Source: Escherichia phage vB_EcoM_WFbE185 | Sequence record: MK373778.1 | Length of the DNA stretch: 64,000 nucleotides | Reading direction: 5' to 3' (one strand) | The notes under the pieces: model-generated | Database searches by the model: none | Seen by the model: the letters and a program-made list of their open reading frames with translations, nothing else | What the model was told of the DNA's origin: nothing | In this document: piece by piece, positions 1 to 64,000 of the stretch | How positions within the stretch are numbered: the stretch's first letter is position 1 | How the letters are laid out: each line of letters starts with the position of its first letter | Translations under genes and position numbers: made by a program

Positions 1-690
1 GCCACCGTTAAGCAGGAAGCAGTCAAACTGGCTGAATCTCATATCAAAGCCATCGCCGAAAAAGCCGAAGAAGAAGTTGAAAAGGCTAAAGAAGATGCTG
101 AAGAGAAAGCTGATAAAAAATTGGCTGAACAAGCTTCTAAATTCCTAGACCATCTTGCAAAAGAATGGCTCGCAGAAAACCAAATCGCAGTTGATAAAGG
201 CATTAAAGCTGATTTGTTCGAATCCATGCTTGGTGGTCTGAAAGAACTGTTTGTTGAACATAACGTTGTTGTTCCAGAAGAATCTGTAGATGTTGTAGCA
301 GAAATGGAAGAAGAGCTGGCCGAACATAAAGAAGAAACCGCTCGTTTGTTCGAAGAAGTTACCAAACGTGATGCATATATCAATTACGTTCAGCGTGAAA
401 CCGCTATTAATGAAAGCGTAAAAGACCTGACTGAATCTCAGAAAGAAAAAGTTATTGGCCTGGTTGAAGGTATGGATTATTCTGACGCATTTGGTACTAA
501 GTTAACTGCTATTGTAGAAATGGTTAAAGGTTCTACTAAAGAAGAAGCCGCTATTACCGAAAGTATAAATACAGTTGACAATGACGCTGCCGGTCTTAAT
601 TTTGTTGCCGAAGCAGTTGACACTACCACAACTCAGGTAGAACAGAATTCTAATGTAAGTTTATATGCGAAAGTCGCATCTCGTTTCTAA
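1..690 (+). CDS. 22: prohead core scaffold protein gp22 (5' end cut by window start)
   Basis: Frame is open from nt 1 with no stop; acidic/Lys-rich scaffold-like sequence directly upstream of gp23; T4 gene order. Confidence 0.75.
   Translation, partial: ATVKQEAVKLAESHIKAIAEKAEEEVEKAKEDAEEKADKKLAEQASKFLDHLAKEWLAENQIAVDKGIKADLFESMLGGLKELFVEHNVVVPEESVDVVAEMEEELAEHKEETARLFEEVTKRDAYINYVQRETAINESVKDLTESQKEKVIGLVEGMDYSDAFGTKLTAIVEMVKGSTKEEAAITESINTVDNDAAGLNFVAEAVDTTTTQVEQNSNVSLYAKVASRF
564..571 (+). promoter_or_regulatory. late promoter (TATAAATA) inside gene 22, for gene 23
   Basis: Exact TATAAATA 136 nt upstream of the gp23 ATG; T4 gene 23 late promoter lies similarly within gene 22. Confidence 0.55.
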
Positions 691-707
691 TTTAAAGGTT
701 AACACAA

Positions 708-2276
708 ATGACTACTATCAAAACTAAAGCTCAGCTCGTAGACAAATGGAAAGAACTGCTGGAAGGTGAAGGCCTGCCGGAAATCGCTAATAGCAAGCAG
801 GCTATTATCGCTAAAATCTTCGAAAACCAGGAAAAAGATTTCGAAGTATCCCCTGAATATAAAGACGAGAAAATCGCTCAGGCATTTGGTTCTTTCTTGA
901 CCGAAGCTGAAATTGGTGGTGACCATGGTTATAATGCTCAGAACATCGCAGCAGGTCAAACCTCTGGTGCAGTAACCCAAATTGGGCCGGCAGTTATGGG
1001 TATGGTTCGTCGTGCTATTCCTAATCTGATCGCTTTTGATATTTGTGGTGTTCAGCCTATGAACAGCCCTACCGGTCAGGTATTTGCTCTCCGTGCAGTA
1101 TATGGTAAAGACCCTATCGCTGCTGGCGCTAAAGAAGCTTTCCATCCGATGTATGCCCCAGACGCGATGTTCTCTGGTCAGGGTGCTGCTAAGAAATTCC
1201 CAGCTCTGGCTGCTGACACTACTACTGTTGTAGGTGATATCTATACTCACTTCTTCCAAGAAACTGGTACTGTATATCTGCAAGCTTCTGCTGTCGTAAC
1301 ACTTGATTCTGGTGCAACTGATGCAGCTAAATTAGATGCAGAAGTTAAGAAACAAATGGAAGCTGGTGCACTGGTAGAAATCGCTGAAGGTATGGCTACT
1401 TCTATCGCTGAACTTCAGGAAGGTTTCAACGGTTCTACCGATAACCCATGGAATGAAATGGGCTTCCGTATCGATAAACAAGTTATCGAAGCTAAATCTC
1501 GCCAGCTGAAAGCTGCTTACTCTATCGAATTAGCACAAGACCTCCGTGCAGTACACGGTATGGATGCTGATGCTGAACTGAGCGGTATTCTGGCTACAGA
1601 AATTATGCTAGAAATCAACCGTGAAGTTGTTGATTGGATTAACTACTCAGCACAGGTTGGTAAATCTGGTATGACCCTGACTCCTGGTTCTAAAGCTGGT
1701 GTATTTGACTTCCAGGACCCGATTGATATCCGTGGTGCTCGTTGGGCCGGTGAAAGCTTTAAATCTCTGTTGTTCCAGATTGATAAAGAAGCAGTTGAAA
1801 TTGCTCGTCAAACCGGACGTGGTGAAGGTAACTTCATTATCGCTTCCCGTAACGTAGTTAACGTACTGGCTTCAGTTGATACTGGTATTTCTTACGCTGC
1901 ACAGGGTCTGGCTTCTGGTTTTAATACCGACACTACTAAGTCTGTATTTGCCGGTGTACTTGGTGGTAAATACCGCGTATACATCGACCAGTATGCTAAA
2001 CAGGATTACTTCACCGTTGGTTACAAAGGTGCTAACGAAATGGATGCAGGTATTTACTATGCTCCTTACGTTGCACTTACCCCACTGCGTGGTTCCGATC
2101 CTAAGAACTTCCAGCCGGTAATGGGCTTTAAAACTCGTTACGGTATCGGTGTTAACCCGTTTGCTGAAAGTTCCCTGCAGGCTCCAGGTGCTCGCATCCA
2201 GTCCGGTATGCCGTCTATCCTGAACAGCCTTGGTAAGAACGCTTACTTCCGCCGTGTATATGTAAAAGGCATCTAA
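708..2276 (+). CDS. 23: major capsid protein gp23
   Basis: 522 aa; N-terminus MTTIKTKAQL... and most of the length closely match remembered T4 gp23; ATG start. Confidence 0.95.
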   Translation: MTTIKTKAQLVDKWKELLEGEGLPEIANSKQAIIAKIFENQEKDFEVSPEYKDEKIAQAFGSFLTEAEIGGDHGYNAQNIAAGQTSGAVTQIGPAVMGMVRRAIPNLIAFDICGVQPMNSPTGQVFALRAVYGKDPIAAGAKEAFHPMYAPDAMFSGQGAAKKFPALAADTTTVVGDIYTHFFQETGTVYLQASAVVTLDSGATDAAKLDAEVKKQMEAGALVEIAEGMATSIAELQEGFNGSTDNPWNEMGFRIDKQVIEAKSRQLKAAYSIELAQDLRAVHGMDADAELSGILATEIMLEINREVVDWINYSAQVGKSGMTLTPGSKAGVFDFQDPIDIRGARWAGESFKSLLFQIDKEAVEIARQTGRGEGNFIIASRNVVNVLASVDTGISYAAQGLASGFNTDTTKSVFAGVLGGKYRVYIDQYAKQDYFTVGYKGANEMDAGIYYAPYVALTPLRGSDPKNFQPVMGFKTRYGIGVNPFAESSLQAPGARIQSGMPSILNSLGKNAYFRRVYVKGI

Positions 2277-2300
2277 TCTTAATTGATTAAATCTTATTTT

Positions 2301-2318
2301 GGGAGACTTCGGTCTCCC
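2301..2318 (+). terminator. intrinsic terminator after gene 23 (GGGAGAC-UUCG-GUCUCCC plus U tract)
   Basis: 7-bp GC-rich stem, UUCG tetraloop, followed by ATTTTTGG. Confidence 0.6.
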
Positions 2319-2328
2319 ATTTTTGGTT

Positions 2329-2598
2329 TTATTTCTGTGCAATTTTGATGTAAGTTTTCAAAATATTTTGCCAATTAGGCATACCTTCTTGGACATATGC
2401 CGGAGAACCATCTTTGTTTTTGAATGATGCAAGTTTATCAGTGGCCCAATAACCTTTAGCTCGAGCTTCAGAATCAACTTTCATCCATACTTTGTTGAAG
2501 GCATTACCATTAACTTTTGCACCATATTTTTCTACTAACTTAACTGCTTCAGCTTCCAGAACTTTTAAAGTATCTCGTAAGAAACGTGCTTTAGTCAT
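2329..2598 (-). CDS. hypothetical protein, 89 aa, at the 23/24 junction where T4 carries segD
   Basis: ORF with GGAG RBS and its own early promoter (2629-2658); no GIY-YIG motif. Confidence 0.5.
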   Translation of the reverse strand: MTKARFLRDTLKVLEAEAVKLVEKYGAKVNGNAFNKVWMKVDSEARAKGYWATDKLASFKNKDGSPAYVQEGMPNWQNILKTYIKIAQK

Positions 2599-2628
2599 TT
2601 TGTTTACTCCTCTGTAGTTGATAAGTCT

Positions 2629-2658
2629 ATAGTATCACATATCAAATACGTTGTAAAC
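2629..2658 (-). promoter_or_regulatory. early promoter (GTTTAC-N18-TACTAT) for ORF 2329-2598
   Basis: Minus strand GTTTAC then 18 nt then TACTAT, about 30 nt upstream of the ATG. Confidence 0.5.
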
Positions 2659-2664
2659 AATCTT

Positions 2665-2672
2665 TATAAATA
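2665..2672 (+). promoter_or_regulatory. late promoter (TATAAATA) for gene 24
   Basis: Exact TATAAATA 27 nt upstream of the gp24 ATG. Confidence 0.65.
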
Positions 2673-2699
2673 ATCTATATCACATAAGGAAAAAATGCA

Positions 2700-3983
2700 A
2701 TGAGTAAAATCCAAAAATTATTGCGTGAATCTACAACGTCTACTAGCAACTCAATTGGTCGCCCAAATCTCGTTGCTTTGACTCGCGCTACGACTAAATT
2801 AATATATTCTGACATTGTAGCAACACAAAGAACTAATCAACCTGTTGCTGCTTTTTATGGTATCAAATATCTTAACCCAGATAACGAATTCACATTTAAA
2901 ACCGGTGCTACTTATGCTGGCGAAGTTGGATATGTAGACCGAGAAAAAATTACCGAGCTCACAGAAGAATCAAAAGTCACACTAAATAAAGGCGATTTTT
3001 TCAAATATAATAATATCGTTTATAAAGTATTAGAAGATACACCGTTTGCAGATATTCAGGAAAGTGATCTAGAATTAGCTCTTCAGATTGCGGTCGTTCA
3101 TTTAAAGGTACGGTTGTTTTCAGATGCAGCGGTAACAAGCAAATTTGAAAGCTCTGGTAGCGAAATTTCTGATGCAAGATTCCAGATTAATAAATGGCAA
3201 ACCGCTGTTAAATCTCGTAAACTTAAAACTGGCCTAACGGTTGAATTAGCGCAAGATTTGGAAGCGAATGGATTTGATGCCCCTAACTTCTTAGAAGATT
3301 TACTTGCTACTGAAATGGCTGATGAAATTAATAAAGATATTCTTCAGTCTTTAATTACTGTATCGAAACGTTATAAAGTTACTGGAATTACTGACACCGG
3401 ATTTATTGACTTGAGCTATGCGTCTGCTCCAGAAGCAGGTCGTTCATTATATCGAATGGTGTGTGAAATGGTATCACACATTCAAAAAGAGTCAACTTAT
3501 ACCGCAACGTTTTGCGTAGCTTCAGCTCGTGCAGCCGCTATTCTTGCTGCTTCAGGTTGGTTAAAACATAAGCCGGAAGATGATAAGTATCTTTCACAAA
3601 ATGCTTATGGATTCTTGGCAAATGGATTACCTCTTTACTGCGATACTAACAGCCCGTTAGATTATGTTATTGTGGGTGTTGTAGAAAATATCGGCGAAAA
3701 AGAAATTGTAGGGTCCATCTTTTATGCTCCATACACTGAAGGAGTAGATTTAGATGACCCGGAACATGTTGGTGCATTTAAAGTTGTAGTTGATCCAGAA
3801 AGCTTGCAACCGTCTATCGGATTATTGGTTAGATATGCTTTATCAGCAAATCCTTACACAGTAGCAAAAGACGAAAAAGAAGCGAGAATAATTGATGGTG
3901 GGGACATGGATAAAATGGCAGGACGTTCAGACTTGTCTGTTTTACTCGGTGTTAAATTGCCTAAAATTATTATAGATGAATAA
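2700..3983 (+). CDS. 24: head vertex protein gp24
   Basis: 427 aa; position after gp23; late promoter TATAAATA 27 nt upstream; AAGGA RBS. Confidence 0.9.
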   Translation: MSKIQKLLRESTTSTSNSIGRPNLVALTRATTKLIYSDIVATQRTNQPVAAFYGIKYLNPDNEFTFKTGATYAGEVGYVDREKITELTEESKVTLNKGDFFKYNNIVYKVLEDTPFADIQESDLELALQIAVVHLKVRLFSDAAVTSKFESSGSEISDARFQINKWQTAVKSRKLKTGLTVELAQDLEANGFDAPNFLEDLLATEMADEINKDILQSLITVSKRYKVTGITDTGFIDLSYASAPEAGRSLYRMVCEMVSHIQKESTYTATFCVASARAAAILAASGWLKHKPEDDKYLSQNAYGFLANGLPLYCDTNSPLDYVIVGVVENIGEKEIVGSIFYAPYTEGVDLDDPEHVGAFKVVVDPESLQPSIGLLVRYALSANPYTVAKDEKEARIIDGGDMDKMAGRSDLSVLLGVKLPKIIIDE

Positions 3984-3991
3984 ACGAAAAA

Positions 3992-4007
3992 GGGACCGTA
4001 CGGTCCC
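3992..4007. terminator. bidirectional terminator between gene 24 (+) and rnlB (-)
   Basis: GGGACCG-UA-CGGUCCC flanked by A5 and T5 tracts. Confidence 0.6.
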
Positions 4008-4014
4008 TTTTTCG

Positions 4015-5013
4015 TTATGATACTAATTCAATCCATGCAGGACGCAGAACATCTTGCACCATTCGGACTAATTCTTTCTTAACAAGATTCGGATTATCGG
4101 ATGATGTTAATACAATACCTTCACGAGAAGTTTCTTCCAGAATATCTTGAACAGTCAATCCCATCACTTTGCCAAAATCTTTTGGCGTTACAGTCCCAAT
4201 CTTAGAAATCACATTATTAACACGGTTTAATGTAACATAACAAGCTAGGACATCAAGCAAGTTTTTGTCAATTTCGGTTAATGGAACCTGAGTTTTAATA
4301 GGCTTATCAGACTTTTTCTTTTCACTGAATTTAGAGTTCTTGCACTTAATAGCTACACGAGTACCGTTTGGCAGCCATTTAGGGAAACAAGGCTTCAGAA
4401 CATAACCTTCTGCTGTATTATCGCCAATAACATTAGCATCAAATACACAATTATTTGCTTCTACAAGGTCTTCTGACGCAGTAGCATTATAAGCGGCTAA
4501 GACGGAATCAAGGTCATTTGGAATCGCGATAAGAGCATCGAATGTTCCACGACCGAGCATTGGTGCCATTTTAAAACCGAATTCATTACAGAAATCTTGC
4601 ATTTCGTAATCGGTCAAATACGTATTATCACCACTTTCTGTATTGATAAGGATATCGAACACATAAAAATCTTTTTCACCGTAGTCAACACCTTTCTGGA
4701 TTCCACCACCAGCGAATTCACCAAAGACCTGATATGATACAGCTCGAGAACTACCCATTACTTCTTGAACGTTTTTAATAGCCTTATCATACTTCTTGAG
4801 TACAATTTCATAACCATAAAAATCTTCTGCTGGAAGAATAGGGCCTGTGCGCTTGGCGCATGTGACGTTGTCACGTTCAATTATTAACGAGAAGTTAGTC
4901 CCATGGATTTTCTCACGTGCTACCCAAACACCAGTAGTCAAACCATTAGTGTAGAGTTTTTCAATAAACTTAGAGTTGTAGTGGTTTTCAAGACTGCTGT
5001 ATTTCTTAAACAT
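4015..5013 (-). CDS. rnlB: RNA ligase 2 (RnlB)
   Basis: 332 aa; nucleotidyltransferase motif I KIHGTN (Lys-x-His-Gly-x-Asn); T4 position downstream of gene 24. Confidence 0.85.
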
Positions 5014-5104
5014 AAATCACCATTATAAATAATAATATCAAAATAATTAGCAGAGACTCTATCTCTGACCGGATGTTTAATTTGAATGGATAGAACCTAG
5101 ATTC

Positions 5105-5130
5105 ATTATACCATCAAAAATTGTAAAGCA
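5105..5130 (-). promoter_or_regulatory. middle promoter (MotA box TGCTTTA, 13-nt spacer, TATAAT) for rnlB
   Basis: Minus strand reads aTGCTTTAc-N13-TATAAT; matches T4 middle-promoter architecture; motA is present. Confidence 0.5.
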
Positions 5131-5132
5131 TA

Positions 5133-5384
5133 TTAGAACTTGATTTCTATCCAATGACCATCACGCTGGTCGTGATTAATTTTGTACTGAAAGCCGTTAT
5201 CACGAAGCCATTGACCGACTTGTTCAGTTATAGTTAAATCATTCTTTGACGGATAGTATGTAAATTGTGTCTGGCCTTTGTCAGCGGCTTTCTCTGCCAT
5301 CGCAGAGAAGTTAGTAATAAAATCACTCAACAAATTAGCTTTAGTGGCCAGAGCCCTTTCTCTTAATTCCTGTGCAAAACTCAT
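5133..5384 (-). CDS. hypothetical protein (T4 24.2-like by position)
   Basis: 83-aa ORF in the rnlB-hoc interval; stop immediately followed by the rnlB middle promoter. Confidence 0.5.
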   Translation of the reverse strand: MSFAQELRERALATKANLLSDFITNFSAMAEKAADKGQTQFTYYPSKNDLTITEQVGQWLRDNGFQYKINHDQRDGHWIEIKF

Positions 5385-5575
5385 TTCTTCACCTTTTTGT
5401 TAATCAAACGTTTACGGTATACAACTTTTTCTTTTGCTTTAAACTTTGACCGAGCTGTCTCGGCTTTAGTCCATAGTAATCCAACTTCTTTAGGTTGTAA
5501 ACCGATTTTTTGAGCAATTTCTACGAATGAAAATCCCGCCTCATGTAATGTATAAACTTCAACTTCAGCTCTCAT
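5381..5575 (-). CDS. hypothetical small basic protein (T4 24.3-like by position)
   Basis: ORF-track start at 5581 is a TTG; first ATG is two codons in (MRAEVEV...); overlaps next gene by 4 nt. Confidence 0.45.
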   Translation of the reverse strand: MRAEVEVYTLHEAGFSFVEIAQKIGLQPKEVGLLWTKAETARSKFKAKEKVVYRKRLINKKVKK

Positions 5576-5656
5576 AATCAATCCCGTATTATTTGGTTTG
5601 TGCCATTATATACATCAATCTCAAGTTGTGTTTTGTATGCTTTAAAAACGAAGAAA

Positions 5657-5670
5657 GGGGCCGAAGCCCC
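5657..5670 (-). terminator. terminator after hoc
   Basis: GGGGC-UUCG-GCCCC followed on the minus strand by UUUCUUCGUUUUU. Confidence 0.55.
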
Positions 5671-5676
5671 TTACGA

Positions 5677-7095
5677 TTATGGATATGTATAGATGATACC
5701 AGTTTCCAAAGCAGTTTTATGGATGACGTATCCATTACGTGATTCTTGAACATCAACTTCTGGATAGTCTTTCATCATCTTCTGAAGAGTGTAACGATGC
5801 AGGTAGTATTTACTATCTGCATCTTCAGTTTTCCAATCTTTACCTTCTTCAGTCATTTTTTGTATTTCATCCATAACCCACCAACCGCACCAGATGTAAG
5901 CTGAAGTACGATGTGGAAGAGGATGAACATAAGGTAATTCACCTTCTGGTTCTGGAGCAACTTTATCGGTTACCTGAACTTGTCCTTCTGCTGTAATAGT
6001 TTTGCTATCATAATCAGTAGCAGTAACGACGGCAGTCACTTCAATAGTTTGACTTCCAATAGATGAGGTATCAACGGTATATACATTAGTTGACCCTTCT
6101 ACAGGAGAAGAATCTTTCTTCCATGAATAAGCAATTTGTGCTTCTTCTGGTGCACCAGTAACATTAGCTGTAAATGTAGCCGAAGCATCTTGTTGAACAT
6201 TAATAGAAGGAGGAGTCAATGTAACCTGTGGATTCATTGTCTTCTTATTAACCGTTAATGATACTTCATTCGAAGTAACTTCCTTTGCATCATAATCTGT
6301 CGCAGTTACTTGGGCTACACATTTAATTCTTTTTACTCCACTTGTAGTTGGAGTATAGCTAAATGTAGAGTTAGTTTCTCCACCAATCTGTGAATCATCT
6401 ACATACCACTGATACGTAGCAGACGCTCCAACCGGTTGAGAAGCTAAGGCGGCAGTAAATTGAACTGGGGTTCCAATTACTCCGGCTGAAGGACTATTGG
6501 GAGTTACTGCCAACGTAGTTGTCTGCGTCTTTTTATTAACAGTCAGTGACACTTCATTAGAAGTAACGCTTAGTGCGTCATAATCTGTTGCGGTTACTTG
6601 AGCCACACACTTAATTCTTTTTACCCCGCTTTCGGCAGGAGTGTAATTGAATGTAGCGTTAGTTGCTTCGCCAACAGGAGAATCATCTACATACCATTGA
6701 TAAGTAGCGTTTGCGCCTGATGGCTGCGAAGCTAAAGCGGCAGTAAATTCAATAGCTGTTCCGATTACTCCAGCGTCAGGGCTATTAGGAGTTACAGCTA
6801 AGGTAGTCGTTTGTGTCTTATTTTGAACTGTGATAGTTGTAGAAGCTTCTGCTGTTTCAGCTTCAGCTTCTGGAACTGTATTTGTTGCAACTACTTTAAT
6901 AGACTTTTGACCTGCAGGTCCTTTTAACACATAATCAAAAGTTGCTTCAGCTCCATCTTGCGAAACATCATCTACAGTCCAAGCATATGTAATAGTTCCA
7001 CCTCCAGTTTCACCACTGGGAGTAGCAGTAAACTGCTGAGTCTGATCTATAACTCCAGTAGGTGTTTTAGGAGTTATATCAACTGTAAAAGCCAT
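5677..7095 (-). CDS. hoc: highly immunogenic outer capsid protein Hoc with four Ig-like domains
   Basis: 472 aa; N-terminus MAFTVDITPKTPTGVID and C-terminal capsid-binding region match T4 Hoc; an extra near-identical 96-aa Ig-like domain is present. Confidence 0.85.
   Translation of the reverse strand: MAFTVDITPKTPTGVIDQTQQFTATPSGETGGGTITYAWTVDDVSQDGAEATFDYVLKGPAGQKSIKVVATNTVPEAEAETAEASTTITVQNKTQTTTLAVTPNSPDAGVIGTAIEFTAALASQPSGANATYQWYVDDSPVGEATNATFNYTPAESGVKRIKCVAQVTATDYDALSVTSNEVSLTVNKKTQTTTLAVTPNSPSAGVIGTPVQFTAALASQPVGASATYQWYVDDSQIGGETNSTFSYTPTTSGVKRIKCVAQVTATDYDAKEVTSNEVSLTVNKKTMNPQVTLTPPSINVQQDASATFTANVTGAPEEAQIAYSWKKDSSPVEGSTNVYTVDTSSIGSQTIEVTAVVTATDYDSKTITAEGQVQVTDKVAPEPEGELPYVHPLPHRTSAYIWCGWWVMDEIQKMTEEGKDWKTEDADSKYYLHRYTLQKMMKDYPEVDVQESRNGYVIHKTALETGIIYTYP
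6241..6816 (-). repeat. hoc: in-frame tandem duplication (2 x 288 bp) encoding two near-identical Ig-like domains of Hoc
   Basis: Protein units aa 94-189 and 190-285 both run TQTTTLAVTPNSP...VKRIKCVAQVTATDYDA...SNEVSLTVNKK with about 85% identity. Confidence 0.8.
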
Positions 7096-7104
7096 AAGTT
7101 ATCC

Positions 7105-7773
7105 TTATTTTAATGTTACGAAAGAAGAATTACGAGTTTCACGAATTAGAACTGATCCATCGCGATTAATATAATAAATTAAGCTAAATAATGTTTGGTG
7201 AGCAGAAGCGTGCACAAAACTGGTTGGGCGAGATTTCCAATCTGGGGTTTCGTCTATCCATTGATAAATCCACCAAGGAACAGTAACATATCCTGGGCCT
7301 TTGCCTAATTTAATGAGTGTAGGACTAAAATTTTCAGGCAGAACAAATTTTACTTCTTTATTTACCTCTGGCTCAGGCTCTTTTTCAGATTCAACAACCT
7401 GAGTAATTGCTTCTTCGAATTTATCATGGTCGAATTCTTTTTCTTGTTCGACAACTTCTAATACTTCAACTTGTTCTGTTGGAGAATCAAACAACAGAAT
7501 AGCTTCTTCTTTAACTTCTTCGTTGGTGAAATTAACACCGTCCACATCATCTGCGGCAGTAATTAAATCGGTGATAGATAATCCATCAGTTTCAGGTAAT
7601 GGTTCATCAGCCAGTGCGTTAAGAGCTTCTTCGATATCAATAACAATATTATCGAATGATTTTGTTTTCTTAACACTAATGCCAAATTGTTCCGCATATT
7701 CAAACAGTTTAGCTTTGGCTTCCTTTTTATCAGAAAGAGCACGTAACTCTTCAATATAGTCTTTATCGATCAT
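7105..7773 (-). CDS. inh: Inh (hoc.1) prohead protease inhibitor-like protein
   Basis: 222-aa acidic protein at the T4 inh position between hoc and uvsW; assignment is by synteny. Confidence 0.6.
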   Translation of the reverse strand: MIDKDYIEELRALSDKKEAKAKLFEYAEQFGISVKKTKSFDNIVIDIEEALNALADEPLPETDGLSITDLITAADDVDGVNFTNEEVKEEAILLFDSPTEQVEVLEVVEQEKEFDHDKFEEAITQVVESEKEPEPEVNKEVKFVLPENFSPTLIKLGKGPGYVTVPWWIYQWIDETPDWKSRPTSFVHASAHQTLFSLIYYINRDGSVLIRETRNSSFVTLK

Positions 7774-7786
7774 GATATTTCCTCAT

Positions 7787-7794
7787 TATAAATA
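7787..7794 (+). promoter_or_regulatory. late promoter (TATAAATA) for uvsW
   Basis: Exact TATAAATA 29 nt upstream of the uvsW ATG in the divergent inh/uvsW intergenic region. Confidence 0.65.
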
Positions 7795-7823
7795 TAACTA
7801 TATTTATTACATGGTAATTTGAC

Positions 7824-9338
7824 ATGACTGACATTAAAGTACATTTTCATGATTTTAGTCACGTGCGCATTGAATGCGACGAAAGTACGTTTTACGAACT
7901 TCGTGACTTTTTTAGCTTTGAAGCTGACGGGTATAAATTTAACCCAAAATATCGCTATGGGCAATGGGATGGTAGAATTCGACTTTTAGATTACAATCGT
8001 TTGTTACCATATGGACTTGTAGGACAAATAAAAAAGTTCTGTAACAATATGAGTTATTCTGTATGGATTGACCATAAAATCTTTGAGACCGAAGACCTTA
8101 CCAGGGAAGATTTTGACGCATGGCTTTCTAAACAAGAAATTTATTCAGGCAACGCCAAAATCGAACCGCATTGGTATCAAAAAGATGCAGTATATGAAGG
8201 ACTAGTTAATCGTCGTCGAATTTTAAACCTTCCGACATCAGCAGGTAAATCACTAATCCAAGCACTTTTAGCTCGGTATTATCTAGAGAACTATGAAGGT
8301 AAAATTCTCATTATCGTCCCTACAACAGCATTGACAACCCAGATGGCTAATGATTTTGTTGATTATCGCTTGTTTAGTCATTCGATGATTAAGAAAATTG
8401 GCGGTGGCGCTGATAAAGCGGACAAATCTAAAAATGACGCTCCAATTATTGTTGGCACATGGCAAACTGTAGTTAAGCAGCCTAAAGAATGGTTCTCTCA
8501 GTTCGGTATGATGATGAATGATGAATGCCACTTAGCAACAGGCAAAAGTATTTCTTCAATCATCTCAGGATTAAATAATTGCATGTTTAAATTCGGTTTA
8601 TCTGGCTCATTAAGAGACGGAAAAGCCAATGTAATGCAGTACGTAGGTATGTTCGGTGAAATCTTCCGTCCTGTTAGCACGTCTAAATTAATGGAAGATG
8701 GACAGGTAACTGAGCTTAAGATTAATAGTATTTTCCTTCGTTATCCGGACGAATTCACCACCAAATTAAAAGGTAAAACATACCAAGAAGAAGTTAAAAT
8801 TATTACCGGACTAAAACGTCGTACAAAGTGGATTGCTCAACTTTCAGTAAAATTGGCTAAGAAAGACGAGAACGCCTTTGTAATGTTTAAACACGTTACA
8901 CACGGTAAAGAAATATTTGAAGCTATTAAAGAGCTTGGATACGAAAAAGTTTATTACGTATCAGGTGAAGTTGATACTGAAACACGTAACGCGCTTAAAG
9001 TCATGGCAGAAAATGGTAAAGGCATTATTATTGTTGCATCATATGGAGTATTCTCTACTGGTATTTCAGTCAAGAATCTTCATCATGTTATTTTTGCCCA
9101 TGGTGTTAAATCAAAAATTATCGTACTTCAAACCGTAGGTCGCGTGCTTCGTAAGCATGGTTCTAAAGCTGTTGCTACAGTTTGGGATCTCATCGACGAT
9201 GCAGGTGTAAAACCTAAATCATTAAATACTAAAAAGAAGTATACTCATCTTAATTACTTGTTAAAACACGGTATTGATCGTATCCAACGTTACGCTGATG
9301 AGAAATTTAACTATGTAATGAAAACAATTAATTTATAA
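7824..9338 (+). CDS. uvsW: UvsW DNA/RNA helicase
   Basis: 504 aa; Walker A-like GKS and SF2 helicase motifs; late promoter TATAAATA at 7787-7794. Confidence 0.9.
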   Translation: MTDIKVHFHDFSHVRIECDESTFYELRDFFSFEADGYKFNPKYRYGQWDGRIRLLDYNRLLPYGLVGQIKKFCNNMSYSVWIDHKIFETEDLTREDFDAWLSKQEIYSGNAKIEPHWYQKDAVYEGLVNRRRILNLPTSAGKSLIQALLARYYLENYEGKILIIVPTTALTTQMANDFVDYRLFSHSMIKKIGGGADKADKSKNDAPIIVGTWQTVVKQPKEWFSQFGMMMNDECHLATGKSISSIISGLNNCMFKFGLSGSLRDGKANVMQYVGMFGEIFRPVSTSKLMEDGQVTELKINSIFLRYPDEFTTKLKGKTYQEEVKIITGLKRRTKWIAQLSVKLAKKDENAFVMFKHVTHGKEIFEAIKELGYEKVYYVSGEVDTETRNALKVMAENGKGIIIVASYGVFSTGISVKNLHHVIFAHGVKSKIIVLQTVGRVLRKHGSKAVATVWDLIDDAGVKPKSLNTKKKYTHLNYLLKHGIDRIQRYADEKFNYVMKTINL

Positions 9339-9363
9339 GGGCTTCGGCCCTTAGGAGATAAAA

Positions 9364-9597
9364 ATGGTACTTGAATTTAAACAATTTTTATACGAAGCAT
9401 CTATTGACGAATTCATGGGTAAAATTGCTAGTTGTCATACCTTAGAAGGGCTTGAAGAATTGGAAGCTTATTATAAGAAACGTATAAAAGAAACGGAATT
9501 AAAAGATACAGATGATATTTCTGTCAGGGATGCCTTAGCAGGTAAGCGTGCCGAACTTGAAGGCGACGATGATGAGGATGTGGAAGAAGACTTCTAA
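9364..9597 (+). CDS. uvsW.1: UvsW.1 small acidic protein
   Basis: 77-aa ORF directly after uvsW with GGAG RBS; T4 synteny. Confidence 0.6.
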   Translation: MVLEFKQFLYEASIDEFMGKIASCHTLEGLEELEAYYKKRIKETELKDTDDISVRDALAGKRAELEGDDDEDVEEDF

Positions 9598-9606
9598 TTA
9601 AAAAAA

Positions 9607-9629
9607 GGCCCGACCTTTTTGGAAGGGCC
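9607..9629. terminator. bidirectional terminator between uvsW.1 (+) and the uvsY-side minus genes
   Basis: GGCCC...GGGCC stem flanked by A6 and U-rich tracts. Confidence 0.45.
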
Positions 9630-9655
9630 AAAAACCATAGGCAAAAAAGGTAACA

Positions 9656-9823
9656 CTATAGTAAAAGTTGGGTTTCATTCAATTGCTCTTCTGAACTTTC
9701 TGAAACCGGCAATTGTTGGACATAGTTATAACAAGGACCAGGGTGTGCTGGGCCTTTGTCTGTTTCAACAACCAATGCAGAATCGATTGGAGTTTTACAG
9801 ACAACACAAATCTTATCTGACAT
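9656..9823 (-). CDS. small Cys-rich (zinc-ribbon-like) protein, 55 aa, not in ORF track
   Basis: ATG with GGAGG RBS; MSDKICVVCKTPID...GPCYNY has CxxC plus PC; lies in the T4 uvsY.-2 position. Confidence 0.4.
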   Translation of the reverse strand: MSDKICVVCKTPIDSALVVETDKGPAHPGPCYNYVQQLPVSESSEEQLNETQLLL

Positions 9824-9855
9824 GATTGCCTCCTAAGTTGAAATTACATATCTAT

Positions 9856-10080
9856 TTATACAACTCTCATATGCATATCAATGCCCATATCTTTAGAATA
9901 AAAATATTCATCAAGATATCCGGCAAACTTCCCTTTAATATAAAGGACGTCTTCGCCACAAGGATGGTCTGCCAGGATACGAATATCCTGACGACGTAGA
10001 CGATACTTTTCCATTAAGAATTTAATTTCAGTTTCAAATTCTTCATCATTATTAAAGGCATCTTCAATTGAATAACGCAT
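9856..10080 (-). CDS. hypothetical protein (uvsY.-1-like)
   Basis: 74-aa ORF immediately downstream of uvsY on the minus strand. Confidence 0.5.
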   Translation of the reverse strand: MRYSIEDAFNNDEEFETEIKFLMEKYRLRRQDIRILADHPCGEDVLYIKGKFAGYLDEYFYSKDMGIDMHMRVV

Positions 10081-10493
10081 TATTGCCCCGCTTCAAATTC
10101 TCGCATATCCTGGATATGTTTAAGTGCAAAACTACGAGATTTAACTGCGTCAAGTGCACCACTACAGAACTCAAGTAAAATTCCCCAGTATTGTAAAGTA
10201 GTCTCTATTTTAAGCACATCTTTATCTGCAGCCAGGACAGTTTTCATTTCAGATTTCTCGTATCGGTCCATACTGAATTCATCACCGTCACCTCGTCCTG
10301 AGTAGTAGTCTAATCTTGCTTTTAGAGCAGTTTTCTTCTGAGTCTCTATACGCAACATTTCTTTACGAATAAATGAGTGCTTACGTAGCCATTTGCTGTA
10401 TAACTTAACATTATTCGCTGTCTCATATTGCAACTTTGTCGTATCAATAGCTAAGTCTGCGTCTAACTCTTCCTGTAAATCTTCCAGCTTCAT
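10080..10493 (-). CDS. uvsY: UvsY recombination mediator
   Basis: Matches T4 UvsY from MKLEDLQEEL; ORF-track N-terminal extension rejected because the MotA middle promoter and AAGAGAG RBS lie inside it. Confidence 0.9.
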   Translation of the reverse strand: MKLEDLQEELDADLAIDTTKLQYETANNVKLYSKWLRKHSFIRKEMLRIETQKKTALKARLDYYSGRGDGDEFSMDRYEKSEMKTVLAADKDVLKIETTLQYWGILLEFCSGALDAVKSRSFALKHIQDMREFEAGQ

Positions 10494-10548
10494 AATATTC
10501 TCTCTTTTAACTAATAATCTCCCGGCTGTATCGGAAGGACCTAAAACC

Positions 10549-10573
10549 ATTATACATAGGTTGTCTTGAAGCA
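10549..10573 (-). promoter_or_regulatory. middle promoter (MotA box TGCTTCA, 12-nt spacer, TATAAT) for uvsY
   Basis: Minus strand reads aaTGCTTcA-N12-TATAAT in the 80-nt gap between gene 25 stop and uvsY ATG; uvsY is a classic MotA-dependent gene in T4. Confidence 0.6.
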
Positions 10574-10972
10574 TTACACTCTATTGCTTGATGCTAACTG
10601 AAGTTTGATTTGTTCGATATCATCAGGGTTATCTACGACCGAAAATCTAATCTCTACTATAACTGTATAGTCATCATATACTGGCGTTACACTTACAGAA
10701 AGTTTGTCGATGCGCGGCTCATAGTTACGGACGGCTGCCTGGATATTACGCTCAATCGTATCGGCTGTAAGTGGTGTCATGTTCTCGAAAAGTTCATCAA
10801 CCAAATCGCATCCAAATTCAGGGTCGAAGGGGCGTGAGCCTTTTCTAGTTGTCACTATGCCAAGAAGACTATTTTTAATAGAACGAAGTCCTACAGAACG
10901 AGCAACGTCCTTGTTCCAATCCATACGCATTTCTGGATCGATATCTGAATAAAGTTTATTGATATTAGACAT
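10574..10972 (-). CDS. 25: baseplate wedge protein gp25
   Basis: 132 aa, same length as T4 gp25; T4 synteny (uvsY-25-26). Confidence 0.9.
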   Translation of the reverse strand: MSNINKLYSDIDPEMRMDWNKDVARSVGLRSIKNSLLGIVTTRKGSRPFDPEFGCDLVDELFENMTPLTADTIERNIQAAVRNYEPRIDKLSVSVTPVYDDYTVIVEIRFSVVDNPDDIEQIKLQLASSNRV

Positions 10973-11598
10973 TATAGTAACTCAAAGAATTCTTTGAGGC
11001 CTCGTATTGTGTGAACGTGTGATGCCCCACATTTGGGACATTTAATAGGGGTTGCCAGATAAATTGATGGCGATACCAAAAGATTTTTAATATTGATCAT
11101 GTCATCTTCTGTTATAAGGCCGTAAAGGTCGTTTATTTCTGCTTCAGTTAAATCTTCAACAGGGATGGACTCTCCATTGACAAAAACGGCCTCAATACAT
11201 GAAGCAATCATTAATGCGATATTTTTATCGTCAAATAATTTAGGTTGACGGAACTTAATTTTAATACCACTGAACGAATACCAGGGATCGGCCTGTTCAT
11301 CTAATTGAGTGTGCAATAAATTCATATAGACTTGAAATGAATGCCCACAGGAACAATTCCAGGTGTGTTCTTGATTCACTTCACCTAATGAATGTGCCCA
11401 CAGATTTACCAACAATAACTCGGCTTCTTGTTTAGTCAAGTTTTTAGCATTAGAGCAATTAGTGATAATATTGTTCACTGCGGATTCAATAGTATCGGTA
11501 GCCCGCGCACCTATGAGTCCTAAATATTCTTTTAAAGTAAAGGCTCTACAATTCACTTCTTTATCGCCTAAACGTACGGTAAACGTATATTTGTACAT
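10972..11598 (-). CDS. 26: baseplate hub subunit gp26
   Basis: 208 aa as in T4; minus-strand late promoter 19 nt upstream; start overlaps gp25. Confidence 0.85.
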   Translation of the reverse strand: MYKYTFTVRLGDKEVNCRAFTLKEYLGLIGARATDTIESAVNNIITNCSNAKNLTKQEAELLLVNLWAHSLGEVNQEHTWNCSCGHSFQVYMNLLHTQLDEQADPWYSFSGIKIKFRQPKLFDDKNIALMIASCIEAVFVNGESIPVEDLTEAEINDLYGLITEDDMINIKNLLVSPSIYLATPIKCPKCGASHVHTIRGLKEFFELL

Positions 11599-11616
11599 GT
11601 TAACTCCTTTATTGTG

Positions 11617-11628
11617 TATTTATAAATA
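11617..11628. promoter_or_regulatory. divergent overlapping late promoters (TATTTATAAATA) for gene 51 (+) and genes 26-25 (-)
   Basis: TATAAATA on plus at 11621-11628 and on minus at 11617-11624 within one quasi-palindrome between divergent genes 26 and 51. Confidence 0.65.
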
Positions 11629-11645
11629 ATAGAAAAGGAGTAATT

Positions 11646-12398
11646 ATGGCTAATATAATTCGTTGTAAATTACCGGATGGTGTTCATCGTTTTAAGCCGT
11701 TCACTGTGGCGGATTATAGAGACTTTTTACTAGTTAGAAATGATATCGAACATCGTTCGCCGCAAGAACAAAAAGAAATAATTGCCGATCTGATTGATGA
11801 TTATTTTGGCGAGTACCCTAAAACATGGCAACCATTTATATTCCTGCAAGTTTTTGCAGGCTCTATAGGCAAAACAAAAGTTCCCGTTATTTTCACTTGC
11901 CCTAAATGCTCTAAAGAAAAAACTGCACCATTTGAGATATATCAAAAAGAACTAGTCGAACCTGAACTTGATGTTGCTGGTATAAAAATACGTTTTTCTT
12001 TCCCTGAAAAGTTTTATGACAACAAGGCATTAATGATAAGTGAAAACATAAAAGAAATATATTATAATGACAAATGGTACCCATGGAATGATTTGACTGA
12101 AGAGAACCAAATCCAAGTAATAGAAGCAATAGACATTGACTCGCTCGAGAAGGTTATTGCTTCTATGAACCCTATTAATTTGACCCTTAGATTAGGCTGT
12201 TGTGAACGACATGTTAAAACATATACTGATATCTTAGAGGTTTTTAAATTGTTAGTTAACCCTGATGAGATTTTTACATTCTATCAGATAAACCATTCAC
12301 TGGTAAAGAGTCAATACACATTGGATTCTATTATGCAAATGATTCCTGTTGAACGTGGTATTGCTTTAACATTAGTAGAAAAGGACCATAAAAAATGA
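11646..12398 (+). CDS. 51: baseplate hub assembly catalyst gp51
   Basis: 250 aa; T4 synteny; late promoter at 11621-11628; AAGGAG RBS. Confidence 0.85.
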
Positions 12399-13567
12399 AA
12401 GTATTCCAACGTCCAGGATATCCTAACTTAAGCGTTAAATTATACCAAGATTATTCGGCTTGGCAAGAAAATAGATACGTTGAACTCGCGGCAACAATAA
12501 CAACTTTAACCATGCGAGATTCGCTATATGGAAGAAATGAAGGGATTCTTCAATTTTATGACACTAAAAACATCCACACTAAAATGGACGGTAGACAGAT
12601 AGTTCAAATCTCTGTTTCAAATTCAAACACACCTCTCCAAGTTAGAACTCGAATTTATGGATGCAAACATTATTCTGTGTCTGTGGACTCAAAAGGTGAC
12701 AATATTATTGCAATTGAGCTTGGAACAATACATTCTATAGAGAACCTTAAATTTGGGCGACCATTCTTCCCAGACGCAGGCGAATCTATACGTGAAATGT
12801 TAGGTGTCATATACAAAGACCGTGCGTTAATTACTCCGCCAATAAACACTATTAATGCTTATGTTCCTGATATCCCTTGGACAAGCACATTTGATGATTA
12901 TTTGGCATATGTCAGAGAATTAGGACTTGCTACAGCGAGTGATAAGTTCGTATTCGTATGGCAAGATATTTTAGGCGTAAACATGATTGACTACGATACT
13001 CTTATTGGTCAGGAAGGCATTAAGATGATTGTAGGCGAGCCAAATACTGTAGGTCAGTATATTCAAGAGCTTGAGTATCCATTAGTATGGGATTTTACCT
13101 GGATGACTAAAGCTAACCAGTTTACAAGAGACCCTATTAAAAACGCCACGATATTCGCCCATTCATTTTTAGATACATCTATTCCGGTTATTGTTACAGG
13201 CGATGGTGATAATGCTATTGTTGTGTCAAGATCCGGTGGATATTCCGAAATGACCTATCGTAATGGATTTGAAGAAGCAAGTCGTCTTCAGACAATGGCT
13301 CAATATGACGGATATGCTAAATGCACTACTACAGGCAATTTTAACATAACTCCTGCTACTAAAATTATATTTGTTGACCAAAAGAACCAATTCAAATCCG
13401 AATTTTACGTCGATGAAGTTATTCATGAGTTATCAAATAACAACTCACAAACTCATCTGTACATGTTTACCAACTCAATGGTGTTAGAACCTGTTAACCC
13501 AGTTAAGGTTAAAAATGAACTTAAATCTGATTCTACCTCTAAAGAAAATAATTCTACCACAGTCTAA
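12395..13567 (+). CDS. 27: baseplate hub protein gp27
   Basis: 390 aa (T4 gp27 is about 391); start overlaps the gp51 stop. Confidence 0.9.
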
Positions 13568-14048
13568 TAAAAAGGTAATGATTCCTAAATTAGGGCTCAA
13601 ACATTATAATCTTTTAAAGGACGTTAAAGGTCCTGATGAAAACATGAAAATCTTAGCTGATTCTATTTGTAAAAATATGAGCCCAGCAGATTTTGATTTT
13701 GCATGTCTACACATATTGGAATTTAATAACAAACTTAAGTCTGAAGTTGAAAAAGACGGATTCACATATAAACTAGATGACGTCTATGTATGCCAACGAA
13801 CAGAATTCCAATTCCAAGGCAATACCTTTTATTTTAGACCTCCAGGCAAATTTGAACAATTCGCTACAATCAGTGAAATGCTATCAAATTGCTTAATAAA
13901 AGTTAATGACGAAGAGAAAGAAATTTCTTTCCTTGAGATGCCTGCTTTTGTAATCAAATGGGCAGAAGACCTTTCGACAACTATTGCTATTCCAGGCCCT
14001 AATGGCCCTATTAAGGGTATAGCAGAAATTATTGGATTGCTTGAATGA
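13515..14048 (+). CDS. 28: baseplate hub distal subunit gp28
   Basis: 177 aa as in T4; overlaps the gp27 3' end. Confidence 0.8.
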
Positions 14049-15817
14049 AACCTGAAGAAATGAAATCCATGCGTAGAAATAAGGTCATTGCCGATAATAA
14101 ACCACAAAAAGTAGCTGCAACAGCAGCTACCGATTCATTAGAAGCATTGAATGACATTTCATCAAAACTAGACGATGTCCAAGCCGCGTCTGAACTCACA
14201 TCACAAAGTGTAGAAGATAAAGGCAATGGAATTATTGAATCAATTGGAGACTTAAAGAATTCGACAGATAATACTGCTGAAGGCACAGAGCTTATCGCAG
14301 AAGTTATTGAAAAACAAACTGAAGTCACTAAAAGTATAAACGAAGTTTCTAGTGCAATAAGCTCTAAGTTAGACCGATTAGCTACATTATTAGAGCAAAA
14401 ATTACAAACATCTACCGCTATTCAAAATACAGGAGGCACCTCTCTTGAAGTAATTGAGAACGCAATACCTGTTAAAGTGGTTGAGAATGAAACTTCTGAC
14501 GAGTTGTTTAAAGCATTACCTACACCTGAAAAGATTGATAATAAGCCAGACGAAGATTTCTTCCCGGCCCCGGTTCAAGAAAGTGCTAATTCTACTTCCG
14601 ATTCTAAAGGCGGAATTAGCTTTAAATTGAGTGATAAAATTGCAATGCTCACCAAAACAGTTCAAACCGGGTTTAATAAATCAATATCAATTTCAGACAG
14701 AATTGCTGGAATGCTTTTCAAATACACTATAACGGCTGCTATTGAAGCAGCAAAAATGGCCGCACTTATTCTTGGTATTGTTATCGGTATTGATTTATTG
14801 ATAGTCCATTTCAAATATTGGACAGACAAGTTCACTTCTGCCTGGGATTTATTTGATGAAAACTTTACTAAATTCTCCGATGAAGCTAAAGAGTGGGGTA
14901 AATTCTTAAGTGATATATTCACTTCTATTGACTCGATAAAACAAATGTGGGAAGCTGGAGACTGGGGTGGTTTAACCGTTGCTATTGTCAAAGGTGTAGG
15001 AACAGCATTAATGAACTTAGGTGAACTAATTCAATTAGGAATGGCTAAACTCTCCGCGTCTATATTGCGTGCTATAGGTTTTGGCGATACCGCGGACGAA
15101 ATAGAAGGACGTGCTTTAGAAGGATTCCAAGAAACTACTGGGAACAAATTAAAGAAAGAAGACCAAGAGAAAGTCGCTAAATATCAAATGAAACGTGACG
15201 ATGGGGAATTAGGAACCGTTTCTAAAGGTCTTGATATGTTACAACGCGGCAAAACATTCGTTACTAACTGGGTTCGTGGTAATGACAATAAAGAAGAGTT
15301 TAGTACAAGTGATGAGCGCGCTGCGGAATCAGCAAAATTAAAAGAGTTACCTGAAGAGGAACGTAAAGAGGCGTACATAAAAGCGAATGAAACTCGTGCC
15401 GCACTGGTTAGATTTGAGGATTATATCGATAAAATCGATATGACTAATCCAGAAAATGCTAAAAACGTCGAGAAGTCTTATGCTGATTTAAGTAAACTTA
15501 TTAAAGACCCTGAACTTAATAAAACTCCTGTTGTTAAAAAGGAAATAGATGCTAGATTTGAAAAGCTAAATAATAAAATGGCTGAAGCCAAAAAGGCTCA
15601 GACTACAGTTAAGCCTGAATCTTCGTCTAAATCTCCGGAAGCAAAACAAGTTCAGTCAATAGAGAAAGGACGTGCTTCTGAATCTAAACAACAGCAACCG
15701 GTAGCGGCGATTAGTAACACAAATAATGTCGTCAAAAAGAATACCGTAGTCCAGAATATGACCCCTGTAACAAGTACAACGGCTCCTGGAATTTTCCATG
15801 CCACCGGTGTTAATTAA
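14045..15817 (+). CDS. 29: baseplate hub / tail length determinant gp29
   Basis: 590 aa as in T4; ATGA overlap with gene 28. Confidence 0.9.
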   Translation: MKPEEMKSMRRNKVIADNKPQKVAATAATDSLEALNDISSKLDDVQAASELTSQSVEDKGNGIIESIGDLKNSTDNTAEGTELIAEVIEKQTEVTKSINEVSSAISSKLDRLATLLEQKLQTSTAIQNTGGTSLEVIENAIPVKVVENETSDELFKALPTPEKIDNKPDEDFFPAPVQESANSTSDSKGGISFKLSDKIAMLTKTVQTGFNKSISISDRIAGMLFKYTITAAIEAAKMAALILGIVIGIDLLIVHFKYWTDKFTSAWDLFDENFTKFSDEAKEWGKFLSDIFTSIDSIKQMWEAGDWGGLTVAIVKGVGTALMNLGELIQLGMAKLSASILRAIGFGDTADEIEGRALEGFQETTGNKLKKEDQEKVAKYQMKRDDGELGTVSKGLDMLQRGKTFVTNWVRGNDNKEEFSTSDERAAESAKLKELPEEERKEAYIKANETRAALVRFEDYIDKIDMTNPENAKNVEKSYADLSKLIKDPELNKTPVVKKEIDARFEKLNNKMAEAKKAQTTVKPESSSKSPEAKQVQSIEKGRASESKQQQPVAAISNTNNVVKKNTVVQNMTPVTSTTAPGIFHATGVN

Positions 15818-15825
15818 GGATTATT

Positions 15826-16935
15826 ATGATTAGTGTAAAAGAAATAGTAGTAGATGCAAAGGATTTAAATAAAGCAATCCCAGTCTCAGAAAGTGCTGGG
15901 CAAAGCACTAAAACCGAAACAACTACTAAAACTTATGTTGCTCAATTTCCTACAGGAAGAGCAGCCGGAAATGACTCCACAGGAGACTTCCAGGTAACAG
16001 ACCTTTATAAGAATGGATTATTATTTACCGCGTACAATATGTCTGCACGCGATTCAGGATCCCTCAGGAATTTACGTCCGGCATATGCCGGTACTTCATC
16101 TAATGGTATCATATCAGATTTAACCGATAATGTGAAAGATGCAGTGACTAAATTCTCTAATGGATTGCTTCCTGCCGGGGCTAATAAATCTACTATAAAT
16201 AAAACTCCTGTTGCTAATATACTTTTGCCACGTTCCAAATCTGATGTCGATACAACTTCGCATCGTTTTAATGATATCGGTGATAGCCTTATTACTAAAG
16301 GTGGAGGTACTGCTACGGGTGTTTTAAGTAACATTGCTTCTACTGCAGTCTTTGGTGCATTAGATTCTATTACTCAAGGGCTTATGGCTGATAATAACGA
16401 ACAGATTTATACGACTTCTCGTAGTATGTACGGTGGTGCTGAGAACCGTACCAAAGTCTTTACATGGGATTTAACTCCGCGTTCAACTGAAGACCTTATG
16501 GCTATTATAAACATTTACCAGTATTTTAACTATTTCTCATATGGTGAGACCGGTAAATCACAGTACGCCCAAGAGATTAAAAGTTATTTAGACGAATGGT
16601 ACCGTTCAACGTTTATTGAGCCTATGACGCCAGATGATGCAGTAAAAAATAAGACATTGTTTGAAAAGATTACTGCGTCATTAACAAATGTATTAGTTGT
16701 AAGCAACCCTACAATTTGGATGGTTAAAAACTTTGGTTATACGTCTAAATTTGATGGATTAACTGACGTATTTGGTCCATGCCAAATTCAAAGCGTACGT
16801 TTTGATAAAACTCCAAATGGACAATTTAATGGTCTTGCTGTTGCTCCTAACTTACCATCAACATTTACGTTAGAGATAACAATGCGAGAAATTATTACAT
16901 TAAACCGTTCTTCACTTTATGCGGGGACTTTCTAA
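15826..16935 (+). CDS. 48: baseplate tail-tube junction protein gp48
   Basis: 369 aa; T4 synteny. Confidence 0.9.
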   Translation: MISVKEIVVDAKDLNKAIPVSESAGQSTKTETTTKTYVAQFPTGRAAGNDSTGDFQVTDLYKNGLLFTAYNMSARDSGSLRNLRPAYAGTSSNGIISDLTDNVKDAVTKFSNGLLPAGANKSTINKTPVANILLPRSKSDVDTTSHRFNDIGDSLITKGGGTATGVLSNIASTAVFGALDSITQGLMADNNEQIYTTSRSMYGGAENRTKVFTWDLTPRSTEDLMAIINIYQYFNYFSYGETGKSQYAQEIKSYLDEWYRSTFIEPMTPDDAVKNKTLFEKITASLTNVLVVSNPTIWMVKNFGYTSKFDGLTDVFGPCQIQSVRFDKTPNGQFNGLAVAPNLPSTFTLEITMREIITLNRSSLYAGTF

Positions 16936-17897
16936 TGTACTCTTTAGAAGAATTTAATAACCAAGCTATAAATGCAGATTTCCAACGAAACAATATGTTT
17001 AGTTGTGTATTTGCTACTACACCATCAACCAAATCGTCTTCACTAATTTCGTCAATTGGTAGTTTTGCTTATAATAACTTAGGGTTGGATTCAGATTGGC
17101 TAGGATTGTCTCAAGGTGATATCAATCAGGGCGTAACAACCCTGATTACAGCAGGAACACAGAAATTAATTCGAAAATCAGGTATAAGTAAATATCTGAT
17201 TGGAGCAATGAGTCAACGTACGGTACAAAGCTTGTTAGGTGAGTTCACAGTAGGAACTTATCTGATAGACTTCTTCAATATGGCATATAATAATACAGGT
17301 TTAATGATTTATTCTGTAAAAATGCCTGAGAACCGATTATCTTATGAAACGGACTTCAACTATAACTCCCCGAACATCCGAATTACCGGTCGTGAAATGG
17401 ACCCGTTAGTAATAAGCTTTAGAATGGATTCCGAAGCATCTAACTTTAGAGCAATGCAAGACTGGGTAAACTCAGTCCAAGACCCTGTAACAGGTCTTCG
17501 TGCTTTACCACAAGACGTCGAAGCAGATATTCAGGTTAATTTACACGCACGAAATGGTTTACCACATACCGCTGTCATGTTCACAGGATGTATTCCTGTT
17601 AGTGTCTCTTCTCCTGAGTTAACGTATGATGGTGATAATCAGATAACAGTTTTTGATGTAACATTTGCTTATCGCGTTATGCAATCAGGTGCTGTAAATA
17701 GACAGGCTGCTTTAGAATGGCTGGAATCAGGACTTATTAGTAGTGTTTCAGGAATGTTTGGAAATAATCAGAATGATTCTGGGCTAGGAAGTGCAGTATC
17801 AAGACTTTCTAGATTAGGTGGGACTGCTGGTGGCGTGTCTAATATAAACACACTGACAGGTGTGGTGAATTCTGCGTCAAGAGTTTTAGGACTATAA
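16935..17897 (+). CDS. 54: baseplate tail-tube initiator gp54
   Basis: 320 aa as in T4; followed by a bidirectional terminator hairpin. Confidence 0.9.
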   Translation: MYSLEEFNNQAINADFQRNNMFSCVFATTPSTKSSSLISSIGSFAYNNLGLDSDWLGLSQGDINQGVTTLITAGTQKLIRKSGISKYLIGAMSQRTVQSLLGEFTVGTYLIDFFNMAYNNTGLMIYSVKMPENRLSYETDFNYNSPNIRITGREMDPLVISFRMDSEASNFRAMQDWVNSVQDPVTGLRALPQDVEADIQVNLHARNGLPHTAVMFTGCIPVSVSSPELTYDGDNQITVFDVTFAYRVMQSGAVNRQAALEWLESGLISSVSGMFGNNQNDSGLGSAVSRLSRLGGTAGGVSNINTLTGVVNSASRVLGL

Positions 17898-17903
17898 GAA
17901 AAA

Positions 17904-17920
17904 GGGAGACAACGTCTCCC
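17904..17920. terminator. bidirectional terminator after gene 54 (+) and ORF 17930-18223 (-)
   Basis: GGGAGAC-AAC-GUCUCCC with T/A tracts on either side. Confidence 0.55.
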
Positions 17921-17929
17921 TTTAGGGGT

Positions 17930-18223
17930 TTATTTACGGAATGAAAGGAATGCTGGTGCTCGGAATGGAGTATCATCTTTAGAGTATTTAACTAATACGA
18001 CCATTGGTACCTCTGTTTCTAAATGACCTGTCACTACACCGATAAAAATTTGATCAGTGTGCTCAGGGTCACGAAAGTTTTTAAGAGGTTCCATAGCAAT
18101 ATGGAATGCACCTGGGAATACTCGATTCAATTCGTCAATCACAGCTTCGTTAAAAACATCATCCGCTGGGATAGCATCTTCAACTACTAGTTCTTGACCA
18201 TTAAAGCGAAGCATAGATTTCAT
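17930..18223 (-). CDS. hypothetical protein (alt-upstream small ORF family)
   Basis: Start moved to ATG MKSML with GAGGAAA RBS; early promoter at 18253-18282 lies in the track extension. Confidence 0.5.
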   Translation of the reverse strand: MKSMLRFNGQELVVEDAIPADDVFNEAVIDELNRVFPGAFHIAMEPLKNFRDPEHTDQIFIGVVTGHLETEVPMVVLVKYSKDDTPFRAPAFLSFRK

Positions 18224-18252
18224 AACGTTTTCCTCATGTTGTTGATGGGATG

Positions 18253-18282
18253 ATAGTATCACACATCCATGTGTTTGTAAAC
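18253..18282 (-). promoter_or_regulatory. early promoter (GTTTAC-N18-TACTAT) with -10 inside inverted repeat GGATG/CATCC
   Basis: -35 overlaps the alt stop; -10 flanked by 5-bp inverted repeat; drives ORF 17930-18223. Confidence 0.5.
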
Positions 18283-20369
18283 TATCCTTGGATAAATTTA
18301 AACGGAACTGATTCTAAATCCATTAAAGATGCTAACAATTTCAAACCTTTAGGTGCACTAGTTTTTTCTACAAATGAGGCAAAAGATACCGGCTCATCTG
18401 ATTCGATTTCACCCGTCATAGCAACTACCTCGCCTGTTTCCATGAGAACATCACCATCGTAAATGACAGCTTCGTCCAACTGGTCCGAGGACATGACTTC
18501 AGCTTGAATAAATTTAAGGTTGGATTCTAAACCTGCACCAGTGTCAGATGACGCATCTGTAATTTTATTTATCTGCAAGAGAATGCCTCTAGGCAAAATA
18601 ATTTCTTGCTCATTAGGGTGATTACTCAACTGACCCGGATAAATCACGTTAACTTTATGGGCGCCATCAATAGCCCATCCAACGTTAACACGGATTTGTT
18701 CTGGTGCATGCATAGCTGTTCTTACTTGACTAGGAGAAATAGTAACACCTTCGTCGTTATTGTCAATGTTAAGCTCTTTGCGAACTTCTTCAGGAGCAAG
18801 TCCAAGGGCAACGTTCTCTTTAAACCCACCGAAAATAATAGGAGCTAGTGAAGTGGAAACATAGTTTCTGAAATAGAATACCTTATTTTTAACCATTGCT
18901 TCGTAAATAGGCATTCTGATAGACTGAGCTCTATATAACGTTAGTCCTTCAGGTAAACGGTCTCCATTTAAAAACGCCGAATCAAGACCATCAATAGCGC
19001 GTTTAACTTCATCTTCATCCGCAACATCGTAAAAATCTGGTTTATAACGACCTAACAACATATTATTGATATCTGTATATGCAGAAGAGGCATATTCACG
19101 AATAGCTCGTTTTTCAGAAACAGAGTATTGTTTAGGGTCCCGATTCATTGTTATATTAAAGGTGCCTCTAGCCGATTCTCGGGCATAAGTATACATCACA
19201 TTAGACAAGAACGCTGATTTACGTTGTTTCCAAGTTCTTTCAGATACTTCAGCTAAAACGTCGTCAGGCAGTTGGAAATTATCACGTCTAAAATCTTCAA
19301 ACCATTCGTCTTTAATAGAGTCTGCAATTTCATTTGCAGCTTCAACAAAAGCAGCTAATGCTTTAACAGATGTTGTTTTTTCGGTTTTAATTTTCTTAGC
19401 AAACTTTTCTAAAGTCGGCTTAATAACACCACCATAAGAAACTTCATCAGCAAATTTAAAGGATTCATCAATACGATTATAAATCTTATTTTCGATATCA
19501 GCAACTAAAGTGCCTTTTGCTGTGGACGACGCTTGGGCTAGTACTATTTCATATGCTTCAGGAAGTAATTCGGCTGTAGCTGGGCCACTAACTTCTTTAG
19601 CAGAATTTTCATATTTCTGGAATAACTCACCTTCTTGTCGGTCCGCTTCTAAAGATTGACTTGCTGCAATAGCACGACGAGAAATTTTAGTACGAGCAAT
19701 AACAGGCTTATCTTTACGTTTTTCTTCTACAGCAGCAATAGAACCAGCGATAGCCGTTTCTTTGGTGACCTTTTCGCCGGTCTTTTTACTAACATAAACT
19801 TCGCCAACATCAGAATCTACTTTCGTGTACAACTCTGTGTTAATGTTAGGGATGCCTTTAATATCTTCAATGTTGGCATTTTTACGAACCATCATCACAT
19901 AGGTGTGTTTACCTGTGAATTGATACATTGCCGACAATACTTTAAAACGACCACCGGTTTTAGTAGAAACTAAACGAGCAAGAAGAGTTTGAAGCTGTTG
20001 TCCACGTCCTTTCAATTTCTTGGTAGGGAATCGGAACAGAACTGCATCCATACGAAGAGCTTTAACTTGTTCATATACTGTATTGAAAATGGTGTTGATT
20101 GCATCAATAGGAGCAGGACCAAGGCCATTTTTCAATTCAGCGAGATTACCCTTTTCAGACAGACTCATAATAACAACATGAGCGTATTTATCGCCGAGTT
20201 TAACTTGTTTTACAGCATCGCCTTCGGAAAGGTAAGAGAATAAACGAACTACAATATTTGTATCGATATCACCAATTTTCCAGACTTGTGGAACTTTAGC
20301 TTTAGGGTTCAAATTGACGACAGGAAGACTGCCTTCAGATTCAAACACTTCATTTAATTGTTCAGACAT
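18282..20369 (-). CDS. alt: Alt ADP-ribosyltransferase (packaged into virions in T4)
   Basis: 695 aa; C-terminal block GWAIDGAHKVNVIYPG...ILPRG...LQINKITDAS matches T4 Alt; T4 synteny. Confidence 0.85.
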   Translation of the reverse strand: MSEQLNEVFESEGSLPVVNLNPKAKVPQVWKIGDIDTNIVVRLFSYLSEGDAVKQVKLGDKYAHVVIMSLSEKGNLAELKNGLGPAPIDAINTIFNTVYEQVKALRMDAVLFRFPTKKLKGRGQQLQTLLARLVSTKTGGRFKVLSAMYQFTGKHTYVMMVRKNANIEDIKGIPNINTELYTKVDSDVGEVYVSKKTGEKVTKETAIAGSIAAVEEKRKDKPVIARTKISRRAIAASQSLEADRQEGELFQKYENSAKEVSGPATAELLPEAYEIVLAQASSTAKGTLVADIENKIYNRIDESFKFADEVSYGGVIKPTLEKFAKKIKTEKTTSVKALAAFVEAANEIADSIKDEWFEDFRRDNFQLPDDVLAEVSERTWKQRKSAFLSNVMYTYARESARGTFNITMNRDPKQYSVSEKRAIREYASSAYTDINNMLLGRYKPDFYDVADEDEVKRAIDGLDSAFLNGDRLPEGLTLYRAQSIRMPIYEAMVKNKVFYFRNYVSTSLAPIIFGGFKENVALGLAPEEVRKELNIDNNDEGVTISPSQVRTAMHAPEQIRVNVGWAIDGAHKVNVIYPGQLSNHPNEQEIILPRGILLQINKITDASSDTGAGLESNLKFIQAEVMSSDQLDEAVIYDGDVLMETGEVVAMTGEIESDEPVSFASFVEKTSAPKGLKLLASLMDLESVPFKFIQG

Positions 20370-20410
20370 AGTGTTTTCCTTTTAGTAATAATTTATATTT
20401 ATGCCAAAAA

Positions 20411-20424
20411 GAGCCCGAAGGCTC
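20411..20424 (-). terminator. terminator after ORF 20425-20613
   Basis: GAGCC-UUCG-GGCUC followed by UUUUUGG on the minus strand. Confidence 0.5.
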
Positions 20425-20613
20425 TTAATCCACAATCGGAAGCAAAGTACGATAAACTTCAAAATTAGAGCCTTTTTCGTACTTATCGAAATTGTCCATA
20501 AAAATATGATAGGAATCGTTATTAGGAAAATCTAATATAATCTGAGAGCAAGAGGTGGAAACATCTCCACCATCCTTCTTAGCTACAATAACTGTTTCTA
20601 AATAAGCTTTCAT
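20425..20613 (-). CDS. hypothetical small protein (alt.1-like)
   Basis: Start ATG overlaps the gene 30 stop (TAATG); a terminator hairpin follows its stop. Confidence 0.45.
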   Translation of the reverse strand: MKAYLETVIVAKKDGGDVSTSCSQIILDFPNNDSYHIFMDNFDKYEKGSNFEVYRTLLPIVD

Positions 20614-22106
20614 TATAAACCTGTCTGGGACCACGGTCCAAATACGTCTTCAAACGAATCCGCTTCTGTTTTATCAAAACGGAACCCTTTAATAATTGGA
20701 AGGAAAATACCTACAGTACCTTCACGGCCTTTAGAATGAACCCAACCATTACATTCACAATCAGCGATACGTCCAATTAATTTACCTTCACGAGCTTCGG
20801 TCATTAATCGTTCACGGTCTAAATCATGACGCTCGTCTAAAGGAATAAGAACCTTTACACCGTCAACTGTTTTATGAGTTGTATCTTTAAAACCTGAACC
20901 ACAATCGGTTGTAATACGACGACAACGTGATACGAGTTCGACACCACCTAATTTGTTAGGGTCTTTAGAGTGTTCATAGTATCCTACAACTTCTAAAGCG
21001 ATATCAATAACTTCTTTAAATTTAATTAGGTTCTTAGAGCGTTTGTTTTCCCAATATGAATCACGGTTTTTAAGAATAATACCTTCAAGACCTTGGTCAA
21101 CATATTTTTTATAAACCACTTTAGCTTCGTCAAGATTACGAACTAACTGATTTTCAATTGGCTCAATTCGCTTAAAGCCTTCAGCCATATTTTCAAGAGC
21201 AGCAAAACGAACATCGTATTTCTGACCTTTAATTTTGCCATCAGAATAGACTTCATCTAAAGGAACATAGTCCCAGGCTTGAAGAACAATACCTTCAGCT
21301 TCTTTAGGAGAAATAGTCCCTTGAAGAGATTTATTTGCTAAACCGTTTGAAGTGCTACGGTCCGCAACTTGTACTTCTTCGGATTCTTCATTATCACCAA
21401 ATAAGAACGACAGGTCATTTCCTGAGCTCACAGCCTTTTTAATATCAAATGAATGGTAAACTAATTCACCGTCGATTAAAACCCCATTAGGGTGTCTTTC
21501 ACGAGCTTCTTTAGTCATTTCCATTAGTTCATCCGCTAATAGAGTAAGACCATGATATTCGTTGCCGGCACGAGAAAAGAATTGAACACCATCATCGCGA
21601 ACTTCAGCGAAACAACGAGCACCATCGGCTTTTAATTGAGCAAATGCAGGCCATTTAATATTTTTAGTAATCAATTTCTCATCATATGCAGATGCTAACA
21701 TCTGTGGTTGCAATTGAATAAGTCCAGGCCACACCTTATTCGCGATAGACACTGAAGCACCTACTTCAAGGTCGCGCATCATTACACGACGAAGGACTTC
21801 TACATCATCAGGTTTACCGTCAGCGATATAACCCATGAGCTCTTTAATTGCAGCATTACCAGTGAGTTTACGAGTGGCTAATGTGAACTCAATAAAATCC
21901 AACATGTCATCTAATTCAAGAAGACCATACGCTTGAGACCTTTCACCTGGTCCTGGCCATTTCTTAATATAATACTGGATACCACGTGCATATGTTAAAC
22001 GATACACACGTTCAAGTAATTTGTTGTCCTTATTTTTCTTAAGGATTTCCTGTTTTGTTTTAGTAGAACCGATCGCAGCTATTTGGTTTAAAATATCTAA
22101 AATCAT
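20613..22106 (-). CDS. 30: ATP-dependent DNA ligase gp30
   Basis: 497 aa; active-site motif KADGARC and N-terminus MILDILNQIAAIGSTK match T4 DNA ligase. Confidence 0.92.
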   Translation of the reverse strand: MILDILNQIAAIGSTKTKQEILKKNKDNKLLERVYRLTYARGIQYYIKKWPGPGERSQAYGLLELDDMLDFIEFTLATRKLTGNAAIKELMGYIADGKPDDVEVLRRVMMRDLEVGASVSIANKVWPGLIQLQPQMLASAYDEKLITKNIKWPAFAQLKADGARCFAEVRDDGVQFFSRAGNEYHGLTLLADELMEMTKEARERHPNGVLIDGELVYHSFDIKKAVSSGNDLSFLFGDNEESEEVQVADRSTSNGLANKSLQGTISPKEAEGIVLQAWDYVPLDEVYSDGKIKGQKYDVRFAALENMAEGFKRIEPIENQLVRNLDEAKVVYKKYVDQGLEGIILKNRDSYWENKRSKNLIKFKEVIDIALEVVGYYEHSKDPNKLGGVELVSRCRRITTDCGSGFKDTTHKTVDGVKVLIPLDERHDLDRERLMTEAREGKLIGRIADCECNGWVHSKGREGTVGIFLPIIKGFRFDKTEADSFEDVFGPWSQTGL

Positions 22107-22372
22107 TTGATGTCCTCGATTTTGGTTACGGTTCTATTATAAGCCACTTCATCTAGAAGCGATTTCAGCGTTTTCTGATAAGTTGTAATCCATTTACCGA
22201 GTCCTTCAACATAGTATTCTGAAATGTAGATGAACCCTTGTTCAACACACTCTTTAAATATTTCTGTGTCTTTTACTGAACGAAACAATGGCCAGTCTCG
22301 AAAGAACATGTTAACGTGACCGTAGTCACGTGTGGTATTTTTGCCATCTGTAATATCATGAACTACAAACAT
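22103..22372 (-). CDS. hypothetical protein (30.1-like)
   Basis: 89-aa ORF, 4-nt overlap with gene 30 start. Confidence 0.5.
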   Translation of the reverse strand: MFVVHDITDGKNTTRDYGHVNMFFRDWPLFRSVKDTEIFKECVEQGFIYISEYYVEGLGKWITTYQKTLKSLLDEVAYNRTVTKIEDIK

Positions 22373-22381
22373 AATTAACCC

Positions 22382-23206
22382 TTAACAATTTATAGACCAA
22401 GTCCATTTAGACGAATCTAAAGGAAAGTTTTGAATCGTCCACCACGGCTGCATATCAGTTGGTCCTGGGGTTCGCCAGGTATATGGAGTACGTGTTGTCG
22501 AGGGGCCACCAATTTGATTAGGCCATGCACCTGGACTTGTTGCACCAGATTCTTTAAGCAAATCCGCCAATCGTTTTAAAAGGTCTTCACGATCTGAATC
22601 TGAATTATTCTTAGGCAGAACCAAACGAGATTCAATATCATCCCACGTGTGTACACGTTGTGCAGTACGAGGAATGGCATCACGTTCACCACGAGCCAAC
22701 CAATAAATCGGTACATTAAGAATTTCTGCCGCATGGTCACAGTGATGAGCTAAATCGTCAACGTAACAAATCACGTTATATTTTGTTTTAGCTAGTTCGA
22801 ATAATTGTTCCTTTGAAGAATCATGACCACACATCATTACTTCAGAGAAAGCGCCTGGGAACAAAGCATTCAAATTAAATTGTCTATTCAATCGAGCATC
22901 AATTGAATCACCTAGCGCCGTCACGGCTACAAAATTATAGTCTTCTTTTAGTTTATTGATAACTCGAAGAGCATCAGAATAAGGCGCTAAGTAACGAATA
23001 AAATCAGAGCTATTATATTTTTCTATTAATTGTTTACCAAGGTTATCGTCGGTATTGAACAGTTTACCAGGAGAAATAAATTTTTCGTCCTGAATCATTT
23101 TTAAAATATGTTCTAATGGAAGGTTATATTTTTGGGCAAAATAAGGAAGTCCAGATTGCCAGCTTAAACATACACCATCAATATCAGTCAAAATAGTAGG
23201 CTTCAT
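22382..23206 (-). CDS. HAD-superfamily phosphatase-like protein (30.2-like) with Trp/Pro/Thr-rich C-terminal tail
   Basis: HAD motif I DIDGV near N-terminus, motif IV-like YVDD; unusual last 80 aa. Confidence 0.55.
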   Translation of the reverse strand: MKPTILTDIDGVCLSWQSGLPYFAQKYNLPLEHILKMIQDEKFISPGKLFNTDDNLGKQLIEKYNSSDFIRYLAPYSDALRVINKLKEDYNFVAVTALGDSIDARLNRQFNLNALFPGAFSEVMMCGHDSSKEQLFELAKTKYNVICYVDDLAHHCDHAAEILNVPIYWLARGERDAIPRTAQRVHTWDDIESRLVLPKNNSDSDREDLLKRLADLLKESGATSPGAWPNQIGGPSTTRTPYTWRTPGPTDMQPWWTIQNFPLDSSKWTWSINC

Positions 23207-23670
23207 AAAGAGTCTCTTAGTAGGTTTAACACGTCAATAAATTCATCTTCAGTTAGTATTGTATCATCTTTTGTTAGGTGGCTGGCCATGCTGTGCTTCA
23301 AAATTTTTCCTTTAGAGGCTTGTAAGGCATCACGAAACCCCTTGTTTTGGATCGCGGCTTCAAAATATGCATTTGTGTATAATTCTTTCCACGCTTCGGA
23401 GTATCTTGAAAATGGAACTCCTAACCAGAAGAGAGTCCCACGGTCCTGAGCTCTTGCGTAAGACCTTCCAGCTTGCTGTGCAGCCAATCCAGACAACCCA
23501 AATATACGTCTTTGTTGTTCAACATTTTTCACCTTACATCCTTGGAGAAATCCTTCAAGACCTCCGAATTGAATACCATCCATAACAAAAGGCCATTGAG
23601 CAAAGTTACTTAATGCACATGACGGCCATTTGAAATTACTTCTTATTTCTAATTCAGACATCTTTAACAC
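23203..23670 (-). CDS. YbiA-like (DUF1768) family protein (30.3-like)
   Basis: N-terminal LSNFAQWPFVMDG resembles YbiA FSNFAAWPIKVDG; 155 aa. Confidence 0.5.
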   Translation of the reverse strand: MLKMSELEIRSNFKWPSCALSNFAQWPFVMDGIQFGGLEGFLQGCKVKNVEQQRRIFGLSGLAAQQAGRSYARAQDRGTLFWLGVPFSRYSEAWKELYTNAYFEAAIQNKGFRDALQASKGKILKHSMASHLTKDDTILTEDEFIDVLNLLRDSL

Positions 23671-23872
23671 TTATAATTTCAACATCGGCCCAATGTCCGT
23701 ATCCAGGTATACGGTCTTCGATAGATAAATTTCTGTCATTTTTAGGCATTTTAATTGACGTAACGTATGGTTCTAAACGGTTTTCCGCGTAATATGGAAA
23801 AACGTCGGTTACACGATAAGTAACTTCAATCATTTCCATACCAAACAATTTCTGGATTAATTTATTCAACAT
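23654..23872 (-). CDS. hypothetical small protein (30.x cluster)
   Basis: 72-aa ORF in the compact minus-strand early cluster; start not verified. Confidence 0.4.
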   Translation of the reverse strand: MLNKLIQKLFGMEMIEVTYRVTDVFPYYAENRLEPYVTSIKMPKNDRNLSIEDRIPGYGHWADVEIISVKDV

Positions 23873-24059
23873 GTTTCAACCCTTTAATAGGAGATAACTC
23901 TTTACCCATACGTATGTCAGAAGTCCCATCAACCCATTGAACAGCATACGCTTCATTGATAATTCCAGCGGCAGTTTTAAATTCGTTGAGAACTTTAAAA
24001 ATCATCCCAGGGATTCCAACACCTTTTAATTGGACTGTTTGTGCTATTAAAAATTTCAT
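23862..24059 (-). CDS. hypothetical small protein (30.x cluster)
   Basis: 65-aa ORF overlapping its downstream neighbour by 11 nt. Confidence 0.4.
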   Translation of the reverse strand: MKFLIAQTVQLKGVGIPGMIFKVLNEFKTAAGIINEAYAVQWVDGTSDIRMGKELSPIKGLKHVE

Positions 24060-24113
24060 ATTTTTCCACTTACTAAAGAAATCATTATACTCTAATCCGT
24101 CCTTGGATGTACA

Positions 24114-24728
24114 CTACTTAATGAAATTAATTTCTACCGGATGAACAACAGGTTGAGCAGTGATATATTGAGTAATTGCTTTCATGACTAGAGCTTCAGA
24201 ACCAGGATTTTTCTCAACGAATTCACGTGCTAGGTTATGAGCTTCGAGTTCACTCAATAAACCGGAACGCTGGCATCCACGGTCTTGAGTACCCTGTTCA
24301 GATAAAAGGACTACTACATATTTTTCATCGTCGTAGGGCTTAGCCAGTTGAGCAAATGTTCCTTTACTTCCAAAAGGAGAGTTATGTCGCCACATCACGC
24401 CGTGTGGAGTTTCAACCTTCGTATATTCGTGCGGTCCATTTTTCTTAGTTTCTTGATGTGGAACTTCATAGACCTTAGGGTTAGGACATTCAATAAAATG
24501 CTCATCTAAATCGGTCGAGAATATTAAAGTAAAACAATTACTGAATTTACCAACACCGGCCTGATAAATTTTACCTTCAGAAGTTCTAATTTCACAAACT
24601 GAGCCGGCATCAGTAACTTCTAAAACTTCAAAAGGCTCAATAAGGTCATATGAGAACATGTTTTTAAGGCGTGGAGTAATATCCCCATTTTTAAAATTCA
24701 TTTTATAAAAAGTATTAACTTTAAACAT
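24114..24728 (-). CDS. hypothetical protein, 204 aa (30.x cluster)
   Basis: Start moved to ATG MFKVNTFYK with GAGGAAA RBS; a UUCG-type hairpin sits just upstream of the RBS. Confidence 0.55.
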   Translation of the reverse strand: MFKVNTFYKMNFKNGDITPRLKNMFSYDLIEPFEVLEVTDAGSVCEIRTSEGKIYQAGVGKFSNCFTLIFSTDLDEHFIECPNPKVYEVPHQETKKNGPHEYTKVETPHGVMWRHNSPFGSKGTFAQLAKPYDDEKYVVVLLSEQGTQDRGCQRSGLLSELEAHNLAREFVEKNPGSEALVMKAITQYITAQPVVHPVEINFIK

Positions 24729-24763
24729 AATTTCCTCAGTGGGAGCCGAAGCTCCCAATTAAT

Positions 24764-25129
24764 TTAGATATCAAATTCGTTAAGAACTACATCAAAGATT
24801 GCTTCGAGATGTTCAGGTTTAGCTCGGTTACTCAGGATATGACGAATCCAAGTTTTAACCAGAAGTTTACGATTAACACCATTCCAGCAAGGATGAGTAC
24901 CTAAATCACGTTGACGGAAGTCATCATCTAAAGCGATTTTGAAATTAGAACCTTCCATCGTGATTGAAACCGTGATGCCATTTTCAAATCGCATATAAAC
25001 GTAATTAGGAGTCATGCACTGTTCGATTTCACAAACTGTACCGTTTTCGTGTTTCCATAAGCAAATAACTTCAGAAGAACCAGCAATACCGTTAGAAACA
25101 TATTTACGTTCGAAGTTGATGTAGTTCAT
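24764..25129 (-). CDS. hypothetical protein (30.x cluster)
   Basis: 121-aa ORF with its own early promoter at 25171-25199. Confidence 0.5.
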   Translation of the reverse strand: MNYINFERKYVSNGIAGSSEVICLWKHENGTVCEIEQCMTPNYVYMRFENGITVSITMEGSNFKIALDDDFRQRDLGTHPCWNGVNRKLLVKTWIRHILSNRAKPEHLEAIFDVVLNEFDI

Positions 25130-25170
25130 TTTATTCTCCAGATGTTTAAGTTGTTTGTTGGTACAGGTCT

Positions 25171-25199
25171 ATAATAACATAACCTGTACCAAAGTAAAC
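25171..25199 (-). promoter_or_regulatory. early promoter (GTTTAC-N17-TATTAT) with -10 inside 8-bp inverted repeat GGTACAGG/CCTGTACC
   Basis: Drives ORF 24764-25129; inverted repeat arms at 25160-25167 and 25183-25190. Confidence 0.5.
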
Positions 25200-25203
25200 T
25201 GTT

Positions 25204-25572
25204 TTATGCAACTTTAATCCAATTGTCTAAATTTAAAACACCTTTGGCTTTCATTTTTTCGATCAGGTTATCTGCTGTAATGCGTCCATTTTGATACCAT
25301 GTAACATCTTCAGAGTAACCAGTTTCTTCGTCAACATATGTTTCTGAACGAATTTTACCGGTAATAATAGTTTTTAATTCGTATGTGTCACCTGTGAAAA
25401 AGTTTGCTAACACAATTTTCCAAGAGAAATCATCAGAAGGACCTTCAGGGGTCATACAACCTACGAACTCAAATTGCTCTTTGTATAACATCCACTGGAA
25501 TTCTTTAATTTCGATAGCTTTATAACCGTCGTGGTCTTTACATTTGATGTATGAGTTCAGATTGATTTTCAT
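25204..25572 (-). CDS. hypothetical protein (30.x cluster)
   Basis: 122-aa ORF with early promoter at 25615-25643. Confidence 0.5.
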   Translation of the reverse strand: MKINLNSYIKCKDHDGYKAIEIKEFQWMLYKEQFEFVGCMTPEGPSDDFSWKIVLANFFTGDTYELKTIITGKIRSETYVDEETGYSEDVTWYQNGRITADNLIEKMKAKGVLNLDNWIKVA

Positions 25573-25614
25573 TTTGTTCTCCGGTTTGTTTTATTGATTA
25601 GGTGGTACAAGTCT

Positions 25615-25643
25615 ATAGTAACACATCCTACAGGAGAGTAAAC
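25615..25643 (-). promoter_or_regulatory. early promoter (GTTTAC-N17-TACTAT) for ORF 25204-25572
   Basis: Located just downstream of terminator hairpin 25680-25697. Confidence 0.5.
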
Positions 25644-25679
25644 ATCTTTTTAAACTTTTTCTGCCCTAAACGCACAAAA

Positions 25680-25697
25680 GGGAGACCGAAGTCTCCC
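25680..25697 (-). terminator. terminator after the 59-aa ORF
   Basis: GGGAGAC-UUCG-GUCUCCC followed by UUUUGUGCGUUU on the minus strand. Confidence 0.55.
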
Positions 25698-25702
25698 TAA
25701 AA

Positions 25703-25882
25703 TTATGCAACAACCTTTCCAAAACGAGAAGCATCATCTCGAAGAACTGCACGTGCTCTGCGCATGATCTTCTCAACTGTTTGATTAATACGAGAGTTCG
25801 ACCCACGCTTGTATCCAGCGCGTTTAGAGGTACCATCAACTTTCTTTTCAACTGCTTTCTTTGCTTTAGCTTGTTTTGCCAT
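25703..25882 (-). CDS. small Lys/Arg-rich protein, 59 aa, not in ORF track
   Basis: ATG with AAGAGA RBS; MAKQAKAKKAVEKKVDG...; own terminator hairpin downstream; competing track ORFs start at TTG and cross the hairpin. Confidence 0.4.
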   Translation of the reverse strand: MAKQAKAKKAVEKKVDGTSKRAGYKRGSNSRINQTVEKIMRRARAVLRDDASRFGKVVA

Positions 25883-26094
25883 TATAAATTCTCTTTAAAT
25901 GAAAATGCAGGACTTATTGACATTGCCTGCGCAAGCCCTCAAGGGGAACATAGGTTTTGGATATTTAACGACAGGATAACCATAAACCCGTCATCATACC
26001 AACCACGACTTAGACAGATAACCTTTTTCTGACGCGTGATAGTACAAAATACATTCAAGAGGTACACCGTAAAACTGCCGTGGTCTTAAAACTA

Positions 26095-26114
26095 TAATGA
26101 TTCGCAAATCATTA
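26095..26114 (-). terminator. AU-rich hairpin downstream of rIII (possible weak terminator)
   Basis: UAAUGAUU-UGCG-AAUCAUUA followed by UAGUUUUAAG; 8-bp stem but AU-rich. Confidence 0.3.
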
Positions 26115-26177
26115 ATCAGACAGTTCGACGGCTCCTCGATTTTCTAGCCGCACTTAAGGTAGCGAATCACCTAAAAC

Positions 26178-26426
26178 TTATTTAAGGGTAATAACAAAAT
26201 GACGTACTGCTTTACGAGCTGCAGAAGCCAAAGGCTTAGCATATTTCAGTTCATCTTTTGCTTCCAGTTCAGAGGCCAAAGCCGCCTGTACCGGGTTCAG
26301 ACGTTTGAAATAATGCAGGATTTCCAGTGCTTCGGCTTCAACATCAATCGACGCGCCGTAGTTTTCGTGACCGTTATTCCATGCGTTTCGTTGCAGTTCA
26401 AGAGCGTGTTGTAATTGTTTAATCAT
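26178..26426 (-). CDS. rIII: rIII lysis-inhibition accessory protein
   Basis: 82 aa; MIKQLQHALELQRNAWNNGHENYG... matches T4 RIII. Confidence 0.85.
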   Translation of the reverse strand: MIKQLQHALELQRNAWNNGHENYGASIDVEAEALEILHYFKRLNPVQAALASELEAKDELKYAKPLASAARKAVRHFVITLK

Positions 26427-26542
26427 TTTAAATTCTCAATTCGAGATAATATTTAGTAGCCACGTTCGTCTGAATTTCACCTTCTTTCGACAAGTCTCTC
26501 AGTTGTAGGCTACCGCTTAGAAGAGTGTTCTCTTCATATAGT

Positions 26543-26550
26543 TATTTATA
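26543..26550 (-). promoter_or_regulatory. late promoter motif (TATAAATA, minus strand) upstream of rIII
   Basis: Exact minus-strand TATAAATA immediately after the gene 31 stop, 117 nt upstream of rIII. Confidence 0.4.
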
Positions 26551-26883
26551 TCACTTATAAAGACACGGAATAGCTTTATAGTGGCATGTTACGAATTTCT
26601 GTTTAATTTCTTTAGGTTGTTTAAGTCCCAAAGCCACAAATGGATGTGGAACATTTCGAATTTGTCCAACTGGTAGTGGAGTCAAATCACCGACTTCAAC
26701 AAAACCTTCAGGAACATCAGGACCTACAGAATGAACTACACATAGTTCAGGAACTTCACCTTGAACACGTTTACCAATCACAAGTCCTGATTCGGTAACT
26801 TCTTCATCACCTGCTTGAGCGGGTTCAGAAACCAGAATGACATATTCACCAACAGCACGAATTGGGAGTTGTACTTCAGACAT
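26551..26883 (-). CDS. 31: gp31 co-chaperonin (GroES analogue for capsid folding)
   Basis: 110 aa; [28 protein letters not shown]... matches T4 gp31; MotA middle promoter upstream. Confidence 0.92.
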
Positions 26884-26913
26884 CTTATTTCCTTGTTGTT
26901 TGACGATAGATTA

Positions 26914-26938
26914 ATAATACCATACTATTCGTAAAGCA
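26914..26938 (-). promoter_or_regulatory. middle promoter (MotA box TGCTTTA, 12-nt spacer, TATTAT) for gene 31
   Basis: Minus strand reads aTGCTTTAc-N12-TATTAT upstream of the gene 31 ATG. Confidence 0.5.
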
Positions 26939-26940
26939 TA

Positions 26941-27249
26941 TTACATAAGAAGCAAACGTTCTACCGGAGTACCATCAACCGAAATTACTTTATCAAGGCG
27001 GAAAGAACGCCACTGACCTAACTTGGTATCGAATGCTCGAACTGATTCACGAGGTTCAGAACGAACTTCTGTTGCCGGATTGTTATTTTCATATTTGACT
27101 TCAAGTTCATCGCGCGAAGCAAACATAGTGCGTACCTCACCGTTAGCCTTTTCAAATACAACACAATGAACGCCTACAGACAGAATAGTTTTAATACGTT
27201 CACGAAGAACCATAGTCTCTTGTTCAGTTAAAATCATATTATTCACCAC
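26941..27249 (-). CDS. hypothetical protein (31.1-like)
   Basis: 102-aa ORF between cd and gene 31. Confidence 0.5.
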   Translation of the reverse strand: MVNNMILTEQETMVLRERIKTILSVGVHCVVFEKANGEVRTMFASRDELEVKYENNNPATEVRSEPRESVRAFDTKLGQWRSFRLDKVISVDGTPVERLLLM

Positions 27250-27820
27250 AAAAGTTTCGGATTTGTTCCCAATTCAGAGAACGAAGATTATTACGAGAGT
27301 ACTGAATTACTTCAATACCGGCTTGTTTTAGAATGTCTGCCCAATTTTCAGGAGATCTGTCATATAATTCTGCGTATACAACCTTTTTAATACCTGACTG
27401 TGTAATAGCTTTAGTGCAATCAGGACACGGAGAAAGCGTCGTATATAACGTAGCACCTTCAATAGAATTACCTTTACGAGCTGCAAACAAAATTGCATTC
27501 AATTCAGCATGGATTTCATTATTAGCAGACCATGCACTATGAGCCGCTCGATGTTCTTTAGCCAAAACAAAATTATCCACCCGTCCAAATGCTGTAGTGC
27601 CTTCTTTATGCCCAGCAACGATGACCGGGCTTGGTTTATTCTTCAACCAACCGTTTTCGGATGCATGTTCGCAACAGTTTGTACCACCTGAAGGAGAGCC
27701 ATTATAACCTGTAGAAATAATGCGTCCATCTTTTTCAATGACGGCACCAACTTTCCATGAACAACATTTTGATTCTTGAGAAATCAAATAAGCAATTTGA
27801 AGATATGTGCTAGCTTTCAT
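27239..27820 (-). CDS. cd: dCMP deaminase
   Basis: 193 aa; zinc motifs HAE...PCxxC (HAELNAILFAARKG, SPCPDC); matches T4 Cd. Confidence 0.92.
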   Translation of the reverse strand: MKASTYLQIAYLISQESKCCSWKVGAVIEKDGRIISTGYNGSPSGGTNCCEHASENGWLKNKPSPVIVAGHKEGTTAFGRVDNFVLAKEHRAAHSAWSANNEIHAELNAILFAARKGNSIEGATLYTTLSPCPDCTKAITQSGIKKVVYAELYDRSPENWADILKQAGIEVIQYSRNNLRSLNWEQIRNFCGE

Positions 27821-28812
27821 TATTGAACCTTATTAATATAAGTTAACAGCTCTTTAGTTTGTTCCCAACTGATGCACGCATCGGTAACGGAAACGCCATA
27901 GGACATATTATCAGAAATTTTTTGATTTCCTTCATGTAGGAATGATTCTATCATAATTCCTTTGACCAAATCATTAGCTGCTAAATTTTTACCAATACCA
28001 ATTTGATTGCTATAATGCCCAGCAGCGTTTGCATGGCTACAGTCAACCATTACATAATGATTCAGACCTACTGCACTTGCTTTGTTAGAAGCTTCTTGAA
28101 TATCAGAAGAATGATAGTTCGGGCCGTTGGTCCCGCCACGCAATACGATATGCGTATTCTGATTACCTTCAGCTTCAACAATGCCTACAGTACCATCGAC
28201 GTCCATACCCATATACCGATGAGGCCAGGCGGCACTATACATCGCGTCTGTAGCTACTTTAATAGAACCATTGGTTGCGTTCTTGAAGCCTACGCACATC
28301 GGTAGACCTGAAGCAATTTCACGATGTGTCTGACTTTCAGTCGTACGGGCGCCAATAGCAACCCATGAGAAAATACCAGAAAGATACTTAATCGTGAATG
28401 GGTCTAATACTTCAGTTGCTAATGGAAGTCCCATACGTAGAAGTTTACGACACAATGTTCGTGCAACTATAAGACCGTGGTTCATATCAAAACTTCCGTC
28501 AAGATATGGATCATTTACAAGACCTTTCCAACCTACGGTAGTTCGAGGCTTTTCAAAATAAACGCGCATCACTAACAGAACATTAGGAAGACGAGTTTGA
28601 AGTTCAGCCAGACGTTTGCCGTATTCAACAGCAGCAATAGGGTCATGAATTGAACAAGGACCTACAACAATAAGTTTGCGTGGGTCTTCACCGTTCATAA
28701 TCGAATTAACTTGTTCGCGATGAGAAGCCACTTGTGATGCGTAAGCTTCCGACAAAGGAATAATCTCAGCCAGTTCTTTTGGAGAAATAAGTTTTCCGAC
28801 GACAGGTAACAT
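27820..28812 (-). CDS. 3-deoxy-D-arabino-heptulosonate-7-phosphate (DAHP) synthase, class I-alpha (AroF/AroG/AroH-like)
   Basis: 330 aa; signature blocks LIVVGPCSIHD, RVYFEKPRTTVGWKGL, IGARTTESQTHRE, VGFKN, VMVDCSH, ESFLHEGNQ, YGVSVTDACISWE; AAGGA RBS, ATG start. Confidence 0.9.
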   Translation of the reverse strand: MLPVVGKLISPKELAEIIPLSEAYASQVASHREQVNSIMNGEDPRKLIVVGPCSIHDPIAAVEYGKRLAELQTRLPNVLLVMRVYFEKPRTTVGWKGLVNDPYLDGSFDMNHGLIVARTLCRKLLRMGLPLATEVLDPFTIKYLSGIFSWVAIGARTTESQTHREIASGLPMCVGFKNATNGSIKVATDAMYSAAWPHRYMGMDVDGTVGIVEAEGNQNTHIVLRGGTNGPNYHSSDIQEASNKASAVGLNHYVMVDCSHANAAGHYSNQIGIGKNLAANDLVKGIMIESFLHEGNQKISDNMSYGVSVTDACISWEQTKELLTYINKVQ

Positions 28813-28932
28813 AACAATCCTTAGGAGATATAAACAGATTCTGATTCAACAATACCTTTAACCGGATTAGACAGGCTAAGTTGGTAGTGCTCAGATTTAT
28901 GACCATTCTCGATAGTAATGAGATAGCTCTCA

Positions 28933-29169
28933 TTATAGTGTTCCATATACTCGAGTTGCTTCAACAAGACCATCACTGCCTAATTTAAGATTAGTAATTT
29001 GGTCACCATCTTTAGGATTAACGATTATGAGAAAAGAACGTGGAGATTCTTGAATAACTCGTAATGTTGCATCTTGGAAACGTTCAGACACTTTATTGAT
29101 GAGTGCTTGAGCAAATTCTTTTACTTTAATCTGAAATTCGTGTACTGTAATTGGGTTTTCACTTAGCAT
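28933..29169 (-). CDS. hypothetical protein, first gene after an early promoter
   Basis: 78-aa ORF; hairpin-embedded early promoter at 29198-29227. Confidence 0.45.
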   Translation of the reverse strand: MLSENPITVHEFQIKVKEFAQALINKVSERFQDATLRVIQESPRSFLIIVNPKDGDQITNLKLGSDGLVEATRVYGTL

Positions 29170-29197
29170 TTCTATTTCCTCATTTGTTGGTAGAGTT

Positions 29198-29227
29198 ATA
29201 GTATCACAACTCTACCATGTTGTAAAC
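29198..29227 (-). promoter_or_regulatory. early promoter (GTTTAC-N18-TACTAT) with -10 inside 9-bp inverted repeat; heads the transcription unit containing DAHP synthase and cd
   Basis: Inverted repeat GGTAGAGTT / AACTCTACC (29189-29197 and 29208-29216) brackets the -10. Confidence 0.5.
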
Positions 29228-29229
29228 CA

Positions 29230-29505
29230 TTAAATTGCTTTGCATTCAATTTTTTGTGTACCGAAATTGATATCACATTGGATAACTAAATCGCCGTCAA
29301 GATCAAATACCACGATGACGTGTGCAGACCCAGGGAGAAGAGTAATAGCAATAGAATCTACTTGGTCTGGGAGCAAAGCATTGAGTACATGAGTTACTTG
29401 AGCATGAACTCTGAGTTCGGCTGCATTATTAAGCACTTCAAACATATTATTAGCAATAATCTGACTGAAGACTACCTTTACAATTTCAGAATAAGTTGGG
29501 AACAT
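29230..29505 (-). CDS. hypothetical protein (cd-pseT interval)
   Basis: 91-aa ORF, compact minus-strand array. Confidence 0.45.
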   Translation of the reverse strand: MFPTYSEIVKVVFSQIIANNMFEVLNNAAELRVHAQVTHVLNALLPDQVDSIAITLLPGSAHVIVVFDLDGDLVIQCDINFGTQKIECKAI

Positions 29506-29512
29506 AATTACC

Positions 29513-29737
29513 TCAGTGCACAGTATTTACTTTAACTCGAACAACAAATCGCTCGGTTGGTTCACCTACAGGAACAAACTCTACATGATATTCACCTTTG
29601 TAACGAGTATTCAGATCATTACGAATTCCTGCGAGTTTGTTGATTAATGTAGGACTCATATTAAGTCCCACTAGTTTACGAAGCATTTTGTATGCTTCAT
29701 CTTCGATTTCATGATGTTTATCGTACATAGTTTTCAT
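29513..29737 (-). CDS. hypothetical protein (cd-pseT interval)
   Basis: 74-aa ORF. Confidence 0.45.
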   Translation of the reverse strand: MKTMYDKHHEIEDEAYKMLRKLVGLNMSPTLINKLAGIRNDLNTRYKGEYHVEFVPVGEPTERFVVRVKVNTVH

Positions 29738-29909
29738 TTAACCATTCAATTGCCTGGTCGACGTTATCAAATATACCACCGTCCAAACGTTCTTCATGCT
29801 CATAGTCCAGCACATCAATACCGAACTGTCCATTTACTAAAGGCCAGGCTACAAACAAATATTCTTTATGCTGTTCGATTGTACGAAAAATCTTTTCGAT
29901 GTTATTCAT
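29718..29909 (-). CDS. hypothetical small acidic protein (cd-pseT interval)
   Basis: 63-aa ORF overlapping both neighbours. Confidence 0.4.
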   Translation of the reverse strand: MNNIEKIFRTIEQHKEYLFVAWPLVNGQFGIDVLDYEHEERLDGGIFDNVDQAIEWLNENYVR

Positions 29910-30624
29910 AAGTTTTCCATTTTCTACCTAGTTGCCAGTCCGGGCTGTTTAATCTAGGATCGTTTATATCGGTGGTAGAAGACTTTTTACCTGAAATATG
30001 GATTAACCATTTTCTAGATTTAGCTGCTTTAGAATAATTTTCTTTAGCCTTATCACTTCTAACCTTGCCTTTATTGGATTTGGATATTTTATTACCCCAT
30101 TCAATAATAGACTCTTCACTCATAAAATCTTTAACATTCTTACCATACATAGGATTATTTTCGCCTTTAAACGTATTACCATTTTTAAGACGGGTTTCTT
30201 TAGATTTAATCCCATGACCTGGCAATTTCTTACCTTTAATCCAAGGAACCACACCATTATTAAATCGTTCTTTTTGCGATTTAGAAATTTTTGCAGATGT
30301 TTCTGGGCTTGAATTAACATTAATACGATTTTCATTAATATAATCCCAGCCTCCTTCTCCGCCAGGTTTCAAATTGTAATTAGTATCCAGTTTTATAAAT
30401 TCTTTAGTTACTAATTTGGCTTCTAAATCATATGCTTCTTGTTTAGTTTCAAATATTTTTATGATTTCTTTATTAAAAGAATCTTTACCATATTTTGATT
30501 CAGCATTTTTAAAAGCTGTACCGGAACCTAAATAAGAATCATTTTCTTTTAAGGTCTTATGAACCCCTATATAAATTTTGTTGTTAACCAAACATGTGGT
30601 TTTATACACAGTGTATTTTTCCAT
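29902..30624 (-). CDS. free-standing GIY-YIG homing endonuclease (Seg-like)
   Basis: GIY-YIG variant motif VYKTTCLVNNKIYIGVH at N-terminus; Lys-rich C-terminal DNA-binding region; ATG MEKYTVYK with GAGGTGA RBS (track start is GTG). Confidence 0.8.
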   Translation of the reverse strand: MEKYTVYKTTCLVNNKIYIGVHKTLKENDSYLGSGTAFKNAESKYGKDSFNKEIIKIFETKQEAYDLEAKLVTKEFIKLDTNYNLKPGGEGGWDYINENRINVNSSPETSAKISKSQKERFNNGVVPWIKGKKLPGHGIKSKETRLKNGNTFKGENNPMYGKNVKDFMSEESIIEWGNKISKSNKGKVRSDKAKENYSKAAKSRKWLIHISGKKSSTTDINDPRLNSPDWQLGRKWKTYE

Positions 30625-30671
30625 TAGAATCACCTCTATAGATATTTATATTCATCTATGGAGATTTCTAA

Positions 30672-31758
<1,087 letters not shown>

Positions 31759-31759
<1 letters not shown>

Positions 31760-32058
31760 TATTTTATTCCTAAGAAAGTTTCAAGAATACGAATGTTATG
31801 CTCGCGCCGGTCTTTATTAATTTCAGCAACGTTTTTATTAATTGACGTACTTCTAACGTTTGAAGAAATAAATTTAATCATATGACTTTTGAGTTGTTGC
31901 AAATCCAACCCTTTTTCTTTAGCAGCTTTACGAAGAGCTTTACCTGCTTCATCTAGTGCCTTTGCTGCATCTTTGTCATAATTGACAAGTGACATTCCAC
32001 GGCAGATATCAATATACTCGTCAGACCGTTTGATGTAATTCTCTAGTAATGTTTTCAT
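31759..32058 (-). CDS. hypothetical protein
   Basis: 99-aa ORF preceded by a hairpin-embedded early promoter (32087-32116). Confidence 0.5.
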
Positions 32059-32086
32059 TTAGATTTCCTCAATTATCCATAGGAGC

Positions 32087-32116
32087 ATTATACTCTGCTC
32101 CCGAGAGTTTGTAAAC
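32087..32116 (-). promoter_or_regulatory. early promoter (GTTTAC-N18-TATAAT) with -10 inside inverted repeat GGAGCA/TGCTCC
   Basis: Core 18-mer GAGCATTATACTCTGCTC (plus-strand text) recurs at 61403-61420; drives ORF 31759-32058. Confidence 0.5.
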
Positions 32117-32340
32117 TATTTTACTAAAGATTCAATATACTCATGAAGAGCTTTAGTCGCTACTGCCCACTTATTCTGATATTCATTTTTCAGATTAGCA
32201 CGAGACTGAACTAACAAGCGGTCATTAGTCGGAGGCAAAGATTCTAATCGTTGAATCTGGCGTCCATAAATCATAGCCGCCATTTCAGATTCATAGATAA
32301 GCCCTTTAATGTATTCATGCTGTTCTTTAGTCATTGGCAT
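32116..32340 (-). CDS. hypothetical protein
   Basis: 74-aa ORF downstream of the spanin pair. Confidence 0.45.
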   Translation of the reverse strand: MPMTKEQHEYIKGLIYESEMAAMIYGRQIQRLESLPPTNDRLLVQSRANLKNEYQNKWAVATKALHEYIESLVK

Positions 32341-32621
32341 TTTTCCTCTTTTAAACCACTACGATAATAACATAACATAGTCTTCTGGTCATGTATATAT
32401 CTTTTTACGTCGTTTAACCAGATACGAAATTCTTGAGAGTCTTCAAATGGCATTCCAACCCACGGATTACCATCAATAACCTTTACTTGCCATTTCTGGT
32501 TGTATTCGGAAATAGGCGTAGGCCATGAAGGATGTAAAGTTTCTTTAGGGCTTACTGGCACATCCTGAGTACATCCAACTAGGAGACCAATAGATAATAC
32601 AGCCACAGTTAATTTAATCAT
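32331..32621 (-). CDS. outer-membrane spanin (o-spanin lipoprotein; T4 pseT.2 equivalent)
   Basis: Signal peptide with lipobox LLVGC (MIKLTVAVLSIGLLVGCTQ); Cys-containing mature part; ATGA overlap with the i-spanin stop. Confidence 0.65.
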   Translation of the reverse strand: MIKLTVAVLSIGLLVGCTQDVPVSPKETLHPSWPTPISEYNQKWQVKVIDGNPWVGMPFEDSQEFRIWLNDVKRYIHDQKTMLCYYRSGLKEEKCQ

Positions 32622-32974
32622 TCTGAGAGCTTCCTGAGGTCTTCTGCAAAGGAATCGAAGGACCTGTTGATTTGTTTTTCGACCAATCCTGGTTTACTTG
32701 CCACCACGTTCTTCTTCTTCGAATCCTTACGGAGCTTTTCATTTTCGGCCTTAAGTTGGTCAACTAAAACACGGTTCTTATAAGTCATTTCTTCGATTGA
32801 CTGATATTGAACCTTGAAGTCGTCTAATACTTTAGCATTGTTTTTAGCAGTCTCTTTAACAGAAGCCAATTCAGTATTCAGCGAATCGACTTTATGGTTC
32901 AGAAATGCTATTGTTACAGTAGCAACAACTGCAAAAGCTGCCACTACAATATATGATGCATTTACTTTAAGCAT
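32618..32974 (-). CDS. inner-membrane spanin (i-spanin; T4 pseT.3 equivalent)
   Basis: N-terminal transmembrane helix (YIVVAAFAVVATVTIAFL) followed by charged coiled-coil-like domain; adjacent to o-spanin. Confidence 0.65.
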   Translation of the reverse strand: MLKVNASYIVVAAFAVVATVTIAFLNHKVDSLNTELASVKETAKNNAKVLDDFKVQYQSIEEMTYKNRVLVDQLKAENEKLRKDSKKKNVVASKPGLVEKQINRSFDSFAEDLRKLSE

Positions 32975-33462
32975 GTTTGAATAATCTCAATGATTTCGTC
33001 TCGGGATAATCCATTGATAAGAACTGTTTTAGGCCCGTCAGTTTGGATTTTGTATGATTCAAACAATACACACAACTCTTCTGCTGTATGATATGGGCTT
33101 GAGATTCCGAGACGGTTGAATTTGTCGGTAAGAGGGTCGCAAATAATATAGAATTTGATACCTGCGATATGTACGTTTGGTTGACTAATATTAATGAACA
33201 CATTAGCGTCATATTTAGTCAAATTGTTTTGAAGAAATTCTACCATAGCATTAACTGCTTCTGGCATCGCTTCGCGTTTCTCTTCAGCGTATCGGGTTGA
33301 ATACTCTTTTTGTTTTACTTTCTTTTTAAGATTTTTGGCCAGTGTAACACGTAGGTCAGTAAGATAACCAACTGGACGTCCTTTCTTAAAGACCCGGATT
33401 CCGTCAGTTGTGTCTCCAAAAGCGTTTACGACCATATCGTTAGTAATCAATTGCATATTCAT
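32962..33462 (-). CDS. alc: Alc, inhibitor of host (C-containing DNA) transcription
   Basis: From MNMQLITNDMVVNAFGDTTDGIRVFKKGRPVGYLTDLRV matches T4 Alc; GAGGAG RBS; track extension contains the promoter. Confidence 0.8.
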   Translation of the reverse strand: MNMQLITNDMVVNAFGDTTDGIRVFKKGRPVGYLTDLRVTLAKNLKKKVKQKEYSTRYAEEKREAMPEAVNAMVEFLQNNLTKYDANVFINISQPNVHIAGIKFYIICDPLTDKFNRLGISSPYHTAEELCVLFESYKIQTDGPKTVLINGLSRDEIIEIIQTCLK

Positions 33463-33491
33463 AATTTTCTCCTCGTGTTGTTGATAAACCC

Positions 33492-33521
33492 ATAGTATCA
33501 CCATCCTTGGTGTTTGTAAAC
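33492..33521 (-). promoter_or_regulatory. early promoter (GTTTAC-N18-TACTAT) for alc
   Basis: -10 lies 30 nt upstream of the alc ATG; spacer contains CACC...GGTG inverted repeat. Confidence 0.5.
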
Positions 33522-33523
33522 CG

Positions 33524-34657
<1,134 letters not shown>

Positions 34658-34674
34658 TCAGTTAGTTTTTTTAA

Positions 34675-34704
34675 ATTGTACCACAATCCTTGTGGTATGT
34701 AAAC
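34675..34704 (-). promoter_or_regulatory. early promoter (GTTTAC-N18-TACAAT) for rnlA
   Basis: -35 overlaps the denA stop; spacer contains CCACAA/TTGTGG inverted repeat. Confidence 0.45.
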
Positions 34705-35114
34705 TACTTTTTCTTATGTTGGATATTCCAAGGCGGGTTGAACTTTTTGATAAAAAGTGGTTCTTCAAGGTCCATTGTTGCGATGGTCATTGAACCAAGT
34801 TCGTTGGTGACTGAAAGGTCAAAACATTGGCGGGCCCAGAATTCAACCTTTTTGCCTTGCATTAAGGCATCCAAAATCATAAGTGATTTTCTTGAATCTG
34901 AAGTCTGGTCTTTTCGATTTATGGCTGTTCGATAATAGTTAATGCGTTTCTTTAAATTCTTGGTTTTACCAATATACACAAGTTCGTCATCTATAGCAAT
35001 AGCATATATGACATTTTTCTTATTAGGGACATCAACTGTTTTAATTGTTGCATCTTCTAATAGCTCCAATTCTGTATATTTAATAAAGGAATATTCGGCG
35101 GCGATATCTTTCAT
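34704..35114 (-). CDS. denA: endonuclease II
   Basis: 136 aa; MKDIAAEYSFIKYTELEL...VIYAIAIDDELVYIGKTKNL matches T4 DenA. Confidence 0.92.
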   Translation of the reverse strand: MKDIAAEYSFIKYTELELLEDATIKTVDVPNKKNVIYAIAIDDELVYIGKTKNLKKRINYYRTAINRKDQTSDSRKSLMILDALMQGKKVEFWARQCFDLSVTNELGSMTIATMDLEEPLFIKKFNPPWNIQHKKK

Positions 35115-35143
35115 AATAAAGTGGGACCGAAGTCCCGTCCTTA
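35115..35143 (-). promoter_or_regulatory. split Shine-Dalgarno-like hairpin upstream of denA
   Basis: Minus RNA: UAAGGAC-GGGAC-UUCG-GUCCC-ACUUUAUU-AUG; AAGGA overlaps the nrdB stop; no SD between hairpin and AUG. Confidence 0.45.
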
Positions 35144-36319
35144 GAAATATTTTTTGTATGAATTGATTACATTTTGGTCTACATCATTATCAATTTGTGC
35201 GACAAGATAAGAACTGATTTCAACTTCCTGAGGAGCTGCTTGAACTAAATCAGAGTTCAGATATTCACGAATCCAAGGATACGGATGCTTGGTCGGAGCA
35301 TCAGTAATTGGACATGGCAAACCACACTGTTTCATACGAGACACAGTCAAGTAATCAACAAAAGCACACATACCCTGCGTATTGATACCTGGACATGTAC
35401 CATCTTTAAAGAGGTGTGCAGCCCATTCCTTCTCTTGACTATTTACTTCCATAAAAATGTCAACTGCTTCTTGTTCACATTCTTTAGCAGTTTGAACCCA
35501 CTCATCACCGTCAGTACCAGATTGAAGTTGACGGATAATGTACTGAGTACCCTTGAGATGGAGTTGTTCGTCACGAGCAATGAACTTCATAATCTTTGCA
35601 TTGCCTTCCATAATTTCCATATTTTTATGGAAGTTAAAGGTACATGCAAATGATACGTAAAAACGAATAGCTTCCAAGGCGTTAATTACATGAAGGCAAA
35701 GATAAAGAGATTTCATTAGCTCACGCTTCCAATATGTCTCATGCTCAATAGCATCTTCAATAACGTCTTCGTCTGCATTAATTTCTTTTTGGTATTCGAT
35801 ATCGGCTTTAGCGTTTTCCCAATAACGAGTTTTAACCAGAACATCATCGTAATATTTACCTATTGATTCAGCTCGTTTCATGATTGCTTCGTCTAATACA
35901 ATCTCATCAAATACTTTGGATGGATCGGTATAAAGATTTCGCATAATATGAGTGTACGAACGAGAGTGAATAGTTTCACTGAATGTCCATGTTGCAACCC
36001 ACGTATCTAATGAAGGGTCGGAAATCAGTGCCATAAGTACCGCAGATGGGGCCCTGCCTTGGATAGAATCTAATAATGATTGATACTTAAGATTGTTTGT
36101 AAAGATGTCCTGTTGGAACTGAGGAAGCTTATTGAACTGCGCAGAGTCCAACATCAAGTTTACCTCTTCTGGGCGCCAGAAAAACGACAATTGCTTTTCA
36201 ATAAGTTCTTCAAAAACTTTATGTCGCTGAATATCATAACGTGCTAGGCCAAGACCAGAACCAAAGAACATTGGTTCATTCAAAACATCGACTTGTTGTG
36301 TGTTAAAAACTGTACTCAT
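35141..36319 (-). CDS. nrdB: ribonucleotide reductase small subunit (intron-less)
   Basis: 392 aa contiguous; di-iron ligand region (EAIRFY... HLKGTQY); T4 synteny; no intron or intron-encoded endonuclease. Confidence 0.9.
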   Translation of the reverse strand: MSTVFNTQQVDVLNEPMFFGSGLGLARYDIQRHKVFEELIEKQLSFFWRPEEVNLMLDSAQFNKLPQFQQDIFTNNLKYQSLLDSIQGRAPSAVLMALISDPSLDTWVATWTFSETIHSRSYTHIMRNLYTDPSKVFDEIVLDEAIMKRAESIGKYYDDVLVKTRYWENAKADIEYQKEINADEDVIEDAIEHETYWKRELMKSLYLCLHVINALEAIRFYVSFACTFNFHKNMEIMEGNAKIMKFIARDEQLHLKGTQYIIRQLQSGTDGDEWVQTAKECEQEAVDIFMEVNSQEKEWAAHLFKDGTCPGINTQGMCAFVDYLTVSRMKQCGLPCPITDAPTKHPYPWIREYLNSDLVQAAPQEVEISSYLVAQIDNDVDQNVINSYKKYF

Positions 36320-36374
36320 TATATTTTCTCACTTAGTTATTAACTCATCCATGAGTAAATTATAATCAAAAGTC

Positions 36375-38630
36375 TTAAAGCTTACAAGCAGAACAATCTT
36401 CAGCTTTAGGTGTTTCTAATTCATAGTCATCTGTGCCTGACCCATCACGAGTGTTATGATAGTAGAGGTTTTTTCCGCCAAAGTACCAGAAGTAAAGCAG
36501 ATCGTCAAGCATTACTGACATTGGCACTTTACCTTTCTCAAATACTGCAGGGTCATAGTAAGTATTAGCAGAAGCAGATTGGCACACCCATTTCAACATG
36601 ATAGCAACTTGGGTCAAATAAGGTTTATTACCTTTCTTAGCAAGTTTCCACGCGTAGTCGTAAAGACCCATGTTATGTTCTATATTAGGAACAACCTGAC
36701 GGAAGTTGCCTTCTTTAGATTCTTTAATACTCACTGGACCACGCGGCGGTTCAATCCCGTTTGTAGAGTTTGATACTTGACTGCTTGACTCACAAGGCAT
36801 GAGTGCAGACAACGTTGAGTTACGAATTCCATGTTCTTTGAGTTCAGCTCGAAGTTCTTCCCAATCACATACGTAGTTCGGGGCTGCGATTTGGTCAATC
36901 TTTTTATTGTACCAGTCGATAGGTAATTCGCCTCTAGACCATTTAGTGTCTGAATAATACTCGCAACATCCTTTTTCTTTGGCGAGTTTGATTGAAGCTT
37001 TGATAAGGCCATATTGCAATCTCTCAAACAATTCATGAGTCAAATCGTTAGCGTCTTCATATGAAGCGAAGTTAGAAGCTAACCATGCAGCATAGTTCGT
37101 AACACCAACACCAAGATTACGACGCTTTTTGGCTTTTAAAGCTTCTGGAACCGGATAATCTTGATAGTCTAACAGGTTATCAAGTGCACGTACTTGTACT
37201 TCAGCAAGTTCATTAATTTTATCTTGGTCTTGCCAATCAAATTTATCTAACACGAATGCAGATAATGTGCATAAACCAATTTCAGCATCAGGACCATTCA
37301 CATCATTAGTTGGAATAGCGATTTCACAACATAAGTTACTCTGACGAATTGGAGCTTTTTCACGAATAAATGGAGTGTAGTTGTTCGTGTTATCAACGAA
37401 TTGCGGATAAATTCGAGCGGTGCCAGAACGTTCAGTCATGAACAATTCAAAGAGTTCTAGTGCTTTGATTCTTTTCTTTCTGATTGTTGGGTCTTTTTCA
37501 GCTTTCTCATAAAGCTCACGGAATTTATCTTGATCTTCAAAGAACGAGTAGTATAGTTCGCCTGACATTTCGTGAGGGCTAAATAAAGTAATATAATCAT
37601 TTTTACCAAGGCGTTCCATCATAAGGTCATTAATCTGAATTCCGTAGTCCATATGTCGAATACGGTTTTCATCCACGCCTTTGTTATTTTTCAGAACTAA
37701 TAGGTTCTCTACTTCTAAGTGCCACATCGGATAATACGCTGTAGCAGCACCACCACGAATACCACCTTGAGAACAAGATTTTACTGCAGTTTGGAAATGT
37801 TTCCAGAATGGAATAACACCCGTATGTCGAACTTCACCCATACCGATCTTAGAACCTTCTGCACGAAGCATACCAACGTTGATACCAATACCAGCTCGTT
37901 TAGAAATATATTCAATAATTGATGCTGAAGTTTTGTTAATAGATTTTAACGAATCACCGGCTTCAATAACTACACAACTAGAGAACTGGCGAGTTGGAGT
38001 ACGAGCACCTGCCATAATTGGGGTTGGCAATGAAACTTGATGAGTAGAAACGGCATCATAAAAACGAATAATATGTTTCAAACGGTCATGAGTTTCGTCT
38101 TGGTGTAAGGCCATGCCAATAGCCATGATAGCAAACTGTGGAGTTTCATAAATCTTCCCAGTTGTTTTATCTTTAACTAGATATTTTTCTTTAAGCTGCA
38201 TAGCACCAGCATAAGTCAGGTCAAAATCTCGCTCATGTTTAATCTGAGAATCAAGATAAATGATTTCTTCTGCTGAATATTGAGACAACAGCTCAGGATC
38301 ATATTTGCCTTCATTAACACAATAAGAAATATGGTCGATAAAAGCAGGAGGTTCAAACTGGCCATACACATCTTTACGAAGTGCAAACATTAATCCTTTA
38401 GCGGCAACATACTGATAATCAGGTTCTTCGACAGAAATCGAGTTAGCTGCAACTTTAATACAAATCTTCTGAATATCTTTGGTGCTCATCCCGTCAACAA
38501 GATGGGTCTTAATTTCTTCGTACAATTCATATGGGTCAATTTGTGTTCCTTCACACTGCCAAGTTAAGACTTGAATAATTTTCTGTGCATCAAAATTTTG
38601 GGATACCCCACTGCTCTTAGTTACTTGCAT
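36375..38630 (-). CDS. nrdA: ribonucleotide reductase large subunit
   Basis: 751 aa; matches T4 NrdA over essentially the whole length (active-site NLCCEI, C-terminal CSACKL). Confidence 0.95.
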   Translation of the reverse strand: MQVTKSSGVSQNFDAQKIIQVLTWQCEGTQIDPYELYEEIKTHLVDGMSTKDIQKICIKVAANSISVEEPDYQYVAAKGLMFALRKDVYGQFEPPAFIDHISYCVNEGKYDPELLSQYSAEEIIYLDSQIKHERDFDLTYAGAMQLKEKYLVKDKTTGKIYETPQFAIMAIGMALHQDETHDRLKHIIRFYDAVSTHQVSLPTPIMAGARTPTRQFSSCVVIEAGDSLKSINKTSASIIEYISKRAGIGINVGMLRAEGSKIGMGEVRHTGVIPFWKHFQTAVKSCSQGGIRGGAATAYYPMWHLEVENLLVLKNNKGVDENRIRHMDYGIQINDLMMERLGKNDYITLFSPHEMSGELYYSFFEDQDKFRELYEKAEKDPTIRKKRIKALELFELFMTERSGTARIYPQFVDNTNNYTPFIREKAPIRQSNLCCEIAIPTNDVNGPDAEIGLCTLSAFVLDKFDWQDQDKINELAEVQVRALDNLLDYQDYPVPEALKAKKRRNLGVGVTNYAAWLASNFASYEDANDLTHELFERLQYGLIKASIKLAKEKGCCEYYSDTKWSRGELPIDWYNKKIDQIAAPNYVCDWEELRAELKEHGIRNSTLSALMPCESSSQVSNSTNGIEPPRGPVSIKESKEGNFRQVVPNIEHNMGLYDYAWKLAKKGNKPYLTQVAIMLKWVCQSASANTYYDPAVFEKGKVPMSVMLDDLLYFWYFGGKNLYYHNTRDGSGTDDYELETPKAEDCSACKL

Positions 38631-38926
38631 ATGTCCTCTATATTAAATTCATCTTTAAAAAGTTTATTAACCACTAGAGCTATTATATCACCATGACAGG
38701 CTTTTGGTTTACATGTGCATCCTAATCGCATCCCACGTAAAGGTTCAAGATGAGCTTTTGTGATTTCTCCACTTCTAATTCTTTTAATAAAATCCTTTTT
38801 GAAAAGCTCAATAGCTTCTTCTCGAGAAGAGGCATCCTTGCCTACATAATTTCCCCAGAATGTGCCACGGTGAATATTAACATCAAAATCTGATTTGTAT
38901 TTATTCACTACGCGGCATATTTTCAT
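38621..38926 (-). CDS. hypothetical Cys/His-motif protein (nrdA.1-like)
   Basis: 101 aa; LGCTCKPKACHGD motif; 10-nt overlap with nrdA start. Confidence 0.5.
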   Translation of the reverse strand: MKICRVVNKYKSDFDVNIHRGTFWGNYVGKDASSREEAIELFKKDFIKRIRSGEITKAHLEPLRGMRLGCTCKPKACHGDIIALVVNKLFKDEFNIEDICK

Positions 38927-39144
38927 GTTACGTCAACCTCAAACCAACAGTCATAAACATTATCCAAAGGATTATGCTTATTATATTCATACACCTTTGT
39001 AACAGAGAGAACTCTCTCTTCAAAGCCGTCAACATTAATTGTCTCAGTTTTAATAGGGAGCTCAAGAGGATTAGCATTATAAAGTTCAGCTAACATCTTT
39101 TTACTACCATGTCCTTTACGAACAATACGAATATTGATACCCAT
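38923..39144 (-). CDS. hypothetical protein (nrdA.2-like)
   Basis: 73-aa ORF, 4-nt overlap. Confidence 0.45.
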   Translation of the reverse strand: MGINIRIVRKGHGSKKMLAELYNANPLELPIKTETINVDGFEERVLSVTKVYEYNKHNPLDNVYDCWFEVDVT

Positions 39145-39392
39145 TAGTTACGTTCCAATTCTTCATATTCTTTAGGTGTCAAGACTGTGATATTGAAATA
39201 AACCAACGGTTCTTTTTCTATACCGAATCCACCACAGAATTCACGATATTCATAAATTCGTTCATGTGAATAACAAATGAATCGTTCACCTTTAACTGTG
39301 ATTTCACTATTCGGTGAAGGGATATCCAGTTCACTTGGATTTTTCATTTCAAAAATTGTGGTGCCATATGAATTAATAAAACGTAAAATCAT
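39144..39392 (-). CDS. hypothetical protein
   Basis: 82-aa ORF between td and the nrdA.x genes. Confidence 0.45.
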   Translation of the reverse strand: MILRFINSYGTTIFEMKNPSELDIPSPNSEITVKGERFICYSHERIYEYREFCGGFGIEKEPLVYFNITVLTPKEYEELERN

Positions 39393-39393
39393 T

Positions 39394-40254
39394 TTATACC
39401 GCCATTTTAGCTTTGATAACTGGATGTGATTCGTAATTTTTAAGAACGAAATCAGAATGTGTCATCGTTCCGGTAACCCAGTCCATTTGGATTTTTGTAG
39501 GCCAATTCTCAAAATTACTAGGCCAATCAATTTTAAGTTCACACAGTTCTTTAGGCTCACGACGTAAAACTTCTTTGCATTGCTCTATGTGGTTGCTGTA
39601 GATATGCGTATTGCCGCCTGAGAACACTAAATCACCAGGGATAAGATTACACATCTTAGCCACAATATGCGTCAAGGCAGCGTACGAGGCAATGTTGAAC
39701 GGCAAACCCAAGAAAACATCTACACTGCGTTGATACCATTGCAAATCAAGATGACCATTACGCACATTGAACTGATAGAACATGTGGCAAGGAGGAAGAG
39801 CCATTTGATTTATTTCGGCCGGATTCCAGGCAGAAACAATTTGACGGCGATCAGTTGGTAATTTTTTAATACGGTCGATTGTTTCAACTAATTGGTCCAC
39901 ACCACCGAAATCACGCCATTGTTTACCATATATAGGACCAAGTTCACCGCTATGATAACCAAGGTCTTTTGCCTGATTTTCGTAATTATCGTCCCAAATA
40001 GTTTTACCTTGAATAAGACTACCATGAGTACGAATACGTAAATCATTAACATTGGTAGAACCAGACATGAACCACAGTAACTCGGCAATACAAGCTTTCC
40101 ATGCTAATTTCTTAGTTGTTACCGCAGGGAATCCTTTAGTTAGATCCCAACGTAATTTAGTTCCGAACAGGGCAATAGTGCCGGTACCTGTACGGTCGTC
40201 TGTTTCGTAGCCATTTTCTAGGATATCATTAATCAGGTATTGGTATTGTTTCAT
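39394..40254 (-). CDS. td: thymidylate synthase (intron-less)
   Basis: 286 aa contiguous; active-site PPCH and TGTGT motifs; matches T4 Td exon product without the group I intron. Confidence 0.95.
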   Translation of the reverse strand: MKQYQYLINDILENGYETDDRTGTGTIALFGTKLRWDLTKGFPAVTTKKLAWKACIAELLWFMSGSTNVNDLRIRTHGSLIQGKTIWDDNYENQAKDLGYHSGELGPIYGKQWRDFGGVDQLVETIDRIKKLPTDRRQIVSAWNPAEINQMALPPCHMFYQFNVRNGHLDLQWYQRSVDVFLGLPFNIASYAALTHIVAKMCNLIPGDLVFSGGNTHIYSNHIEQCKEVLRREPKELCELKIDWPSNFENWPTKIQMDWVTGTMTHSDFVLKNYESHPVIKAKMAV

Positions 40255-40838
40255 TTATATACACTCTCAGTAATTTCGGTGAGTTCATCGATTCTGTAGT
40301 AATGAGATTCTACCATAGAACGTTGAAGCATAATATCCTGGACGAAATCTTTATCAAGTTGAACATCTGAATTAACACGACATTTCTTAATGATTTTAGT
40401 CATCACGATTTCATCGGCATAAGGCAATGCTTGTTTAAGTAGAGCAGGACCGCCGATAACAGATACATCAACATGTTCAGTAGAAAGTTTAAACGGTACA
40501 TCAGTTGCAGGGCTAAACAGGTTAATTTCACCACCTGTTACCAAGGTAATAAATTCAGATTGGGTGATATAGAACCGTGCAAGTTCATCAGTTTTAGTCC
40601 TAGGCAGTGTTCTGGCCATATCAGTGACAACCACATGAGTACGATCTGGGAGTAGACGAGGTAATGATGCAAAAGTCTTAGCACCCATAACCATTACAGT
40701 GTTTTTAGTGCGAGCAACAAAGTTACTCATATCTTGTTTGATATGCTTCCATGGAAGTCCGTCACCTAATCCAAAAGCATATTCCAGTTTATCATCAACT
40801 GTTTTAGACGAGGCACATGCGAATACTAATTTAAGCAT
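40251..40838 (-). CDS. frd: dihydrofolate reductase
   Basis: Start ATG MLKLVF with AAGGA RBS; matches T4 Frd (VIGGPALL..., C-terminal LTESVYK); ATGA overlap with td. Confidence 0.85.
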   Translation of the reverse strand: MLKLVFACASSKTVDDKLEYAFGLGDGLPWKHIKQDMSNFVARTKNTVMVMGAKTFASLPRLLPDRTHVVVTDMARTLPRTKTDELARFYITQSEFITLVTGGEINLFSPATDVPFKLSTEHVDVSVIGGPALLKQALPYADEIVMTKIIKKCRVNSDVQLDKDFVQDIMLQRSMVESHYYRIDELTEITESVYK

Positions 40839-41079
40839 TTTTAAGTCCTTTAATAACTTTTTGGATTTGTGATTTAGAAGAAACCAAATCAGTCTGGATT
40901 TGACAGCCATCGGTCGGGTCAAATGTTATAACACAAACGCGAGGTTTTGTTGTGTATCGCCCAGACAAATCAAATGCGTCGCCAATGAATTCGGCCAAAT
41001 CCGGATGGTCTAAATTAACTGAAGTATAAACTTCATATCCGACATCAGCGCCTTGAGAGTATTCAACAACAACATTCAT
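40831..41079 (-). CDS. hypothetical protein (frd.1-like)
   Basis: 82-aa ORF overlapping the frd start. Confidence 0.5.
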   Translation of the reverse strand: MNVVVEYSQGADVGYEVYTSVNLDHPDLAEFIGDAFDLSGRYTTKPRVCVITFDPTDGCQIQTDLVSSKSQIQKVIKGLKNA

Positions 41080-41081
41080 AA

Positions 41082-41330
41082 TTATTTCCTCAGATTTTTC
41101 TTAACAACTTTCCAATCAACTTTAAACGATTCAACATCAGAGTGGTGAATCCAGAATCCTGCACTTTCACCATCTTCGTAGAGTGGACATCCATCGCATT
41201 CTTCGTTCCAACCCATTTCACGTAAAGCTTCTTCAGCTTGTTCAAGGAGTTCAGCGTCTTTACCGACGATGTTGAAGTACCATTTACCTCTAACTTCCGA
41301 ATCTTTGATGCTCTGGCGTTGCAATCTCAT
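41082..41330 (-). CDS. hypothetical protein (frd.2-like)
   Basis: 82-aa ORF with early promoter at 41365-41394. Confidence 0.5.
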   Translation of the reverse strand: MRLQRQSIKDSEVRGKWYFNIVGKDAELLEQAEEALREMGWNEECDGCPLYEDGESAGFWIHHSDVESFKVDWKVVKKNLRK

Positions 41331-41364
41331 TTTATTCTCCTCTTCACTTTTATTTTATAGGGCT

Positions 41365-41394
41365 ACTATAACATAGCCCTATCTTGTTATAAAC
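41365..41394 (-). promoter_or_regulatory. early promoter (GTTTAT-N18-TATAGT) with -10 inside inverted repeat GGGCTA/TAGCCC
   Basis: Drives ORF 41082-41330. Confidence 0.45.
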
Positions 41395-41786
41395 TACTTT
41401 TTAAAAGTTTTTTGCAAAAGTTTGATGATTTCGTCGACGTTAGTTTCATCCACGATACAATGGATTTTTGTTACACCTAAAGTTATACCTTCGTTAGTAG
41501 GTTGAGGCTTTACTAAATCTACCTCAGTAAAGTATTTGAACTCGTCAGGATAAATCTCAAAATAAGTTTCAATTTCACCACCGGCAGAACATACAGTACC
41601 ATCTTCCATAGTTACACTTACTACGTTTGACGTATCGCTATCATAATCAGGTTCCATTCCGTTTACAACAAAACTAGGCCCGTGGAGTTCAATCAATTTT
41701 AACATCTTAGCGTTATTATGTGGTGCTTCTTGAACAAAGTCGTCTTTAAATAAAGGGTTAATGATATAAGATTTTCCGATTTCCAT
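41394..41786 (-). CDS. hypothetical protein (frd.3-like)
   Basis: 130-aa ORF with early promoter at 41816-41844. Confidence 0.5.
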   Translation of the reverse strand: MEIGKSYIINPLFKDDFVQEAPHNNAKMLKLIELHGPSFVVNGMEPDYDSDTSNVVSVTMEDGTVCSAGGEIETYFEIYPDEFKYFTEVDLVKPQPTNEGITLGVTKIHCIVDETNVDEIIKLLQKTFKK

Positions 41787-41815
41787 TTTGATTTCCTCAT
41801 GTTGTTGATAGGTCT

Positions 41816-41844
41816 ATACTAACACATCCAGGGAAGAAGTAAAC
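41816..41844 (-). promoter_or_regulatory. early promoter (GTTTAC-N17-TAGTAT) for ORF 41394-41786
   Basis: Immediately downstream of the gene 32 terminator. Confidence 0.45.
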
Positions 41845-41875
41845 AACTTTTTCGGCAATTTACAGATACTCAAAA

Positions 41876-41893
41876 GGGAGACCGAAGTCTCCC
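41876..41893 (-). terminator. terminator after gene 32
   Basis: GGGAGAC-UUCG-GUCUCCC followed by UUUUGAGUAU. Confidence 0.6.
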
Positions 41894-41899
41894 AATTTA

Positions 41900-42799
41900 T
41901 TATAGACCAGCTAACAGGTCATCGAGGTCGCCATCGTCAGAAGACGAGGAACTCATGAAGTCATCTTCAGTTTTTGCAGAACTAAAGGCTTCCATGTCTT
42001 TATCAAAATCGTCGAGGTCAGAAGCAACTTTATCTGCAACAGAAGCTGCGGCAGCTGCTGCACCACCAAGAGCGGCAGTACCAAGAACTTGATTAAATTT
42101 AGTATTCAATTCTTCAAACGATTTGAACTTATCTTTAGAAGTCATTTCAGAAAGGTCAACCATTTGTTCGAACAATTCTTTCTGGAAAGATTCATCATCA
42201 ATGTTTGGAATCGCAGATTGATTCAGGAATTTAGATTCGTCGTAGTTACTGAAACCAGAAACCTGTTTAACTTTCAGCACAAAGTTAGCACCTTCCCACG
42301 GGCAAGTTACATCAACAGGAGTTTCACCCATTTCAGTATCGACTGCAATCATTGCATTGATTTTGTCCCAAATCTTTTTACCGAAACGATATTTGAATAC
42401 TTTACCTTCATTATCTGGAGCTTGTGGGTCTTTAACAACCAGAATATTAGCCCAATAAGAAGTTTTACGTTTCAGTTGAGAATATTCAGTTTTGTTGGTA
42501 TTGTACAGGTCATTTTTACTAATGTACTGACATACAGGACAAGAGTCATAATCGCCGTGTGTAGATGAACAGGTTTCAATATACCATTTACCATTTTTCT
42601 TGAACCCATGGTTAACAAGAATTGTAAACGGAAGTGCGTCATCTGTTTTTGCCGGCAGGAAACGAATTACCGCTTGACCATTACCGGATGCATCGAGTTT
42701 CAGCTTCCATTCACCTTTATCTTCTGAAGAGAAACCTTTGTTACCATTCAGTTTAGCCATCTGAGCTGCGAGGTCTGCGGTACTTTTACGTTTAAACAT
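41900..42799 (-). CDS. 32: single-stranded DNA-binding protein gp32
   Basis: 299 aa; [36 protein letters not shown] and acidic C-terminus DLDDLL match T4 gp32. Confidence 0.95.
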
Positions 42800-42869
42800 T
42801 TTATTTGCCTTTATTTAGATTATTAATTAAATTTTACAGTTGGTTGCTACGACACTTATACCTCGTAGC
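42800..42869 (-). promoter_or_regulatory. gene 32 translational operator: 5'-leader pseudoknot plus A/U-rich unstructured tract
   Basis: Leader GCUACGAGGUAUAAGUGUCGUAGCAACCAACUGUAAAAUUUAAUUAAUAAUCUAAAUAAAGGCAAAUAAA-AUG closely resembles the T4 gene 32 autoregulatory leader (stem GCUACGA/UCGUAGC). Confidence 0.6.
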
Positions 42870-42879
42870 TGGTATGATT

Positions 42880-42887
42880 TATTTATA
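42880..42887 (-). promoter_or_regulatory. late promoter (TATAAATA) for gene 32
   Basis: Exact minus-strand TATAAATA 81 nt upstream of the gene 32 ATG, upstream of the operator pseudoknot. Confidence 0.55.
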
Positions 42888-42916
42888 AAGTAATTTTAAC
42901 ACACAAGAAATAAAGC

Positions 42917-43570
42917 TTAATACTTACATGATTTGATTGTTTCTATGAACAATTTCTTAGCAGCATTTCTATCGATTTGAAGTATTTTTCGATATGCCTT
43001 TAATTTGGTAGAATAATTTTGCCAGACTAAATTGTCAGTGAGTTCGTCGTGCTTATCTATAATATTCAAAAACGAGTCTAACAATAAGAAAGTCTCAAAT
43101 GAAATTATATTGCTTTGTAGCAATTTGAATATGTAGCTCGACTGAACGTTGTTATTATAATCAAATATCTCTTGAAGCGCACTAACTTCAACTTTCTTAC
43201 TGAAATAGTAGATGTTACGTACGTCTTCAGCAAACGTCTCTTTAGCTTGTTTGAGACGTCCAATATATTCCCTATAGAAAACTAATGCATCAGCGTCTGA
43301 TATCTCACCAATCCATGCGTCTTGGTTAGCAACTAAGTTGCTTATGAATATCAAGGTGAGTTCCTTCAATTTATATTTCTCTGCTAGTTTTTCAAAGAAA
43401 TATTTATCTCGGCGTTTTTGATACGCATTATCCGAAACACGCATGCACCAGTTATATTTGATTACGTCATACCGACCACCAAAGTGGTTTTTGCACATCA
43501 AGTATAGTTTATATACTGATTTACCGTTAATATAACGTTCTCCGTCAGGAGGCATGCGTATTTTAATCAT
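42917..43570 (-). CDS. 59: helicase loader gp59
   Basis: 217 aa as in T4; MIKIRMPPDGERYINGKSVYKLYLM... matches T4 gp59. Confidence 0.92.
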   Translation of the reverse strand: MIKIRMPPDGERYINGKSVYKLYLMCKNHFGGRYDVIKYNWCMRVSDNAYQKRRDKYFFEKLAEKYKLKELTLIFISNLVANQDAWIGEISDADALVFYREYIGRLKQAKETFAEDVRNIYYFSKKVEVSALQEIFDYNNNVQSSYIFKLLQSNIISFETFLLLDSFLNIIDKHDELTDNLVWQNYSTKLKAYRKILQIDRNAAKKLFIETIKSCKY

Positions 43571-44246
43571 AGTTCCATCCAGGCCATTTTGAAGATTTAA
43601 GTCTATACGTAACTAGAGATGCAGAAATATTAAAAACATCTGAAACTTCTGTGCATGATGAGTATTTTATACCATCAATAATTATAGGTTTTTGTTTTTT
43701 AATAGTTCTTTCTTTAGAATGCGGCTTTGAATTTGCTATTCTAAGAGCTTCTTTGGTTGAATCAGGCATCGGCTTATTCGTTTTTCGCCCTTTTCGGACT
43801 TTACTCAAAGCTAATTTATGAGCTTCAGATAGTTTCCTACCCTTATTAGGGGATGGTATTTTTCTTTCTAATCTGGTTTTAGATACTTTAGCCTTAGTCT
43901 CTTCAGATCTAGGTTTCCCTATTTTAGAAAGTGAAATAGCCCTTTTAGCTTCATCACTTTGTTTTTTACCAGGGCCACCTTTACCACCTGGAACCAGGTT
44001 ATAAGTATCAGTTCGCAAAACAAAATCTTCATTAACCAATTCTGCTTCTTTTTTATAGGCGTCCTTGGCATTATCATATTCATAAAGAACTTCAGTATAA
44101 AAATTTTTTAGCCCGTATTTAGCTTTGGCCGCTAATATAGCGCGACCAGACCCAATATACCAATCTTTCTCTTTATGTTTTTTGTGTACACCTATATAAA
44201 TTTTACCATTTATTTTATTGGTAGTTTTATACACAACGTATTTCAT
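43563..44246 (-). CDS. free-standing GIY-YIG homing endonuclease (Seg-like), inserted between genes 33 and 59
   Basis: 227 aa; GIY-YIG variant motif VVYKTTNKINGKIYIGVH; Lys/Arg-rich C-terminal region; overlaps the gp59 start by 8 nt. Confidence 0.8.
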   Translation of the reverse strand: MKYVVYKTTNKINGKIYIGVHKKHKEKDWYIGSGRAILAAKAKYGLKNFYTEVLYEYDNAKDAYKKEAELVNEDFVLRTDTYNLVPGGKGGPGKKQSDEAKRAISLSKIGKPRSEETKAKVSKTRLERKIPSPNKGRKLSEAHKLALSKVRKGRKTNKPMPDSTKEALRIANSKPHSKERTIKKQKPIIIDGIKYSSCTEVSDVFNISASLVTYRLKSSKWPGWNYD

Positions 44247-44581
44247 AATAAGAAATCTAACGTATTAGTTTTTTCACCACGAGCAACTGACGGGCGAAGC
44301 ATGTTTTCGTCAATTGCTTCGCTTGTAATTTTTTCAACAATTCCTGTAGGAATAAATTTAGCAAATTGTGTTTCTGGAATAGAATTTTCTTCCAAGAAAG
44401 CAGTTGTTGCTTCTAAATAAGACATACCAAATTGTTCAACCATGGATTCGATAATGAATCCGTTTTCTTGTCGGTCAAGCAATTTAGCGATATCATCTTT
44501 ATCGTGTTTTACTGCTAATTCTTGTTCAGATAAACCGGCCTCATCAACCGGTTTAATATCACTTAGTGAAAACTGTGTCAT
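44243..44581 (-). CDS. 33: late-transcription co-activator gp33
   Basis: 112 aa; MTQFSLSDIKPVDEAGLSEQEL...TNTLDFLL matches T4 gp33. Confidence 0.92.
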   Translation of the reverse strand: MTQFSLSDIKPVDEAGLSEQELAVKHDKDDIAKLLDRQENGFIIESMVEQFGMSYLEATTAFLEENSIPETQFAKFIPTGIVEKITSEAIDENMLRPSVARGEKTNTLDFLL

Positions 44582-44828
44582 AAAGCTCGACTACCTCTTC
44601 GTTTTCAGCTTCAAATTGATCACGAGCGTCTTTATGATAAAGAGCTAACAAACGATTAAACATTTTTCCATCGACACCAAGCTCTTCTTTAGCACGAGTA
44701 CGAATGTCTTTAATCAGTTCATTATATCCAGAAATTTTAAGTTTGTTATCGGAAGCTTCCTTGACTAGTTTAGCCAGTTCTTCACCGTGCACATCTTGAT
44801 TAAATTCAACCGCTTCTTTCTTAGCCAT
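44559..44828 (-). CDS. dsbA: double-stranded DNA-binding protein DsbA
   Basis: Start ATG MAKKEAVEF with GAGGT RBS; matches T4 DsbA (89 aa). Confidence 0.85.
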   Translation of the reverse strand: MAKKEAVEFNQDVHGEELAKLVKEASDNKLKISGYNELIKDIRTRAKEELGVDGKMFNRLLALYHKDARDQFEAENEEVVELYDTVFTK

Positions 44829-44835
44829 GTTTACC

Positions 44836-45753
44836 TCAGAATTCATTAATTACACTTGTTAATTTAGAAAGACCAGATTTTACAAAATATGAATAAATCT
44901 TGCCTTTAGGTTGTTGTTTATATGAGTTATAATACTCTATAATGGTTGAAGCAATATTATCAGGGATATAATCAAAATCAATGAGAACCAAATTTTCTTG
45001 ATACCGTTTATATTCTTCTGCACTTAATAATACTTCAGCTTGAGAACGGTCATTGGCAATTGCTTCAATAATCGATGTTTTCATGCTCGGAGTTCGTTCA
45101 CCATCAACTCTGGTAAACCAGAAGTCGCCACGAACTCGAACAGATGCAACACCATCCTTACGGTCACCTTTAAGAATTTTAGTCATGCAATCAATTTCAG
45201 CAGAACCATTCTTAATTTTAACCCATTTTTTCTGTGGTGGCGACCACTGTTTAACGTTAGGATATTTGTGTAATTGTGTAAAGTCACCATCTGATGCAAC
45301 AATACATACTTTATGTCCAGCTAATGACAAATATTTAGTTAATACACCGATATGGTCATCCGCTTCATACTTGTCAATATCCATTACAACGTATGGCATG
45401 TATTTCTTAATCTCATCAACAACTTGATGGAGTGCAGTAAAATATCCTTCCCAATCCCACTTTGAAGCTTCACGATCGGTTTTACGATTTTTCTTGTAAT
45501 AGTAAGCAAAGTCACGACGCCAATAACCCGAAGTAGCATTATCCATACACAATACAAATTTTGTATAGCCTTGCTTACGGAACATCACTACGTTTTTACG
45601 AATTGAATTCAAGATTACATGGCGAACCATCGGAACGGTAATTTTATCGCCGTCTTCAAAGTTGTTTAATGCGGCTGCCAATGCAATGTTACTAAAGTCA
45701 GCAAGTGCAATACCTTCTTTGTAATCTTCATCCAACATCATTTCTAGATCCAT
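44836..45753 (-). CDS. rnh: RNase H (5'-3' exonuclease, FEN family)
   Basis: 305 aa; MDLEMMLDEDYKEG... matches T4 RNase H. Confidence 0.92.
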   Translation of the reverse strand: MDLEMMLDEDYKEGIALADFSNIALAAALNNFEDGDKITVPMVRHVILNSIRKNVVMFRKQGYTKFVLCMDNATSGYWRRDFAYYYKKNRKTDREASKWDWEGYFTALHQVVDEIKKYMPYVVMDIDKYEADDHIGVLTKYLSLAGHKVCIVASDGDFTQLHKYPNVKQWSPPQKKWVKIKNGSAEIDCMTKILKGDRKDGVASVRVRGDFWFTRVDGERTPSMKTSIIEAIANDRSQAEVLLSAEEYKRYQENLVLIDFDYIPDNIASTIIEYYNSYKQQPKGKIYSYFVKSGLSKLTSVINEF

Positions 45754-45785
45754 ATGAACCTCTTGTTCAGTTAGTCAACTTGTCT

Positions 45786-45815
45786 ATAGTAACACACTCA
45801 TTTGAAAGCGTAAAC
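45786..45815 (-). promoter_or_regulatory. early promoter (GTTTAC-N18-TACTAT) for rnh, back-to-back with the gene 34 late promoter
   Basis: -35 ends 3 nt before the plus-strand TATAAATA. Confidence 0.5.
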
Positions 45816-45818
45816 TGG

Positions 45819-45826
45819 TATAAATA
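45819..45826 (+). promoter_or_regulatory. late promoter (TATAAATA) for genes 34-35
   Basis: Exact TATAAATA 30 nt upstream of the gp34 ATG. Confidence 0.7.
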
Positions 45827-45856
45827 AGTATTATTGAAACAATAAAGGAAAAACGA

Positions 45857-48800
45857 ATGGCCGACATCAAACGTAAGTTCAGAGCCGAAGACGGTCTGGA
45901 CGCCGGTGGCGACAAGATTGTTAACGTAGCATTAGCCGACCGTACAGTAGGTACTGATGGCGTAAACGTTGACTTCCTGGTACAAGAAAACACCGTTCAA
46001 GTATATGATTCTACGCGTGGATATAACAAAGGATTTGTTGTTCTTTATGACAACCGTTTATATCAAGCAATAAATGATATCGTGTCTCCTTCCGGGGCAT
46101 TTAACCTTTTACAATGGCGTGCAGTTCGTACTGATGCACAATGGATAACTGTCGCTTCTGGGACTTATCAACTTTCTTCAGGTGAATCTATTTCGGTTAA
46201 CACTGGTGCCGGTAATGATATGGTTTTCACGTTGCCAAATACGCCGGTTGATGGTGATACTGTTGTTTTGGCTGATATTGGTGGAAGAACCGGGACAGTT
46301 AAAGTACAGATTAACGCGTCTGTTCAGAGTATTTTAAACTTTAGAGGTGAACAAGTTCGTACAGTTTTAATGACGCGCCCACGTTCACAACTATTGTTTG
46401 TGTTTAGTAATCGTTTGTGGCAGATGTATATTACCGATTATGGTAAAGAATCAATCACTGTTACACCTGCGTCACCATATCAAGCACAAGCAAATGATTT
46501 TATCGTTAGTCGTTTTACTAGTGCAGCACCAATCAACATTACACTTCCACGTAATGCTAACAATGGTGATATAATCAGCCTAGTCGATTTAGATAGATTA
46601 AACCCACTGTATCATACAATTGTTAAAACATTTGATGATACAACGTCTATTGGTGAAGTCGGGACTCATATTGCCGAAGGCAGAAATGACTCTGACGCGT
46701 TTTTTGTTTTTGATGCTGCAAATAGTTTATGGCGTATATGGGAAGGCGACCAGAAATCGCGTCTTCGTATTATCCGTGCGGATTCAAATATTCGTCCAAA
46801 TGAAGAAGTTCTTATTTTTGGCACAAATAACGCTACAGCCGGAACTATTAATCTTACGCTGCCTTCCGGAATTTTGAGTGGTGACACTGTTAAAATTTCA
46901 ATGAACTACATGCGTAAAGGCCAAACAGTAAAAATTAAAGCTGCCGAAGGTGATACAATTGCTTCTTCTGTTGCATTGCTTCAGTTCCCTAAACGTTCTG
47001 AATATCCACCTGATGCTCAATGGGTCTCTGTTACTGAACTAGAATTCAATGGCACTACTTCATATGTTCCTGTATTAGAATTAGCGTATATCGAAGACAC
47101 CGTTGCTGGTACACGTTATTGGGTCGTTCAACAAAACGTCCCTACGGTAGAACGTGTTGATGCTGGAACTGATGCTACACGAGCTCGTTTAGGTGTTATT
47201 GCTCTTGCTACTCAAGCGCAAGCAAATGTTGATTTAGAGAATACTCCGGCTAAAGAAGTGGCTATTACTCCTGAAACGTTGGCAAATCGTACAGCAACTG
47301 AAGCTCGACGTGGTATCGCTAAAATTGCTACAACAGCACAAGTTAACCAGAATTCCACAGCAACATTTGTGGACGATACTATTGTTACGCCTAAAAAACT
47401 AAATGAGCGTACAGCAACTGAAACTCGTCGCGGTCTTGCTGAAATTGCTACTCAGGCTGAAACCGATGCTGGTCTTGATGACACAACGATTATTACGCCT
47501 AAGAAATTACAGGCCCGTCAGGGTTCTGAAACACTATCTGGTATAGTTAAATATGTATCAACTACTTCTGCTACTCCTGCTGAAACTCGTGGTACCGCAG
47601 GCACTAACGTTTATAATAAAACTGTAAATAATTTAACTATTTCTCCTAAAGCCCTTGACCAATATAAAGCAACTTATGCTCAACAAGGTGCAGTAATTTT
47701 AGCTGTCGATAGTGAAGTAATTGCTGGTCAATCCCAAGCAGGTTATTCTCATGCTGTAGTAACTCCTGAAACACTACATAAGAAAACTTCTACTGATGGA
47801 CGTATTGGTTTAATTGAAATTGCTACGCAAGCAGAAACTAATGCTGGGACTGATTATACACGTGCAGTAACACCTAAGACGTTAAATGATAGGAAAGCTA
47901 CGGAAGGATTATCCGGCATAGCCGAACTTGCTACGCAAGTCGAATTTGATACTGGAACTGATGATACTCGTATCTCGACTCCACTGAAAATTAAAACTCA
48001 TTTTGATTCTTCTGACCGTACCAGTGTTAATTCTGATTCCGGACTTATTGAAGAAGGAACCTTGTGGAACCATTATACTCTTGATATTTCTAAAGCAAAT
48101 GAAACACAACGTGGTACACTTCGCGTAGCGACTCAGGCAGAATCTAATGCAGGAACTTTAGATGATGTTCTTATTACTCCTAAAAAGCTTTTAGGGACTA
48201 AGTCCACTGAAACGTCTGAAGGCGTAATTAAGGTTGCTACTCAGGCTGAAACTGTAACAGGAACTTCTGCTAATACCGCTGTATCGCCTAAGAATTTAAA
48301 ATGGATTGTCCAGTCTGAACCAACATGGGCTGCTACTACAGCAATTCGTGGATTCGTTAAAACTTCATCCGGTTCTATTACATTCGTTGGTAATGATACA
48401 GTTGGTTCAACACAACCTTTAGAATCATATGAAAAAAATAGCTATGCTATATCTCCATATGAATTAAACCGTGTACTTGCTAACTATTTGCCATTAAAAG
48501 CAAAAGCTGCTGACGCAAATTTATTAGATGGTCTAGATTCATCTCAGTTCATTCGTAGGGACATTGCACAGACGGTTAATGGTTCACTAACCTTAACCCA
48601 ACAAACGAATCTGAGTGCCCCTCTTGTATCAACTAGTACTGCTACGTTTGGTGGTTCAGTTTCGGCAAATAGTACATTAACTATTTCTAACTCTGGAACA
48701 GCTACTCGTCTGATTTTTGAAAAAGGACCTCAAACTGGAACTAACCCAGCACAGACGATGACTATCAGAGTTTGGGGAAATGAATTTGGTGGTGGTTCAG

Positions 48801-49732
48801 ATACAACACGTTCTACTGTATTTGAAGTTGGTGATGAAACATCTAATCACTTTTATTCTCAACGTAATAAAGCCGGGAATATAACGTTTAGTATCAATGG
48901 TACTGTGATGCCAATAAATGTTAACGCTTCAGGCACGTTAAATGCGAATGGCATTGCAACATTTGGACGTTCAGTTACAGCCAATGGCGAATTCATTAGC
49001 AAGTCTGCAAATGCTTTCAGAGCAATTGGTGGTGATTACGGATTCTTTATTCGCAATGATGGCGGCAGCACATATTTTATGCTTACTGCATCTGGTGATC
49101 AGACAGGTGGATTTAATGGATTACGTCCATTATCAATTAATAATCAATCCGGACAAGTTACGATTGGTGAAAGCTTAATCATTGCCAAAGGTGCTACTAT
49201 AAATTCTGGCGGTTTGACTGTTAACTCAAGAATTCGTTCTCAGGGTACTAAAACATCCGATTTATATACCCGTGCGCCAACATCTGATAATGTAGGATTC
49301 TGGTCAATTGATATTAACGATTCAGCCACTTATAACCAGTTCCCAGGTTATTTTAAAATGGTTGAAAAAACTAATGAAGTGACTGGGCTTCCATACTTAG
49401 AACGTGGCGAAGAAGTTAAATCTCCTGGTACACTGACTCAGTTTGGTAACACACTTGATTCACTTTACCAAGATTGGATTACTTATCCAACAACCCCAGA
49501 AGCACGTACAACCCGTTGGACTCGTACATGGCAGAAAACTAAAAATTCTTGGTCAAGTTTTGTTCAAGTATTTGATGGGGGTAACCCTCCTCAGCCATCT
49601 GATATTGGTGCTTTACCTTCTGATAATGCAACAATCGGAAACTTGACAATAAGGGATTTCTTAAGGATTGGTAATGTCCGCATTATTCCAGACCCTGTGA
49701 ATAAATCTGTTAAATTCGAGTGGATTGAATAA
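45857..49732 (+). CDS. 34: long tail fibre proximal subunit gp34
   Basis: 1291 aa (T4 about 1289); late promoter at 45819-45826; T4 synteny. Confidence 0.95.
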   Translation: MADIKRKFRAEDGLDAGGDKIVNVALADRTVGTDGVNVDFLVQENTVQVYDSTRGYNKGFVVLYDNRLYQAINDIVSPSGAFNLLQWRAVRTDAQWITVASGTYQLSSGESISVNTGAGNDMVFTLPNTPVDGDTVVLADIGGRTGTVKVQINASVQSILNFRGEQVRTVLMTRPRSQLLFVFSNRLWQMYITDYGKESITVTPASPYQAQANDFIVSRFTSAAPINITLPRNANNGDIISLVDLDRLNPLYHTIVKTFDDTTSIGEVGTHIAEGRNDSDAFFVFDAANSLWRIWEGDQKSRLRIIRADSNIRPNEEVLIFGTNNATAGTINLTLPSGILSGDTVKISMNYMRKGQTVKIKAAEGDTIASSVALLQFPKRSEYPPDAQWVSVTELEFNGTTSYVPVLELAYIEDTVAGTRYWVVQQNVPTVERVDAGTDATRARLGVIALATQAQANVDLENTPAKEVAITPETLANRTATEARRGIAKIATTAQVNQNSTATFVDDTIVTPKKLNERTATETRRGLAEIATQAETDAGLDDTTIITPKKLQARQGSETLSGIVKYVSTTSATPAETRGTAGTNVYNKTVNNLTISPKALDQYKATYAQQGAVILAVDSEVIAGQSQAGYSHAVVTPETLHKKTSTDGRIGLIEIATQAETNAGTDYTRAVTPKTLNDRKATEGLSGIAELATQVEFDTGTDDTRISTPLKIKTHFDSSDRTSVNSDSGLIEEGTLWNHYTLDISKANETQRGTLRVATQAESNAGTLDDVLITPKKLLGTKSTETSEGVIKVATQAETVTGTSANTAVSPKNLKWIVQSEPTWAATTAIRGFVKTSSGSITFVGNDTVGSTQPLESYEKNSYAISPYELNRVLANYLPLKAKAADANLLDGLDSSQFIRRDIAQTVNGSLTLTQQTNLSAPLVSTSTATFGGSVSANSTLTISNSGTATRLIFEKGPQTGTNPAQTMTIRVWGNEFGGGSDTTRSTVFEVGDETSNHFYSQRNKAGNITFSINGTVMPINVNASGTLNANGIATFGRSVTANGEFISKSANAFRAIGGDYGFFIRNDGGSTYFMLTASGDQTGGFNGLRPLSINNQSGQVTIGESLIIAKGATINSGGLTVNSRIRSQGTKTSDLYTRAPTSDNVGFWSIDINDSATYNQFPGYFKMVEKTNEVTGLPYLERGEEVKSPGTLTQFGNTLDSLYQDWITYPTTPEARTTRWTRTWQKTKNSWSSFVQVFDGGNPPQPSDIGALPSDNATIGNLTIRDFLRIGNVRIIPDPVNKSVKFEWIE

Positions 49733-49740
49733 GAGGTATT

Positions 49741-50868
49741 ATGGAAAAATTTATGGCTAAGTTTGGACAAGGATACGTCCAAACGCCATTTTTATCGGAA
49801 AGCAATTCAGTACGATTTAAATTAAGCATAGCGGGCTCTTGCCCGCTATCAACATCTCCTGCTTATATTAAGTTCCAGGATAATCCACTTGGGTCCCAGG
49901 TTTTTTCCGTTGGATTAAACGTTCGTGTAATAAATCCTACAACGGGTGCAGTAGTTGAATCTAAGACATATAATTTCTCTACTGAAAACGACGCCACGTC
50001 AAGTGCATTTGTTACTTTCATGGACACATATGCTTCAAATTTTATATTTGCTCTTGTTACTAACGCTAAAACAAACTTTCCGCCAGAAGTTCTTGCATGG
50101 TTTAATAAAGCCGGAAGTTCTGCTATTCCATTAGCTCAACAAGTTTTAAATATAGTGGACATTTCTTATTCGGCATTTTATATTTCTGGTAAGAATGCTA
50201 TAGCACTAGAACATATTAAGTATAGTAATAAGAAAACTTCAACCGACTATAGTACACCACTTGATGTTGTGTACGACACGATCGATGATATTGGTGCTAC
50301 CGGCTTCCCTAGTCGTACGTACGAATCGACAGACACATTTTTATCTGCTGTTGGAGGTACTAATAATGAAATTAAAAGGATGCCTACAACGTCCATTATT
50401 ACACCTCTCGCTGGGTATAAATTGAAGCCTGGAGATTTCCTTTATATGAAATTCCAACTAATGGCCGATGCTGATTTGTTAGCACAAGGGACGACACGAC
50501 TTTCTATTCGTTTCTTTAAATCTCCTTCTACTTCACCTATTTCATTTAAGGATATAAACTTTGATGGGGCTGCAGGTGAATGGAAGATATATGAAGACTA
50601 CATAGAAATTCCTGCTGGTGCTGACGGGTTCACGATTTATTGTTATCGTACAGCTCCAGTCGGGCAAGGTGGATTAAGAAACGTTATATTCACTGAAGTA
50701 TCATGTAATGGAAGCGTTTCAAAACCTGCTGAGTTTGGTATAAATGGTATTCGTGTAAATTATGTTTCAGAATCTTTAAGTGCTCCAGACATAATGACAT
50801 TACCTACTCAATCTTCAACTGATACTGGTAAGGTATTTGGACAAGAATTTAAAGAAGCATCAGAATAA
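49741..50868 (+). CDS. 35: long tail fibre hinge connector gp35
   Basis: 375 aa; T4 synteny; followed by a UUCG terminator hairpin. Confidence 0.9.
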   Translation: MEKFMAKFGQGYVQTPFLSESNSVRFKLSIAGSCPLSTSPAYIKFQDNPLGSQVFSVGLNVRVINPTTGAVVESKTYNFSTENDATSSAFVTFMDTYASNFIFALVTNAKTNFPPEVLAWFNKAGSSAIPLAQQVLNIVDISYSAFYISGKNAIALEHIKYSNKKTSTDYSTPLDVVYDTIDDIGATGFPSRTYESTDTFLSAVGGTNNEIKRMPTTSIITPLAGYKLKPGDFLYMKFQLMADADLLAQGTTRLSIRFFKSPSTSPISFKDINFDGAAGEWKIYEDYIEIPAGADGFTIYCYRTAPVGQGGLRNVIFTEVSCNGSVSKPAEFGINGIRVNYVSESLSAPDIMTLPTQSSTDTGKVFGQEFKEASE

Positions 50869-50873
50869 ATTTA

Positions 50874-50891
50874 GGGAGACTTCGGTCTCCC
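50874..50891 (+). terminator. terminator after gene 35
   Basis: GGGAGAC-UUCG-GUCUCCC followed by AUUUUUG; the gene 36 late promoter follows. Confidence 0.6.
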
Positions 50892-50898
50892 ATTTTTG

Positions 50899-50906
50899 TA
50901 TAAATA
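50899..50906 (+). promoter_or_regulatory. late promoter (TATAAATA) for genes 36-37-38-t
   Basis: Exact TATAAATA 25 nt upstream of the gp36 ATG, just after the gene 35 terminator. Confidence 0.7.
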
Positions 50907-50931
50907 TGGGTATACATATAAGGAGACAACT

Positions 50932-51597
50932 ATGGCCGATTTAAAAGCTGGTAGTACAACTGGCGGTGCCGTTATATGGCATCAAGGTAATTTCCCTTTA
51001 ATGCCAGCAGGTGATGACGTCCTGTATAAAACGTTTAAACTCTATTCGGAATATAATAAGCCACAAGCTGCTGATAACGATTTCGTTTCTAAAGCAAACG
51101 GTGGTACTTACGCTTCAAAGGTAACATTTAACAGTGGTGTGCAAATACCATATGCTATAAACAATACAAACCCATGTGGTGTTTATCCAGGTAACGGTGA
51201 TGCAGCTACTTTTGTTACAGCAAATATTGATATTGTTTCATGGTACGGTATTGGTTTTAAATCATCACAAGGAACAGTTGGTAGAACTGTAGTAATCAAT
51301 ACACGTAATGGTGATATTAATACAAAAGGCGTTGTGTCGGCAGCTGGTCAAGTAAGAAGCGATATGACTGCTCCGGTTGCAGCAAATGATCTCACAAGAA
51401 AAGATTATGTTGATGGAAGAATAAATATTGTTACGGATAACGCAAATTCCCGTGTATTGCGTAAAGGCGATACCATGACTGGTACTTTAACAGCACCAAA
51501 CTTTTTCTCACAGAATCCGGCGTCTGAGGCTAATCATGTTCCTCGTTTCGACCAGATTGTAATTAAAGATTCTGTTCAAGATTTCGGCTATTATTAA
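50932..51597 (+). CDS. 36: long tail fibre distal connector gp36
   Basis: Start ATG MADLKAG with AAGGAGA RBS downstream of a late promoter; track start at 50896 is a TTG inside the promoter. Confidence 0.9.
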
Positions 51598-51605
51598 GAG
51601 GACTT

Positions 51606-54600
51606 ATGGCTACATTAAAACAGATACAATTTAAAAGAAGCAAAGTAGCAGGAGTTAATCCTACTGCAGCACAATTAGCCGAAGGCGAATTAGCGATAAA
51701 CTTAAAAGATCGAACTCTTTTTACCAAAGATGACCTCGGTAATATTATTAGCCTAGGCTTTGCTAAGGGCGGGGATATTAACGGTAATGTAACTCAAACT
51801 GGTGATTATTTACAAAACGGCACGTATAATCTCAATGGAAATCAGTTTGTTTATGCAGGAAAATACATTGAATTTTTACCTAAAACCACTGGAAATGGCG
51901 CTTGGGCTAACCAACATTCGAATAAAGCCCCTATCTTTACAGATTTAAGTTCAACTACTTCTGTTTCAGAATACCATCCACTGATTAAACAACGCTATAA
52001 AGATGGAACTTTTTCTGCTGGTACATTAGTAAACGAAGGTAGTTTTAAATTCCATTATATTGATGAAACCGGGACTTCAAAATACTGGACTTTTAATCGA
52101 AACGGTAATTTTCAAGTTGATTCCGGAAGTTTATTAGTATCTAATGGATATTTAGTTACTCAAAGTAATATTGAAACTAAAGCTGGTTCTTTAATTGGTC
52201 CTAAAGTTATTACCAAAAATATCAATGTGAGCACTAAATCTTGGGACACTAATATTGATACTGCATATGATTTAGTTTCATTACCGACTTGGCAGTATAC
52301 TCCAACCGAAACGGATTTGGATACTAATGGTATAAACTACCTTCGTAAATTCCGCGGACATGTTTCTTCTGCTATTTTCCATGAAGTTGCTGATGCTCGT
52401 TCAGGTAAACCACAGAATATTTCGTATTGGACGGGACGTAATGCCGAAGTTTATCAATGGTCTTATACCACAGATGGGCGTATGTCTGTTGCTAATTCGA
52501 TAGGTATAGGTCTTGCTGATGTTGGTGACCAAGGACGTTATCCATTGGTTTCGTTTGGTAAAGGTATTGCCATTGGTGATAACGATACAGGTATTAAATG
52601 GGTTCGCGACGGCGTTATCGATTTAATGGCCAACGGTATTTCTTCGGCTACCATTTTGAACAATGGTATTAACAGCACCAAGAAATTGATGGTTGGTTAT
52701 AGCCGAGATTCAGGTTCTACTTGGGATTTCCCAAATAATAACCAAGCAATGTTTACTGCGCGTACCGATGTTGATGGTAATAATAACGGCGATGGACAGA
52801 CTCATATCGGATATAGCAGCAATGCTAAGATGTATCACTATTTCCGTGGTACAGGTCGTATGTCCGTTAGTATGGGCGATGGACTTCTTGTTGAGCCCGG
52901 CATTTTAGATATTAAAACCGGTTCAAATTCGCTAAATTTGCGTGCTGATGGTACCATCGCTTCTGTTCAAACGTTAAAACTTAATAACGGATTATATTTT
53001 AATGGTGATGGAACTAATGCTTCTCTAGTTTTTAAAGCAGCTTCAGGTATTGATGGCACTAAGCAAATAATGTGGGAAGGCGGTACTCGTGCAGGTCAGA
53101 ACAAAAGTTATGTGACCGTGAAAGCATGGGGTAACTCATTTAATGCTACTGGTGATAAAGCTCGAGAAACCGTATTTGAGGTTTCTGATGGCCAAGGTTA
53201 TTATTTCTATTCTCAACGCGTAGCTCCGACCGGTTCTGAAACTACAGGCCCTGTTGTAACTCAGTTCAATGGACAGGTTAATGCTAGAGGAAGCTTAATA
53301 ACCGACGGAAGTCTTAGAGTTAACGGATTAAGCACTCTAGTTGGCAACGTTACAATGAATAATGGATTGTTTGTTCAAGGTGGTGCCTCAATTACCGGAC
53401 AGGTTAAAATTGGCGGGACTGCTGATGCTTTCCGTATTTACGATGCTGAATATGGTGCTATTTTCCGTCGTTCTGAAGATAAGTTTTATATTATTCCAAC
53501 TCCGCAGAATGCTGGTGAATCAGGTGGTATTTCTAATTTACGTCCATTCTATATTACATTAAGTAATGGTAAAGTTTCCATGGATCATGATGTAGATATC
53601 GGCGGCGGTAGATTTAAAGTAGAAGCGGCTGGAACTACGGCTGGTCAACGAATAACAGTAAATATGGCATCAGATGCTATTAGAATAAATGCTCCAACAC
53701 AAGAGTCTTCTAACTTCATTCAAGGACGTAAAGCAGATGTTCCGAAATGGTATTTAGGTATTGGCGATGGCGGTAACATCGTTCGTATGCACAGTTACAC
53801 CTACTCCCATGGTATTGCATTAAACTCTGATACGGTTGATATAGCTAAACCTCTTAAAGTCGGTAATGCTCAATTCGGTACTGATGGTAACATCACTGGC
53901 GGCACTGGTAATTTTGCTAACTTGAATACCACAATAAATAACCTTAAGACGGATATTGTCTCAAGTTATCCTATTGGTGCTCCGATTCCTTGGCCTACTG
54001 ATACACCTCCTGAAGGTTATGCCATAATGGAAGGTCAAACATTTGATGCTGACTTGTATCCTAAGTTAGCTGCGGTGTATCCTTCCGGCGCTCTGCCTGA
54101 TATGCGTGGTCAAACTATCAAGGGTAAACCATCTGGGCGTGCTGTATTGAGTACAGAAGCAGACGGTGTTAAGTCACATAGCCATAGTGCAAGTGCATCA
54201 AGCACAGATTTGGGTACTAAGACCACTTCTAGTTTTGATTACGGTAGCAAAACGACTTCAAGCTTTGATTATGGTACTAAGACCAGTAATACCACAGGTA
54301 ACCATAACCATACGGTGAGTGGAACTACAAGTGCTGCAGGTAACCACCAACATGCGCGCTCAGGTCCTCAGATACAAGCCGGCATACCCAATAACATATT
54401 CTATGACGGATATAATAGTGTAGGTGCAAACGCCAACGCTAAATTCACTGGAACCGTGAACGGTGCTACTGCAGGGTCGAATATAGCCAAAACTTCTTCA
54501 GAAGGTAACCATACACACTCTTGGTCAGGAACCACAAGTACCACAGGTAACCATGCTCATACTGTGGGTATCGGTGCCCATACACATACTGTAGGTATTG

Positions 54601-54722
54601 GTGCCCACTCTCATTCGGTAGCGATTGGTTCCCATGGACATACAATAACTGTAAATGCCACAGGAAATACAGAAAACACTGTTAAAAACGTTGCTTTTAA
54701 CTATATCGTTCGTTTAGCATAA
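51606..54722 (+). CDS. 37: long tail fibre distal subunit gp37 (receptor-binding needle with His-x-His repeats)
   Basis: 1038 aa; C-terminal GNHxH / GAHxH repeats (for example [32 protein letters not shown]) typical of the T4-type gp37 tip. Confidence 0.95.
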
Positions 54723-54752
54723 GGAGAAGGGACTTCGGTCCCTTTTTATAAT
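54723..54752 (+). promoter_or_regulatory. split Shine-Dalgarno: GGAG, UUCG-tetraloop hairpin, then gene 38 AUG
   Basis: GGAG (54723-54726), hairpin GGGAC-UUCG-GUCCC (54729-54742), 10 nt to ATG; hairpin folding brings SD and AUG to productive spacing, as described for T4 gene 38. Confidence 0.55.
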
Positions 54753-55304
54753 ATGAAACTCTATCATTATTATTTTGACACTAAAGAATTTTACAAAGAA
54801 GAAAATTATAAACCATTAAAAGGCGTAGGATTTCCGGCTCATTCAACACCAAAAAAACCTTTAGACCCTAAAGAAGGTTACGCTGTTGTATTTGATGAAC
54901 GCGAACAAGAATGGGTATATGTTGAAGACCATCGTGGAAAAACAGTATGGACTTATGATAAGCAAAAAATTGTTATTGACACTCCAGGTGCTCTTCAAAA
55001 TGTTACTACAGAAGAACCCGGTGAATTTGACATTTGGACCGGTGACGGGTGGAAGGAAGATGAAGCATATAAACGCGTAGTTCAACGTGATAAGAAAATT
55101 CATGAACTCTATAAATTATTCAGTGTTTTAAGTTCTCTTATTGACGCAGAGGTTGCTAATAGAGAAGAAAAACGAAAATTTAAAGAGCTCAAAAAATTCT
55201 TTGCCCTTTTAGAAAAACATGAACATCTTGGCGGCGAATTCCCTAAATTCCCTGACCTTGAAAGCAAATCACTTGTTAAACGAATTATAAATATCTTTAA
55301 GTAA
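54753..55304 (+). CDS. 38: gp38 tail-fibre assembly chaperone (T4-type)
   Basis: 183 aa; MKLYHYYFDTKEFYKEENYKP... matches T4 gp38; split RBS hairpin upstream. Confidence 0.9.
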   Translation: MKLYHYYFDTKEFYKEENYKPLKGVGFPAHSTPKKPLDPKEGYAVVFDEREQEWVYVEDHRGKTVWTYDKQKIVIDTPGALQNVTTEEPGEFDIWTGDGWKEDEAYKRVVQRDKKIHELYKLFSVLSSLIDAEVANREEKRKFKELKKFFALLEKHEHLGGEFPKFPDLESKSLVKRIINIFK

Positions 55305-55313
55305 GGAGGTATT

Positions 55314-55973
55314 ATGGCAACACCAAAAGTGTCATTTTCGCCTAGTGATATTCTATTTGGGTTGCTAGATCGTATTTTCAAAGATAACGCTACTGGAAAG
55401 GTTTTAATGTCCCGAGTAGCGGTAATTATTCTTTTGTTCCTAATGGCACTAATATGGTACAAAGGAAGTATTTTGCTGGATTATTATGTAAGATCTAAGT
55501 ATGATACTTATACTGAAATAATCCAAAAAGAACGAGCTTTACGTTTTGAATCTGCGGCTCTAGAACAACTGCAAATAGTTCATATCTCATCTGGTGCAGA
55601 TTTTAGTGCTGTGTATTCTTTCAGACCTAAAAACTTAAATTATTTCGTCGACCTTATAGCTTATGAAGGCAAACTGCCTAGCACAATTTCTGAAAAGTCC
55701 CTTGGGGGATTCCCGGTGGATAAAACGGCCAATGAATATATAATTCATTTAAGTGGCCGTCATTTCTCGTCTAAATCAGAATTTGCATTTTTGCCTACAA
55801 AATCTAAAACTGCCGAACTTTCTTATATGTATAGTTGTCCATACTTTAATTTGGATAACATCTATGCTGGAACTGTGACGATGTATTGGTATAAGGGGAA
55901 TAATATACTTGAGGAAGATCGCTTAGCGGCTATATGCAACCAAGCGGTCCGAATACTAGGAAGGGCTAAATAA
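55314..55973 (+). CDS. t: holin T
   Basis: 219 aa; MATPKVSFSPSDILFGLLDRIFKDNATGKVL... with one N-terminal transmembrane segment, matches T4 holin. Confidence 0.92.
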   Translation: MATPKVSFSPSDILFGLLDRIFKDNATGKVLMSRVAVIILLFLMALIWYKGSILLDYYVRSKYDTYTEIIQKERALRFESAALEQLQIVHISSGADFSAVYSFRPKNLNYFVDLIAYEGKLPSTISEKSLGGFPVDKTANEYIIHLSGRHFSSKSEFAFLPTKSKTAELSYMYSCPYFNLDNIYAGTVTMYWYKGNNILEEDRLAAICNQAVRILGRAK

Positions 55974-56246
55974 TTAGTTGTTAGAATACATCGCTAAATG
56001 ACGATAAATATTTTCAAAACCTTCATTGAATTCACTAATCAGTGTTTTCTTTTCTTCGGCAGTTAAATTTGTAATTAGTTTTCTAAAAGAATTCTGATTT
56101 AGCTGCCGACCATCTTTTTTAATTCCAATCTCATTCAAGAATCCGATGAAACTTGCTCGGTCTTCAACAATATCTTCCCTAGAGAATTTAATCAAAATAG
56201 AAGCAATAGTAATAATTTCACGTACGATTTCAATGTCTTTATTCAT
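55974..56246 (-). CDS. asiA: anti-sigma-70 factor AsiA
   Basis: 90 aa; MNKDIEIVREIITIASILIKFSREDIVE... matches T4 AsiA. Confidence 0.9.
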   Translation of the reverse strand: MNKDIEIVREIITIASILIKFSREDIVEDRASFIGFLNEIGIKKDGRQLNQNSFRKLITNLTAEEKKTLISEFNEGFENIYRHLAMYSNN

Positions 56247-56280
56247 AACGTTTTATTCATTCCACTTAGTTGATATGGAT

Positions 56281-56310
56281 ATAGTACCATTATCAGTGTT
56301 GATTGTAAAC
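56281..56310 (-). promoter_or_regulatory. early promoter (GTTTAC-N18-TACTAT) for asiA
   Basis: -10 lies 35 nt upstream of the asiA ATG. Confidence 0.5.
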
Positions 56311-56454
56311 GGCTTTTTCTACGCTTTTAACGTAATTGGTATAGTCTTCCTGTTCATACGAGTGTAAGACCAAGAATTGAACTAATAGTTCATTATAGAC
56401 TAAAGCCTCACGCTCACGTTCGGCCTCTACTACGTTCTGAAGATTATGACTCAT
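56293..56454 (-). CDS. hypothetical small protein (arn region)
   Basis: Start moved to ATG MSHNLQNV with AAGGA RBS overlapping the upstream stop. Confidence 0.4.
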   Translation of the reverse strand: MSHNLQNVVEAEREREALVYNELLVQFLVLHSYEQEDYTNYVKSVEKAVYNQH

Positions 56455-56743
56455 ATCGTTCCTTATAACTATCAATATAGTCCTGTATGTCGAAAAACGA
56501 CATTTCATATTCTAGGACGTTAAGAGCCCGTTCTTCAGTATAGTCAGAACCAAAGACGATAGTGATTTCACCGGGCTTCATGTGATTGAAATCGACACTA
56601 AAAGGAATACGAGAACAGACTTCATCTTCCATATCTACGATAACACTACGACACACTTCTCGGTTAACCTGATAAAGCTCTGCAAGTTCTTCACATCGAA
56701 TAACAAGTTCAGTGGCAGGATTTTCTTTGATTTTAGTAAGCAT
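56444..56743 (-). CDS. hypothetical acidic protein (arn-region; possible Arn-like anti-restriction protein, by position only)
   Basis: 99-aa acidic ORF next to asiA as T4 arn is; no sequence confirmation possible here. Confidence 0.45.
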   Translation of the reverse strand: MLTKIKENPATELVIRCEELAELYQVNREVCRSVIVDMEDEVCSRIPFSVDFNHMKPGEITIVFGSDYTEERALNVLEYEMSFFDIQDYIDSYKERYES

Positions 56744-56817
56744 AGTCTTTACCCTTATGTTTTTGTTTACGTTTAGATTGAAGTTCTGATTTCTTTTTGT
56801 CCTTATGGACAGAAGCC

Positions 56818-57045
56818 TTATTGAAATCGTGTTTTGCTACAAGATTGTTCATAATGATTTATAACCTCATTTAAACATTTGTCTGTGAAAGAAAACTTTT
56901 TAGCCACAGAACATTCGATAATGTGCTCTTTCAAATCTTTAGAGTCAGTATAACCCATCTCAGTAATAAAGTGGCGAATTAAAGCTTTATTCTTATCATT
57001 AACAGAATTAAAATAATCTGCTTTAGAATCAATTATTCTCATCAT
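56818..57045 (-). CDS. hypothetical protein (arn.x-like)
   Basis: 75-aa ORF. Confidence 0.45.
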   Translation of the reverse strand: MMRIIDSKADYFNSVNDKNKALIRHFITEMGYTDSKDLKEHIIECSVAKKFSFTDKCLNEVINHYEQSCSKTRFQ

Positions 57046-57310
57046 CTAATTTCCTTAATTGATATTGCAACGAGCTAATAATTTCTTCGTTCATTTTAAT
57101 ATACATGTCGCGCAAGAAAGGTTTTAACCCATCACGAATAATTGCTAACGTATCACCTTTACATAAATTAACCAAATAAGGATGGTCTAAAGCATCCCAA
57201 CCAGGCTGATTAGCATACATACCATAATTTTCTTCCATCATAGCATTCAGGCGTTTGATATGATTAATGTGGGCTTCAATAGCATCAATCTGGAGTTGTT
57301 TAAGATTCAT
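57029..57310 (-). CDS. hypothetical protein (arn.x-like)
   Basis: 93-aa ORF. Confidence 0.45.
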   Translation of the reverse strand: MNLKQLQIDAIEAHINHIKRLNAMMEENYGMYANQPGWDALDHPYLVNLCKGDTLAIIRDGLKPFLRDMYIKMNEEIISSLQYQLRKLDDENN

Positions 57311-57771
57311 TAGTAAAGGTCCTCAGAGTAAAGTTCTTTTTCATTACCACCACGTTCAATACGTACTTGTCCAGCGTAAGTTGCAATAATCATTGCTTCT
57401 TCACGTGTCCAATAATTACTATACTGGTCAATAAACCCTTGGTCATCATCACAAACTTGTTGAGTAACTAATTGAGGTTTAACTACATCTAAAACTTCTG
57501 CCATACCTTTAGAATAATGACGAGCACCTGGAATAATAAGAGTTCGTCCATCTTTTAATTTAAAACGGTTGGCTGCGCAGACAATTCGTCGTTGATACTT
57601 TTGGTTTTCATCCCAATACAGAGTCTGCCAACAGATTTCAGGAACTTCATCTAAAACATTTTGTTCTGTATATTCACCACCGTAAGAAGCTAATTTAGCA
57701 GCCAGACTTTCCGGAGTCTCACGCGTCAAAGCTTTATCTAACAGAGCTAAACGTTCTTTAAAAGTTTTCAT
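57310..57771 (-). CDS. hypothetical protein, 153 aa
   Basis: ORF with overlapping stop/start to its neighbours. Confidence 0.5.
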
Positions 57772-58097
57772 TTAAACCATCCTTTAATACGTTGCCACAA
57801 AGTTTTCTGCTGAGCTTTGTTAACACCAATTGAACGAATAACCGGTTGTGACTGCTGATATTCTTTATAATCTTCTTTATAGATTTCGTAAGCTGCATCA
57901 ACAAATGAACTGATCGCTGCCATGTAGTTTTTACGAAGGCCAAATGGTGCGTCATTATTTTCACGAATAACCGTATATTGGCCTGCTTTAATCTTTACAA
58001 TTGTCCCTAAATAAGCCCCGTGGTACCAAATATCCCATCCTTCCTGAGTAGGTTCTGCACATTTACGAAGTTCGTTAATAATATTCAGCTTATTCAT
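57768..58097 (-). CDS. hypothetical protein, 109 aa
   Basis: ORF immediately downstream of motA. Confidence 0.5.
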
Positions 58098-58107
58098 TAT
58101 GTATTCC

Positions 58108-58740
58108 TCACAGTACGTTAGTTACAAGGGTAATGATTTCTTTGGACACATTAGGGAAGTCAATGTAAGTATATTTACCACCGATCTTAATCTTAACATC
58201 ATTTTCAAGAGAAGTAAACAGTTTTGATTCAGTTTCTGACATGTTGTATGCAAAGATTCTAAGAGCGCCATCTCGACGAATTTCGATCTGACGAATACCT
58301 AGAACTCGTTTTGCAAATCGAACTTCTAAGTTACTACGGTTTTCACCAATTTCTTTAACTTCAACTTTATCTTTAATATTTTCAAAAACAAAGTTTGCTA
58401 GTTCATGCATTTCAGGAGTAACTCCACGTGCTTTTCTGGTGTTACGTTTCTGAAGAAGTTCTGGAGCATTTTCTTGAGCAAATAGGTCTGCAGCTTTTTG
58501 GATAATATCCATTGCTTCGCCTGTTGCTATAAGTCCATCACCGGATTTTTCGACTAAACCTTTCTTAATCAATACACCAATGTTAGAGTTAACAACCGAC
58601 GCATTGTATTCTGCTTCCAGAGCTTCACGGACATTGGCAGCAGTGGTGAAGTTATTCTTAATGATATAAACCATTATTGCAGCAGTTTTTTCATTCAGAG
58701 CGTTTTCAGAAGCTTTGATGATGTAAGTAACTTTAGACAT
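58108..58740 (-). CDS. motA: MotA middle-transcription activator
   Basis: 210 aa; MSKVTYIIKAS...NSNIGVLIKKGLVEKSGDGLI matches T4 MotA. Confidence 0.9.
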   Translation of the reverse strand: MSKVTYIIKASENALNEKTAAIMVYIIKNNFTTAANVREALEAEYNASVVNSNIGVLIKKGLVEKSGDGLIATGEAMDIIQKAADLFAQENAPELLQKRNTRKARGVTPEMHELANFVFENIKDKVEVKEIGENRSNLEVRFAKRVLGIRQIEIRRDGALRIFAYNMSETESKLFTSLENDVKIKIGGKYTYIDFPNVSKEIITLVTNVL

Positions 58741-58806
58741 TTTATTTCTCCAAATTAGTATTTGTTTTGATAGGTCTATAATATCATGTTTGAAGCAAAA
58801 GTAAAC
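58732..58806 (-). repeat. promoter/RBS/start cassette, copy 1 (motA)
   Basis: 36-nt stretch 58761-58796 identical to 59083-59118; 19-nt RBS-plus-start stretch 58732-58750 identical to 59052-59070. Confidence 0.7.
58778..58806 (-). promoter_or_regulatory. early promoter (GTTTAC-N17-TATTAT) for motA
   Basis: Part of a duplicated promoter/RBS cassette (second copy 59100-59128). Confidence 0.5.
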
Positions 58807-58844
58807 TTTATTTTGGGCTCTTTTTCCAAAAGCCCTGGTAAAAT

Positions 58845-59060
58845 TTACAAACTCATTTCTTTAATAAGGCCAATAAGTTTTGCCTTTTTAGAACGAAGCT
58901 TTTCTAAATGATGTCCATTTGAACCGCGAACCACTAAAGAATTGATTTCAACTTCTAAGAAATTTAATTCTTCAACAAGTGCTTTACGGGGAGCATTCAT
59001 ACCAGGTTTAACTTTACCGAAACGAGTAGTTGTGTTTTGGGTTAATTTCATTTTAGACAT
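58845..59060 (-). CDS. hypothetical protein (motA.1-like)
   Basis: 71-aa basic ORF; promoter and RBS near-identical to motA. Confidence 0.5.
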   Translation of the reverse strand: MSKMKLTQNTTTRFGKVKPGMNAPRKALVEELNFLEVEINSLVVRGSNGHHLEKLRSKKAKLIGLIKEMSL

Positions 59061-59128
59061 TTTATTTCTCCAATTTGGTTGTTTTGTTTTGATAGGTCTA
59101 TAATATCATGTTTGAAGCACGTGTAAAC
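59052..59128 (-). repeat. promoter/RBS/start cassette, copy 2 (motA.1-like)
   Basis: See copy 1; both ORFs begin ATG TCT AAA. Confidence 0.7.
59100..59128 (-). promoter_or_regulatory. early promoter (GTTTAC-N17-TATTAT) for motA.1-like ORF
   Basis: 36-nt identity with the motA promoter copy. Confidence 0.5.
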
Positions 59129-59154
59129 TGTTTTGTGAGGAAAAAATGCACAAA

Positions 59155-59170
59155 GGGAGCTTCGGCTCCC
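59155..59170 (-). terminator. terminator after gene 52
   Basis: GGGAGC-CGAA-GCUCCC followed by UUUGUGCAUUUUUUCC on the minus strand. Confidence 0.55.
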
Positions 59171-59246
59171 TAATCATGTTTGTCCAACCAATATAGCCAA
59201 ATCACTAGTGCAGCTATTGCACTGAGAAATCCTAAGGCTAAGGCAC

Positions 59247-60572
59247 TCAAAGTGCCTCCAAGTCTTTAGTGTACTCTGTCACAACATCAGTAGACTTCCA
59301 ATACTCATTTTCTTCTTTCTTAGCTTTAGCTTCTTCTGCTAGTTTACGTGCTTCATCGGAAGTGATATGGAAGATGTTAAGACCTACCAGTTTATCGACA
59401 TGTTCTTTATACATTTCGATTTGTGCTAGCTCTTCAGTCAAAGCTTTACGAGTCTTGCCCTGAATCACAATTTCACCGTTGATAACTTTTTTGATGAAGT
59501 GTGCCTTAGCAAAAGCAAGTTTAAATGCTTTTTCAGATTCAAGGATTTTGTTGTCAATACGTTTCTGAACGTAAGTCTTACGGACTTCAACAAAATCTTT
59601 GATTAAGTCCACTACGTTATCATAGACAGCTAATTTACCCTTTTCATTAATCACTGTGATGTTTTGTGAACGACGTTCGATGAGACTAAAATCTTTCATG
59701 ATTTTTTCATGACGTAGCTCTTCATCATCAGGAAGCGAGTACTCTTTACGGAACTTCACCTTAAACCCAAAGCCGTGTTCACCACAATCATCTTCCCATG
59801 AGATTAGACCTTTGTCTTCCAACGGGTCAAGAACCTTACTCACATACGTTTCACGGTCGAATTTATATGGGATTTCAGTTATCTGCATTTGAGTGCGAGA
59901 TGTGAACTTATACGTTCCGTGAATCTCATAACGCCCATCAACTTCATGTACTTCACCACGGAATTCCGGGAATTCAACTTTTGGCTTAGTGACATTTTTA
60001 CCTTGAAGAGCTTGTAATACAGCCTTTTTGACTGATTTAAAACTATGAGGCAGAATATTTGTTGCGTAACCGGTTGCAATACCAGAGACGCCATTCAAAA
60101 GAACTGTCGGAATAATAGGAAGATAGAATTTTGGTGGAATGTGTTCTTTATCTTCATGAGCTGGAGCATATTCAGTATCTTTATATACGTTATAGAAATT
60201 TTTACTTACACGAGCAAAAATATAACGAGATGCTGCAGCTTTTTGGACTGTTCGAGAACCAAAGTTGCCTTGGCCATCTAACAGTGGATAGTTGTTGTTC
60301 CATGTGTTAGCCATCAATGCACCTGCATCTTGTGCAGAAGATTCACCATGGTGATAACCTAAATCTGCAACACCGCCTGCAATTGACGCAAGTTTATGAA
60401 ATTTTTCTTTATTACCACGAGCCAAATCTAACGCACGATGGACCACAAAACGTTGAACCGGCTTAAATCCATCAATCATGTTTGGGATTGCACGGTTTTC
60501 AACGGTGTACATCGCATATGCTAAGGCTTCGTTATCAATAATACTTTTTAGATTACGAGAATTCAATTGCAT
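59247..60572 (-). CDS. 52: DNA topoisomerase II medium subunit gp52
   Basis: 441 aa; MQLNSRNLKSIIDNEALAYAMYTVENRAIPNMIDGFKPVQR matches T4 gp52. Confidence 0.95.
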   Translation of the reverse strand: MQLNSRNLKSIIDNEALAYAMYTVENRAIPNMIDGFKPVQRFVVHRALDLARGNKEKFHKLASIAGGVADLGYHHGESSAQDAGALMANTWNNNYPLLDGQGNFGSRTVQKAAASRYIFARVSKNFYNVYKDTEYAPAHEDKEHIPPKFYLPIIPTVLLNGVSGIATGYATNILPHSFKSVKKAVLQALQGKNVTKPKVEFPEFRGEVHEVDGRYEIHGTYKFTSRTQMQITEIPYKFDRETYVSKVLDPLEDKGLISWEDDCGEHGFGFKVKFRKEYSLPDDEELRHEKIMKDFSLIERRSQNITVINEKGKLAVYDNVVDLIKDFVEVRKTYVQKRIDNKILESEKAFKLAFAKAHFIKKVINGEIVIQGKTRKALTEELAQIEMYKEHVDKLVGLNIFHITSDEARKLAEEAKAKKEENEYWKSTDVVTEYTKDLEAL

Positions 60573-60576
60573 ATTT

Positions 60577-60717
60577 TCACCATATTAATGAACGAATAAC
60601 CATTATAACATCTGAAATGAAAAGCACTACTTGGATTAGTCCAAACATCACACCGTAGTACAGAACCGTAAGCAACAACAAGAGCCCGAAGGCTCCTGCT
60701 AAGATTTTCTTAATCAT
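60577..60717 (-). CDS. small hydrophobic membrane peptide, 46 aa (T4 ac/stp/52.1 region)
   Basis: Manual translation MIKKILAGAFGLLLLLTVLYYGVMFGLIQVVLFISDVIMVIRSLIW; TAATG overlap with upstream peptide ORF; below track size cut-off. Confidence 0.35.
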   Translation of the reverse strand: MIKKILAGAFGLLLLLTVLYYGVMFGLIQVVLFISDVIMVIRSLIW

Positions 60718-60863
60718 TACTCGCCTTTTAACACGTTAAGAAGAGCTAAGACCGCTAAGGTACCTTGTGATACGGCCTGTTGAAATACTGTTGTTTCGCC
60801 TGTAACTAAAGTGTTAACGAATAAAAACGACCAACACAGCAATGCAATAATCCATGCTATCAT
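60717..60863 (-). CDS. small hydrophobic membrane peptide, 48 aa
   Basis: Manual translation MIAWIIALLCWSFLFVNTLVTGETTVFQQAVSQGTLAVLALLNVLKGE; GAGGT RBS 8 nt upstream. Confidence 0.35.
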   Translation of the reverse strand: MIAWIIALLCWSFLFVNTLVTGETTVFQQAVSQGTLAVLALLNVLKGE

Positions 60864-60887
60864 TTTAATTACCTCAAAAATAAATTA

Positions 60888-60907
60888 AAGGCCCAACTTA
60901 ATAGGCC
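60888..60907 (-). terminator. terminator after ndd
   Basis: AGGCC-N10-GGCCU hairpin followed by UUAAUUUAUUUUUG on the minus strand. Confidence 0.45.
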
Positions 60908-60915
60908 TATATAAA

Positions 60916-61362
60916 TTAGTAACTCTGCAGAATGAATTTGAAATTATCAGCCAGAAGACGGTTCATTTCAGTGAGTGTTTGATATTCTGATGTATGGTTG
61001 CGAGTGAATGCCAGAGCCAATTGACCTTTACCATAACCAGTGGTCAGTGGTTTCATGTTCTTAGCTGCAACAAAGATTACGTCATATTCAATATTGTTAG
61101 TGCCCATGGTACGGGCTAGTTGCGAACGGCCTTGACGAATGTGAGAAAGAATTGCATCCAACCCTTGTTTAGAACGTTGACGTCCTACAAAGAATCGAGC
61201 TGCTACTTGTCGCCAATCAGATGAACCTTTAACGAAGAAGTAAAAACCTTCACGAGAACGAAACTCTTTAGAAACTTCAGAACCGTATTCGCCATTACAA
61301 ACTACTGCAACAACTTCACCGCCAACTGCCAGAAGGTCTTTACGAGTTAAATATTTGGACAT
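60916..61362 (-). CDS. ndd: nucleoid disruption protein Ndd
   Basis: 148 aa; [13 protein letters not shown]...[14 protein letters not shown]...[21 protein letters not shown]...[10 protein letters not shown] matches T4 Ndd. Confidence 0.85.
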
Positions 61363-61406
61363 GCTAATTTCCTCAATTGATTAATGTTTTTGTAATCCAT
61401 GAGAGC

Positions 61407-61436
61407 ATTATACTCTGCTCTCAAGAGTTTGTACAA
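61407..61436 (-). promoter_or_regulatory. early promoter (TTGTAC-N18-TATAAT) for ndd, -10 inside inverted repeat GAGAGCA/TGCTCTC
   Basis: Near-duplicate of the 32087-32116 cassette. Confidence 0.45.
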
Positions 61437-61438
61437 TT

Positions 61439-61639
61439 TTATTCGGCCATATCAGAACGTTCAAAAAGCTCTTCAACAGTTAAACATTCAGTGTCATCTT
61501 CAATAAAGAATCGAGTCCAACACGTTGGGGCGATACAGTTATGAGTTTGTCCGGCGATAGAAGCTACACGAATAAGCTGCTGACCGTTATTCAGAACAAA
61601 TTTTTCACCAATTTCAACATCTTTAAAAAGCTTAGCCAT
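61439..61639 (-). CDS. hypothetical protein (ndd.x-like)
   Basis: 66-aa ORF with GAGGAA RBS and early promoter at 61668-61697. Confidence 0.45.
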   Translation of the reverse strand: MAKLFKDVEIGEKFVLNNGQQLIRVASIAGQTHNCIAPTCWTRFFIEDDTECLTVEELFERSDMAE

Positions 61640-61667
61640 TTTGTGTTCCTCATGTTTCAGTAGGACT

Positions 61668-61697
61668 ACTATACCATAATCCTACCTTGTTGTAAAC
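61668..61697 (-). promoter_or_regulatory. early promoter (GTTTAC-N18-TATAGT) with -10 inside inverted repeat TAGGA/TCCTA
   Basis: Drives ORF 61439-61639; similar to the 62180-62209 cassette. Confidence 0.45.
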
Positions 61698-61889
61698 AAT
61701 TAAATTACATTAAAATATGTTAAAGCCAACCATGTTCCAGTGAACGAACATGCGATGTAAAACCACGCATCACAAATTGTTCTTAGTACAATAAGAAGTG
61801 CATTTTTCATAAGTACCTCAACACAATTGAAAATATTATACAAATCATTGGGATACTAAGCAACCATATTCCTATCCACATTTTAGAGC

Positions 61890-62153
61890 TCATATCTCAA
61901 CTTCCGCGAGTTCCATATATCCTTTGTTGATAACCTCTTTAAGGTCTTTAGAAAGAATAACACCAAAATGGTCGTTCATATGTCCATTAACTAAACGAGT
62001 TATTTCGGCTTCAGATGACATATAAGGCACGTCTGAGTCCCAATGAGATAGTCCCAAATGGGTATAAATCATCCCTTCGTCATCTGCAGTGTTGTACATT
62101 GAAACAAATTCGCCTGTTACTTTATGTTTTGCGTAGAAAAATTTAAATTTCAT
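61890..62153 (-). CDS. hypothetical protein (ndd.x-like)
   Basis: 87-aa ORF with early promoter at 62180-62209. Confidence 0.45.
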   Translation of the reverse strand: MKFKFFYAKHKVTGEFVSMYNTADDEGMIYTHLGLSHWDSDVPYMSSEAEITRLVNGHMNDHFGVILSKDLKEVINKGYMELAEVEI

Positions 62154-62179
62154 GATGTTATCCTCTTTTAGATAGGACT

Positions 62180-62209
62180 ACTATATCATAGTCCTACTTA
62201 GTTGTAAAC
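62180..62209 (-). promoter_or_regulatory. early promoter (GTTTAC-N18-TATAGT) with -10 inside inverted repeat TAGGACT/AGTCCTA
   Basis: Drives ORF 61890-62153; lies just downstream of the denB stop. Confidence 0.45.
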
Positions 62210-62221
62210 ACTTTTGTGAAA

Positions 62222-62779
62222 TTAAAGATGAAGATACCACCCGTTGTAGTTGCTCTTGCGGACGATTTTCTTTAGGTCTTCATGGTCTCCCACGAACTTT
62301 ATAGAATAAGAGAAGACGTCAGGTGAGGTTTCTTTGACATCTAATATAATAATGCAATCTGCGACTCGATGGTTCAAGAAGGGCCCTATATTGATTCCAT
62401 TACCACCCGGATAATCACCACTGTATCCTGTGGTAACCGAAATCCATTTCGAATCCATCTGATGGGTCTTTACTTCTACGCGTAGACCACAGTACTTAGG
62501 ATGAGCTAAAACGTCCCATGCATACGTGTACGGGTCTTCTACGTCTTCATTACCTTTATTAACATATCCGTCTAGCCAATTTGCTACTACATACTCTGCA
62601 AAGACTGCAACCTTACAACGTCGAACAACGTCTTCTTTTATTTGACCTGGATCTTGTTTCAACGAGTACCGAGCAGTATCAGCGATCTTAACCTTCATTT
62701 CGCTAGTCAAAAACTCATTCGTCAGGATAAATGTCGGAAGACTCTTCAGCCTCAACAGCCCCAAGTTCGTCTTTACCAT
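62222..62779 (-). CDS. denB: endonuclease IV (DenB)-like protein
   Basis: Start ATG MVKTNLG with GAGGT RBS gives 185 aa, the T4 DenB length; position between ndd and rIIB; no sequence confirmation possible here. Confidence 0.65.
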   Translation of the reverse strand: MVKTNLGLLRLKSLPTFILTNEFLTSEMKVKIADTARYSLKQDPGQIKEDVVRRCKVAVFAEYVVANWLDGYVNKGNEDVEDPYTYAWDVLAHPKYCGLRVEVKTHQMDSKWISVTTGYSGDYPGGNGINIGPFLNHRVADCIIILDVKETSPDVFSYSIKFVGDHEDLKKIVRKSNYNGWYLHL

Positions 62780-63002
62780 AGATACCTCTGATGTGTAGTT
62801 CGCCAAAATAAATGCGGTCACCTTCTTCAAGATATTCTGCATCTACAGGCGGAATTTCAATAACAACTTCGTCGCATTCTAACCAGCCGTAGTGTGCATC
62901 GCCAGGATGTTTTACCAATTTAGCACAATAAACTGATTTACACTTATGATGACCACGAAGATTAGCAATTTTGGATTCTGATACGTCAAATGGATGAATC
63001 AT
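62715..63002 (-). CDS. hypothetical Cys/His-containing protein, 95 aa, overlapping denB by 65 nt
   Basis: ATG start after the rIIB terminator; acidic C-terminus; no equivalent recalled between T4 rIIB and denB. Confidence 0.45.
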   Translation of the reverse strand: MIHPFDVSESKIANLRGHHKCKSVYCAKLVKHPGDAHYGWLECDEVVIEIPPVDAEYLEEGDRIYFGELHIRGIYGKDELGAVEAEESSDIYPDE

Positions 63003-63022
63003 AATTACCCCTAAAGAAAAAA

Positions 63023-63038
63023 GGGGACCGAAGTCCCC
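63023..63038 (-). terminator. terminator after rIIB
   Basis: GGGGAC-UUCG-GUCCCC followed by U6 on the minus strand. Confidence 0.6.
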
Positions 63039-63043
63039 AATTA

Positions 63044-63991
63044 TTATTCTGCAAACAATTCAGTAACGTCTGAAATTACTTCATAACGACATGTACGCAT
63101 CTTAGCATCACCATAGTCAACCGGGATGGATACAACATCACGTGGATGAACTTTAACTTTCACAACTTTATCTGAGCTTGAACCAAAGTGGCGAATATAA
63201 GATTTAGCACAAACATGGAGACCGCGAGAACAGGTTTGAGTATCATCGTCGTTAACTCGAGTACGAGGCATTGAAACAACTTTACCTGGGGAGTTATCAA
63301 ATGTACCACTATAGCAGTCTAAATAGTCCTTACGAACTACTTTCCACGCATAGAAATGTCCATCTTCAGTGATTTCAATATCGTTTGCAACCAAGAAGTC
63401 GAATAAACGTTGTACAGCTTTTTCGCTTGGGTTTTCTAACAGGTTTTCAAGGAATGGCAGATAGAATTTAAAGTCTTCACCTTTTTCCATGGAATCAATA
63501 ATACGGTTAACCAGCCCTGAACGAATCTCTATACCTTGATAAAATAAACTACCACCTTCAATAGTAACATTACCATCAACAAACTTAGTAATAGCTTTCT
63601 TGATGTTAATAAGTTCGACAGCTTTACTAAGGTTTCCTGCGACCAGATTAGCTTTAATTTCTTCAAAATTTGCATGGCTTGATGGAGTCGCATTGTATGC
63701 TACGCGTCCTTCAATAATTGAAATAAATTTAGATGACGCGTTCCATACGATTTCAGGACGATGGCCGCCGATAATAGGTTCATCATTTTCTGGAACTTCT
63801 TCGATTACATAAGAGGCATCGTTTGCTTCAGGGACAACGCCTTCTGCTTTAAAATTCTTAACAATCTTACGAAGAGTATCTGTTGAAATGTCGAAGTAAT
63901 CGGCAATTTCTTTACGAGTCCATTTGCCTGATTCAACCAGGCCGTAAGCTTCTAACTGTTCTTCTTGGGACAAGCATTTGATATTGTACAT
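63044..63991 (-). CDS. rIIB: rIIB membrane-associated lysis-inhibition / rex-exclusion protein
   Basis: 315 aa; MYNIKCL...GGSLFYQGIEIRSGLV...DFLVANDIEITEDGHFYAWKVVRKDYLD matches T4 rIIB. Confidence 0.9.
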   Translation of the reverse strand: MYNIKCLSQEEQLEAYGLVESGKWTRKEIADYFDISTDTLRKIVKNFKAEGVVPEANDASYVIEEVPENDEPIIGGHRPEIVWNASSKFISIIEGRVAYNATPSSHANFEEIKANLVAGNLSKAVELINIKKAITKFVDGNVTIEGGSLFYQGIEIRSGLVNRIIDSMEKGEDFKFYLPFLENLLENPSEKAVQRLFDFLVANDIEITEDGHFYAWKVVRKDYLDCYSGTFDNSPGKVVSMPRTRVNDDDTQTCSRGLHVCAKSYIRHFGSSSDKVVKVKVHPRDVVSIPVDYGDAKMRTCRYEVISDVTELFAE

Positions 63992-64000
63992 AATGTTTCC

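Follow-up and report, generated by a model that had tools for sequence, protein, structure and literature searches.

Hoc has been described as a conserved capsid-binding domain joined to a variable string of Ig domains (Fokine 2023, PMC10385173). The capsid-binding domain of T4 Hoc is made up of residues 281-376, while the Hoc homologue of Serratia phage Muldoon has 1174 aa and 10 Ig domains (PMC10385173). The Muldoon protein shares the conserved C-terminal capsid anchor and the variable Ig string with the proteins considered here, is distant from them in sequence and has many more domains. A 'variant Hoc' of 283 aa, consisting of two Ig domains and the C-terminal domain, was reported for phage PNJ-9 (Fu et al. 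2024, PMC11853027). Domain 2 of this two-Ig Hoc was implicated in fucose/MUC2 binding by co-IP data from one laboratory, and MUC2 binding reportedly required residues S183, L184 and T185 (PMC11853027). A literature search found no paper on a 472-aa allele or on hoc domain duplication as such.

The window analyzed here is a stretch of 64,000 nucleotides from Escherichia phage vB_EcoM_WFbE185 (MK373778.1). A 472-aa ORF in this window matched T4 Hoc in the PDB (5vf3_Z, 376 aa) with an E value of 8e-219 in a phmmer search. The alignment fell into two stretches, aa 1-109 with T4 residues 1-109 and aa 189-472 with T4 residues 93-376, the latter scoring 573 bits, indicating that the WFbE185 protein is T4 Hoc plus exactly one 96-aa unit. 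T4 Hoc (NP_049793, 376 aa; PDB 5VF3, 8T1X and others) is encoded at the same gene position (inh / 24.3) but has one domain-2 unit, whereas WFbE185 Hoc has two (+96 aa). The features of the locus are as follows.

5677..7095, minus strand: hoc, encoding the 472-aa highly immunogenic outer capsid (head decoration) protein, plus stop codon; from the ORF list and the phmmer match to T4 Hoc.
6820..7095, minus strand: Ig-like domain 1, aa 1-92; aligns to T4 Hoc 1-92, all-beta with block pLDDT values of 82-93 in an AlphaFold2 (AF2) model.
6532..6819, minus strand: Ig-like domain 2 copy a, aa 93-188, the unit without a T4 counterpart; repeat copy, with Pfam PKD/Ig_2 matches.
6244..6531, minus strand: Ig-like domain 2 copy b, aa 189-284, the unit closest to the single domain 2 of T4; contains the best Pfam PKD stretch, aa 195-253.
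5968..6243, minus strand: Ig-like domain 3, aa 285-376; aligns to T4 Hoc 189-280, with Pfam Ig_3 / I-set at aa 289-373.
5680..5967, minus strand: C-terminal capsid-binding domain, aa 377-472; near-identical to T4 Hoc 281-376.
6541..6558, minus strand: NEVSLT motif at the end of copy a, aa 180-185; from the translation, with the numbering N180-T185 as in PNJ-9.
6253..6270, minus strand: second NEVSLT motif, at the end of copy b, aa 276-281; from the translation and a motif scan.
7105..7773, minus strand: inh (prohead protease inhibitor), the upstream neighbor of hoc; 67% aa identity to T4 Inh, the syntenic moskry CDS being annotated as inhibitor of prohead protease.

Pfam matches in Hoc were to PKD, Ig_2, Ig_3 and I-set. 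The AF2 model, built on 33 Hoc sequences and having a mean pLDDT of 83.9, contained four all-beta modules, mostly with pLDDT values of >90, and copies a and b exhibited the same strand pattern at an offset of 96 aa. Ig-like domain 3 was all-beta, with block pLDDT values of 88-95 up to approximately aa 370 and of 80 for aa 371-380. The C-terminal domain was modeled with low confidence (pLDDT 41-68); almost every column of this domain was invariant among the 33 Hoc sequences. Domain 1 shared 32-36 identical residues with the domain-2 units over ∼90 aligned positions. The best Foldseek matches in the PDB were strings of four Ig domains, namely, Dscam1 Ig1-4, Sidekick-2 Ig1-4 and ICAM-5 D1-D4; whole-model TM-scores were low (0.15-0.33) due to differences in inter-domain geometry, and only the nature of these matches, not the superposition, was used. 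An initial annotation of this DNA, made without database searches, had described the ORF as a Hoc with four Ig-like domains, one more than in T4, and on this point phmmer, Pfam, AF2 and Foldseek were in agreement. It had also given T4 Hoc as 376 aa with three Ig domains, as was found in the alignment to 5vf3_Z; the objection named there, a T4 Hoc with the same four domains, does not apply.

Head-to-tail copies of 288 nt were located at 6239-6526 and 6527-6814 by two repeat finders, one of which was TRF; the TRF repeat extended over 6239-6819 with a period of 288, 2.0 copies, no indels and a score of 684. In codon register, the units occupy 6532-6819 (aa 93-188) and 6244-6531 (aa 189-284), giving a repeat of approximately 6244-6819. 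The starting point of a tandem repeat can be set anywhere in its period, and these coordinates are within 2 to 3 nt of the 6241-6816 given in the initial annotation, whose in-frame tandem copy of 2 × 288 nt (96 aa) was thereby confirmed. Identity between copies a and b was 80/96 aa (83%, as compared to an initial estimate of ∼85%) and 219/288 nt (76%). At other in-frame offsets in hoc, the best self-identity was 44% over 288 nt, and the binomial probability of 219 matches arising by chance was ∼3e-58. Tandem repeats are prone to mis-assembly, and a repeat falsely expanded during assembly or sequencing, a possibility named in the initial annotation, had to be considered. However, 69 of the 288 positions differ between the copies, so that reads place uniquely, and the identical protein and 1419-nt genes recurred in numerous isolates and metagenomes that had been sequenced independently. 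The repeat is real, as the initial annotation had supposed, and the probability of an artifact is negligible.

The order of genes around hoc was rnlB-24.2-24.3-hoc-inh-uvsW, as in T4 and moskry, with hoc in the conserved T-even position between inh and 24.3 / rnlB and flanked by ORFs matching rnlB (76% aa), 24.2, 24.3 and inh (67% aa) of T4. The hoc region was 97% nt collinear with that of the Mosigvirus moskry, and a 24-kb stretch of the window was 98% identical to the Mosigvirus-type phages vB_Eco_NicPhage and vB_EcoM_G53. The backbone of PNJ-9, a T4-like coliphage, was 95.5% identical to the window over 24 kb. Levels of nucleotide identity to T4 were 74 to 77% for the flanking rnlB (4015-5013), inh (7105-7773) and uvsW (7824-9338) genes but 87.5% for hoc, which was 93 to 95% identical to the hoc genes of Tequatrovirus phages (teqskov, PST). 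This disparity between hoc and its flanks suggests an exchange of the hoc allele between lineages of Mosigvirus and Tequatrovirus. In T4, the segE gene for a homing endonuclease lies between inh and uvsW, where the window has only a 50-nt spacer (7774-7823); SegE-like coding sequences with 42 to 43% aa identity were detected elsewhere in the window (30256-30609 and 43995-44246).

The WFbE185 protein was found to be already present in GenBank as an exact match (QBQ77693.1, Escherichia phage vB_EcoM_WFbE185), within a 90% identity cluster of 167 members that includes RB30 Hoc (AAM52483.1). Proteins of 472 aa with the same a-b array were encoded by RB30, RB27, ime09, Sf23, moskry, teqskov and WilhelmHis; these proteins had 90 to 100% aa identity to WFbE185 Hoc, belonged to the same 90% cluster and exhibited no difference of substance. 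A repeat_region is annotated within hoc in the moskry record. The distribution of lengths was determined for the best 120 clusters (90% identity) matching WFbE185 Hoc.

376 aa: 80 clusters.
472 aa: 29 clusters.
568 aa: 7 clusters.
377, 468, 567 and 570 aa: 1 cluster each.

A domain-2 HMM counted 3, 4 or 5 Ig-type units, in step with length. At the genome level, 658 phage records matched WFbE185 hoc, and a systematic sample of 60 records, spaced evenly down this ranking, was analyzed. A single-piece hoc of 1419 to 1425 nt was present in 22 of the 60 records (including RB27, ime09, Sf23 and WilhelmHis), a gene of ∼1131 nt (range, 1117 to 1134) in 29 (including T4, T2, RB14 and JS09) and a gene of 852 nt in one. 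The four-Ig allele is found in about one-third or more of the T4-type phages sequenced. The fourth domain is not novel, given the deposited protein and the occurrence of the 472-aa form in at least 22 of the 60 sampled records; with the allele deposited and variation in Ig number published, the arrangement is ordinary and already catalogued.

Several other forms of hoc were observed in these searches. The 852-nt match was located at 138754-139605 of Escherichia phage BYEP01 (OR757453.1) and consisted of 283 codons plus stop, the same size as the two-Ig 'variant Hoc', indicating that PNJ-9 is not alone in having the short form. PNJ-9 Hoc has a single domain-2 unit and lacks domain 3, whereas WFbE185 Hoc has domain 3 and two domain-2 units. 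Yersinia phage PST (KF208315) and Shigella phage SHFML-11 (NC_030953) have a 1420-nt hoc with one extra base, and only a truncated hoc CDS of 930 nt is annotated in these records; the extra base is either a sequencing frameshift or evidence of a genuine pseudogene of a four-Ig hoc. Five-Ig proteins (567-570 aa), with domain-2 units in the order a-b-c, were found in the isolated phages UGKSEcP1 and UGKSEcP2 and in metagenomes. In UGKSEcP1 and UGKSEcP2 (568 and 570 aa, respectively), domain 1, domain 3 and the C-terminal domain were as in WFbE185 and the first two domain-2 units were copies a and b, a third and more diverged unit c being extra. Units 2 and 3 of the 567-aa five-Ig form were much more diverged, with HMM scores of 86 and 72 as compared to ∼170-200. 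A locus search of IMG/VR returned 21 loci, few of them close, in which hoc homologues matched over 840 to 1653 nt with 33 to 62% identity. In distant T4-like IMG/VR genomes (37 to 56% identity), the hoc matches spanned 840, ∼1410 and 1653 nt, indicating that variation in Ig number recurs well outside the T-even core. Two of these genomes have four-domain Hoc proteins with 48 to 50% identity.

The initial annotation had attributed the fourth domain to a recent duplication. A recent, lineage-specific and in-frame tandem duplication of Ig domain 2 in WFbE185 would explain why the units are exactly tandem, in frame, equal in length and free of indels and why the reference phage T4 has one unit only. 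The divergence of the copies, however, argues against such an event. Identities at the three codon positions were 86%, 90% and 52%, and the Nei-Gojobori estimates were 1.38 for dS and 0.12 for dN, with a dN/dS ratio of 0.09; both copies have evidently been kept by purifying selection. For domain 1 and for domain 3 plus the C-terminal domain, dS between WFbE185 and T4 hoc was 0.33 to 0.34. Hence, with a dS of 1.38 against one of ∼0.3, divergence between the two copies exceeds that of the orthologous parts of hoc in these phages several-fold. The PST (KF208315) gene was left out of the codon analysis, as it is 1420 nt long and frameshifted in the record.

Comparisons between phages led to the same view of the age of the repeat. 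WFbE185 copy a had nucleotide identities of 98.6%, 86% and 81% to copy a of moskry, RB27 and PYps32T, respectively, while copy b had identities of 97.6% and 90% to copy b of moskry and RB27 and of 90.6% and 96.5% to the single units of T4 and JS09. All a-versus-b comparisons, whether within or between phages, gave values of 74 to 79%. A nearest-neighbor analysis was performed on 164 domain-2 units from 120 protein clusters, the neighbor being sought in another protein. Among these 164 units, there was no instance of copy a of a four-Ig protein having copy b of another four-Ig protein as its nearest neighbor, or the reverse. The neighbors of first-position units in four-Ig proteins were single units or the first units of four- or five-Ig proteins, the only exception being a unit that was closest to the middle unit of a five-Ig form, and second-position units paired with later-position units. 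Within-protein identity between copies a and b ranged from 56 to 85% in 31 four-Ig clusters, none exceeding 85%, and 20 nucleotide sites were consistently a- or b-specific in eight four-Ig genes from two genera. As the copies group by position and not by genome, the arrangement is old and shared, and the a-b tandem is older than the split between the hoc alleles that Tequatrovirus and Mosigvirus now carry. With an a-b pair that is orthologous across genomes of these two genera, a maximum a-b identity of 85% in the 31 clusters, third codon positions only 52% identical and the 472-aa form already present in RB30, RB27 and ime09, a recent duplication is very improbable, and the description of the repeat as recent was abandoned.

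The repeat had also been proposed as a hotspot for expansion and contraction. Copies a and b of four-Ig alleles were compared with the domain-2 units of three-Ig alleles, four of which could be matched to near-identical four-Ig alleles. The breakpoints, in nucleotides of the unit, and the numbers of mismatches to copies a and b on either side were as follows.

JS09 (three-Ig) versus moskry: breakpoint at nt 24-32; a/b mismatches of 0/5 on the 5′ side and 61/2 on the 3′ side.
AV116 (three-Ig) versus WFbE185: breakpoint at nt 12-17; a/b mismatches of 0/3 on the 5′ side and 65/2 on the 3′ side.
teqhad (three-Ig) versus ime09: breakpoint at nt 207-232; a/b mismatches of 2/49 on the 5′ side and 14/4 on the 3′ side.
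PYPS2T (three-Ig) versus ime09: breakpoint at nt 252-275; a/b mismatches of 1/61 on the 5′ side and 2/0 on the 3′ side.

The units of JS09, AV116, PYPS2T and teqhad were single-crossover a/b chimeras differing at 1 to 6 of 288 nt from the nearest four-Ig units, and their flanks were 96 to 100% (domain 1) and 95 to 98% (domain 3 plus the C-terminal domain) identical to those of the nearest four-Ig alleles. These four three-Ig alleles look like the products of unequal crossover in near-identical four-Ig alleles.

A more general polarity, in which all three-Ig alleles, including that of T4, would be 5′ a-to-3′ b contractions of a four-Ig array, looked supported when 10 three-Ig and 8 four-Ig genes were compared as DNA but was contradicted by 80 clusters of 376-aa Hoc, for which the best fit was b-to-a in 41 and a-to-b in 18, with 21 ties. 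Due to the failure of this test, only the pairs of near-identical alleles were kept as evidence of unequal crossover. The general polarity was also at odds with the distribution of a tail motif, ALS (unit aa 82-84; 6568-6576 in copy a and 6280-6288 in copy b). Of the copy-a units, 57% had this motif, as did 49% of the single units, some of which (e.g., that of T4) have a b-like body; none of the 30 copy-b units had it. Such a pattern is more than one unequal crossover can explain and suggests gene conversion or a b variant missing from the sample. The T4 domain-2 unit is itself a mosaic, with nt 1-60 as in RB27 copy a, a b-like body and an ALS tail. Its first 60 nt were identical to RB27 copy a and differed from every copy b at 7 or more positions, while nt 61-240 had 5 to 8 mismatches to the closest b copies and 41 to 47 to any copy a; the number of mismatches was 5 to 14 for all b copies except the mosaic b copy of ime09. 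The chimera counts and the ALS distribution together indicated that domain-2 units are mosaic in both directions. Recombination has evidently changed the number of domain-2 copies among T-even phages, and the likely causes are recombination between hoc alleles and occasional unequal crossing-over within the domain-2 array. The hotspot proposal was partly supported, in that two-, three-, four- and five-Ig forms coexist and some three-Ig alleles are a/b chimeras. It was weakened by mosaics running both ways and by the short exact identity of the two copies in register, at most 17 nt, a length at which homologous slippage would hardly be frequent.

As an alternative to the duplication of one sequence, the a-b pair may have arisen by out-of-register recombination between co-infecting phages carrying a-type and b-type alleles that had already diverged, in which case the copies would have differed from the outset. 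By diagnostic residues, the single-copy 376-aa Hoc was a-type in 53 of 80 clusters and b-type in 19, including T4; T-even phages recombine freely; the values of 87.5% for hoc and 74 to 77% for its flanks relative to T4 point to allele exchange between genera; and single units are mosaic both ways. These observations are all in keeping with such an origin, but the order of the units is less so. Diagnostic residues identified the first unit as copy a in 29 of 30 four-Ig proteins and the second as copy b in 22 of 30, the rest being mostly partial; the five-Ig forms continue this order as a-b-c; and none of the 30 copy-b units has the ALS tail. The fixed a-b order, its continuation in the five-Ig forms and the absence of ALS from copy b favor a single old origin of the array over repeated formation. 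Joining of diverged alleles is, therefore, a possible but not the favored route to the pair, and the data may fit both this origin and an ancient duplication followed by losses. The reading that covers the results as a whole is very probably correct, namely, that WFbE185 is a Mosigvirus-type T-even phage whose hoc is a widespread four-Ig allele, in which an old a-b tandem is under purifying selection and the number of domain-2 units is varied by recombination.

The C-terminal 96 residues of WFbE185 Hoc are near-identical to the T4 capsid-binding domain, and hence this protein should decorate the capsid as does that of T4. By homology to T4, the C-terminal domain would anchor one Hoc monomer at the center of each gp23* hexamer, and the extra Ig module would be expected to lengthen the published 180-Å T4 fiber by about one module, or some 4 nm. 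Such a longer fiber may affect mucus adhesion and the spacing of epitopes, as the initial annotation had put forward. Domain 2 of PNJ-9 Hoc ends in N180-E-V-S-L-T185, and the same motif occurs twice in WFbE185 Hoc. The domain implicated in fucose/MUC2 binding would, on this comparison, be doubled in the four-Ig protein, which may present two copies of the putative MUC2 site.

As a discovery, the four-Ig protein of WFbE185 is of little importance, since the protein, the allele and variation in Ig number were already on record. Its practical relevance is to the use of T4-type phages in therapy or as display and vaccine scaffolds. Phages that are otherwise alike differ in the length class of Hoc (283, 376, 472 or 568 aa), and assumptions based on the 376-aa protein of T4 concerning fiber length, epitope spacing, antibody cross-reactivity and mucin-binding sites need to be checked for each phage. 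There is also a modest evolutionary point in that the domain-2 copies are old and selectively maintained and that the three-Ig form of T4 need not be ancestral. A tentative extension, to which we attach rather less than even weight, is that T-even phages maintain a standing polymorphism in fiber length (two to five Ig domains) through recurrent unequal recombination within an old domain-2 array and inter-genus exchange, with the three-Ig form of T4 being a mosaic or contracted derivative of a four-Ig ancestor and with mucus selecting on length or valency. If this were true, mucus selection on fiber length or domain-2 valency would hold several length classes at high frequency.

Follow-up and report, generated by a model that had tools for sequence, protein, structure and literature searches.

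The 295-nt gap between genes rIII and 30.9 of Escherichia phage vB_EcoM_WFbE185 carries, directly after the rIII stop codon, a single 36-nt unit that is homologous, close to certainly, to the repeat of ToxI. ToxI is the RNA antitoxin of ToxIN, a type III toxin-antitoxin abortive-infection system in which the endoribonuclease ToxN is kept inactive by processed 36-nt ToxI pseudoknots. Taken as a whole, the gap is probably a transcribed non-coding rIII-30.9 spacer built of RNA cassettes, the first being an orphan ToxI that would likely titrate ToxN and the rest serving as the leader of 30.9. A small structured non-coding RNA was among the contents that the initial annotation of this DNA had proposed for the gap, and it was right in this respect: the first 36 nt form the ToxI-type pseudoknot, and the remainder consists of covarying hairpins and a pseudoknot, all on the minus strand.

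The rIII-30.9 gap as a non-coding spacer

The source genome is that of a T4-like phage of the genus Mosigvirus, with 99.7% identity to vB_Eco_mar005P1 and 99.4-99.6% identity to JK42 and G53. Every gene around the gap lies on the minus strand of the window (the whole 64-kb stretch of DNA that was analysed), and T4 has the same gene order with a gap of 244 nt. Because the local genes all point this way and T4 is arranged alike, the minus strand is the relevant one for the gap, which is then the spacer of an rIII-30.9 transcript. The landmarks of the locus, in the order of transcription, are as follows.

26551-26883, minus strand: gp31
26543-26550, minus strand: late-promoter box TATAAATA, upstream of rIII
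26178-26426, minus strand: gene rIII (82 aa), upstream member of the transcription unit
25883-26177, read on the minus strand: the 295-nt gap between rIII and 30.9
25703-25882, minus strand: gene 30.9, with a basic product of 59 aa and its start codon at 25880-25882
About 25680-25701: strong terminator GGGAGAC-UUCG-GUCUCCC, 3′ of 30.9

The only matches of the product gp30.9 are PHROG families of unknown function, and no Pfam family was found for it.

Several more conventional contents had been considered for the gap, namely an rIII terminator and/or a promoter of 30.9, a gene for a small protein, or a site in the DNA itself (an origin or a packaging signal, for example); we regard this group of readings as very improbable. 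Deposited records do annotate ORFs here (one of 37 aa in G53 and two in SV76) as well as an “ori type 2 repeat”, and a U-rich run follows the hairpin termed H3 below. However, the ORFs of the gap do not exceed 42 aa, start with TTG or GTG or have no plausible ribosome-binding site, and are not conserved, since 1-nt and large indels among relatives shift and disrupt their frames. Coding potential was rejected on this ground, and the earlier statement that 25883-26177 holds no plausible ORF stands. The absence of a tRNA was also called correctly, ARAGORN having found none.

Signals for transcription are equally scarce. Intrinsic terminators were sought as a GC-rich stem (5 bp or longer) closing a short loop, with a U run directly after it, and no such site was called in 25400-26700; the GCAGG/CCTGC hairpin with its AUUUUCAUUU tail, which has a 14-nt loop and is not called by the scan, is at best a weak candidate for the rIII terminator once suspected here. 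The gap contains no sigma-70-like site, the sole one being upstream of rIII, and no member of the repeated early-promoter family of this phage, which is present elsewhere (e.g., 25154-25208). The late TATAAATA box and the MotA TGCTT box are absent from both of its strands, and the suggestion of a promoter for 30.9 thus finds no recognisable element of these four kinds. A replication or packaging site is not indicated either: the annotated “ori” of one record is a match to a 10-bp pattern, and the G-U pairs and compensatory changes described below are found for the gene strand specifically and favour RNA over a DNA site. None of the modules of the gap is repeated elsewhere in the 64-kb window, and the possibility that they are mobile repeats was rejected because each is unique there. 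The covariance-model scan that the initial annotation had recommended gave no Rfam 15 family at E <= 10 in the gap, nor in eight related loci; this null result is uninformative on ToxI, because the Rfam models also miss the authentic toxI arrays of pECA1039 and pU90-1.

Three hairpin-capable inverted repeats had been pointed out in the gap. The first (GCAGG at 25907-25911 with CCTGC at 25926-25930) and the third (TAATGATT-cgca-AATCATTA, 26095-26114) are present as described. For the second, the two arms CCCT (25936-25939) and AGGG (25942-25945) are there, but the 2-nt loop as written is sterically impossible; a realistic form is CCC/GGG with a 5-nt loop, seen as CCCU-UYG-AGGG in relatives. Richness in hairpins is by itself not above chance, since shuffled sequences reach -71.7 +/- 5.6 kcal/mol and the sense (minus) strand -73.4 kcal/mol (z = -0.31); the antisense strand gives z = -1.99.

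The signal above chance lies in conservation and covariation, the part of the gap outside the ToxI-like unit also being under purifying selection. At least 80% of the gap is held by about 515 phage records, and the comparison with T4 and its relatives that had been advised shows it to be conserved. Within it, the conservation of an 87-nt segment (25907-25993, from the pseudoknot described below to H3) exceeds that of both flanking genes: identity is 96.6% to T4 (rIII 85%, 30.9 91%), 95.5% to IME08 (rIII 89%, 30.9 71%) and 91% to VR26 (rIII 84%, 30.9 65%). Helices in the gap stay paired through compensatory changes. We collected the rIII-30.9 spacers of 48 distinct T4-like phages from about ten genera, and these spacers form a mosaic of discrete modules that have been gained, lost and reordered among T4-like phages.

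The ToxI-like unit and its relatives

The module next to rIII comprises the following elements.

26137-26172, minus strand: single ToxI-like antitoxin unit (pseudo-ToxI), AGGUGAUUCGCUACCUUAAGUGCGGCUAGAAAAUCG, directly 3′ of the rIII stop
26149-26172, minus strand: 24-nt pseudoknot core of this unit, followed by the 3′ tail GCUAGAA
About 26139-26143, minus strand: AAAAU, a ToxN-type cleavage motif within the unit

When the gap was compared by BLAST with 72,556 plasmids (7.3 Gb), only its nt 2-47 matched (E = 4e-5). The 73 matching records come from Escherichia, Salmonella, Klebsiella, Pectobacterium and others, and hold tandem copies, so that each record is hit in several places. All five plasmid loci that were inspected have the matching array directly upstream of an annotated toxin gene of the type III ToxN/AbiQ family, the original ToxIN plasmid, pECA1039, being among the five. 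Authentic plasmid repeats fall into two types: the first is AGGTGATTTGCTACCTTTAAGTGCAGCTAGAAATTC (pECA1039, E. coli pTA141-2), in agreement with the published ToxI repeat (PMC8610362; primer in PMC5772629), and the second is AGGTGATTCGCTACCTT(T)AAGTGCGGGACGAAAATCC (E. coli pU90-1, Lelliottia, Hafnia). The phage unit matches either type at 32/36 positions, with a 24-nt core identical to the second type and a 3′ tail GCUAGAA identical to the first, as in pECA1039 and the Pectobacterium ToxI. A covariance model for ToxI trained on the plasmid repeats alone gave one significant match in both strands of the 64 kb, at 26138-26175 on the minus strand with 59 bits (E ~2e-10); the runner-up reached 13.7 bits.

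The structure of ToxI is preserved along with its sequence. In an alignment of the plasmid and phage versions, pairing is kept in 97% of cells at the stems S1 and S2 of the crystal structure, with compensatory changes in three pairs; 0/500 shuffles attain this level. Compared with the Pectobacterium ToxI, the core carries U9C and A25G, which together make one compensatory pair, and a further difference that is the natural 2T/3T variant. The key ToxI residues G5, A6, U12, A19/A20, G21 and U22 (positions per PMC8860590) are all kept in the phage unit, and so are C27 and U28, each of which is essential to the antitoxicity of ToxI (PMC3475682).

Plasmid ToxI arrays (pECA1039 of P. atrosepticum and those of E. 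coli, Lelliottia, Hafnia and Salmonella plasmids) thus have in common with the phage unit the H-type pseudoknot, with S1 AGGU/ACCU, S2 CGC/GCG and only a short loop from strand 2a to strand 1b (PMC8860590). The key nucleotides are common to both as well, as are the 3′ tail and an AAAAU junction. They differ in that the tail and core of the phage unit are those of two different plasmid types, and in the 5′ single-stranded tail, which is UUUU in the phage and AUUC/AUCC in native ToxI. The nearest upstream AAAU overlaps the rIII stop and is about 10 nt away, not 4 as in native ToxI, so a closed ToxIN-like ring may not form. Whereas authentic ToxI consists of 3 to 10 tandem repeats that have a promoter and a terminator of their own and directly precede toxN, the phage has one unit and no tandem array in 64 kb, and this unit belongs to no repeat family of the window. 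There is no toxN gene nearby, the neighbours being rIII and 30.9, and the scan for promoters and terminators called none in the gap, which makes the unit an orphan copy and no toxin-antitoxin locus.

Between close relatives the ToxI-like unit comes and goes as a precise cassette. RB69, which is also a Mosigvirus, is without exactly this unit, its sequence running TAAG|TAAATCGAGG where WFbE185 has TAAG|TTTT-unit-AATCGAGG, and the ToxI-like unit is likewise missing from OLB35, LF82-8 and several Dhakavirus phages. Other genera hold variants with different stem-2 pairs and tails, and the plasmid-only model detects those of L064 (37 bits) and Klebsiella phage LilPanda (30 bits). A more diverged unit is found at the same position in T4, T2, T6 and STML-198, where the stems are kept by compensatory changes. 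This T4-type unit is undetected by the plasmid-only model and has no meaningful BLAST match in plasmids or E. coli genomes, and the case for its homology to ToxI consists of position and structure only. Outside the T4-like group, single ToxI-like units are present in unrelated phages of about 75-150 kb (phiTE, Salmonella phage 7-11, Vibrio JSF10/12, and several phages of Klebsiella, Escherichia and Salmonella), for a total of 109 records; the unit of WFbE185 matches the annotated pseudo-ToxI of phiTE at 89.7%.

A proposed decoy for ToxN

To our knowledge, type III antitoxin RNA mimicry has been documented experimentally in one phage only, phiTE, which is unrelated to the T-even group. By analogy, an anti-ToxN decoy function of the unit in WFbE185 is plausible. 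We infer its expression from its position and strand within the rIII-30.9 unit; rIII of T4 has been reported to be under early, middle and late promoters (PMC9409239). When the phage shuts off host transcription, the labile host ToxI would decay and ToxN would be freed, while transcripts of rIII-30.9 would supply a ToxI look-alike. The pseudoknot and the GCUAGAA tail would be the parts by which ToxN binds this RNA, which it would probably also trim at the flanking AAAU sites or the AAAAU junction. The predicted product is a ToxN-dependent processed species of 40-45 nt, ending ...GCUAGAAA>p, and part of ToxN could thereby be titrated or re-inhibited. The single unit might moreover be a ready seed for copy-number expansion or toxI recombination, as in phiTE.

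The pseudo-ToxI of phiTE (PMC3475682) is the closest precedent: it is likewise a 36-nt ToxI-like sequence with an extra 3′ A, located between genes of a lytic phage that has no toxN. phiTE, however, is an rV5-like phage with 1.5 copies in the wild type, whereas the unit here is one copy within the rIII-30.9 unit of a T4-like Mosigvirus. The phiTE unit carries C27G and U28A, which abolish the antitoxicity of a single repeat, while the WFbE185 unit, known from its sequence, has an E. coli-type ToxI core in which both C27 and U28 are intact. As mutation of these two alone abolishes antitoxicity (PMC3475682), their retention is a point in favour of the decoy. Against a strong protective effect count the non-native 5′ tail and the presence of a single copy only, given that wild-type phiTE with its 1.5 copies is unprotected (ToxIN-sensitive) and requires expansion (PMC3475682, PMC3594212).

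Restriction data from the T-even phages set a further limit. Plasmid-borne toxIN strongly restricts T2, T4 and T6, with RB69 being the least restricted (bioRxiv 10.1101/2022.04.14.488369), and since the former three are restricted despite their diverged unit, at least the T4-type unit is not sufficient. The relative resistance of RB69 to toxIN cannot be credited to the unit, which RB69 does not have, and this explanation was rejected. The known T-even countermeasure to toxIN is a protein, TifA, the product of T4 gene 61.4 (PMC10853763). TifA and the phage unit have the presumed target ToxN and the phage group in common, but TifA is an experimentally demonstrated RNA-binding protein of 85 aa encoded elsewhere, whereas the unit is an RNA mimic as judged by sequence.

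These observations also bear on a reading in which the spacer is an ordinary regulatory leader of 30.9 and the ToxI-like unit a neutral scar of recombination with a toxIN plasmid, with no role against defence. We consider this unlikely, though a serious contender. It would be consistent with the restriction of T2, T4 and T6 by toxIN despite their unit (bioRxiv 10.1101/2022.04.14.488369) and with the dispensability of the unit, which RB69 and others do without. In addition, the pseudoknot, H3 and the ribosome-binding-site hairpin described below are always linked to 30.9 and occur in T4-like phages only, and T4 is known for inhibitory RNA structures at translation starts (PMC3014915). A scar, however, would be expected to decay, and the unit retains every critical ToxI residue, its core differing by a compensatory pair and a natural 2T/3T variant. 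Moreover, the diverged phage versions keep both pseudoknot stems by compensatory changes, and unrelated phage families have each fixed single units of this sort on their own, all of which speaks against a scar.

A phage-borne pseudo-ToxI was thus already known from one unrelated phage, and its occurrence as a fixed-position cassette in T4-like phages is new as far as we could search: the openly searchable literature (subscription journals lay outside the search) yielded no report of a ToxI-like unit at rIII-30.9 or in other phage families. Many T4-like phages (of E. coli, Klebsiella and relatives) carry a near-perfect ToxI unit at one constant position. Together, the fixed site, the unrelated families and the cassette behaviour suggest that mimicry of antitoxin RNA serves phages widely as a standing counter-defence, or else as a pre-adapted seed for one. 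This idea can be tested in the best-studied phage-host system, with ToxIN and TifA already in hand.

The probable 30.9 leader and the neighbouring cassettes

Beyond the ToxI-like unit, the remaining ~250 nt most likely form a structured leader, which by its predicted folds would set the processing, stability and translation of 30.9. Its elements are listed from rIII towards 30.9.

Starting at 26135, minus strand: GGAG, a RegB-type motif
26059-26137, minus strand: long irregular hairpin with the arms GAGGAGCCGUCGAACUGUC / GGCAGUUUUACGGUGUACCUC (RNAfold centroid and RNAalifold consensus)
26095-26114, minus strand: apical hairpin UAAUGAUU-UGCG-AAUCAUUA of the long hairpin, the third inverted repeat
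26002-26040, minus strand: hairpin D, with outer helix AUCACG/CGUGGU and apical CAGA-AAAAGGUUA-UCUG (RNAfold centroid)
25949-25993, minus strand: H-type pseudoknot with P1 UGACGGG/CCUGUCG, whose loop UUUAUGGUUAU pairs with AACC(U)AUG after a conserved A-rich linker GUUAAAUAUCCAAAA
25930-25949, minus strand: hairpin H2, GU(U/A)CCC-loop-GGGCUUG with conserved flanks, the second inverted repeat
25897-25930, minus strand: hairpin H3, GCAGG-14 nt-CCUGC followed by the U-rich AUUUUCAUUU, the first inverted repeat
25883-25906, minus strand: hairpin AUUUUC-AUUUAAA-GAGAAU over the 30.9 ribosome-binding site (RNAfold MFE)

Nearly all unique spacers examined have the pseudoknot upstream of 30.9; it is restricted to T4-like phages and occurs once per genome. 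Its P1 folds in 17/17 lineages tested, with differing sequences, and its loop and tail covary (CAAGGUU/AACCUUG, UUAGUAG/CUACUAA, GUGAG/CUCAC), P2 being short, 4-5 bp, in the lineage of this phage. The longest helix between loop and tail averages 6.6 bp for cognate against 4.8 bp for non-cognate pairs (0/5000 permutations), a difference that is inflated by sequence relatedness. In some genera the pseudoknot is more than 250 nt from the 30.9 start codon, and direct operator-like control of initiation is doubtful for this reason.

Downstream of the pseudoknot, H2 is conserved across genera with a variable loop and stem (e.g., CCCUUCGAGGG, CCUCUUAGAGG, CCCUAUGGGG); it folds in most relatives and is unique in the window. 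In H3 the helix sequence has been replaced across genera and the hairpin kept, as in GAACUGG/CCAGUUC, GGGAGC/GCUCCC, GAGAGG/CCUCUC and GAAAGG/CCUUUC. An alternative helix GGGCUUG/AAGUCC, predicted in this phage, is not kept in other genera, and H2 and H3 were preferred to it. The hairpin over the ribosome-binding site is predicted in most lineages, with the equivalent UUCUCC/GGAAGA in other genera. In layout, this 3′ half of the gap, which precedes a small gene in a read-through transcript, is similar to the leader pseudoknot of T4 gene 32 and to the ribosome-binding-site hairpins of e, soc, 49 and I-TevI (PMC3014915, PMC535899), with no sequence relationship to these cis-acting mRNA structures.

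It is also conceivable, though improbable in our estimation, that the whole spacer is an exchangeable island of anti-defence RNAs, whose cassettes (pseudo-ToxI, pseudoknot, hairpins and a 136-nt RNA of sister phages) would be decoys for different RNA-dependent defences such as other ToxIN clusters, TenpIN or AbiF-like systems. We give a similarly small chance to an island in which the basic 59-aa gp30.9 would act as the RNA-binding partner of the cassettes. Shuffling, gain and loss of cassettes between close relatives are as expected for arms-race loci, and in many phages the pseudoknot directly abuts the pseudo-ToxI. Its topology (stem 1, a short 2a-1b loop, an A-rich loop and stem 2) is as described for type III antitoxins, and its length of about 45-55 nt resembles the 39-57 nt of TenpI (PMC3401426, PMC12283969), a comparison by description only. 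However, no module save the ToxI unit has a bacterial match: the gap minus this unit matched nothing in E. coli genomes by BLAST, and a search of 185,579 species genomes for exact copies of the linker pattern gave eight matches (about four expected by chance), in unrelated bacteria and with no pseudoknot context. The pseudoknot is also inherited vertically and in strict linkage with 30.9, and unrelated phages are without it, which fits cis-regulation better, as in the leader that we favour for this part of the gap.

Further upstream, hairpin D is a variable cassette that T4 is without; in LF82-8 it reads AUCAUG/CAUGGU and CAGC/GCUG, a compensatory replacement, and many sister phages have in its stead a structured RNA of 136 nt, in which 16 pairs show compensatory changes. 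The PG7-type spacer had no BLAST match in E. coli genomes and plasmids. Two conserved structured RNAs without an Rfam family are hereby defined, the pseudoknot of the 30.9 leader and this 136-nt RNA; according to a review of 2010, T4 had at that time no characterised riboswitch or trans-acting regulatory RNA (PMC3014915). A long-range helix GAAUGU/GCAUUU was considered as well and rejected, as it is not kept in STML-198. In the long hairpin, RNAalifold shows five pairs that still pair after changes on both sides, and PP01 and STML-198 have its apical part deleted and the basal helix kept.

ToxI-like units and their annotation

Single ToxI-like units of ~35 nt, with 89-97% identity to the window's single copy of the ToxIN antitoxin repeat, were found in non-T4 phages with genomes of ~75-150 kb (database matches H220-H231), including Salmonella phage 7-11, Vibrio phages JSF10 and JSF12, Klebsiella phage pzk-kv23, and Escherichia phages LNA4 and XT32. 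The presence of such units in phages unrelated to T4 suggests that toxI has been captured by phages repeatedly and independently. In IME08, a different ~70-nt sequence, AAGUGGAUGUUGGCAGGUACCUCCACUAUAAUAUGAUACCUGCUUGUAUGUUGUCUUUAAUAUCAUCC, lies at the place of other phages' ToxI unit (L007:329-400, its rIII-30.9 spacer locus) and could be another cassette.

The gap is annotated inconsistently across public records (G53, SV76, T6, ATK47 and RAST-annotated genomes), none of which annotates the ToxI-like unit, and several public records name 30.9 as “1,4-alpha-glucan branching enzyme” or “11.1 kDa protein.”

Public annotation of the gap, window 25883-26177
G53: a 37-aa ORF
SV76: two small ORFs
T6: 30.9 lengthened to 72 aa, running through the H2/H3 hairpins
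ATK47: a 10-bp “ori type 2 repeat”

A spacer RNA of sister phages

In phages of Gaprivervirus, Jiaodavirus, Karamvirus, Moonvirus and Kanagawavirus, and in some of Dhakavirus, the rIII-30.9 spacer carries an RNA of 133-145 nt, CGGCAAGUGCAUGCUACC...GCUAACGGUGUGCAACAGAUAAGAG; a deleted form persists as a remnant in OLB35. The window lacks this RNA and has hairpin D (26002-26040) at its position.

Spacer loci carrying the 133-145-nt RNA
L006:~500-640 (VR26)
L040, L041, L044, L045 and 13 other loci

RNAalifold predicted 38 pairs, 16 of which are still paired after changes on both sides, and the predicted fold includes a covarying GNRA-tetraloop hairpin; judged by eye, CGAUGG/CCAUCG may possibly form a pseudoknot. 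Searches of Rfam and of E. coli genomes and plasmids returned no match to this RNA.

Motifs and repeats in the window

At the base of the long irregular hairpin, inside the conserved AAAAUCGAGGAGCC, lies a GGAG (26135-26138, minus strand), the sequence motif cleaved by the T4 endoribonuclease RegB (PMC9409239), and this match is a candidate RegB site.

Elsewhere the window holds a dispersed family of ~50-nt repeats in which minus-strand GTTTAC and TATAAT-like hexamers flank a small inverted repeat; no member of the family falls within the gap. The repeats resemble the early promoter cassettes of T4-type phages (promoter-early stem-loop elements). The UUCG-tetraloop terminator GGGAGAC-UUCG-GUCUCCC also recurs several times in near-identical copies, one of them 3′ of 30.9.

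Dispersed elements in the window
Promoter-like repeats: 2608-2661, 18232-18285, 25154-25208, 29177-29244, 33471-33524, 41358-41411, 41799-41853, 58761-58815, 59083-59137, 61395-61440, 61656-61714, 62159-62226
UUCG-tetraloop terminator copies: 25675-25697, 41871-41893, 63017-63039; also 2296-2325, 50869-50898

A 288-nt direct repeat stands in tandem at 6239-6814; its two copies share 76% identity and probably represent a gene or domain that was duplicated.

Follow-up and report, generated by a model that had tools for sequence, protein, structure and literature searches.

Why does a T4-like phage of Escherichia carry a gene for DAHP synthase, and would the enzyme be subject to the same feedback control as the DAHP synthases of its host? 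The question is raised by an open reading frame in the 64,000 nucleotides of Escherichia phage vB_EcoM_WFbE185 that we analysed (sequence record MK373778.1; hereafter the window). The presence of the gene in phages is already known: it is annotated in over 200 phage genomes, and 212 phage records carry a homologue, often named DAHP synthase or aroF. The identical protein (100%) occurs in Escherichia phages p000y and vB_Eco_F27. The gene has been proposed to be an auxiliary gene for aromatic amino acids (PMC11845039), and a literature search for a functional study of any phage DAHP synthase returned only passing annotations, in two papers. What our analysis seems to add is the apparent loss of the normal feedback site and the acquisition of the gene from another T4-like lineage.

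An earlier note on this DNA had placed the enzyme at 27820-28812 after recognizing seven motif blocks. The frame lies exactly there, and its translation contains all of them (7/7).

27820..28812, minus strand: DAHP synthase coding sequence, 330 aa, ATG start.

Protein searches agree with the identification. The product matches PF00793 in Pfam with 251.8 bits (threshold 25.5; E=7.4e-75), and in NCBIfam it exceeds the cutoffs of the aroFGH equivalog TIGR00034 (427 bits, cutoff 173.2) and of NF009395 (454.8 bits, cutoff 343), while remaining under those of the AroG equivalog (364 vs 568) and the AroH subfamily (384.8 vs 463). Its best sequence match among solved structures is E. coli AroF (6agm; E=1.5e-104, 51% identity). 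The profile phrog_5045, classed as "moron, auxiliary metabolic gene and host takeover", is matched from end to end of the protein (residues 1-330 on profile positions 8-337 of 341; E=9.4e-182). Structure prediction, which the note had proposed as a check, gave an AlphaFold2 model (pLDDT 93.5, pTM 0.92) that Foldseek superposes with a TM of 0.96 and an rmsd of 1.3-1.5 A on 4hso, 5cks, 1gg1 and 1kfl, matches that include N. meningitidis DAH7PS and E. coli AroG. The predicted fold is thus the AroG-type (beta/alpha)8 barrel.

Loss of catalytic residues had been named as the observation that would speak against an enzyme of this family. The catalytic residues of the phage protein are C53, H56, R83, K88, P89, R90, T91, E134, R156, K177, R225, H260, E289 and D311, and all 19 of the catalytic, metal and substrate positions that we checked, the Cys and His ligands included, are conserved across six phage genera; a 10-residue subset of the catalytic positions is identical in 126/126 compared sequences. 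The AroG residues Cys61, His268, Glu302 and Asp326, which we take from AroG structures to be the metal ligands, correspond to C53, H260, E289 and D311 and are conserved in the six genera and in 126/126 sequences. The residues binding PEP and erythrose-4-phosphate (E4P) in AroG (Arg92, Lys97-Pro-Arg-Thr, Arg165, Lys186 and Arg234) are likewise all present, as R83, K88-P89-R90-T91, R156, K177 and R225. By alignment and model, the predicted product is a type I-alpha DAHP synthase, and its family, fold and catalytic residues point to DAHP synthase activity.

A shift of substrate, for instance to arabinose-5-phosphate as in KDO8P synthases, with a product other than DAHP, is extremely improbable. 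KDO8P synthase does share PF00793, and arabinose-5-phosphate is generated by these phages, but the KPRTT phosphate-binding motif and every other AroG substrate or metal ligand are unchanged in the phage enzyme, and the best NCBIfam models are DAHP synthase equivalogs, with no KdsA model reported. KdsA has its own substrate motif instead of KPRT. We therefore rejected a KDO8P-synthase-like specificity on the conserved substrate motifs and the DAHP-synthase-only matches.

The T4-like DAHP synthases form a monophyletic clade (bootstrap 179/200) whose nearest bacterial relatives in the tree are AroF-like sequences; no bacterial relative of any kind exceeds about 55% identity. The GC3 of the gene (0.29) is that of the 24 long ORFs of the window (0.285 +/- 0.036) and lies below that of E. 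coli aroF, aroG and aroH (0.50-0.57; 0.50 for aroF); in general, the GC3 of the DAHP synthase gene matches that of each host phage. The view that the composition is phage-like and the capture old is upheld by these values, and a recent capture from the host was rejected on GC3, on the missing close bacterial relatives and on the monophyly of the clade.

The gene lies, as had been described, between cd and pseT (30672-31571). The latter is not its immediate neighbour: ORF41, cd.2, cd.3, an ORF227c homologue, cd.4 and a GIY-YIG homing endonuclease stand in between, the endonuclease, between pseT and cd.4, being an extra relative to the other DAHP synthase phages. The features nearest to the gene are the following.

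27239..27820, minus strand: cd (dCMP deaminase), directly downstream of the DAHP synthase gene.
28818..28822, minus strand: AAGGA resembling a Shine-Dalgarno sequence, 5 nt before the ATG (28812-28810), read from the sequence.
28933..29169, minus strand: cd.2 homologue (DUF7320, phrog_1504), intact and resident, lying upstream of the block described below.
29198..29226, minus strand: sigma-70-like (T4 early-type) promoter-like site upstream of cd.2, a consensus match.

The start codon of cd shares one base with the stop codon of the DAHP synthase gene (TAATG), so that the two genes probably share a transcript and their translation may be coupled. The AAGGA overlaps the stop codon of ORF41, and no terminator-like hairpin was found on the coding strand. 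A promoter at 29198-29227 had been thought to head an early transcription unit. The site exists (29226..29198, minus strand, TTTACA-17-TACTAT with an upstream TG, 9/12 matches), but as a consensus match of a kind that occurs in the region at the chance rate (20 sites vs 17.9 +/- 4.2 in shuffles, no enrichment), which leaves it a candidate promoter of a cd.2-ORF41-DAHP synthase-cd unit. Inspection by eye for MotA-box and late-promoter motifs upstream of the gene gave nothing convincing.

The assignment of the gene to a core genome has to be given up. The T4-like genomes surveyed at the cd-pseT locus vary in its presence, and RB69 and JK36 are without it; the gene is accessory. It forms part of a block with the following limits and components.

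27824..28917, minus strand: block of ~1.1 kb, ORF41 plus the DAHP synthase gene, absent from RB69.
28821..28946, minus strand: ORF41 (41 aa, phrog_15876), the truncated C-terminal half of a cd.2 homologue.
28924..28936, minus strand: left copy of a 13-nt direct repeat, ATAATGAGAGCTA, which includes the stop codon of cd.2 and a remnant of the start of cd.
27811..27823, minus strand: right copy of the 13-nt direct repeat, ATAATGAAAGCTA, holding the overlap of the DAHP synthase stop and the cd start (TAATG).

ORF41 is far closer to the cd.2 of other genera (z 9-11.5) than to that of its own genome (z 2.8), and by this resemblance is a foreign cd.2 fragment that forms the 5' part of an imported block. 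The direct repeat has two copies in the 64 kb, where 0.02 were expected. Among Mosigviruses the block is a tract of low diversity, with 19 variable sites in 1110 nt vs 70 in 1116 nt of the flanking genes, and it is about five times less diverged than its flanks. From these sequence comparisons, the block seems to have reached this phage group from another T4-like lineage. Strict vertical descent had first been read from the amino-acid identities of the DAHP synthase between genera, which track those of the flanking core genes (amino-acid identities were used at this distance because synonymous divergence has probably passed the range in which dN/dS is usable); that reading is weakened by the foreign cd.2 fragment, the low diversity and the repeat borders.

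Such mobility bears on whether the gene is of any use to its carriers. It might be a dispensable passenger with little or no present benefit, spread by recombination among T4-like phages, and the presence/absence polymorphism inside one genus and the lateral transfer of the block would both fit. So would the variation among five Mosigvirus genomes, where 12 of the variable sites in the gene are nonsynonymous and 6 synonymous, a nonsynonymous excess relative to cd (Fisher p=1.5e-4); recent constraint looks weak, and young polymorphism inflates the nonsynonymous ratio. Yet the amino-acid changes are confined to positions that also vary between genera. The frame is intact and the catalytic residues are kept in six genera and 27 members of the clade, down to 55% identity, the amino-acid identity follows that of the flanking core genes, and of the roughly 152 Mosigvirus records about 139 still have the gene. 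We consider a mere passenger very improbable.

Would the enzyme still respond to the end products of the pathway? The N-terminal region had been called diverged and an altered allosteric response suspected. The region is changed, but its difference goes beyond divergence: the phage N-terminus is ~9 residues shorter than those of AroF, AroG and AroH, with no counterpart of AroG residues 1-9, and 48-52 residues precede the catalytic Cys in the phage clade vs 58-95 in the other sequences. In the alignment, AroG P150, Q151, S180 and A202 correspond to phage I141, K142, P171 and S193, and the remodelled allosteric positions of the phage protein are I141, K142, P171, S193, Y200 and G202. The protein has neither the canonical inhibitor pocket (AroG Pro150 or Gly, Gln151, Ser180) nor the N-terminal segment that closes it. 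Among the 126 sequences compared, the Ile-Lys-Pro signature and the short N-terminus are each found in the phage clade only, whose 27 members have Ile-Lys-Pro (25), Ile-Arg-Pro (1) or Pro-Lys-Pro (1) at the pocket triplet.

The same positions are known from feedback-resistant enzymes. In AroG, P150L is fully and A202T partly resistant, S180F is resistant, the Ser side chain binding the main chain of the inhibitor, and Gln151 is involved (PMC9529685); in AroF, deletion of Ile11 yields a feedback-resistant enzyme (PMC10729320). The suspected change of allosteric response is supported by the N-terminal truncation together with clade-specific change at three known feedback-resistance positions, and Phe, Tyr and Trp probably do not inhibit the phage enzyme. 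Set beside the engineered variants (AroG P150L, S180F, D146N and A202T, and the AroF Ile11 deletion), it is altered at 150, 151, 180 and 202 and in the N-terminal segment, with changes that are natural, combined and to other residues (Ile, Lys, Pro, Ser), including Ile and not Leu at 150 and Pro and not Phe at 180; Asp146 is retained. AroF (PDB 6agm, 6agl), which is Tyr-sensitive, has the same catalytic and metal residues and shares with the phage enzyme a Gly at the AroG Ser211 position and a Pro at the AroG Met147 position. The phage enzyme differs from it in the absence of AroF residues 1-9, in 5-aa and 3-aa deletions near the C-terminus, and in the Ile-Lys-Pro that stands for Pro151, Gln152 and Ser181.

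The pocket residues do not vary across the six genera, an observation compatible with a functioning pocket and with a dead one alike. It is conceivable, if unlikely, that the enzyme is still allosteric and answers to a different effector, the Lys or Arg at the Gln151 position having come to bind another metabolite such as chorismate, prephenate or a compound particular to the phages. Neither the segments DPFTIKYL and SGLPM nor Y200, G202 and S193 vary among six genera whose overall identity is only 58-77%, and the positive charge at the Gln151 position is kept in 27/27 sequences of the clade. However, these segments also lie at subunit interfaces and near active-site loops, and structural conservation may explain their invariance; the phage enzyme lacks the N-terminal strand by which the pocket is closed in AroG and AroF, and its sequence points to no ligand for a remodelled pocket.

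We think it rather probable that the gene serves several T4-like genera as an accessory auxiliary metabolic gene and encodes a catalytically competent, feedback-insensitive type I-alpha DAHP synthase. The metal-dependent enzyme would join PEP and E4P to give DAHP. Its gene, in early-gene orientation, is probably co-transcribed with cd and other nucleotide-metabolism genes. The missing first ~9 residues and the Ile-Lys-Pro pocket would most likely prevent its shut-off by Phe, Tyr and Trp. Carbon flow into the shikimate pathway could be kept up during infection, whatever the amino-acid pools, and would run towards aromatic amino acids and chorismate-derived cofactors through the remaining pathway enzymes of the host. 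This account starts from what is established directly, namely the family and fold of the protein, the conservation of its catalytic residues, the pocket changes specific to the clade and the accessory status of the gene, and adds enzyme activity, feedback insensitivity, expression timing and a benefit to the phage, which we infer. In its favour are the good ribosome-binding site, the stop/start overlap with cd and a coding strand free of terminator-like hairpins. Against it count that the substitutions are not those of the characterised resistance mutations, that recent constraint looks weak, that RB69 and JK36 manage without the gene, and that the annotated flanks, over 25 kb, showed no further gene of the shikimate pathway.

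The benefit might also be sought in DNA modification. The gene could aid arabinosyl-5-hydroxycytosine modification if the irreversible drain of E4P (and PEP) pulled the pentose phosphate pathway towards Ru5P and arabinose-5-phosphate for UDP-arabinose, the sugar of this modification deriving from pentose-phosphate-pathway Ru5P (PMC13326640). We searched for co-occurrence with two markers of the arabinosylation cluster. All six of the T4-like genera with DAHP synthase also have the cluster, and counts per host fit a subset (Klebsiella 25 and 25, Proteus 7 and 7). But the subset is one-way and the reverse fails: RB69, the reference arabinosylating phage, is without the gene, as are the cluster-bearing Dhakavirus, Acinetobacter phages, Yersinia phages and Shewanella phage Thanatos. 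In p000v the gene (15.8 kb) is more than 100 kb from the cluster (120-127 kb, by the DNA polymerase gene), the association may reflect very few evolutionary events, and the arabinosylation papers do not mention a DAHP synthase gene. Located outside the cluster and missing in some phages that have it, the gene does not behave as a member of the modification pathway. The link is weak, and because the cluster occurs without the gene in RB69 and in several genera we demoted the idea, which we now regard as improbable. Equally doubtful is its stronger form, that a naturally deregulated enzyme is kept only in phages with arabinosylated 5-hydroxycytosine and serves mainly to rewire carbon, not to supply aromatic amino acids.

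The phrog_5045 DAHP synthases of Mosigvirus, Kanagawavirus, Winklervirus, Marfavirus, Bragavirus and Kagamiyamavirus belong to the same family, occupy the same pseT-cd locus and do not differ in kind. Other virus-borne type I-alpha DAHP synthases, from giant-virus MAG contigs, other viral contigs and Aeromonas phage HJ05, have the full catalytic set, but are only 38-52% identical to the phage enzyme, lie in unrelated contexts and have a full-length N-terminus. The canonical Pro-Gln-Ser pocket is kept in 33/36 giant-virus loci and 19/22 others, and some of these proteins, unlike the phage enzyme, are fused to prephenate dehydratase.

The gene is one of the few non-nucleotide biosynthetic genes retained by enterobacterial T4-like phages. 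The block, framed by repeats and carrying a foreign cd.2 fragment, offers a clean example of the movement of an accessory gene between T4-like genera with its position kept, and RB69, which lacks the gene, forms with the close relatives that have it a ready natural comparison for its benefit. If the predicted feedback insensitivity is true, this clade would offer a DAHP synthase that nature has already deregulated and evolution tuned, of use in engineering the shikimate pathway, and would show clearly how a lytic phage can override the end-product control of a host amino-acid pathway.

The 330-codon ORF encodes a type I-alpha DAHP synthase; this observation is real and far exceeds chance. All motif blocks quoted in the earlier note were found in the translation, and the identification was borne out by Pfam (DAHP_synth_1, E=7.4e-75), by NCBIfam (427 bits against a cutoff of 173 for the aroFGH equivalog TIGR00034, and 455 against 343 for NF009395), by E. 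coli AroF as best solved relative (E=1.5e-104) and by the predicted fold. The AlphaFold2 model, built from an alignment of 43 sequences, is confident (pLDDT 93.5, pTM 0.92) and matches solved type I-alpha enzymes, including E. coli AroG, with TM 0.96 and rmsd 1.3-1.5 A. When the protein was aligned with AroG, AroF and AroH of E. coli MG1655 and with orthologues of five other phage genera, no loss of catalytic residues was seen: all 19 of the catalytic, metal and substrate positions of AroG that were checked are kept in all six phage genera. They include C61, H268, E302, D326, R92, the K97-P-R-T motif, R165, K186 and R234 (AroG numbering), with roles assigned after the AroG structures. A 10-residue subset of them is identical in 126 of 126 sequences compared. 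A KDO8P-synthase-like specificity is disfavoured by the KPRTT motif and by family matches confined to DAHP synthase models.

Both the presence of the gene and the role proposed for it have been recorded before. Escherichia phages p000y, vB_Eco_F27 and others encode a 100% identical protein, and full-length homologues occur in 212 phage records, many of which name the product DAHP synthase, aroF or phospho-2-dehydro-3-deoxyheptonate aldolase. It matches phrog_5045 in PHROGs (category 'moron, auxiliary metabolic gene and host takeover'; E=9e-182), the domain is listed in the genome paper of phiC120 (PMC8022965), and a 2025 paper on Klebsiella phages proposed that the Kanagawavirus copy is an auxiliary gene for aromatic amino acids (PMC11845039). 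Our literature search found no experimental study of a phage DAHP synthase. NCBI labels one cluster representative (P0001, 99% identical) as an Escherichia coli protein, but its contig of 170,875 bp is most likely that of a phage, submitted as part of a bacterial assembly. Type I-alpha DAHP synthases with the full catalytic set also occur on 36 giant-virus MAG contigs (IMG/VR, GVMAG; 40-47% identity). Some homologues on viral contigs are longer, at 630-670 aa (L055 3965-5977; similar in L060, L066, L068, L077, L080 and L081). The one scanned, in L055, is fused to a prephenate dehydratase domain (PF00800, E=8e-16), which joins the first step of the pathway and a step of the Phe branch in one protein.

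The altered allosteric response suggested in the earlier note gains support from the N-terminus and the inhibitor pocket. The phage proteins start about nine residues after AroF, AroG and AroH, and Pro, Gln, Ser and Ala at AroG positions 150, 151, 180 and 202 are replaced by Ile, Lys, Pro and Ser. In AroG, P150L gives full feedback resistance, Phe inhibition involves Gln151, S180F removes a Ser side chain that binds the main chain of the inhibitor and is therefore resistant, and A202T is partially resistant (PMC9529685); AroF with Ile11 deleted is also feedback-resistant (PMC10729320). We surveyed positions 150, 151 and 180 in reference sequences and in the best 120 matches among 5.8 billion proteins searched. 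There, the phage clade showed Ile-Lys-Pro (n=25), Ile-Arg-Pro (n=1) or Pro-Lys-Pro (n=1), with 48-52 residues ahead of the catalytic Cys against 58-95 elsewhere, and bacterial sequences showed Pro-Gln-Ser (n=88) or close variants. In this set the Ile-Lys-Pro signature and the short N-terminus were each confined to the phage clade. The phage protein also falls under the NCBIfam cutoffs specific for AroG and for AroH. Ile-Lys-Pro was present in 10/10 T4-like loci in IMG/VR; Pro-Gln-Ser was found at 33 of 36 DAHP synthase loci on the giant-virus MAG contigs and at 19 of 22 on other viral contigs. We infer that canonical feedback by Phe, Tyr and Trp would be lost. The remodelled pocket might instead serve a new effector, and this stays a serious alternative to plain insensitivity, because the pocket is invariant across phage genera with only 58-77% identity. 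Aeromonas phage HJ05 (79 kb, not T4-like) has an independently placed DAHP synthase (L010 4899-6062, 387 aa, 38% identity) with Ala-His-Pro at the three pocket positions, and may be a second phage case of an altered feedback site.

The gene lies between cd and pseT, as the earlier note had it, but other genes, including a homing endonuclease, separate it from pseT. The minus-strand order is pseT, GIY-YIG homing endonuclease, cd.4, a homologue of ORF227c, cd.3, cd.2, a 41-codon ORF (ORF41), DAHP synthase, cd, 31.1 and gene 31.

Features of the pseT-cd interval
30672-31571, minus strand, pseT
29902-30633, minus strand, GIY-YIG/NUMOD3 homing endonuclease (phrog_314; annotated SegD in phage PNJ-9), between pseT and cd.4
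29230-29505, minus strand, cd.3 (DUF7355)
28933-29169, minus strand, cd.2 (DUF7320)
28821-28946, minus strand, ORF41
27820-28812, minus strand, DAHP synthase, 330 codons, ATG start
27239-27820, minus strand, cd

An AAGGA precedes the DAHP synthase start codon by 5 nt, and the gene's stop codon and the start of cd overlap as TAATG. The promoter previously assigned to 29198-29227 is present as a site (29226..29198, minus strand; TTTACA-17-TACTAT with TG in front), but the region holds no more such matches than its shuffled versions do (20 against 17.9 +/- 4.2), which makes this no more than a candidate. Between this site and cd, the coding strand has no terminator-like hairpin.

Other parts of the region also vary. 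The homing endonuclease is absent from most close relatives, whose sequences cover just 83% of the 4.7-kb interval; in Proteus phage PM2 a homing endonuclease likewise follows pseT at this position (L008 2606-3322), pointing to a site of recurrent insertion. Among Mosigviruses that are otherwise close, both cd.3 and the ORF matching p000v L001 15111-15479 fall into sharply distinct alleles (nucleotide divergence of ~30% and ~34% between allele groups, 1-5% within), which indicates hot spots of allelic replacement. RB69 cd (L012 615-1124) is annotated with 169 aa and another C-terminal tail (…ILKPSWY), against 193 aa in the window phage. This looks like a frameshift or sequencing error; split-ORF sequencing errors of a similar kind occur elsewhere in the RB69 record (PMC13326640).

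The gene had been placed in a T4-like core genome, which does not hold: RB69 and Shigella phage JK36 lack it. In RB69, cd.2 directly adjoins cd, and the missing block (window 27824-28917) is bordered by a 13-nt direct repeat, ATAATGA(G/A)AGCTA, with exactly two copies in the 64-kb window against 0.02 expected. The left repeat retains a remnant of the start codon of cd, ATGAGAGCTA; this opens a 55-codon ORF (MRAISLL…; 28766-28933, minus strand) across ORF41 in another frame, probably not a gene but a side effect of the recombination junction. At the 5' edge of the block, ORF41 is a truncated C-terminal half of cd.2, far closer to the cd.2 proteins of Kanagawavirus (z 11.5), Marfavirus (z 9.3) and Kagamiyamavirus (z 9.0), where a full cd.2 homologue directly precedes DAHP synthase, than to the resident cd.2 (z 2.8). 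The block is also unusually uniform. Among 27 genes in four genomes, DAHP synthase ties with denA for the lowest mean nucleotide divergence (0.8%; median ~4%), and its synonymous divergence in five Mosigvirus genomes is 0.004-0.027, against 0.12-0.26 in the abutting cd. The low-diversity tract, at ~28944-27804, and the block coincide. The tract contains 19 variable sites over 1110 nt, and the flanking genes contain 70 over 1116 nt (Fisher p=2.7e-8). The simplest reading of these sequence patterns is that Mosigviruses gained the block by recombination from another T4-like lineage, and that it spread among them later than the flanking diversity arose. Within Mosigvirus, 12 variable sites of DAHP synthase are nonsynonymous and 6 synonymous, whereas cd has 7 and 38, respectively (p=1.5e-4). 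Every change in DAHP synthase lies at a position also variable between genera; this pattern fits young polymorphism or somewhat relaxed constraint.

The original capture from bacteria is old; the earlier note had already discounted a recent host acquisition on composition. GC3 of the gene is 0.29, against 0.285 +/- 0.036 for the long ORFs of the window and 0.50-0.57 for E. coli aroF, aroG and aroH, and in each other genus it is in line with that of the same phage's own genes. The 27 phage sequences form one clade (neighbour-joining bootstrap 179/200) whose nearest neighbours are AroF-like proteins of several phyla, at most ~55% identical, so that no donor can be named. Between-genus identities of the gene follow those of cd, pseT and gene 31 on either side, and its pseT-cd position is common to Mosigvirus, Kanagawavirus, Winklervirus, Marfavirus, Bragavirus and Kagamiyamavirus. 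Given the lateral import of the block, this shared position is no proof of strictly vertical descent.

In RB69 and related phages, cytosine is replaced by arabinosylated 5-hydroxycytosine, with the sugar proposed to come from Ru5P of the pentose phosphate pathway via arabinose-5-phosphate (PMC13326640). We located the arabinosylation cluster in p000v and used two of its proteins as search queries. All T4-like genera with DAHP synthase have the cluster, and the record counts fit a subset relationship (212 with DAHP synthase, 373 with the cluster; Klebsiella 25/25, Proteus 7/7). The converse fails in RB69, Dhakavirus, Acinetobacter phages, Yersinia phages and Shewanella phage Thanatos, the two loci are >100 kb apart in p000v, and the association may rest on very few evolutionary events. 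We therefore reject DAHP synthase as a member of the modification pathway; that it supports modification metabolically, for example by draining erythrose-4-phosphate, is unlikely. The 561-aa sugar-activating enzyme of the cluster is divergent (42-43% identity) in Klebsiella (Marfavirus), Proteus (Bragavirus) and Dhakavirus records. The matches listed included no arabinose-5-phosphate isomerase in these three lineages, which may rely on the host isomerase.

Overall, our results support the earlier identification of the enzyme and the mechanistic suggestion made with it. They add a clade-specific prediction, anchored in the literature on AroG and AroF, that the enzyme would be insensitive to feedback, present the gene as an accessory block laterally imported into Mosigvirus, and reveal its one-way association with arabinosylating phages.

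Follow-up and report, generated by a model that had tools for sequence, protein, structure and literature searches.

The window that we analysed is a stretch of 64,000 nucleotides of Escherichia phage vB_EcoM_WFbE185 (MK373778.1), whose source phage is a Mosigvirus, that is, an RB69-like T-even phage. The interval described here is bounded by cd (dCMP deaminase, positions 27239 to 27820, 193 aa, Pfam dCMP_cyt_deam_1, 72% identity to T4 Cd) and by pseT (polynucleotide kinase/phosphatase, 30672 to 31571, HAD_PNKP and AAA_33 domains, 75% identity to T4 PseT), and all features reported below lie on the minus strand. It contains a DAHP synthase gene, four small ORFs and a GIY-YIG endonuclease gene, and the ORFs are real, as a previous sequence-only reading of this DNA had called them: homologues of every ORF are found in many phages, therefore none is a chance ORF. 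The T4 map given in that reading (cd, cd.1 to cd.5, pseT) is correct, and it rightly noted that the interval is part of a hyperplastic region and differs from T4, which has neither the metabolic enzyme nor the GIY-YIG homing endonuclease.

We found that three of the four small ORFs match T4 genes over their full length and in the same order, namely cd.2 (28933 to 29169, 78 aa, 65% identity), cd.3 (29230 to 29505, 91 aa, 79%) and cd.4 (29718 to 29909, 63 aa, 59%); their E values lie between 1e-33 and 9e-28. The fourth, located between cd.3 and cd.4 (29513 to 29737, 74 aa), is a homologue of RB69ORF227c, a gene that is absent from T4, conserved in other T-even genera and found at the same locus in 337 phage records, with 100% identity in RB69. 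RB69ORF227c has been annotated in RB69 since 2003, and the four genes stand in identical order in the RB69 annotation. The description of these ORFs as having no recognisable motifs holds only partly, as the cd.2 and cd.3 homologues score above the Pfam cut-offs for DUF7320 and DUF7355, respectively, and all four belong to a PHROG (phrog_1504 for cd.2, phrog_3609 for RB69ORF227c); the RB69ORF227c homologue has no Pfam match and cd.4 has a PHROG only. The structure model of the 74-aa protein (pLDDT 86) is arranged as helix, helix, strand, strand, and it found no match in the PDB at E<0.09 and only its own orthologues in BFVD. The four families are unrelated to one another by hhalign (probability at most 1.1%). 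Collectively, cd.2, cd.3, RB69ORF227c and cd.4 appear to be early backbone genes that have been passed on vertically.

A candidate early promoter, assigned from a match to the sigma-70-like consensus alone (TTTACA-17-TACTAT with an upstream TG), lies in the gap between cd.3 and cd.2 (29198 to 29226), and the annotated T4 early promoter Pe133295 has the same position. Both the early promoter and the late promoter described below are candidates. The genes are co-oriented, as had been claimed; that they are also co-transcribed is only a possibility, given the candidate early and late promoter sites inside the interval.

The DAHP synthase gene (27820 to 28812, 330 aa, phrog_5045) encodes an enzyme of type I-alpha, with scores far above the cut-off for PF00793 (251.8 bits, cut-off 25.5, E 7e-75) and TIGR00034 (427 bits, cut-off 173.2), and also above that for NF009395 (454.8, cut-off 343). 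Similar genes are present in 212 phage records, and judged by its sequence the enzyme is a member of a phage-only clade, with phage-like homologues of 319-343 aa at 55-99% identity and bacterial homologues at about 55% identity or less. This clade is probably old and phage-adapted. The gene occupies the slot of T4 cd.1, at the cd start codon, and is preceded on its 5′ side by a cassette leader (28813 to 28932). RB69 is devoid of the cassette (27823 to 28918 are absent), and in that phage the stop codon of cd.2 and the ATG of cd overlap. Just upstream of the leader, where cd.2 stops (28918 to 28936), we found the cd start repeated in degenerate form: ATGAGAGCTATCTCA there matches ATGAAAGCTAGCACA of the genuine cd start. 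The boundaries of the cassette fall on this imperfect repeat. As RB69 grows without the enzyme, it is dispensable in the laboratory. Our literature search found no report on any phage DAHP synthase.

Next we compared the active and inhibitor sites with those of AroG. The AroG reference has a length of 350 aa and the expected residue types at the listed positions, which comprise the metal ligands Cys61, His268, Glu302 and Asp326, and the PEP and erythrose-4-phosphate residues Arg92, Lys97-Pro-Arg-Thr, Gly163-Ala-Arg165, Lys186 and Arg234. All 13 catalytic residues are kept in the phage enzyme (C53, H260, E289, D311, R83, K88, R90, T91, G154, A155, R156, K177 and R225) and do not vary among the 18 phage-clade sequences, and the Cys, His, Glu and Asp ligands, KPRT, Arg165, Lys186 and Arg234 are invariant in 18/18 phage and 14/14 bacterial sequences. 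The catalytic machinery for the predicted condensation of PEP with erythrose-4-phosphate is retained in full.

The inhibitor site presents a different picture. Four AroG residues that are kept in all 14 bacterial sequences are replaced in the phage enzyme (P150 by I141, Q151 by K142, D155 by G146 and S180 by P171), and 17-18 of the 18 phage sequences have I, K/R, G/N and P at these positions. Moreover, the enzyme lacks about nine N-terminal residues relative to AroG, with AroG residues 6 and 7 missing in 18/18 phage sequences, and no upstream start codon is able to extend it. According to previous work (PMC9529685), the inhibitor is contacted by Q151/Q152 and S180/S181, and the variants P150L and S180F resist feedback inhibition. 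The replacement of the inhibitor-site residues together with the missing N-terminal segment suggests that the phage enzyme is constitutive and feedback-insensitive; alternatively, a different effector could bind at the altered site. With inhibitor-binding residues and N-terminal segment lost, the enzyme would most likely act as a constitutive entry valve of the host's shikimate pathway during infection. More chorismate may in this way become available for making aromatic amino acids and folate, with host enzymes acting downstream, and the benefit to the phage is conjecture.

The endonuclease gene (29902 to 30624, G+C 30.2%) most likely starts at the ATG at 30624, which gives 240 aa, and not at the GTG at 30633 (243 aa), because that GTG falls within the Shine-Dalgarno sequence. 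The protein scores above the Pfam cut-offs for GIY-YIG (PF01541, 30.3 bits, cut-off 22.6) and for NUMOD3, a C-terminal DNA-binding module type (PF07460, 29.8 bits, cut-off 20.4), matches phrog_314 (7e-44) and aligns with T4 SegA to SegE and I-TevI; a sequence search for relatives of solved structure found none. In an alignment of 15 orthologues 43 columns are invariant, and the protein keeps every one of them, among them those of the GIY, YIG, YxGSG, Glu and Asn motifs (Y7, Y18, G20, Y31, G33-S34-G35, E68 and N84 are invariant across these orthologues). Candidate expression signals (30631 to 30650) precede the gene: the Shine-Dalgarno motif GAGG (30633 to 30636), which is conserved among orthologous loci, and the putative late-promoter motif TATAAATA (30643 to 30650), which has 14 matches in the window for 7.35 expected; TATAAATA or AATAAATA is found at the same place in 6/6 orthologous loci. 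From these features the gene is predicted to be an intact, free-standing, Seg-like homing endonuclease. The copies in PNJ-9 and P896 carry the label “SegD”, which does not reflect orthology because SegD matches just residues 3-91 (47% identity, E 1.4e-24); SegD moreover ranks below SegB, SegC and SegE, and the locus is not between genes 23 and 24.

The endonuclease is a rare selfish gene whose constant neighbour, in six T-even genera, is pseT. Among about 155 Mosigvirus records PNJ-9 alone carries it, and pseT is followed directly by an orthologue in Mosigvirus, Gaprivervirus, Karamvirus, Gualtarvirus and Bragavirus, with a decayed one in Marfavirus. All endonuclease-carrying loci have TTTTAGTTAGAAATCNCC in common, directly 3′ of the pseT stop. 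The window aligns with p000y and RB69 up to 29879 and again from 30691 on, which delimits 811 bp of carrier-specific DNA (29880 to 30690), ending inside cd.4, in place of 49 bp in endonuclease-free Mosigvirus genomes; in all of the approximately 155 endonuclease-free Mosigvirus records the match ends at 29879. This stretch is a mobile cassette with its converted flanks. The cd.4 allele is chimeric: its N-terminus, MNNIEKIFRTIE, is of the T4/P896 type and the remainder is of the Mosigvirus type, and the first approximately 12 codons came in together with that of the endonuclease cassette. PNJ-9 is identical to P896 at 60/60 positions of the cd.4 5′ end, and the crossover points differ between the window and PNJ-9. 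At the other flank, the last 60 nt of pseT in the window agree with PNJ-9 at 57/60 positions and with p000y at 51/60. Relative to P896, the endonuclease is more similar (88% at the protein level, 94% in its first 300 nt) than PseT (79%) or the DNA of the flanking genes (60-75%).

Chimeric flanks at the 3′ end of pseT and the 5′ end of cd.4 are the alleles that homing would produce, and the window locus bears the sequence footprints of transfers of this kind. By analogy with the T4 Segs, the endonuclease would, in a mixed infection, cleave alleles that lack it close to where pseT and cd.4 adjoin, and repair would then copy the endonuclease gene and short flanking tracts into the cut allele. We saw no consistent codon pattern at the pseT C-terminus that would mark carrier alleles as uncuttable. 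Inactivity of the gene, as a decaying remnant or a domesticated protein, is an unlikely alternative, to which a fragmented copy at the same site in Klebsiella phage EI and the divergence between the window, PNJ-9 and P896 copies in their C-terminal halves (80-86% nucleotide identity) lend some weight. However, the ORF has its full length and every invariant column, its promoter and Shine-Dalgarno motifs are conserved, it is conserved across genera beyond its neighbours, and the chimeric flanks are fresh, all of which argues for an active homing endonuclease.

The sequence-only reading had joined the whole 2.8-kb interval into a single island, in which the enzyme would be accompanied by four possible partner or regulator ORFs and the whole mobilised as a unit by the endonuclease. 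Although the six genes are adjacent and in the same direction, and the enzyme and the endonuclease are found together between cd and pseT in the window, PNJ-9, Proteus phage PM2 and (with a decayed endonuclease copy) Klebsiella phage EI, we consider this proposal largely refuted and extremely improbable. Three of the small ORFs are present in T4 and all four in RB69, both of which are without the DAHP synthase, RB69 also being without the endonuclease, and we saw no link that would make these ORFs partners or regulators of the enzyme. The endonuclease stands without the enzyme in P896, vB_Ent31 and MP1, and the enzyme without the endonuclease in approximately 200 records, so independent distribution and only 811 bp of carrier-specific DNA speak against the endonuclease as the spreader of an island; the two are unlinked accessory elements. 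Furthermore, cd.3 and RB69ORF227c are 95-99% identical in DNA between the window and PNJ-9 while the endonuclease is just 89% identical, and in PM2 the enzyme has another position within the interval. The reading had itself named what would refute it, the same gene set at this locus in T4 and close relatives, and this is largely the case: at least 136 close relatives have every gene except that of the endonuclease, and the complete set of six is present in PNJ-9.

Two further explanations concern the DAHP synthase. A recent capture of a host aroF, aroG or aroH gene as a moron, with normal feedback regulation kept, would fit the GenBank labels (aroF or “Tyr-sensitive”) and the closest solved structure, E. 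coli AroF (6agm, E 1.5e-104), but is very improbable: no bacterial protein exceeds approximately 55% identity while the phage homologues form an unbroken series, the composition of the gene (G+C 41.3%, GC3 29%) resembles that of the adjoining phage genes, the NCBIfam scores are under the cut-off for both AroG (364 versus 568) and AroH (385 versus 463), and the inhibitor-site residues are replaced clade-wide. We also regard it as rather improbable that the enzyme serves DNA hypermodification, as an unregulated sink for erythrose-4-phosphate that pulls the non-oxidative pentose-phosphate pathway toward pentoses. Mosigvirus DNA contains arabinosyl-5-hydroxycytosine made from ribulose-5-phosphate. 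The arabinosylation pathway has been described for RB69 as well as for phages of Serratia and Acinetobacter (PMC13326640). The phage arabinose-5-phosphate isomerase is found together with the DAHP synthase in Mosigvirus, EcS1, Serratia CHI14, Shigella SdyM_006 and Proteus phiP4-3, and, judging from tallies of names, probably also in Edwardsiella phages (3 records per list). Such co-occurrence may merely reflect shared ancestry, however, and it fails elsewhere: RB69 has the isomerase without the DAHP synthase, Acinetobacter phages have the isomerase in 57 records and the synthase in only 4, and Klebsiella phages have the synthase in 25 records and are nearly absent from the isomerase list. The metabolic logic is in addition speculative, and we favour the constitutive entry valve.

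Taken together, these results support the sequence-only reading in part. The cd-pseT interval very probably consists of ordinary T4 backbone genes with two separately acquired extras and not of a single mobile island. Three independent layers would be superposed here, vertically inherited early genes, a DAHP synthase cassette and a homing endonuclease. Nearly all the genes concerned are already represented in GenBank, and in the literature searched we found no mention of the allosteric-site signature or of the linkage between the endonuclease and pseT.

The locus as a whole resembles the T4 cd.1 to cd.5 region (132.7-134.0 kb) in flanking genes, orientation, gene order, the cd.2, cd.3 and cd.4 orthologues and the early promoter between cd.3 and cd.2 (a candidate here), and differs from it by the DAHP synthase in place of cd.1, the endonuclease in place of cd.5 downstream of pseT, and the additional RB69ORF227c homologue. 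The phage enzyme shares with E. coli AroF, AroG and AroH (EC 2.5.1.54; PDB 6agm and 1kfl) the fold family, the length class, approximately 50% identity and identical metal ligands and PEP and erythrose-4-phosphate binding residues; it differs in two short deletions near the C-terminus, and in that its gene belongs to a lytic phage and has a codon composition like that of phage genes. The positions substituted are those of the engineered resistant variants AroG P150L, S180F and Q151 and AroF Q152I (PMC9529685), except that the phage changes are natural, several together and fixed clade-wide, with a phenotype predicted from sequence. Finally, the endonuclease resembles T4 SegA to SegG in its N-terminal catalytic domain (38-51% to SegA-SegE, best SegB, E 3.7e-32), its place between conserved genes, its sporadic distribution and its apparently co-converted flanks, whereas its C-terminal half matches none of the T4 Segs.

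We found eight genes packed closely together on the minus strand at 27239-31571, in the order cd, DAHP synthase (330 aa), four ORFs of 78, 91, 74 and 63 aa, a GIY-YIG ORF and pseT. The source phage is a Mosigvirus, in the RB69-like T-even group, and among GenBank phage records 137 reach a coverage of 80% or more over 27000-31800. The best match to this region is phage p000y, at 99.1% identity with a coverage of just 83%, and only phage PNJ-9 covers 100% of it, at 94.9% identity. The sequence-only reading had assigned the DAHP synthase and the GIY-YIG endonuclease, and domain, PHROGs, NCBIfam and GenBank matches confirm that observation, with DAHP_synth_1 at E 7e-75, phrog_5045 and NCBIfam TIGR00034 at 427 bits (cut-off 173) for the first and GIY-YIG and NUMOD3 above cut-off and phrog_314 for the second. 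The T4 map that it used was also correct, the T4 record giving cd, cd.1, cd.2, cd.3, cd.4, cd.5 and pseT. The cd-pseT interval is a well-populated hyperplastic region that has been annotated already; in it lie a widespread phage metabolic gene and a sporadic Seg-like homing endonuclease, the latter as a new allele. Two things go beyond database annotation: a predicted loss of the DAHP synthase feedback site throughout the clade, and the strict linkage of the endonuclease lineage to pseT together with its fresh footprints of putative homing.

The four small ORFs had been described as unknown. Three of them are T4 backbone genes, matching in BLASTP against T4 proteins Cd.2 (78 aa; 65% identity, E 1e-33), Cd.3 (91 aa; 79%, E 6e-52) and Cd.4 (63 aa; 59%, E 9e-28), and only the 74-aa ORF is without a T4 counterpart. 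The latter is RB69ORF227c (ORF227c), 100% identical to the RB69 copy and found at the same locus in 337 phage records, including RB69, JS98, VR25/VR26, S16, PG7 and Marfa; the same order cd.2, cd.3, ORF227c, cd.4 is annotated in RB69, sequenced in 2003. The ORFs are not mutual paralogues, because the hhalign profile-profile probability is at most 1.1% for every pair. NCBIfam returned zero hits for them and a literature search on T4 cd.2 to cd.4 found nothing relevant. Structure prediction likewise gave no functional lead: the AlphaFold model of ORF227c (11-sequence alignment, pLDDT 86) consists of two helices and a hairpin, with no Foldseek match in the PDB below E 0.09 and only its own uncharacterised orthologues matching in BFVD, and for cd.3 the model shows two helices packed on a sheet of four strands, a generic sandwich.

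The small ORFs had further been proposed as possible regulators or partners of the DAHP synthase, and the whole set as one accessory island spread by the endonuclease. We found no tie between the small ORFs and the enzyme, because T4 and RB69 carry such ORFs without it; these two phages have neither accessory gene. Furthermore, the endonuclease occurs without DAHP synthase in phages P896, vB_Ent31 and MP1, the DAHP synthase occurs without the endonuclease in about 200 records, and the tract specific to endonuclease carriers stops within cd.4, 1 kb short of the DAHP synthase gene. Collectively, these independent distributions and the end of the tract in cd.4 indicate that the interval is not a single island and that the endonuclease does not explain the spread of the DAHP synthase.

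The DAHP synthase occupies the position of T4 cd.1 and is carried by 212 phage records, with hosts in Escherichia/Shigella, Klebsiella, Serratia, Proteus, Enterobacter, Edwardsiella, Erwinia and Providencia. The slot beside cd holds different cargo in different phages: cd.1 in T4 and P896, nothing in RB69, and DAHP synthase with MobE fragments in Klebsiella phage EI; in Proteus phage PM2 the DAHP synthase lies two ORFs further from cd. RB69 lacks 27823-28918, and there the cd.2 stop overlaps the cd ATG. In the window, the cd.2 stop is followed by a degenerate copy of the cd translation start (ATGAGAGCTATCTCA, 28918-28936, MRAIS...) compared with ATGAAAGCTAGCACA at the real cd start (27805-27823, MKAST...), and an imperfect repeat of about 19 nt thus flanks the DAHP synthase cassette. 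The duplicated start, probably a relic of the insertion, begins a 55-aa ORF reaching into the start of the DAHP synthase. Among 5.8 billion proteins searched, phage-like homologues of 319-343 aa make up an unbroken series from 55% to 99% identity, and bacterial homologues are at no more than about 55%. The G+C content of the gene (41.3%, GC3 29%) resembles that of adjacent phage genes. Judging by these comparisons, the DAHP synthase is an old phage lineage and not a recent host capture.

We aligned 18 phage-clade sequences with 14 bacterial ones, among them E. coli AroG. The AroG sequence used is supported by its length (350 aa) and by the presence of C, H, E and D at the positions of Cys61, His268, Glu302 and Asp326. 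In both groups none of the 13 catalytic positions varies, and the inhibitor-site positions separate the phage clade cleanly from the bacteria. In AroG numbering, position 150 is P in 14/14 bacteria and I in 17/18 of the phage clade; the same 14/14 bacteria have Q at 151, D at 155 and S at 180, against K or R, G or N, and P, respectively, in 18/18 of the phage clade. Positions 6 and 7 of the N-terminal segment are present in all 14 bacterial and absent from all 18 phage-clade sequences, and the ORF list holds no upstream start codon that could lengthen the phage protein. Q151 and S180 of AroG (Q152 and S181 of AroF) touch bound Phe or Tyr, and P150L and S180F are feedback resistant (PMC9529685). 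We infer that the phage DAHP synthase retains catalysis and does not respond to the usual aromatic feedback. Our literature search found no paper on any phage DAHP synthase, and none appears to have been characterised.

A feedback-insensitive phage enzyme would keep carbon entering the host shikimate pathway after infection, and the phage may benefit through aromatic amino acids or chorismate-derived folate, the latter of which would suit the position of the gene among cd, frd, td and nrd. Another explanation, to which we assign a low probability, is that the enzyme acts as a sink for erythrose-4-phosphate and so helps to supply pentoses for DNA arabinosylation. Mosigvirus DNA bears arabinosyl-5-hydroxycytosine, made from ribulose-5-phosphate (PMC13326640), and a phage arabinose-5-phosphate isomerase occurs together with DAHP synthase in several lineages; however, RB69 and 57 Acinetobacter records with the isomerase are exceptions in one direction (only four Acinetobacter records carry DAHP synthase), and 25 Klebsiella records with DAHP synthase are exceptions in the other. 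With exceptions both ways, we reject the idea that DAHP synthase and the genes for arabinosylation are obligately linked. The isomerase (RB69 NC_004928 7964-8599) is present in 261 phage records, and its distribution overlaps that of DAHP synthase across many T-even lineages of Enterobacterales; RB69 and the phages of Klebsiella and Acinetobacter lie outside this overlap. Our most far-reaching proposal, in which our confidence falls just short of even, is that T-even phages of at least eight host genera carry an old phage-specific DAHP synthase whose AroF/AroG/AroH-type feedback site is dismantled and whose catalysis is kept, a natural 'feedback-resistant' enzyme with which a lytic phage would drive the first committed step towards aromatic compounds and folate precursors in its host, or draw off erythrose-4-phosphate in favour of pentose-hungry DNA hypermodification.

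The endonuclease likely starts at the ATG at 30624, giving 240 aa as annotated in PNJ-9 and P896, and it retains 43/43 columns that are invariant among 15 orthologues. Upstream lie GAGG (30633-30636) and then TATAAATA (30643-30650), the T4 late-promoter consensus; this motif is observed 14 times in the window against 7.35 expected, so that a single match is weak evidence. At the same position, TATAAATA or AATAAATA is found in 6/6 orthologous loci encoding proteins as low as 61% identical, and TTTTAGTTAGAAATCNCC directly follows the pseT stop in all six. A second gene-strand TATAAATA late-promoter motif falls between gene 31 and rIII, at 26543-26550 (minus); with it, the window's 20-64 kb stretch has only three such motifs on the minus strand. 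The sequence search returned no solved relatives of the endonuclease. T4 cd.5 was rejected as a remnant of it: the shared sequence is confined to the final 12 nt ahead of the cd.4 start, and the proteins show no similarity (E 1.0).

Close orthologues of the endonuclease (60-92% identity) are found in just 12 phage records. The gene is immediately 3' of pseT at every locus inspected, six besides the window: PNJ-9 (Mosigvirus), P896 (Gaprivervirus), vB_Ent31 (Karamvirus), MP1 (Gualtarvirus), PM2 (Bragavirus) and, fragmented, EI (Marfavirus). At 3544-4138 and 6073-6611, EI carries the fragmented pseT-linked GIY-YIG copy and, between DAHP synthase and cd, two fragments with a MobE-type homing endonuclease annotation; therefore endonucleases appear to land at either end of the interval.

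In about 155 Mosigvirus records without the endonuclease, the match ends exactly at 29879 and the cd.4 ATG abuts the pseT stop; the window has 811 bp (29880-30690) in place of 49 bp. Nucleotide identity between the window and P896 is 94% over the first 300 nt of the endonuclease, against 75% in pseT, 66% in cd.4 and 60% in cd.3, and in cross-genus protein comparisons the endonuclease is more conserved than PseT every time (88 vs 79, 74 vs 58 and 61 vs 43%). The flanks are chimeric. The window cd.4 starts as the T4/P896 type MNNIEKIFRTIE and becomes the Mosigvirus type after about codon 12, and PNJ-9 switches after about codon 27, matching P896 there at 60/60 positions. The DNA of the window and PNJ-9 is 95-99% identical in cd.3 and ORF227c and only 89% in the endonuclease, which points to separate acquisitions by the two phages. 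The last 60 nt of the window pseT match PNJ-9 at 57/60 positions and p000y at 51/60. About 300 nt at the 3' end of PNJ-9 pseT (compared with window 30738-31037) are 40-90% identical to other Mosigvirus, with P896 equally distant, and this divergence from both groups implies a third, unsampled donor lineage. The chimeric flanks and the conservation pattern are what would be expected of double-strand-break repair with co-conversion after putative cleavage. None of the approximately 155 endonuclease-free Mosigvirus records has a chimeric cd.4, the footprint that endonuclease loss would leave. The C-terminal codons of pseT were rejected as the signature of an uncuttable allele, having no consistent pattern between carriers and non-carriers; Asn-His is common to the carrier vB_Ent31 and the non-carrier p000y.

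Several annotations in this region need care. In the RB69 record (AY303349 4280-4400) cd is annotated as 169 aa, compared with 193 aa in T4 and the window; its C-terminus (...IEVIQY...NWEQIRNFCGE) continues in another frame, which indicates a frameshift or a sequencing error in the record. In p000y (MK047718 4911-5810) pseT is annotated as only 777 nt, yet tblastn aligns all 299 aa (98% identity) over 4914-5810; the start was probably misannotated. Automatic labels are inconsistent, with pseT called 'zeta toxin' or 'kinase', cd 'ribD riboflavin biosynthesis protein', the 31.1 homologue 'tail fiber protein' and the DAHP synthase often 'hypothetical protein'.

Our analysis sorts backbone from cargo in a much-sequenced region, and misleading GenBank labels on relatives ('Tyr-sensitive aroF', 'SegD', 'tail fiber protein', 'zeta toxin' and 'ribD') can be corrected. 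Neither the DAHP synthase nor the endonuclease lead alters the understanding of these systems. For the study of homing between T-even genera, the endonuclease lineage linked to pseT forms a clean natural series: one copy is intact and another decayed, one genus was invaded twice, separately and with differing crossover points, and about 155 sites are empty. Compared with T4 SegA to SegE, the N-terminal domain of the window's endonuclease is 38-51% identical, SegB being closest (E 3.7e-32), whereas the C-terminal half matches no T4 Seg, and the 'SegD' label on relatives therefore does not denote orthology. The DAHP synthase is a candidate case in which a lytic coliphage rewires the host's supply of amino-acid or folate precursors, and its clade, a ready-made candidate for a feedback-insensitive enzyme, has natural, combined versions of the changes that engineers make to deregulate the shikimate pathway.
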